This document shows positions 1 through 20,000 of a stretch of DNA of 20,000 bases, piece by piece. Location of the stretch: the sequence record DRR723986_646; one strand, 5' to 3'. The notes below the pieces were generated by a model, which was given only the letters and a program-made list of their open reading frames with translations, did not search any database and had not been told where the DNA came from. The position numbers and the translations under genes were made by a program. The first letter of the stretch is position 1; the number at the start of each line of letters is the position of its first letter.

Positions 1-105
1 CACCCGGATCACCTGCGCACCCAGGTCTGCCAGCGACATGGCGGCGAACGGTCCCGGGCCAATCCCGGCGATTTCGATGATCGTCAATCCCTCAAGTGGA
101 CCCAT
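1..105 (-). CDS. CaiB/BaiF (class III) CoA-transferase / alpha-methylacyl-CoA racemase-like protein, 5' end only (runs off the window)
   Basis: Not in the ORF track. Manual translation from ATG at 105 gives [35 protein letters not shown], the typical family N-terminus ([25 protein letters not shown]). AGGAG Shine-Dalgarno upstream on the minus strand. Confidence 0.9.
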
Positions 106-315
106 GCTACCGCTCCTGTAATAACCCGTTGACGCAAGATGCCTGCTGCCAAACTGCGATGGTCCATTGTGCCGACAGCACTGAGCCCGGTTAATGACGA
201 AACCGGCCAGCATGGCCAGTCACAGCCTGACCGAAAAAACGCCGCCACAGGCATTCACTCCAGGGCGCTGGCACCGCACAATAGGTGCCCGGGTACAGCA
301 ACGAGACAGAACGCG

Positions 316-1530
316 ATGGACATTCGACTGAGCGAACAACCCGAGGGCCCGCTGCAAGGCATCCGTGTGCTGGATATCTCAACCATGCTCACCGGCCCCC
401 TGTGCAGTCAGCAGTTGGGCGACCTCGGTGCCGACGTGATCAAGATCGAGCCGCTCTACGGCGAAGTCACCCGCTGGCTGTCACCGCCGGTGCAGGCCGG
501 GCTCACCGGCTTCTTCAGCCAGGCCAACCGCAACAAGCGCGGTCTGGCACTGGACCTGAAGCAGGCCGAGGGCGTCGAAATCATTCGCCGCCTTGCGAGT
601 ACGGCCGATGTGCTGGTGGAAAATTTTCGCGGCGGCGTAGCCGACCGGCTGGGTATTGGCTATGACGACCTGAAACCGCTCAACGAACGACTCATCTATG
701 TGTCGATCACCGGCTTCGGGCCCACCGGCCCCTATGCCGAGCGCCCGGCCTACGACCCGCTGGCCCAGGGCCTGGTCGGCATGATGCCGGTCCAGGGCAA
801 ACCCTTCGGCGGCAAACCACAGTTGATCCAGTCTGCGATCGTCGACAAGACCACGGGCACGACAGCGGCCGGCGCGGCACTCGCCGCACTGTACGCGCGG
901 GACTCACACAACGGTACCGGGCGCGGCCAGCGGGTCGACGTACCCATGATCGATGCCTATGCTGCCAACTCACTGGTCGACATGCTCTGCGTTGACAGCT
1001 TCGTACCCAATGACATGCCGGACCCCGAACCCCTGGCGGTGTTGCGAACCTTCGCCACCCTGGATGGCCATGTGGTGGGCATGGCCCTGCAGGACAATCA
1101 CTTTCAGGGCCTGTGCAGGGCCCTGGACTGCGAGGCGCTATTGGAACGCCCGGGGATGCGCAACATCGGCGAGCGGGTCGCTGATTTCGATAACTGGCTC
1201 GACGCGATTGAGGCTGAAATCGGCAAGTGGCCGACGGCGGAATTTCTCTCCCGCTGTGATGCCCAGGGGGTCCCCTTCGGCAAGGTGAATACTATTCGCG
1301 AATTCGTCGAGGACCCGCAGGCCCAACACAACCGGACGATCTTCGACGCGGAACACCCCGAGGCCGGCACGATGCGCTACATACGCTATCCGGGGCACCT
1401 GTCGGATACTCCCGCCTGCCTGCACCGGCACCCACCGCGGCTAGGGGAGCACACGGCCGAAATCCTGGCAGAGGCGGGTTACAGTGCGACCGACATCGAG
1501 CAGTTGCAAGGCAAGAAGATCATCGCCTGA
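316..1530 (+). CDS. CaiB/BaiF (class III) CoA-transferase
   Basis: Motifs GPLQGIRVLD, LGDLGADVIKIE, NRNKRGLALDLK, ADVLVENFR, SITGFGPTGPY, AYD (catalytic Asp position) and PPRLGEHT. Start moved from 139 to ATG 316 because family similarity begins just after it. Confidence 0.9.
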   Translation: MDIRLSEQPEGPLQGIRVLDISTMLTGPLCSQQLGDLGADVIKIEPLYGEVTRWLSPPVQAGLTGFFSQANRNKRGLALDLKQAEGVEIIRRLASTADVLVENFRGGVADRLGIGYDDLKPLNERLIYVSITGFGPTGPYAERPAYDPLAQGLVGMMPVQGKPFGGKPQLIQSAIVDKTTGTTAAGAALAALYARDSHNGTGRGQRVDVPMIDAYAANSLVDMLCVDSFVPNDMPDPEPLAVLRTFATLDGHVVGMALQDNHFQGLCRALDCEALLERPGMRNIGERVADFDNWLDAIEAEIGKWPTAEFLSRCDAQGVPFGKVNTIREFVEDPQAQHNRTIFDAEHPEAGTMRYIRYPGHLSDTPACLHRHPPRLGEHTAEILAEAGYSATDIEQLQGKKIIA

Positions 1531-1541
1531 GGCTCAGCGCA

Positions 1542-3026
1542 TCAGTTGCCCGCGGCGGGCGTAAACCGCCCGCCACTGCACTCAACCGCCCGGCCGCAGT
1601 ACTCCTGCTGCTGCATGTCCGCCATCAGCGGCGGATCGTCATTCCAGGCGACTGTTCGCCGACCATCGGCCAGATCCAGCATGGCCACTGCGCGCCGCTC
1701 GGCGCCGGACTCGTGGATGACCGTGTAGCCGGCAATTGTCGCCGGACCGGAGCAGTCCGTGACCACCTCCAGCGGCGGATTGTCCGCCGCGACTTCACCG
1801 GTCACATCAATGAACTGGAAACCCGCGGGACCGGGTTCGGTCGACCACAGCCCGATCGCCTGTTTGGTCATCAGTCCAGACACCGAACTGGTAAGACCCC
1901 GGCTACCGGGTCGCTGACGCATCAGTTCGGCAAGACGGCAGGTGGACTGCAGCACGTAGTTATTCAACGGTCCACCGGCGAAAGGCATGCCGCCGGTAAC
2001 GGTCAGTTCACGCTCAAGGTCCAGGCCGATCTCAACGGCATAACTCTCCACCGCCACCGGGAAACAGCTGTACAGGTCAATGAAATCCAGCTGTTCAACC
2101 GAGCAGTCGGCAGCCGCCAGCGCTCGCCGCGCGGCAGCGGCGGCACCCGGTGTACGCGACAGGTCTGCGCGCTGGGCAACGCTGAGCATCTGGTTGCACT
2201 CAGCGCTGGCGACCGGGAACAGCCAGCGCTCGCGGGGAATCCCCAGGGCTCTGGCCCGCTCGGCACTGCACAGCAGCAGCGCTCCCGCCTGATCCACATT
2301 CCAGGAGGTGTTGTGCAGCTTGGTATAGGGGAAAGCGAGCATCGGGTTACGCGAACCAGGATTACGGATCGTCTCCGGCTCCATTGGCGAGCGCTTCCAG
2401 GCGTGGGGATTGTTGGCAGCGATGGCGCTGAACCGTGCATACAAGGCTGCTATATGATCCCGGTGTGCTTCTATGGATAAGCCTCGGCTGGCACGAAACG
2501 CGCTCTCGATAATCGCATAGTAGTTAACCGGCATGTAGCCCAGCCCCGAGTTGACCTCGGCGTCCAGATAAAGGTCTGCCTCAGCTGTGCGGGTGACATC
2601 AGGACTAGCCGCGTCTTCCCGCTCAGTCGCCTGTTCGCCGGCGATCTGCGCCTGCAGCCAGCGATAGCGCGCCTCGCCTCCCACCACCAGGCCCGCCTCG
2701 ATGGTGCCATCCGCTATCAACTGGCAGGTTTCGCCAATCGGAGTCTGCTGCAGCACGCCGATTTCAGCCAGTACTGAGGTCGCCTGCGGCGCAGCGATGG
2801 CATCTGCGATAAGGCGCGCCGGGTCGCCGTAGTGCCACAGCCCCCTGGGAACGCTGATCCGCCCAAGCGCGGTGCGCAGCTCGTCAGCACCCGCATCGGC
2901 CAGCGCCGCCAGGGCGGCGTCCACCATCAATTCCACCGGCTCTTTCGCCGCCCGCCAGTCGCCCAGTCGCTGCTCGATGATGCCGATGCCAACCAGCACC
3001 GGTGTCTTGTCGGGTATAGCGTCCAT
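1542..3026 (-). CDS. Thiolase-like protein (non-canonical acetyl-CoA acetyltransferase family)
   Basis: TPVLVGIG N-terminus, PYTKLH...VDQAGALLL, IDLYSCFP and LTVTGGMPFAGGPLNNY motifs. ATG at 3026 lies 4 nt downstream of the enoyl-CoA hydratase stop. Confidence 0.8.
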   Translation of the reverse strand: MDAIPDKTPVLVGIGIIEQRLGDWRAAKEPVELMVDAALAALADAGADELRTALGRISVPRGLWHYGDPARLIADAIAAPQATSVLAEIGVLQQTPIGETCQLIADGTIEAGLVVGGEARYRWLQAQIAGEQATEREDAASPDVTRTAEADLYLDAEVNSGLGYMPVNYYAIIESAFRASRGLSIEAHRDHIAALYARFSAIAANNPHAWKRSPMEPETIRNPGSRNPMLAFPYTKLHNTSWNVDQAGALLLCSAERARALGIPRERWLFPVASAECNQMLSVAQRADLSRTPGAAAAARRALAAADCSVEQLDFIDLYSCFPVAVESYAVEIGLDLERELTVTGGMPFAGGPLNNYVLQSTCRLAELMRQRPGSRGLTSSVSGLMTKQAIGLWSTEPGPAGFQFIDVTGEVAADNPPLEVVTDCSGPATIAGYTVIHESGAERRAVAMLDLADGRRTVAWNDDPPLMADMQQQEYCGRAVECSGGRFTPAAGN

Positions 3027-3030
3027 CAGC

Positions 3031-3837
3031 TCATTCCCCCTTGAATTCCGGCATGCGCTTCTCCTTGAAGGCTCGCGGCCCCTCACGCGCATCACGACTC
3101 ATCATTACGGCACCCGCCTGTTCCATCTCGAACCGAAACGCGTCCTGCCAGGGCAAGGTGTGGGTCTCCAGCGCAGTGCGCTTGATCGCCTGCAGGGCCA
3201 GGGGTGCCTGCCGACAGATATTGTCAGCCAGCTCCGCGGCACGAGCCAGCAGACGCTCCCGGGGCACTACTTCAGAAATCAGGCCCATCGCCTGGGCCTC
3301 GGCGGCAGCTACCGGTTCACCGGCAAGCAGGATCTTCATCGCATGAGCCCAGGGCAGCTGGCGGGCCAGGCGCACCATCGAACCCGCGCCGGGCACCACG
3401 CCGGACAGCGGCTCCGGCAGGGAAAAACTGGCGTTTTCCGCGGCGACACGGATATCCGTGGCCTGCAGCAGCTCGGTGCCGCCACCCAGGGCCCGGCCGT
3501 TGATTGCCGCGATCACTGGCTTGTACATGGGCCGGTCCTTGAGCATCACCCTGTCGATGATGAGCGGGTCATCGAGCAGCCGTTGTTCGACCGCATTCTG
3601 CGGCTGGCGCGCACCGGTCCACAGGGGGATCACCTCGCCCAGGTCTCCGCCGCAGCAGAAGTCCTCGTCACCCGCTGCCGTGATTACCGCCACCCTGATT
3701 GCGTCATCGTCGCGCACCCGCTCCCAGGCATCCGCAAGCGCTACAAACATCTCGCCATTCATAAGATTGCGGCGTTCTGGCCGGTTGAGGGTGATCCAGG
3801 CCTGCTGGCCACGGATTTCGAACAACACTGCGCCCAT
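3031..3837 (-). CDS. Enoyl-CoA hydratase/isomerase (crotonase) family protein
   Basis: ITLNRPERRN, FCCGGDL, KPVIAAINGRALGGGTE, DIRVA, LPE and DAREGPRAFKEKR motifs; both catalytic Glu positions present. AGGAGG RBS before ATG 3837. Confidence 0.92.
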   Translation of the reverse strand: MGAVLFEIRGQQAWITLNRPERRNLMNGEMFVALADAWERVRDDDAIRVAVITAAGDEDFCCGGDLGEVIPLWTGARQPQNAVEQRLLDDPLIIDRVMLKDRPMYKPVIAAINGRALGGGTELLQATDIRVAAENASFSLPEPLSGVVPGAGSMVRLARQLPWAHAMKILLAGEPVAAAEAQAMGLISEVVPRERLLARAAELADNICRQAPLALQAIKRTALETHTLPWQDAFRFEMEQAGAVMMSRDAREGPRAFKEKRMPEFKGE

Positions 3838-3939
3838 AGGGGTCCTCCTGTCGCGCTGGCAGGTATTCGTATCTTGTGCAGGAGCAGAAGATACGCTGCG
3901 CCCTGCCATTTTGCACGGCGGCATGTTTAGATAGCGTGC

Positions 3940-4680
3940 ATGTCGACCCTGTCGCTGCAATCGGTCAGCAAAACCTTTGGTGCCACTACTGCCCTGGATA
4001 CGGTCAGCCTGGAGATACCGGCAGCCGGTATCACCGCGCTTATCGGCCGCAGCGGCTGCGGTAAATCCACCTTACTACGCCTGTGTAACGGCCTGCTTAC
4101 CCCGGACCGGGGAACAGTAACCATCCTCGGCGAACCCCTGGCCTACGATGACCTGCCCCGCCAGCGCCGTCGCATCGGCTATGCCGTGCAAGGGACGGGT
4201 CTATTCCCGCACCTGACGGTGCGCGGCAACATCGCGTTGCTCGCTGAACTGACCGGCTGGTCGGCCGAGTTGATCGACCAGCGTCTGGCCGAGCTGCTAT
4301 CGCTCACCCACCTTGAAGAGGAGTTGCTGGACCGTCACCCGCACCAGCTCAGCGGTGGACAGCAGCAGCGGGTCGGACTGTGCCGGGCAATGATGCTGCG
4401 CCCGCAGGTACTGCTGCTGGACGAACCCTTTGCCGCCATCGACCCCATTACCCGCGCGGACATCCACCAGGCACTGCTCGACCTGTACCAGGCCGAGCCG
4501 ACGACCGTACTGCTGGTGACCCATGACATCCGCGAGGCGCTGCGCCTGGCTGACCGCATCGTGCTGCTGGAGTCCGGCCAGATCGTGCTGGACCAGGAAA
4601 CCCCAACCTTGCTCGCGGCGCACCCGGGTCTCGACCCGGACCAGCTGTTGCAAGAACTGATGTCGACGGCGGCGGCATGA
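3940..4680 (+). CDS. ABC transporter ATP-binding subunit, betaine/quaternary amine (OpuBA/ProV-like) type, without CBS domains
   Basis: Walker [28 protein letters not shown], signature LSGGQQQR, Walker B LLLDEPF, H-loop VTHD; 246 aa. ATGA overlap with the next gene. Confidence 0.92.
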
Positions 4681-6155
4681 GAACCCTGCTGCGACGCAGC
4701 TGCTGTGCCCTGCTGCTGCTCTTGCTGCTGCCTCGGGTAGCCGGTGCCGAAGCGCTGGTCATTGGTTCCAAGACCTTCACCGAAAGCCACGTCCTGGCGG
4801 AGCTCGCGGCACAGCTGCTGGAGGCGGAAGGTCTACCCGTGGAGCGTCGCCTGGGCCTCGGCGGAACCCTGGTGGCCTTCGAGGCGCTCAAGGCCGGCGC
4901 TATCGATCTGTACCCGGAGTACACCGGAACGCTCAGCCAGGCGGTGTTCCAACGGCCCGGTATGCGGCGCGATGCCCTGCTGAGCAGCCTCTCCTCGCGC
5001 GAGCTAAAGGCAGCGGCCTGGCTGGGTTTCAATAACAGCTATGCCATTGCGCTGGGTGAAGCCACAGCGGTGTCACTGGCCATCACCACCATCAGCGAGC
5101 TGGCGGCCCACCCGGACCTCGACCTGGCTTTCTCCCATGAATTCCTCCAGCGCGGCGACGGCTGGCCTGCGCTGAGCGCGCATTACGGTCTGAGTCAGCA
5201 GCCACGCGGCATTGAGCACGCGCTGGCCTACCGCGCGATCGAATCCGGCGCCCTGCAGGGCACCGACGCCTATACTACCGATGGGGAACTGGACGCCTAC
5301 AGCCTGCGCCTGCTGGAGGATGATCGCGACTTTTTCCCGCAGTACGACGCCCTGCTGTTGGCTCGCACGGATCTTCCGGCTACCGCCGCCGCGGTGCTGG
5401 CACGTCTGCAAGGGCTGATCGATGAGCCAGCGATGCGGGCCATGAATCGCCGGGTCGCCAACGAGGGGGTCGATCCTGCCATCGTCGCCGGGGATTTCCT
5501 GCGAGACCGCGGCCTGGCGATGGACGCCAGGCACAGCGCGCCCACCTGGTATAAGAACGTACTGGACAATACCGCGACACATCTCAAGCTGACCTTCAGC
5601 GCGCTGGTCCTGGCCTGCCTGTTCGCCATCCCGACCGCGCTACTGCTCGCCCGCCACGAGCGGATAGCCCGCGGCTTGCTGTATACCACCGGCTTGCTGC
5701 AAACCGTGCCCGCGCTCGCCCTGCTGGCCCTGCTTATCCCCCTGGTGGGGCTGGGCCAGGCGCCGGCGATCATCGCGTTGTTCCTCTACTCGCTGCTGCC
5801 CATCGTCCGCAATACGCTGACCGGGATCTTCGCCATCGATCCGCTGCTGCGCGAGGTAGCTGAGGGCATCGGCCTGACGCCGGGACAACAGCTCTGGCGG
5901 GTGGAGCTACCGCTTGCTGCCCCGATGATCCTCGCCGGCGTTAAAACTGCCGCGATCATCAGTATCGGCACAGCGACCCTGGCTGCCTTTGTCGGTGCGG
6001 GTGGTCTCGGGGAACCGATCATCACCGGGCTGACCCTGAGCGACAATGGGCTCATCCTGCAGGGCGCCATTCCCGCCGCCCTGCTGGCGATCCTGGTTGA
6101 ACTGCTCTTTGAGCTGGTGGAGCGGGGCCTGATACCCGCCCATCTGCGCAATTAA
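4677..6155 (+). CDS. Fused substrate-binding protein + permease of a betaine-type ABC transporter (candidate ergothioneine/hercynine transporter)
   Basis: Signal-like N-terminus; binding-domain motifs [41 protein letters not shown]-terminal membrane domain with [13 protein letters not shown]-like loop EVAEGIGLT...VELPLA and GAGGLG. Substrate inferred from the neighbours only. Confidence 0.88.
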
Positions 6156-6257
6156 GGGCATTGTCATGGAGCCATCCGGGAAAGCTGTTACCCTATACCA
6201 AAAACAAGCCAGCCTTCAGCAAAACGGACAGCCAATCCCATCTCAAACGCAGCCCAC

Positions 6258-7034
6258 ATCAGTGCGTTCTCAGCATTCTGCTCAGCGGCCCGGCCACAGG
6301 CAGCCGGCAACCCCTGTCGCGTGCACCGGTTCGCGTATGAGCCGGATTTCGCACCGCAACCATCGGACATGGCGCAGTGCGCCACCTGGCCTGCGGGCGA
6401 TTTCCGCGCCGGCGTTCGCTGCTGGACGGCCAGTGGCCACGCCATCCAGTGCTGCGGTCACGGCCTGCTGTCCGCGGCAGCCAGCTGGCAGCCGGAATGG
6501 CCAGGGCATGGCGAATTGCTGATGAACGGCTCGACCATCCTCTGCGAGTACGATGCCCGGGACATCTGGCTCGGCTTTTCACGCGTCAGCTGCCACAGTT
6601 GTTCGGTTCCATCCTGGGCAACAGCCCTGTTCGGCACCGCGCCAGTTACAGCGGCACAGGCCAGCGGCGACGATGGCTACCTGATCCTGGCCTGGCCGGA
6701 CAACACGGTGCTTGACACCCTGGCAGCGCCCGGTGCCGCACTGGCTAAGCACACCCATCGCGCCCTTATCGCCACCTGTGCCACCACTCCCGGCGAAAGC
6801 CGCTTCGGCGAGTCGATACGCTATCGCTACTTTGCCCCGCAGCACGGTGTAGACGAGGACTGCGCAACCGGCTCGGCCCTGCGCATCCTGGCCGACTACT
6901 GGGAATCGCGCGGAATAGGTGCCCAGCTTAGCGCCTGGCAGCAGTCACCGCGTGGAGGCTGGCTGCATAGCCGGATAAGCGGCGACCAGGTATGGATCGG
7001 CGGCGCTGTTGCCGAACAGGTGCCGGTCGCATGA
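6258..7034 (+). CDS. Divergent PhzF/DapF-fold isomerase-like protein (start uncertain; frame open from 6156)
   Basis: In-frame SAF...GNPCRV (6270-6323, cf. DAF...GNPAAV), RCWT....IQCCGHG, RYFAPQHGVDEDCATGSA, QQSPRGG and VWIGG. Stop overlaps the egtB start (ATGA). First canonical in-frame start (GTG 6321) lies at the end of the N-terminal motif; 6258 is only an approximate start. Confidence 0.75.
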   Translation: MSAFSAFCSAARPQAAGNPCRVHRFAYEPDFAPQPSDMAQCATWPAGDFRAGVRCWTASGHAIQCCGHGLLSAAASWQPEWPGHGELLMNGSTILCEYDARDIWLGFSRVSCHSCSVPSWATALFGTAPVTAAQASGDDGYLILAWPDNTVLDTLAAPGAALAKHTHRALIATCATTPGESRFGESIRYRYFAPQHGVDEDCATGSALRILADYWESRGIGAQLSAWQQSPRGGWLHSRISGDQVWIGGAVAEQVPVA

Positions 7035-8287
7035 GCAGCCAGAGCCTGCTCGAATCGTTTCAGGAGACCCGCCAGCAGTCGGTCAGCTTCTGTAACGCAC
7101 TGGCCATTGAAGACTATGGCCTGCAGGCAGCAGACTTCGTAAGCCCGCCCAAGTGGCATCTCGCGCATACCAGCTGGTTCTTCGAAACCTTTATCCTCAA
7201 ACCGTTCTGCAGTGACTACCGGGCCAGCGAACCGTTGTTTGAGGTGCTGTTCAATTCCTACTACAACGGCATCGGCGAACAGTTCCCGCGCCCCAAACGT
7301 GGCCTATTATCGCGGCCGACCGTCGCGGAAGTACTCGCCTACCGGGCGGAAATCGATGCCGCTATGATTCAGCTCCTCGACAGCCCCGGTAGCAACACGG
7401 AGGAAATCGCTGCTCGCACCCGGCTGGGTATCGAACACGAGCGCCAGCACCAGGAGCTGTTCTTCACTGACCTGAAGTACTCCCTGTTCGTGAATCCACT
7501 GTACCCGGCGTATTCGACCGCAGTCCCCGAGGATAGCCCTCAACCTGCGCCGGTGAGCTGGCTGGAGTTTGATGGCGGGCTGGTTGAAACGGGATTTGCG
7601 GGCGACGGTTTCTGCTTCGACAACGAGTTACCGCGGCACAAGACCTACCTCGAACCCTTTGCCCTTGCAGACCGGTTGGTGAGCAACGGCGAATACCAGA
7701 CATTTATCGATGACGGCGGCTACCATCGTCCCGAACTCTGGCTCGCCGACGGCTGGACCCAGGTAGTGGCTGAAAAATGGCAGGCTCCACTGTACTGGAT
7801 CGACCGGGACGGGGAACAACTGGCGTTTACCCTGGCCGGACTGCAGCCACGGCGCGCAGCGCAGCCTGTGTGCCATATCAGCGGCTATGAGGCCGACGCC
7901 TTCGCGCGCTGGGCCAATGCGCGACTTCCCACCGAGCATGAATGGGAACATGCCGCCAACACGGCAGCCGCACCTGTCGGCGGTGTCGACGAGCTGGTCT
8001 TCCATCCCGGCCCTGCCACGGGTGAGGGCTTGCGCCAGCTGTACGGTGCCTGCTGGCAATGGACCCAGAGCGCCTACAGCCCCTACCCCGGCTACCAGGC
8101 GTCGGCCGGCGCCATTGGTGAATACAACGGTAAGTTCATGAGTAACCAGTGGGTGCTGCGCGGCGGCTCCTGCGTGTCAAAGGCAGCCCACCTGCGCCCC
8201 AGTTACCGGAACTTCTTCTACCCACCGGATCGCTGGCAGTTCTCAGGTATTCGCCTGGCGCAGTCTATCCGGGACACTCATTCCTAA
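7031..8287 (+). CDS. egtB: Ergothioneine biosynthesis sulfoxide synthase EgtB
   Basis: SPPKWHLAHTSWFFE, FNSYY, RPKRGLLSRP, iron motif HERQHQE, FGE-sulfatase-like C-terminal domain (FCFDNE, RLPTEHEWE, GEYNGKFM, VLRGGS, YRNFF...RWQFSGIR). ATG 7031 is coupled to the upstream stop. Confidence 0.95.
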   Translation: MSSQSLLESFQETRQQSVSFCNALAIEDYGLQAADFVSPPKWHLAHTSWFFETFILKPFCSDYRASEPLFEVLFNSYYNGIGEQFPRPKRGLLSRPTVAEVLAYRAEIDAAMIQLLDSPGSNTEEIAARTRLGIEHERQHQELFFTDLKYSLFVNPLYPAYSTAVPEDSPQPAPVSWLEFDGGLVETGFAGDGFCFDNELPRHKTYLEPFALADRLVSNGEYQTFIDDGGYHRPELWLADGWTQVVAEKWQAPLYWIDRDGEQLAFTLAGLQPRRAAQPVCHISGYEADAFARWANARLPTEHEWEHAANTAAAPVGGVDELVFHPGPATGEGLRQLYGACWQWTQSAYSPYPGYQASAGAIGEYNGKFMSNQWVLRGGSCVSKAAHLRPSYRNFFYPPDRWQFSGIRLAQSIRDTHS

Positions 8288-8299
8288 GTGGACAAACGG

Positions 8300-9274
8300 A
8301 TGCACAAAGCGAGAGCAATTACCAATAACGTCACGTTTCGCGACCTTCACCCCGCGCACGGGGACAGCCGCAGCGAGATCATTGCCGGCTTGCAACAAGA
8401 CGCCAAGACAATTGACCCAAAGTGGTTCTACGATGAGCGCGGCTCACAGCTGTTCGACCAGATCACCCGAGTCCCGGAGTACTATCCGACGCGCACGGAG
8501 AAACAGATACTGCAGGACAACGCGGAGTCAATCAGCAGCTACTGCGAGACCGGTTGCGTGTTCATCGAACCCGGCAGCGGCAGCTGCGAGAAAGTCCAGC
8601 TGCTGCTCGACGAGCTGCAGCCGAGCAGCTATGTGCCCGTGGATATTTCCGCCGACTTCCTGCTCAACGCCGCCCATGCGCTGGGGGAAGACTACCCATG
8701 GCTGGACATCCAGGCGGTCTGTGCCGACTTCAACCGGGACTGGTCATTCGCCGAGACCCTGCCCGAAGGCAAACGCGTCGTGTTCTATCCTGGCTCTACC
8801 ATCGGCAACCTGGAGCCGGCAGCGGCGGTCGAATTCCTGCGCAAGGTGCGCGACATCCTGGCGGAATCAGGCGGCGCGGTCATCGGCGTCGACCTGCACA
8901 AGTCCAGTGACCAGCTTAACAGCGCCTACAATGACAGCGCCGGGCTGACGGCCGCTTTCAATCTCAATGTGCTGACCAGGCTAAATTCCCTGCTGGACGC
9001 GGACTTTGACGTAGCAGCTTTCCGCCACCACGCCTTCTACAATACCGACCTGCGGCGCATAGAAATGCACCTGGTCAGTGAGCGCAGCCAGACGGTTAGC
9101 TGCGCCGGCGAGAAGATTCATTTCGAGCAGGGCGAGAGTATTCACACCGAGAGTTCCTACAAATACACGGTGGAGGATTTCACCGAGCTGGCCGCGGAGG
9201 CAAACCTGGCACTGCAACACAGCTGGATCGATGCCGAACAGCTGTTCAGCGTACACTACCTCGCCGCCGCCTGA
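8300..9274 (+). CDS. egtD: L-histidine N(alpha)-methyltransferase EgtD (alternative GTG start at 8288)
   Basis: PKWFYDERGSQLFDQIT..PEYYPTRTE, EPGSGS, YVPVDIS, PGSTIGN, AYNDSAGLTAAFNLN, RIEMHL and IHTESSYKY; adjacent to egtB. Confidence 0.95.
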   Translation: MHKARAITNNVTFRDLHPAHGDSRSEIIAGLQQDAKTIDPKWFYDERGSQLFDQITRVPEYYPTRTEKQILQDNAESISSYCETGCVFIEPGSGSCEKVQLLLDELQPSSYVPVDISADFLLNAAHALGEDYPWLDIQAVCADFNRDWSFAETLPEGKRVVFYPGSTIGNLEPAAAVEFLRKVRDILAESGGAVIGVDLHKSSDQLNSAYNDSAGLTAAFNLNVLTRLNSLLDADFDVAAFRHHAFYNTDLRRIEMHLVSERSQTVSCAGEKIHFEQGESIHTESSYKYTVEDFTELAAEANLALQHSWIDAEQLFSVHYLAAA

Positions 9275-9288
9275 ACGAACTGCCCTAT

Positions 9289-9316
9289 TTGCCGAGCGGC
9301 CACACTTTGCTAGGCT
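9289..9316 (+). promoter_or_regulatory. Possible sigma70 promoter for metY
   Basis: TTGCCG (9289-9294), 16-nt spacer, TAGGCT (9311-9316) preceded by extended -10 TG, within the 81-nt egtD-metY gap. Pattern match only. Confidence 0.3.
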
Positions 9317-9355
9317 GCGGGAGATAATTCACTGCGTCTACTACACGGAAAGACT

Positions 9356-10630
9356 ATGAAACCTGAAACTATCGCACTGCATACCGGCTACGACGGTGAT
9401 CCAACCAGCCACGCGGCCACGACGCCGATTTACCAGACCACGTCCTTTACCTTCGATGATACGCAACACGGTGCGGACCTGTTCGACCTCAAGGTGCCGG
9501 GCAATATCTATAGCCGGATCATGAATCCCACCAATGCGGTGCTCGAGGCGCGCCTGGCCGCACTGGAAGGTGGCGTCGGTGCACTCTGTGTCGCCTCGGG
9601 TATGGCAGCGATCCGCTACTCAATCGAAGCGATAGCAGCGACGGGTGACAATATCGTCAGCACCTCGCAGTTGTATGGCGGTACCTATAACCTGTTCGCC
9701 CACACCTTCCCGCGCCAGGGCATCGAAACCCGTTTCACCAAGGCCGACGACTTCGAGCGAGCCCGCTCACTGATTGACGACAAGACCCGGGCGCTGTTCT
9801 GCGAATCGATCGGCAATCCGGCGGGCAATGTCGTTGACATCGAACGCTGGGCCGAGATCGCTCATGAGGCCGGCGTGCCGCTAATCGTGGACAACACCGT
9901 GGCCACGCCCTTCCTGTGCCGTGCTTTCGACTACGGCGCCGACATCGTCGTGCACTCCCTGACCAAGTACATCGGTGGGCACGGCACCACGATTGGCGGC
10001 GCTATCATCGATTCAGGAAAATTCGACTGGGCCGCTCACAGCGAGCGCTTCCCGATCATGAACACACCTGACCCTTCTTACCACGGAGTGGTCTATACCG
10101 AAGCCATGGGTGAGGCGGCATTCATCGGCCGCTGTCGAGTGGTGCCACTGCGCAACACCGGCGCTGCCATGTCCCCGCACAGCGCCTTCCTGCTGATGCA
10201 GGGTCTGGAAACCCTCGCGCTGCGCATGGAGCGCCACTGCGACAACGCGGAACAAGTGGCCGCATACCTCCAGGCACACCCGGCGGTCAACTGGGTAAAC
10301 TACGCCACGCTGCCGGACAGCCCGTACCAGGATACCTGCAAGCGGATTTGCGGCGGCCGCGCCTCGGGGATTCTCAGCTTCGGTATCGCCGGCGGCCGGG
10401 ACGCCGGCGCGAAGTTTATCGATGCGCTGCAACTTATCCTGCGCCTGGTAAACATCGGCGACGCCAAGTCACTGGCCTGTCACCCTGCCAGCACCACCCA
10501 TAGGCAGCTGAATCCGGAGGAGCTAGCCTCAGCTGGCGTCTCCGAGGACATGGTGCGTATCTCGGTGGGTATCGAGCATGTAGATGACATCATCGCCGAC
10601 ATTGAGCAGGCCCTAGCCGCCAGTCAGTAA
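9356..10630 (+). CDS. metY: O-acetylhomoserine aminocarboxypropyltransferase / (thiol)-lyase, PLP-dependent
   Basis: PIYQTTSF, GNIYSRIMNPT, ASGMAA, LYGGTYNLF, DNTVATP, PLP lysine HSLTKYIGGHG, PDPSYHG, NIGDAKSL..HPASTTH, RISVGIEH. Confidence 0.92.
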   Translation: MKPETIALHTGYDGDPTSHAATTPIYQTTSFTFDDTQHGADLFDLKVPGNIYSRIMNPTNAVLEARLAALEGGVGALCVASGMAAIRYSIEAIAATGDNIVSTSQLYGGTYNLFAHTFPRQGIETRFTKADDFERARSLIDDKTRALFCESIGNPAGNVVDIERWAEIAHEAGVPLIVDNTVATPFLCRAFDYGADIVVHSLTKYIGGHGTTIGGAIIDSGKFDWAAHSERFPIMNTPDPSYHGVVYTEAMGEAAFIGRCRVVPLRNTGAAMSPHSAFLLMQGLETLALRMERHCDNAEQVAAYLQAHPAVNWVNYATLPDSPYQDTCKRICGGRASGILSFGIAGGRDAGAKFIDALQLILRLVNIGDAKSLACHPASTTHRQLNPEELASAGVSEDMVRISVGIEHVDDIIADIEQALAASQ

Positions 10631-10641
10631 GGCAAACTTCC

Positions 10642-10663
10642 GGCGGCCGGTGACCCGGCCGCC
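10642..10663. terminator. GC-rich hairpin between convergent metY and the AOS-like/LOX gene
   Basis: Perfect 9-bp stem GGCGGCCGG-TGAC-CCGGCCGCC in the 48-nt gap between the two stops; no clear U-tract. Confidence 0.5.
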
Positions 10664-10678
10664 AGACCTGGCCCCCAA

Positions 10679-13351
10679 TCAGATGGCGATGCTTTCGCTG
10701 ATCTGCCGGGGGTCCATATACGGATAGGGAATCTCCAAGCCCCTGTTGCGCTCCTCGATCGAGTCGGAAATCTCCGCCAGCGCACTGCGGAAGCGGCTGA
10801 CCATCTGCCACATCTGCGGATTGCCGTGAAAATACGGCTTTTCGAAATCCCCCATCTGGTAACGCGTTGGCTGGCTCAGCAGGTAGACCATCTCCATCTG
10901 GGATTCGCATTTGGCATGATTGGGTAGCGCCGCCACAAAATCAGCCTCGGTCATCGGCTTCTTCTTGTCCCGGGGCCAGGGCTTGTACATTGATCCCGGT
11001 ACGTTGGGCGGATAACCGAACATCGCGTATTGCCCGTTATTCACGCTGGCGTGCTCCGCTGTGCAGGTGAAGATAACCCGCGTAATCACTGTCTTCAGCG
11101 ACTCGCGCAGGGTGACGGCGCCATCCTCAGGCAGCCCGCGCACCTTGCCCACAGCGGGATCGGCCAGTTCGCGGAACCAGGCCTGCAGCTCACTATCGCT
11201 AACTATCGCCTCATCCGAGGGATACCAGAAATCCACAACCTCGGAGACATAGTTGGCGACTGCCTGCCACACCAGCAGCCCATCATCGCGGTAGAAGTAC
11301 AGCGGCAGTTTCTTCTTGTTGTCGACACCGCGCCGCGCCAGGTCAGCCGGCAGGTCACACAGCGAGAAGTCCCACTTCCGATATTCTCGCTTCAACAGTT
11401 CCACGCTGCCGCTGGCGCCCAGTGACAAGGTCTTGTCGATCGGCCCGCCGGGGGCGAGCATGACATTGCGAGCAGAGCTGTTGATAGCCATCGTGGCATG
11501 AAAGTGCGGCACCAAAAGCTGGTACATCGGATGGCGCACATGCAGCTGGCGATGGGTCGCAACTGCGAAGGTCTCCATCACAAAATGGGTGCGTAGCAGG
11601 TGGGATGCCACCTCGTGAAAGGTCGCGTCCGCGGCCTGGACATAGGCTTTTACCGTGGTCCACAACCAGTAGGGATCTTTCGGCGTAAAAATCGGCGCCG
11701 AGGGACCCGGCTCCTGCTCAAGCTGCACCGCCAGCGGCAAGAGCTGTCCAAGGCCGTTGCAGTAGAACAAGGTTATCGGAACGGCGAGGTGGCCATTCTT
11801 GACGGCGATGCCGCCAATCGCCTGGTGGTCCAGTAGATACAGACTGCCACGTCGGGCTGCCTTGGCGAGAGTATCGCCCTCGTCGAGCAGGCCACTGACG
11901 ATGTCATTGGTGACCGGCAGCTTGTCCGGAATCTTGTCACAGCGTTCAATCAGCACCGGGTTGACCCCGTTGAGCCGCTGCCGACCAAACTCCAGATCGC
12001 TGCCAAAGCGCTTGCTAACCGCGGGCTTTTGCCACAGTGGATAGTGCCGATTGAAGTTTCTCAGCCCGTTGCGACGCTTGCCGAGTTCCTCCACGGTCGA
12101 GATGAAGGCGTTGAACACCCCATAGGCCATGGTCTTGATCATGCCGCGGCTCTTGGCGCGGGTGAACTCCTCGTTCCTGGGCAGATGCCGCGCGTGCGGC
12201 GGCGTGCCGTCGCCGGACTCCCACAGATAGATATCCTGCTTGGAGATCAGCTCGTCCGCACGCATTTCAGCTGACGAATCCTGCTCATCCTGGGGCAGGC
12301 AGATGCGCGGTACGCGGCTATGTCCCGCACAGCGGTCATCCTCCAGCGGCGGCAGTTGACCCCAGAGTTTATAGCCCTTCATGCGCGCCTTCTTCGCCCA
12401 ACCGTCCTTCGCCCTCAGGTAATTGATGGACGCGGGGTCGAAGATCGACGTGGCCTCGGGGATACTCATGTTCGGCGGGTGGTTACAGACGTCATACCAG
12501 GTCAGGTTGCCCTCCTCCGTCGGCATGACCTGGTCCACTTCGACTTCCGCCAGGTCGTGCCAGGGATGACTCTCATCTTTCCAGGCGACGCCGCAGTTCA
12601 GTATCTCCCGATCCTCTCCGGGATCCACGGCGTGAAACTGTGCTTGCAGGTGATATTTCACCGGCCCGTCCTCAAGACGGCGACGCAGCTCATCCTTGAG
12701 GAAATTTCGGGAGCGATCCTCGCCGGGCTTGGGTGCCTGCAGCCAGAATTCCTCCAGCTCTTGCTCATTGGGACGGCCACGATCGGGACCGCGGTCCCAG
12801 GGCGCCAGCTTGAATTTTATATACCAGTCCTTGCCATTTGAATCGCGGTAGCCCAGCGCGGTCTTACTGTGATAGTTCAACAGGGCAAAGGTGTCCGGAT
12901 AACAGATCGACTGGGTAATGCCCTCGGCCAGGCCAGGATTGGCATCGAGGTAAGGCTTGATGTGCTGCTCCCGACCCCGGATCGTGGCGATCATGAACTT
13001 CAGGAAATCCCAGGCGTGGGCAAACGGCCCGGCAGTTCCCGTATTCATCATGAGGTCGAACTTCGACTCGTGGTCGGTATCGGAGAACTTGAGGGAGGCA
13101 CTGCGCACTACCAGGCGCGCATCGTCAGCGAAGGACACCGATGCATGCCGAATCCGGCAGGGAAACTCCGAACCCGGGGTAAAGAATTCACAGGGCGGGA
13201 TGTCGAGCTCATCGATGATGCGAATCTTACCCTTGCAGACGATCCCGTTGTCGTGGGACATCCGCCGCCGGGTGACGAGCGAGTTAAACGCCACCAGCGC
13301 GATAATGCCGCCGGTCAGCAACCACAGTCCTAGCTTGCCTATCAGTCTCAT
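10679..13351 (-). CDS. Catalase-related (allene oxide synthase-like) domain fused to a non-heme iron lipoxygenase
   Basis: aa ~27-330 catalase-like: RRMSH33DNG, RIRHAS, DD.....RSASLKFSD, DLMMN103TG, YHS, Y.KFKL.P, YHLQAQ, W.DESHPWHDLA. aa ~350-890 LOX: FGRQRLNGVNP, W...KAYVQAAD...HE...H584LLRTH589, RQL...HP, YRDDG, D.ELQAW, H767ASVN771, C-terminal SIAI890. Confidence 0.92.
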   Translation of the reverse strand: MRLIGKLGLWLLTGGIIALVAFNSLVTRRRMSHDNGIVCKGKIRIIDELDIPPCEFFTPGSEFPCRIRHASVSFADDARLVVRSASLKFSDTDHESKFDLMMNTGTAGPFAHAWDFLKFMIATIRGREQHIKPYLDANPGLAEGITQSICYPDTFALLNYHSKTALGYRDSNGKDWYIKFKLAPWDRGPDRGRPNEQELEEFWLQAPKPGEDRSRNFLKDELRRRLEDGPVKYHLQAQFHAVDPGEDREILNCGVAWKDESHPWHDLAEVEVDQVMPTEEGNLTWYDVCNHPPNMSIPEATSIFDPASINYLRAKDGWAKKARMKGYKLWGQLPPLEDDRCAGHSRVPRICLPQDEQDSSAEMRADELISKQDIYLWESGDGTPPHARHLPRNEEFTRAKSRGMIKTMAYGVFNAFISTVEELGKRRNGLRNFNRHYPLWQKPAVSKRFGSDLEFGRQRLNGVNPVLIERCDKIPDKLPVTNDIVSGLLDEGDTLAKAARRGSLYLLDHQAIGGIAVKNGHLAVPITLFYCNGLGQLLPLAVQLEQEPGPSAPIFTPKDPYWLWTTVKAYVQAADATFHEVASHLLRTHFVMETFAVATHRQLHVRHPMYQLLVPHFHATMAINSSARNVMLAPGGPIDKTLSLGASGSVELLKREYRKWDFSLCDLPADLARRGVDNKKKLPLYFYRDDGLLVWQAVANYVSEVVDFWYPSDEAIVSDSELQAWFRELADPAVGKVRGLPEDGAVTLRESLKTVITRVIFTCTAEHASVNNGQYAMFGYPPNVPGSMYKPWPRDKKKPMTEADFVAALPNHAKCESQMEMVYLLSQPTRYQMGDFEKPYFHGNPQMWQMVSRFRSALAEISDSIEERNRGLEIPYPYMDPRQISESIAI

Positions 13352-13502
13352 TGCTCACAATCCCTGTAAAGTTACGGTCTGGTCAAAAAACCAGCGAGTT
13401 CGTCCTTCCGCCAGCTAAATGTAGTATTTGCTATGCAAGAAAGTTAGTCTTGATGCGGCTTTTGTACAAATTACCAAGGGCTATGGGCTCGAGGAATTGG
13501 CA

Positions 13503-15287
13503 ATGATGGGTTTCTGGCGTGAGATGCGTCGCCGGCATGTGTTCAGAATCGCGGGGGTCTACGTTGCGGTCGCCTGGGTTTTCATCGAGGTGCTGGCCAA
13601 CGTCCTGCCCATGTTCGAGGCGCCTGACTGGATAGCCAAGACGGTTACCCTGCTGCTGGTGTTGTGCTTCCCCGTTGCGCTGATCATCGCCTGGGCGTTC
13701 GAAGTAACGCCTGACGGCATCAAACGGGCCAGCGACTTGGAAGACCGCGGTGATCCCCTGCCCCCCGCCCTGCCCGATTACCTCATCCTCACCGCCTTGC
13801 TGGTCGTCATCGGCATGAGTGTGATGGACGGTGGAGGCGGTTCGTCCCAGAGCGAGCCCCGGAAGAAACAGGACGGTGAAGTGACCTCACTCGCCGTCAT
13901 GCCGTTTCTCGACTTCAGTGAGAACGCCGAGAATCAGTACCTGGGCAATGGCATCGCCGAAGCAGTGATGAATGCACTCGCCAAATCCGGCAACGTCCGC
14001 GTGGCGTCACGCACCTCTGCGTTTGCCAGCCAGAATCGCGACATGGACTCCAAGGCCATCGGCGAGAAGCTTGGCGTCAGCGACATACTGGAAGGCAGCA
14101 TACGGCGCCAGGCAGACCGACTGCGTCTCTCGGTCCAGCTGACCGATGTCGCGTCCGGTTACCAGATTTGGGCCGAGACCTACGACCGGGAGTTCAGCGA
14201 TATTTTCCAGATAGAGGAAGATCTGACCCGGGCTCTGGTAACTGCCCTCAGCGTCCCCCTGGCGCTGGATGAAGGCCCTATCGTCGATTCCGGCACCGAG
14301 GACGTTGAAGCCTATAACCTCAGTCTCGAGGGCCGCTACCTGTTCCGTTCACCAACCCAGGAAAACTTCCTGCGCGCGACCCAGCTTTTCCAGCGGGCTA
14401 TCGCGCTGGATCCGGACTTCTGGACCGCCCATGGTTATCTTGCCTTCTGTCTTGGCTATGCCAGCATCTACAGCAGTTACGCGCAGCAGGTTGTGAGCAC
14501 CTCGGTGTCTACCGAGCTCGCCCTGCGCAATGAACCGGGCAATGTCCCGGCAATGCTGATCCGCGGCTTTATGCTGCGCGACCTCGATGGGGCGTATCCG
14601 GATTATGACCGTGCCCTGCGCAGCGAGCGCGAGCGGGACCTCGCGCTGTATGTCTATCACAACGACTACCTTGCACCGCAGATGCGCAGCGAGGAGGCAC
14701 GCGAGCTGCTGATGACCGGGCTCGAAGAAGATCCCGACAGCATCCTGATCCTGCAACCGATGGCCATGCTGGAAAGCCGGGCCGGCAACTACACCCGCGC
14801 ACTCGACTATATCGCACGTGCAGGCAGGGCTGACGGAAGTGATTTTCTCGTGTCATCGGTACTGGGCGACGTCTACTACCGAATGAAAGATGCTGCCCGG
14901 CTGAAAAAGGTAGCCCAGGATTCCATCGACAGGATCGGCCACCAGAACGGGTTTATGACCCAGTACCTGATCCAGGCGCTCATCATGAGCGAGGAACTGG
15001 AGGCAGCCAGTGAGTTGCTCGAGCAGACCATCATCTGGCGCGATGAGGGCAGGCCATTTTCTGCAACCACCATCGGTCTCGGACTCGCAGGACTTGGGCG
15101 CAACCGGGAAGCAGCCCGCTGGCTGGTCCAGGCCGAGCGCGAGCGGGATTTCTGGCTGCTCTGGCACCTGAAGTCCGCGCTGGTTGATTTCCCGGCACTA
15201 GCCGCGGAGCCAATGATCGAGCAATTACTCGCCCGCCGGGGTCTCGATGACACCAGCATCGCGCAACGCAAGGCCCGGGGACACTAA
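13503..15287 (+). CDS. Membrane-anchored TolB-like (FlgO-type) domain + TPR-repeat protein
   Basis: N-terminus FWREMRRRHVFRIAGVY...W and FPVALIIAWAFEVTPDG with about 3 hydrophobic helices; SLAVMPF.DFS, Y...GIAE...N.L, VASRTSAF, ILEGSIRR...RLR..VQL, IWAETYDR; helical TPR-like C-terminus (AIALDPDF). GAGGA RBS before ATG 13503. Confidence 0.82.
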   Translation: MMGFWREMRRRHVFRIAGVYVAVAWVFIEVLANVLPMFEAPDWIAKTVTLLLVLCFPVALIIAWAFEVTPDGIKRASDLEDRGDPLPPALPDYLILTALLVVIGMSVMDGGGGSSQSEPRKKQDGEVTSLAVMPFLDFSENAENQYLGNGIAEAVMNALAKSGNVRVASRTSAFASQNRDMDSKAIGEKLGVSDILEGSIRRQADRLRLSVQLTDVASGYQIWAETYDREFSDIFQIEEDLTRALVTALSVPLALDEGPIVDSGTEDVEAYNLSLEGRYLFRSPTQENFLRATQLFQRAIALDPDFWTAHGYLAFCLGYASIYSSYAQQVVSTSVSTELALRNEPGNVPAMLIRGFMLRDLDGAYPDYDRALRSERERDLALYVYHNDYLAPQMRSEEARELLMTGLEEDPDSILILQPMAMLESRAGNYTRALDYIARAGRADGSDFLVSSVLGDVYYRMKDAARLKKVAQDSIDRIGHQNGFMTQYLIQALIMSEELEAASELLEQTIIWRDEGRPFSATTIGLGLAGLGRNREAARWLVQAERERDFWLLWHLKSALVDFPALAAEPMIEQLLARRGLDDTSIAQRKARGH

Positions 15288-15295
15288 TCATATCC

Positions 15296-15928
15296 ATGAA
15301 TACTGACAACTCTGGTACGCCAGGGCAGCAATCCCTGTTTGTCTCGACCCGCGCAGAACATATCGGACCATCGGTACCGCGACGCGGCAACGCTGTTACC
15401 GCGTGGCTGGCTGGCGCCCTGCTGCGTCTGGCGGGTTGGCGGGTGATAGGCGTGGTCACCGATGCCCCGAGCTTCATCATTATTGGCGCACCCCACACCT
15501 CCAACTGGGATTTCATCCTGGTCATGTTGACCGCCGCCCAGTGCAAGGTTCGGGTTTCGTGGATGGGTAAACACACGCTGTTCACCGGCCTCAAGGGCAA
15601 GCTGCTGCGCTGGCTCGGCGGGGTACCGATCAACCGTGGCGCTGCCCAGGGTATTGTCGGCGATACGGTAGCGGCCTTCCGGGAAGCCGAGAAGCTGGTG
15701 CTGTGCATCACCCCCGAGGGAACGCGCAGCGGCGACGCCAGCTGGAAGTCGGGCTTTCACCGGATCGCGCGGGAGGCGCAGCTACCGATCCTGCTGGCCG
15801 CCTTCGACTACGGCAACAAGGTAGTCTGGCTGGGTCCGACCGTCGAGGCGGGAGAGGATTACGAGGCAGACCTCGCACTCATCCAGGCAAACTATGCCGG
15901 GATAGAGGGCAAGGCCGGGCAGAGCTGA
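15296..15928 (+). CDS. PlsC-type 1-acyl-sn-glycerol-3-phosphate / lysophospholipid acyltransferase family protein
   Basis: Catalytic HX4D (PHTSNWD), GGVPINR, PEGTRS and WKSGF..IA; 8 nt downstream of the TPR gene. Confidence 0.88.
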   Translation: MNTDNSGTPGQQSLFVSTRAEHIGPSVPRRGNAVTAWLAGALLRLAGWRVIGVVTDAPSFIIIGAPHTSNWDFILVMLTAAQCKVRVSWMGKHTLFTGLKGKLLRWLGGVPINRGAAQGIVGDTVAAFREAEKLVLCITPEGTRSGDASWKSGFHRIAREAQLPILLAAFDYGNKVVWLGPTVEAGEDYEADLALIQANYAGIEGKAGQS

Positions 15929-15944
15929 AACCGGGTCGCTGAAT

Positions 15945-16739
15945 CTAGTCCAGTAATTCCGGCTGCTCGGCAACAATCACATCATAAAGAGGCTGGAAAC
16001 TGAACCAGCCGGCCAAGTGCGAACCCACCGTCTCGCGGGTACTGGCCGCGTGCTGGGGGTCGATCAGCACCGGTTTGCCGACGGCCTCTGCCATCAGCTG
16101 TGCCTGGCAGCTGCGCTCCATGGTTACGAACCACCAGGCCGCCTCGTCCACGGTCTGGCCGACGGTGAGTAGCCCGTGATTCTGCAGAATGGCAGCCTTT
16201 TTGTCCCCCAGGGCTGCGGCAATGCGCTCACCCTCGCTGTTGTCCAGTACCACACCGGTGAAATCGTCGAACAGCACATGGTCTTGATAAAACGCGCAGG
16301 CGTCCTGGGTAATCGGATCCAGCAGGCGACCCAGGGATGACCAGGTCTTGCCGTAGACTGAATGGGAATGGGCCGCAGCGGTGACTTCCGGGTGGGCCAT
16401 GTGAATCTGTGAGTGGATGGTAAAGGCGGCGCCGTTAAGCAGCCCCTCTCCCTCGACCACCTCACCTTTGTGGTTCACCAGCAGCAGGTCAGACACCCTC
16501 ATCTGCTTGAAGGAACGGCCCATGGGATTGACCCAGAAATGATCGTGGTGCTCCGGGTCACGTACCGTGATGTGACCGGCGACGCCCTCGTCAAAGCCGA
16601 ACTTGCCGAACACCCGCAGGCTCGCGGCAAGCCGTTGCCGCCGGTGCAACCGCTCTGCCGCGACATCGTCCAGCGCTTTCGGGTTCATCGAATCGCCGGC
16701 GCCCTGGTTCATTACGATACTGTTGGCTGTCTGTCCCAT
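15945..16739 (-). CDS. Class II aldolase/adducin family protein
   Basis: GFDEGVAGHITVRDPE, FWVNP, AAFTIHSQIH, metal-binding HSHS and LQNHGLLTVG; GGAG RBS upstream of ATG 16739. Confidence 0.9.
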   Translation of the reverse strand: MGQTANSIVMNQGAGDSMNPKALDDVAAERLHRRQRLAASLRVFGKFGFDEGVAGHITVRDPEHHDHFWVNPMGRSFKQMRVSDLLLVNHKGEVVEGEGLLNGAAFTIHSQIHMAHPEVTAAAHSHSVYGKTWSSLGRLLDPITQDACAFYQDHVLFDDFTGVVLDNSEGERIAAALGDKKAAILQNHGLLTVGQTVDEAAWWFVTMERSCQAQLMAEAVGKPVLIDPQHAASTRETVGSHLAGWFSFQPLYDVIVAEQPELLD

Positions 16740-16816
16740 GGTTTTTCTCCACTGCGTTGCCTGACTTAAATACTATAGTCCAAACCCTGCTTACCGGGCG
16801 CCTTCGAGGCTGCGGT

Positions 16817-17344
16817 TCAGCTACCCGCGCTGCGCATCAATGCCGGAAAGTCGGGTACGATTTTGCCATCGGCGGTCAGCTGCTCGACGTAGTCGACCAG
16901 CACCGGTCCCATTCGGGGTACTACCTCTTCCGGCCGCAGGGGTTCGCCGCAGCCGCTGCAGGTGAGCACCGGGTGGGTCTGCTGGCCGCATTTCTGGTGC
17001 ACATACTCCACCGGCGCACCCTGGCCATCATCCATCCAGTCGTCGCCCCAGCGAGCCAGGGTCATCAGCACCGGATACAGCGCCAGGCCCTTGCGGGTTA
17101 GCCGGTACTCGTAGCGCACCGGCCGATCATGATACGGCACCTTGGTCAGCACCCCCTGCTCCACCAGCTTGGACAGACGCTCGGAGAGGCGGTGCCGGGT
17201 AATACCCAGGTTGTGCTGGAACTTGTCGAAGCGCCTGGTACCCATGAATGCGTCGCGCAGGATGAGCAGCGTCCAGCGCTCCCCGACGACGGAAAGGGCC
17301 CGGGCCACAGAGCAAACCTGCTGATCGATTTCGTCCCACTTCAT
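16817..17344 (-). CDS. HxlR-family winged-helix transcriptional regulator
   Basis: CSVARALSVVGERWTLLILRDAF.G.RRF, LSERL..LV..G, RYEYRLT.KG..L.PV...L..WGD, plus C-terminal H..CG...C..CG. Alternative start at 17353. Confidence 0.9.
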   Translation of the reverse strand: MKWDEIDQQVCSVARALSVVGERWTLLILRDAFMGTRRFDKFQHNLGITRHRLSERLSKLVEQGVLTKVPYHDRPVRYEYRLTRKGLALYPVLMTLARWGDDWMDDGQGAPVEYVHQKCGQQTHPVLTCSGCGEPLRPEEVVPRMGPVLVDYVEQLTADGKIVPDFPALMRSAGS

Positions 17345-17483
17345 GATTATCATCGCCCCTGCAGTGCCTTACGTGGGAGCAGTATAGGCTTGTGTGTTCT
17401 ATCTTGGAACCATCTGCTGTGCTGTAATGGCCCGCGGCAACAAGCCTCGGCGCCGCATCAAGACCAACAATGAGAGTACGGAT

Positions 17484-18692
17484 ATGACCACAGGAGTTGG
17501 CGGCTCGGACGCCGCAACAGAACTGGCCGGGCTGCGGGACATCACCGGCGACCTGCAGCCGATCAGCGCCAGCGAATTCGAGGCGCGCCTTACCCGCGCC
17601 CGGGCCCTGATGGCAGACCTGGGCATCGACGCGATATACCTTAACGCCGGCACCAACCTGTACTACTTCACCGGCACCCGCTGGTCTCCCAGCGAGCGCA
17701 TGGTCGGGGCCGTGCTCACCAGTACAGACCTGTACTACATCGCGCCGGCCTTTGAGCTGGCGACCCTGCAGGATTACATGGCAGTTACTGGCGAGGTTCA
17801 CTGCTGGCAGGAGCACGAGAGCCCCTACACCCTGTTCGCCCGACTGCTCACCGGTAGGGGTCTGGACAGCGCGACCATCGGCCTGGACGAATCGACTCCC
17901 TACTTCATCGTCAGCGGACTGCAGCAGGCCAATCCCGCTTGCCGTTTCATCGATGCGGTGCCGGTAACCAGCGCCTGCAGGATGCGCAAGTCGCGGGCCG
18001 AACTGGACCTGCTGCAGCAGGCCAAGGACCTCACCCTGGAAGTCCACCGCAGGGCGGCGCGCATCCTGCGCCCCGGGATCAGCTGCGCGGAGGTTACTGC
18101 CTTCATCGACGCGGCGCACCGCGCCCTCGGCGCCCCGGCAGGATCCTACTTCTGCATCGTCCTGTTCGGTGAGGACACGGCCTACCCTCACGGCGTCGCC
18201 AGACCCAAAGTGCTGGAGGACGGCGACATGGTCCTCATCGATACCGGTTGTCAGCTGCAGGGCTACAACTCGGATATCACCCGTTCCTACGTTTTCGGGG
18301 AACCCAGCGCACGCCAGCGCCAGGTGTGGGACATCGAAAAGGCGGCGCAGGCAGCGGCATTTGCGGCGGCGACCCCCGGAACCCCCTGTGGCGAGGTCGA
18401 CGAGGCCGCTCGCCGGGTCCTGGAGGCGGCGGGCTTTGGACCGGACTACGCATTGCCGGGGCTACCCCACCGCACCGGCCATGGCATCGGCCTGGACATT
18501 CACGAATGGCCCTATCTGGTGCGCGGCAATGACACGCTGCTGGATACCGGCATGTGCTTCAGCAACGAGCCCATGATCTGCATTCCCGGAGAGTTCGGCA
18601 TCCGCCATGAAGATCATTTCTACATGAGCGAGGACGGCCCGCGCTGGTTCACCCGGCCGGCACACTCGGTGGACGATCCTTTCGGCGGCTGA
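17484..18692 (+). CDS. M24 family Xaa-Pro peptidase (creatinase/prolidase N-domain + pita-bread domain)
   Basis: YPHG, metal ligands LIDTG, SDITR, HRTGHGIGLDIHE, FSNEP and RHED. Start set at ATG 17484 (MTTGVGGS). Confidence 0.92.
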   Translation: MTTGVGGSDAATELAGLRDITGDLQPISASEFEARLTRARALMADLGIDAIYLNAGTNLYYFTGTRWSPSERMVGAVLTSTDLYYIAPAFELATLQDYMAVTGEVHCWQEHESPYTLFARLLTGRGLDSATIGLDESTPYFIVSGLQQANPACRFIDAVPVTSACRMRKSRAELDLLQQAKDLTLEVHRRAARILRPGISCAEVTAFIDAAHRALGAPAGSYFCIVLFGEDTAYPHGVARPKVLEDGDMVLIDTGCQLQGYNSDITRSYVFGEPSARQRQVWDIEKAAQAAAFAAATPGTPCGEVDEAARRVLEAAGFGPDYALPGLPHRTGHGIGLDIHEWPYLVRGNDTLLDTGMCFSNEPMICIPGEFGIRHEDHFYMSEDGPRWFTRPAHSVDDPFGG

Positions 18693-18742
18693 ACCCTTGC
18701 TGGCGGAGATGCATCCAACCGCGCCGGGTAGTGACAGCAGAC

Positions 18743-18771
18743 AAAAAAAAGGCGGCCAGTGGCCGCCTTTT
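18743..18771. terminator. Bidirectional Rho-independent terminator
   Basis: A8-GGCGGCC-AGT-GGCCGCC-T4 between the convergent peptidase and aceA; long U-tract on the aceA strand. Confidence 0.85.
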
Positions 18772-18787
18772 CTAGTTCACTTCGAAC

Positions 18788-19999
18788 TCAGCCGAACTGG
18801 TTCATCGTGTTGTCCGCACCACCCGCCTTCAGGGCGGCTTCACCGGCGAAGTACTCCTTATGGTCATCGCCCATATCGGAGCCGGCCATGTTCTGGTGCT
18901 TGACGCAGGCGATACCCTGACGGATCTCCTGGCGCTGGACACCCTTCACATAACCAAGCATGCCTTGCTCGCCGAAGTATTCCTTGGCCAGGTTGTCGGT
19001 AGACAGGGCCGCAGTGTGGTAAGTCGGCAGCGTGATCAGGTGATGGAAAATACCCGCCTCGCGCGCCGCATCGGCCTGGAAGGACTGGATCCGGCGGTCC
19101 GCTTCTACTGCCAGCTCGGAGTCGTCGTATTCCACGCTCATCAGCTTGTCGCGATCGTAAGACGACAGGTCCTTGCCTTCCTCACCCCAGGCATCAAACA
19201 CCTGCTGGCGGAAGTTCAGGGTCCAGTTGAACGACGGTGAGTTGTTATAAACCAGCTTGGCATTGGGGATCACCTCGCGGATACGGTTAACCATCGTGGC
19301 AATCTGGCCGACGTGGGGCTTCTCGGTTTCGATCCACAGCAGGTCAGCGCCATTTTGCAGGGAGGTGATGCAGTCCAGTACCACCCGGTCTTCACCCGTG
19401 CCCTTGCGGAACTGGTACAGGTTGGACGGCAAGCGCTTGGGACGCACCAGCTTGCCGTGGTAGTTGATGACCACGTCACCGTGGTTCATGTCAGACGGCT
19501 CCAGCTCGTCGAAATCGAGGAAGCTGTTGTACTGGTCGCCGAGATCACCGACCTGGTGGGTAACCGCAATCTGCTTGGTCAGGCCGGCACCGAGGGAGTC
19601 GGTACGGGCAACGATGATGCCATTGTCCACGCCAAGCTCCAGGAAGGCGTAGCGGACTGCACGGATCTTGGCCAGGAAGTCCTCATGGGGGACCGTGACC
19701 TTGCCGTCCTGGTGACCACACTGCTTCTCGTCGGACACCTGGTTCTCGATCTGGATGGCGCAGGCGCCGGCCTCGATCATTTTCTTGGCCAGCAGGTAGG
19801 TTGCTTCCGCGTTGCCAAAGCCGGCATCGATATCGGCAATAATCGGCACCACGTGGGTCTGGAAACCTTCCACCTGCTTCTGCAGCGCCTGGGTAGCGAC
19901 CTCGTCACCGGCGGCGCGCGCCGCATCCAGCTCGCGGAACAGGCCGCCAAGCTCACGGGCATCCGCCTGGCGCAGGAAGGTGTACAGTTCTTCGATCAG
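18788..19999 (-). CDS. aceA: Isocitrate lyase (Pseudomonas-type), 3' part; 5' end lies beyond the window
   Basis: PIIADIDAGFG, catalytic KQCGHQDGK, VARTD, ADLLWIET, YNNSPSFNW, HHLITLPTYH. Frame stays open to the window edge (LIEELYTFLRQADARE...). Confidence 0.96.
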   Translation of the reverse strand: MIEELYTFLRQADARELGGLFRELDAARAAGDEVATQALQKQVEGFQTHVVPIIADIDAGFGNAEATYLLAKKMIEAGACAIQIENQVSDEKQCGHQDGKVTVPHEDFLAKIRAVRYAFLELGVDNGIIVARTDSLGAGLTKQIAVTHQVGDLGDQYNSFLDFDELEPSDMNHGDVVINYHGKLVRPKRLPSNLYQFRKGTGEDRVVLDCITSLQNGADLLWIETEKPHVGQIATMVNRIREVIPNAKLVYNNSPSFNWTLNFRQQVFDAWGEEGKDLSSYDRDKLMSVEYDDSELAVEADRRIQSFQADAAREAGIFHHLITLPTYHTAALSTDNLAKEYFGEQGMLGYVKGVQRQEIRQGIACVKHQNMAGSDMGDDHKEYFAGEAALKAGGADNTMNQFG

Positions 20000-20000
20000 G

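Follow-up and report, generated by a model that had tools for sequence, protein, structure and literature searches.

The window analysed here is the whole stretch of 20,000 nucleotides, and on its minus strand it carries a gene coding for a catalase-related domain fused to a lipoxygenase (LOX). The uninterrupted open reading frame of 890 codons that had been described earlier from the letters alone (hereafter the sequence-only reading) is present at 10679-13351; its strand, absent from that description, is the minus one, and a plus-strand reading is ruled out by the many stops in its translation. The host had been taken for a probable marine gammaproteobacterium. This has been borne out and narrowed to the family Halieaceae; the aceA gene of the window, proposed as a taxonomic check, is 87-91% identical to Halieaceae proteins. 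The locus comprises the following features:

10639-10666, minus strand: terminator-like hairpin of 12 pairs (10 G-C), found by a consensus scan 13 nt past the stop codon of the fusion gene
10679-13351, minus strand: whole coding sequence (P0001) of the catalase-related domain fused to lipoxygenase, 890 aa plus stop, from the ORF list and translation
10682-12280, minus strand: lipoxygenase catalytic domain, aa 358-890 (PF00305, phmmer)
12281-12349, minus strand: inter-domain linker, aa 335-357, 23 residues modelled at low confidence in the full-length AlphaFold2 (AF2) model, with no PLAT beta-sandwich
12350-13270, minus strand: catalase-related domain, similar to coral allene oxide synthase (cAOS), aa 28-334 (phmmer, subfamily profile, Foldseek)
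13271-13348, minus strand: N-terminal hydrophobic helix, aa 2-27 (RLIGKLGLWLLTGGIIALVAFNSLVT), a putative membrane anchor (AF2 helix 2-27)
13503-15287, plus strand: divergent neighbour, a membrane TPR/TolB_N protein (Pfam TolB_N and TPR) whose ORF runs from TTG 13428, with ATG 13503 as likely start

The architecture originally read from the sequence, a catalase-fold N-terminal domain and a complete LOX in one ORF, has been recovered by the ORF, PF00305, phmmer and AF2/Foldseek alike. Among PDB sequences, the coral AOS-LOX 3dy5 is the top phmmer match for both halves of the fusion protein (E 6.5e-142), and the match in architecture is far beyond chance. The uncharacterised homologues whose existence had been anticipated were also found, with full-length proteins at 63-77% identity that include those of Halioglobus/Parahalioglobus pacificus. 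No NCBIfam model matched the fusion protein, and PADLOC gave no match for it or for the TPR neighbour.

In the LOX half, the HMM search suggested beforehand returned PF00305 over aa 448-871 (E 3e-78, 264.4 bits against a cut-off of 23.6), and phmmer matched the domain to human 15-LOX-2 (E 1e-106), coral 8R-LOX (E 3e-94) and the LOX of Pseudomonas aeruginosa (E 1.5e-66). The last of these, LoxA (4g32/5ir4), is a gammaproteobacterial iron LOX like that of the query, but it is secreted, single-domain and without a catalase-related partner, and it matches the query more weakly than the animal and coral LOXs do. The residues involved are encoded as follows:

11600-11602, minus strand: LOX Fe ligand H584
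11585-11587, minus strand: LOX Fe ligand H589
11051-11053, minus strand: LOX Fe ligand H767
11039-11041, minus strand: LOX Fe ligand N771
10682-10684, minus strand: LOX Fe ligand, the carboxylate of the last residue, I890
11471-11473, minus strand: LOX Coffa-site residue A627

When the query is aligned with coral 8R-LOX and human 15-LOX-2, these ligands fall opposite the metal ligands of both enzymes (HxxxxH, HxxxN). Across 37 full-length homologues the three His ligands do not vary, and N771 is conserved to 90% or more. In the Coffa position the query has Ala and the coral AOS-LOX has Gly; by the Coffa rule Ala corresponds to S stereochemistry, with exceptions. The PLAT domain that separates the two halves of the coral AOS-LOX is replaced in the query by the 23-residue linker. 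No Pfam PLAT match was obtained in the fusion protein, and the LOX alignment starts past PLAT, at coral residue 502 and at residue 149 of the 15-LOX-2 chain. A PLAT/C2-like beta-barrel is typical of eukaryotic LOX and absent from cyanobacterial mini-LOX, and it is inessential for membership of the LOX family. In the full-length AF2 model residues 341-347 have a pLDDT under 50 and the LOX begins with a helix at 358-374; with a pTM of 0.63 the arrangement of the two domains is not confidently modelled.

The N-terminal domain resembles the coral enzyme in sequence and in predicted fold. The isolated coral AOS domain (1u5u) was matched by phmmer with E 3e-47, aa 25-321 of the query pairing with coral residues 59-358, and a profile of the subfamily to which the query belongs (the Tyr-less subfamily described below) matched it with E 1.4e-97. 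An AF2 model of aa 1-362 (pLDDT 93.4), compared with 1u5u by Foldseek, gave E 2e-34, TM 0.85 and an rmsd of 1.6 A over 327 columns; 1u5u and 3dy5 (TM 0.85) ranked first, followed by true catalases (TM 0.6-0.66). The catalase-fold match for aa 27-330, on which the sequence-only reading had staked its proposal, is therefore present by both phmmer and Foldseek. On the other hand, Pfam Catalase PF00199 gave no match to the fusion protein at E<=1, and a true monofunctional catalase has been rejected on this ground and because of the Ser-His in place of Val-His and the lack of a proximal Tyr. A far more distant relative than coral AOS is MAP_2744c of Mycobacterium avium subsp. paratuberculosis (3e4w/3e4y), a small stand-alone protein with the catalase core but distinct from true catalases (subfamily profile E 2.9e-11, fold TM 0.62), whose alignment covers profile positions 35-262 only and stops short of the proximal helix. 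MAP_2744c is not known to have a LOX partner.

The domain is preceded by a helix that the coral AOS-LOX does not have. The helix (aa 2-27) ends five residues ahead of the distal His33 and its best 19-aa Kyte-Doolittle mean is 1.95, just moderately over the usual threshold. Of the 61 members of the Tyr-less clade, 49 have a window scoring at least 1.6; among canonical members the figure is 11 of 60.

Catalase-related hydroperoxide enzymes are the textbook case of a heme with a tyrosinate ligand that has been adapted to lipid peroxides. In the query, the two sides of the heme pocket differ in their conservation:

13253-13258, minus strand: distal Ser32-His33 (coral Thr66-His67), from alignments, both invariant in the subfamily
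13043-13045, minus strand: distal Asn103 (coral Asn137), from the alignment, invariant in the 61-member subfamily
12383-12415, minus strand: proximal-helix segment R313-AKDGWAKKA-R323, with the equivalents of coral R349 and R360; the Tyr353 equivalent is absent through a one-residue deletion

The residues S32-H33, N103 (in MNTG), H584, H589, H767, N771 and the C-terminal I890 all stand where they had been placed from the sequence. On the distal side, His33 and Asn103 are present and Ser32 lies opposite coral Thr66, a conservative change. The significance of Ser or Thr, as opposed to the Val of true catalases, before the distal His was reportedly addressed by Mashhadi and colleagues in 2016. 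The coral heme-pocket residues listed in PMC5617202 (R64, T66, H67, R102, N137, R349 and R360) map in our alignments to R30, S32, H33, R68, N103, R313 and R323 of the query; by the same list, the distal His, the Asn and all three heme-propionate arginines (coral R64, R102 and R360; query R30, R68 and R323) are conserved between both enzymes. The proximal side is different. Whereas the coral AOS-LOX has Thr-His and R349xxxY353, the query has Ser-His and R313 with no Tyr between it and R323. The coral Y353 falls in an insert state relative to the profile of the Tyr-less subfamily, the pairwise alignment of the query with coral AOS has a gap adjoining Y353, and the segment from Arg to Arg, inclusive, has 11 residues in the Tyr-less form and 12 in the canonical forms; in the AF2 model the helix breaks at 315-316. 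All seven named coral and cyanobacterial references that were aligned keep RxxVY and Thr-His. The Ser-His Tyr-less form accounts for 61 of the 162 aligned homologues.

No alternative conserved axial ligand was found among the members of the Tyr-less subfamily. Y327 (R323+4) has been rejected as a substitute, since numerous members in which every other pocket residue is retained have N, M, L, Q, G, A or T there. Y311, D316, G317 and W318 have been rejected too, as they are unconserved in the subfamily; the R313+4 position likewise varies (I, V, W, M, G, S, Y). Residues conserved specifically in the subfamily are M31, R66, K88, D91 and Y177, which sequence does not place on the proximal side; in the coral alignments R66, K88, D91 and Y177 face identical residues and M31 faces coral Ala65. 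Since the proximal Tyr has been lost by a one-residue deletion, the heme site of the N-domain is, judging from these alignments, non-canonical, and for the same reason neither the coral nor the cyanobacterial enzymes reveal what it makes. With the axial Tyr gone, the domain might bind no heme, or might catalyse another reaction. Among the papers covered by a literature search, none described a Tyr-less catalase-related protein or a proteobacterial catalase-related/LOX fusion.

Two other explanations of this domain have to be considered. In the first, it would be a heme-free, non-catalytic relic, a membrane-targeting or scaffold module replacing PLAT, and LOX would be the sole catalyst, with its hydroperoxide or hydroxide as end product. 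The deletion of the canonical axial Tyr with no conserved substitute found, the hydrophobic helix of those 49 subfamily members and the absence of PLAT are in its favour. We nonetheless consider a relic improbable, because a mere anchor would not keep the pocket residues, and these have been kept: across the 61 cluster representatives S32, H33, R68, N103, R313 and R323 are 100% conserved and R30 93%, the related loci span several phyla with the pocket residues retained even where the domain is a separate gene, and the cAOS core is preserved in the AF2 model at the rmsd given above. In the second, the domain would be a peroxidase or peroxide handler that consumes lipid hydroperoxides or H2O2, thereby controlling LOX activation or protecting the membrane, with no dedicated signalling oxylipin. 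A catalase fold with the distal His/Asn pair, a putative membrane location conferred by the N-terminal helix and an altered proximal side, which could shift reactivity, would all suit such a role, but this too seems unlikely: Ser/Thr instead of the Val of true catalases before the distal His is reportedly common to fatty-acid-hydroperoxide enzymes, Pfam Catalase is not matched, and the genetic linkage is tight and specifically to LOX.

This linkage has been found well beyond the Halieaceae. Of the loci fetched, 26 (L001-L024, L036, L050) carry the Tyr-less RMSH-type domain in fusion with LOX, and the domain occurs as a separate gene adjoining a stand-alone LOX in 22 of the 26 loci found via LOX. 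All 22 separate-gene domains lack a Tyr between the two arginines, and RMSH is present in all 12 with a readable N-terminus. The pairing of domain and LOX, fused or as neighbouring genes, extends over several phyla. In the N-domain tree a single split (support 0.999) holds all 61 subfamily members and 4 others. In the LOX tree, from which 8 divergent cyanobacterial LOXs were left out, the fused proteobacterial LOXs group together (19 + 2, support 0.881) and the split-cassette LOXs (17/17, support 1.0) are sister to them, the joint node having a support of only 0.712; both groups lie apart from the coral and cyanobacterial LOXs, the latter beyond the midpoint root. The domain trees indicate that the fusion is independent of the coral and cyanobacterial fusions.

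The octocoral AOS-8R-LOX proteins (Plexaura homomalla 3dy5/1u5u; Capnella imbricata AOS-LOXa P0280) share the domain order of the query, but belong to different clades in both the LOX and the N-domain trees. Another example is given by the cyanobacterial fusions (the Anabaena/Nostoc 'linolenate 9R-lipoxygenase' and the Acaryochloris marina AOS-LOX), which like the query are bacterial single polypeptides with a PLAT-less LOX; the relatives retrieved include Acaryochloris sp. CCMEE 5410 (P0224) and Nostoc sp. CENA67 (P0216). According to PMC11719350, the biochemistry of the cyanobacterial catalase-related/mini-LOX fusions has been characterised. In 4 of the 6 aligned cyanobacterial rows (Acaryochloris, Nostoc, Desmonostoc and a JGI protein) Ser replaces the distal Asn that the query keeps, and some of these fusions match Pfam Catalase PF00199, unlike the query. 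Their LOXs have about 450 aa and are so divergent that in 8 of 14 the match to the LOX of the query is shorter than 300 residues. Membership of the cyanobacterial catalase-related/mini-LOX fusion family has been rejected, as neither domain clusters with the Anabaena/Acaryochloris-type proteins. Thus, the likeness to the characterised coral and cyanobacterial enzymes drawn at the outset has stood as regards architecture and fold, and has given way as regards the deleted proximal Tyr, the missing PLAT and the separate clades in both trees.

The fusion gene is part of a conserved neighbourhood. Ten neighbouring genes are syntenic with Parahalioglobus pacificus at 58-88% aa identity, and homologues of the TPR/TolB_N protein (54-60% identity) divergently adjoin the fusion in 9 of 10 Halieaceae-like loci (L001-L005, L007, L021, L024 and L048; L006 has too little flank). 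An acyltransferase downstream of the TPR gene is conserved only in L024 and has been left outside the system. At the other end of the fusion gene, the terminator-like hairpin sits between this gene and a convergent metY-like gene; two terminator-like sites were counted in the region against a shuffle mean of 2.7, and the hairpin is a pattern match only. The coding sequence has a GC content of 0.596, with neighbours at 0.598-0.647 and the window outside it at 0.626, and its GC3 is 0.759 (neighbours 0.727-0.801); its composition gives no hint that it was transferred recently. That the gene came from a eukaryote or a cyanobacterium by a recent horizontal transfer, or that the contig is a chimera, might be proposed from the better scores of the LOX against animal LOXs than against that of P. 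aeruginosa and from the GC content slightly under that of the rest of the window. However, this explanation is already contradicted and has a very small probability: in P. pacificus both the position of the gene and its neighbours are the same, the TPR neighbour is kept in nearly all the Halieaceae-like loci, GC3 is within the range of the neighbours, both domain trees give bacterial clades, and aceA is of Halieaceae type. A cyanobacterial or chimeric contig, which would have undone the sequence-only reading, is contradicted by synteny, GC3, both trees and aceA.

The reading that we favour, with a probability of about 0.6, is that of a membrane-anchored, two-domain and two-step oxylipin enzyme with a non-canonical heme site, which originated as an independent bacterial fusion. 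By analogy with its family, the C-terminal iron LOX would convert a cis,cis-pentadiene fatty acid and O2 into a hydroperoxide. The substrate would probably be exogenous algal PUFA; none of five related genomes has a PfaD-type PUFA synthase above the cut-off. The N-terminal catalase-fold domain may then rearrange or cleave the LOX hydroperoxide, as comparative genomics and homology to coral AOS suggest, the candidate products being an allene oxide, an epoxide, an epoxy-alcohol or an aldehyde. Given the Tyr deletion, the absence of PLAT and the separate clades, allene-oxide-synthase chemistry is only one of several possibilities. The helix would keep the entrance of the heme pocket at the membrane, the role of PLAT in the coral enzyme, and the fusion may have arisen inside a bacterial pair of LOX and Tyr-less-domain genes, independently of the coral and cyanobacterial fusions. 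The 'one-gene oxylipin pathway' of the earlier description is the best reading, one that we infer.

In the loci where the Tyr-less domain and LOX are paired, fused or not, a kinase-STAND-GAF/cyclase signalling protein often adjoins them, which is not so in the Halieaceae. For these signalling proteins PADLOC returned generic kinase and cyclase models only; the cassette has not been classed as a known defence system. A broader proposal, which we advance tentatively, is that the Ser-His Tyr-less membrane-anchored catalase-fold domain might represent a new class of LOX-partner enzyme, in which the heme has no axial ligand from the protein or the cofactor is arranged in a way not yet recognised. 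The domain and LOX might be the catalytic core of an oxylipin signalling cassette that is widespread among bacteria and tied in most lineages to a Ser/Thr-kinase-STAND-GAF protein and a class III nucleotide cyclase. The fusion in the Halieaceae would be a pared-down form of this cassette, sensing or transforming algal PUFA at the membrane.

The existence of a large conserved bacterial clade with the distal machinery whole and the tyrosine deleted is of biochemical significance because it raises the questions of what holds the iron, or if heme is employed in the first place, and which reactions follow. To our knowledge, little is known of bacterial oxylipin biology, and the strict pairing of this clade with LOX across phyla (fused, as an adjacent gene, or in kinase/GAF/cyclase cassettes) offers a testable entry to it. 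In the abundant coastal Halieaceae, the fusion suggests a possible means of acting on algal PUFA. Finally, an orthologue with 75% identity occupies the corresponding locus in the cultured P. pacificus KCTC 23430, which makes both genetics and biochemistry feasible.

The gene under study lies at 10679-13351 on the minus strand, where the uninterrupted reading frame claimed by the sequence-only reading was found with 890 codons; plus-strand reading of the interval was ruled out by many stops in the translation. The residues named in that reading are all at their expected positions (S32-H33, N103 in MNTG, H584, H589, H767, N771 and I890, the last in the C-terminus ...SESIAI), and its lipoxygenase (LOX) assignment agrees with a Pfam PF00305 match at aa 448-871 (E 3e-78); no catalase family was returned by Pfam and no model by NCBIfam. 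Among PDB sequences, the best match of the whole protein (P0001) is the Plexaura homomalla AOS-8R-LOX fusion 3dy5, aligned in three collinear stretches (E 6.5e-142), with aa 25-321 matching the isolated coral AOS domain 1u5u (E 3e-47) and aa 362-890 matching human 15-LOX-2 (E 1e-106). The catalase fold proposed for the N-terminal domain (N-domain) was borne out by an AlphaFold2 model of aa 1-362 (54 homologues as input, pLDDT 93.4), which can be superposed on 1u5u at TM 0.85 (rmsd 1.6 A, 327 columns), the next fold matches being true catalases (TM 0.6-0.66). Homologues are labelled 'lipoxygenase family protein' in public databases.

Parts of the fusion protein and its gene
aa 2-27: predicted hydrophobic helix (AlphaFold2; best 19-residue Kyte-Doolittle mean 1.95)
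about aa 28 to 334: catalase-related core
aa 335-357: low-confidence linker (pLDDT <50 at 341-347)
aa 358-374: first helix of the LOX catalytic domain (AlphaFold2)
3' of the stop codon: terminator-like hairpin (pattern match only)

The LOX alignment starts at coral residue 502 and 15-LOX-2 chain residue 149, i.e., past the PLAT barrel, and a PLAT domain is missing both here and in the cyanobacterial mini-LOXs. At the stereocontrol position, opposite A627, 15-LOX-2 has Ala416 and coral 8R-LOX has Gly. The rule of Coffa and Brash reportedly assigns Ala to S and Gly to R products; because this rule has exceptions, an S-hydroperoxide is only weakly predicted.

The main peculiarity of the N-domain is the loss of the proximal heme ligand. 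For coral AOS, Teder et al. (2017; PMC5617202) list T66, H67, and N137 as distal residues, Y353 as proximal ligand and R64, R102, and R360 as propionate arginines; in our alignments R30, R68, R323, S32, H33, and N103 of the query occupy positions matching these arginines and distal residues, and R313 aligns opposite coral R349. The interior between R313 and R323 (AKDGWAKKA) contains no tyrosine, and the inclusive Arg-to-Arg segment has 11 residues versus 12 in canonical domains. When 1u5u is aligned to a subfamily profile of 37 sequences, Y353 comes out as an insert relative to the profile, which, on this alignment, places the one-residue deletion exactly on the ligand. The proximal helix is broken at 315-316 in the AlphaFold2 models. 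In an alignment with coral and cyanobacterial proteins, Thr-His and RxxVY are kept in all seven named references (Capnella AOS-LOXa, Acaryochloris sp. CCMEE 5410, Nostoc sp. CENA67, Desmonostoc, Oscillatoria, a Spirulinaceae MAG and a JGI 'linolenate 9R-lipoxygenase'), and Met-Ser-His without Tyr is found in the query, Halioglobus pacificus and Thiocapsa sp. KS1. A search among subfamily members for a conserved substitute heme ligand found none; Y327 and the R313+4 position were rejected, both being variable. Residues M31, R66, K88, D91, and Y177 are conserved specifically in the subfamily. As a separate observation, four Nostoc-/Acaryochloris-type fusions (P0216, P0215, P0224, P0222) carry Ser at the distal Asn position (MSTG versus MNTG) and a 10-residue insertion immediately ahead of it, whereas Oscillatoria-/Spirulinaceae-type proteins (P0210, P0213) retain the Asn, like coral AOS and the query.

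This Tyr-less domain defines a subfamily. Searched exhaustively with phmmer, aa 1-362 gave 472 cluster representatives at E<=0.001, the best 150 of which were taken, and a local phmmer search with the same residues matched 186 of 188 proteins; 162 domain-covering proteins, query included, were aligned, and 24 partial ones were left out. The types separate cleanly in this set: the query's type (Ser-His and Arg, no Tyr, 11-residue segment) comprises 61 proteins, of about 350 aa when stand-alone and 886-967 aa when fused; the canonical type (Arg and Tyr, 12-residue segment; Thr-His in 48) another 61; Glu replaces Arg, with no Tyr, in 26; and 14 are of other kinds. A FastTree split of the N-domains (support 0.999) unites all 61 of the query's type with 4 others. 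A hydrophobic 19-residue window (Kyte-Doolittle >=1.6) precedes the distal His in 49/61 of the query's type versus 11/60 canonical domains. Named stand-alone members are annotated 'hypothetical protein', one as 'arachidonate 5-lipoxygenase', and the subfamily profile hits no solved structures other than coral AOS, MAP_2744c, and catalases. There is also a second tyrosine-less lineage with the motif DSExRV, in which Glu replaces the Arg ahead of the ligand Tyr; it includes four Myxococcota loci (L052, L061, L066, L070) and about 26 proteins (e.g., P0100), its domain is often C-terminal in ~640-aa proteins, and at the myxobacterial loci a LOX comes immediately downstream of it.

The query joins the two domains in one protein, and its N-domain type is genetically coupled to LOX. 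In a scan of one genome per species (73 loci), L001-L024, L036, and L050 encode the Tyr-less domain and LOX as one fused protein; their record titles name Halieaceae, Chromatiaceae (Thiocapsa, Thiohalocapsa), an Ectothiorhodospiraceae MAG, Rhodospirillales, Burkholderiales, Rhodobacterales, and a Planctomycetaceae MAG. A stand-alone LOX is the centre of 26 loci, and in 22 of them the fetched flank contains a separate N-domain gene, either convergent and 50-150 bp downstream or about 5 kb off, the remaining 4 having little or no flank on that side. All 22 separate genes lack the Tyr between the two arginines, and RMSH is present in 12/12 whose N-terminus lies inside the locus; RMSH was among the scan patterns, which biases N-domain-centred loci, and the LOX-centred loci came through the LOX pattern. 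We consider, at a probability of about 60%, that the fusion is a membrane-anchored two-step enzyme: the LOX domain would form a fatty-acid hydroperoxide, the catalase-fold domain would convert it, and the N-terminal helix may hold the latter domain at the membrane. The product cannot be predicted from known enzymes: in those, O-O cleavage is tuned by the axial ligand, which this domain lacks. That the N-domain is instead a heme-free anchoring relic seems improbable, since the distal and propionate-binding residues are near-fully conserved (six at 100%, R30 at 93%), in stand-alone genes too; equally doubtful is a role as a peroxide-handling partner. In full-text literature searches, neither a proteobacterial fusion of a catalase-related domain with LOX nor a catalase-related protein lacking the proximal tyrosine came up, although earlier mentions are possible.

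With respect to origin, a LOX tree was built from 54 sequences and 513 columns, leaving out 11 sequences with a LOX match to the query of <300 residues and L033, whose translated hit contains a stop. In this tree the fused LOXs cluster together (19 plus 2; support 0.881), adjoined by all 17 split-cassette LOXs (support 1.0; joint node 0.712), and coral LOX plus P0039 (0.996) and cyanobacterial LOXs lie apart from both. Read alongside the N-domain tree, this topology indicates that the two domains were probably fused separately from the events in corals and cyanobacteria. The gammaproteobacterial host proposed earlier was supported by the window's partial aceA (87-91% identity to the top 120 homologues): the specific organism names in these 120 are Halioglobus, Pseudohalioglobus, Haliea, Congregibacter, and Halieaceae, the remaining named matches being only Gammaproteobacteria, Pseudomonadales, or Pseudomonadota.

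Neighbouring features in the window
1542-3960, minus: 517-aa ORF (weak thiolase-C-like match only) and enoyl-CoA hydratase ORF
6992-9274, plus: egtB-like gene (DinB_2 plus FGE-sulfatase) and adjacent egtD-like gene (Methyltransf_33)
9356-10630, plus: metY-like Cys/Met-metabolism PLP enzyme (O-acetylhomoserine sulfhydrylase-like), between egtD and the fusion gene
13428-15928, plus: TPR/TolB_N protein and acyltransferase

Where Parahalioglobus pacificus KCTC 23430 carries its fusion gene (L024), ten window neighbours have counterparts of 58-88% identity, including ABC ATPase, OpuAC-permease, egtB, egtD, TPR/TolB_N protein, acyltransferase, class II aldolase, HxlR, and M24 peptidase, and GC and GC3 of the fusion gene are inside the range of its neighbours. 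A recent transfer or a chimeric contig is therefore very improbable, being contradicted by synteny, composition, and the domain trees. The metY-like gene has no counterpart at the matching position in L024, which marks a local gain or loss of this gene. The divergent TPR/TolB_N membrane protein is beside the fusion in 9/10 Halieaceae-like loci; its likely start is ATG 13503, and its N-terminus carries a motif FWREMRRRHVFRIAGVYVAVAW ahead of two hydrophobic stretches. A PlsC-type acyltransferase gene follows 8 bp later and is conserved in L024 only. The egtB/egtD ergothioneine biosynthesis pair keeps its position in P. pacificus, and the 517-aa ORF overlaps the enoyl-CoA hydratase ORF start by 65 bp (3031-3095), gene starts being uncertain. 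No PfaD-type PUFA synthase exceeded the cut-off in five related genomes, which makes an exogenous PUFA substrate, e.g., algal, more likely. Fusion-gene 31-mers occur in marine plankton/seawater metagenomes of three studies (shares 0.28-0.70; the top ones may be the source sample).

Another feature of these loci is a ~1500-aa protein with Pkinase, AAA_16 (STAND), and GAF domains, encoded beside LOX/N-domain genes in 35/73 loci (match of at least 1000 residues). None lies within the window, and three Halieaceae genomes and Thiohalocapsa halophila gave partial kinase or AAA matches only, or none; PADLOC returned generic kinase and cyclase models only. After the kinase-STAND-GAF protein comes a ~200-aa Guanylate_cyc-like protein, this class III cyclase being a separate gene or fused. 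The cyclase of Gymnodinialimonas mytili is part of a single 1593-aa fusion protein, which overlaps the start of the divergent LOX gene, itself overlapping the N-domain gene, and in Thiocapsa roseopersicina the kinase-STAND-GAF protein adjoins the LOX fusion. The conserved cassette, which couples LOX and the Tyr-less catalase-related gene to these signalling proteins, occurs in Alpha-, Beta- and Gammaproteobacteria, Acidimicrobiia, Bacteroidota, and others.

Loci with the kinase-STAND-GAF/cyclase cassette
With coordinates: L035:7478-12774; L064:62-8162
L011-L020, L022-L023, L025-L026, L031-L033, L036-L037, L042, L047
L053, L056-L057, L059, L062, L064-L069, L071-L072
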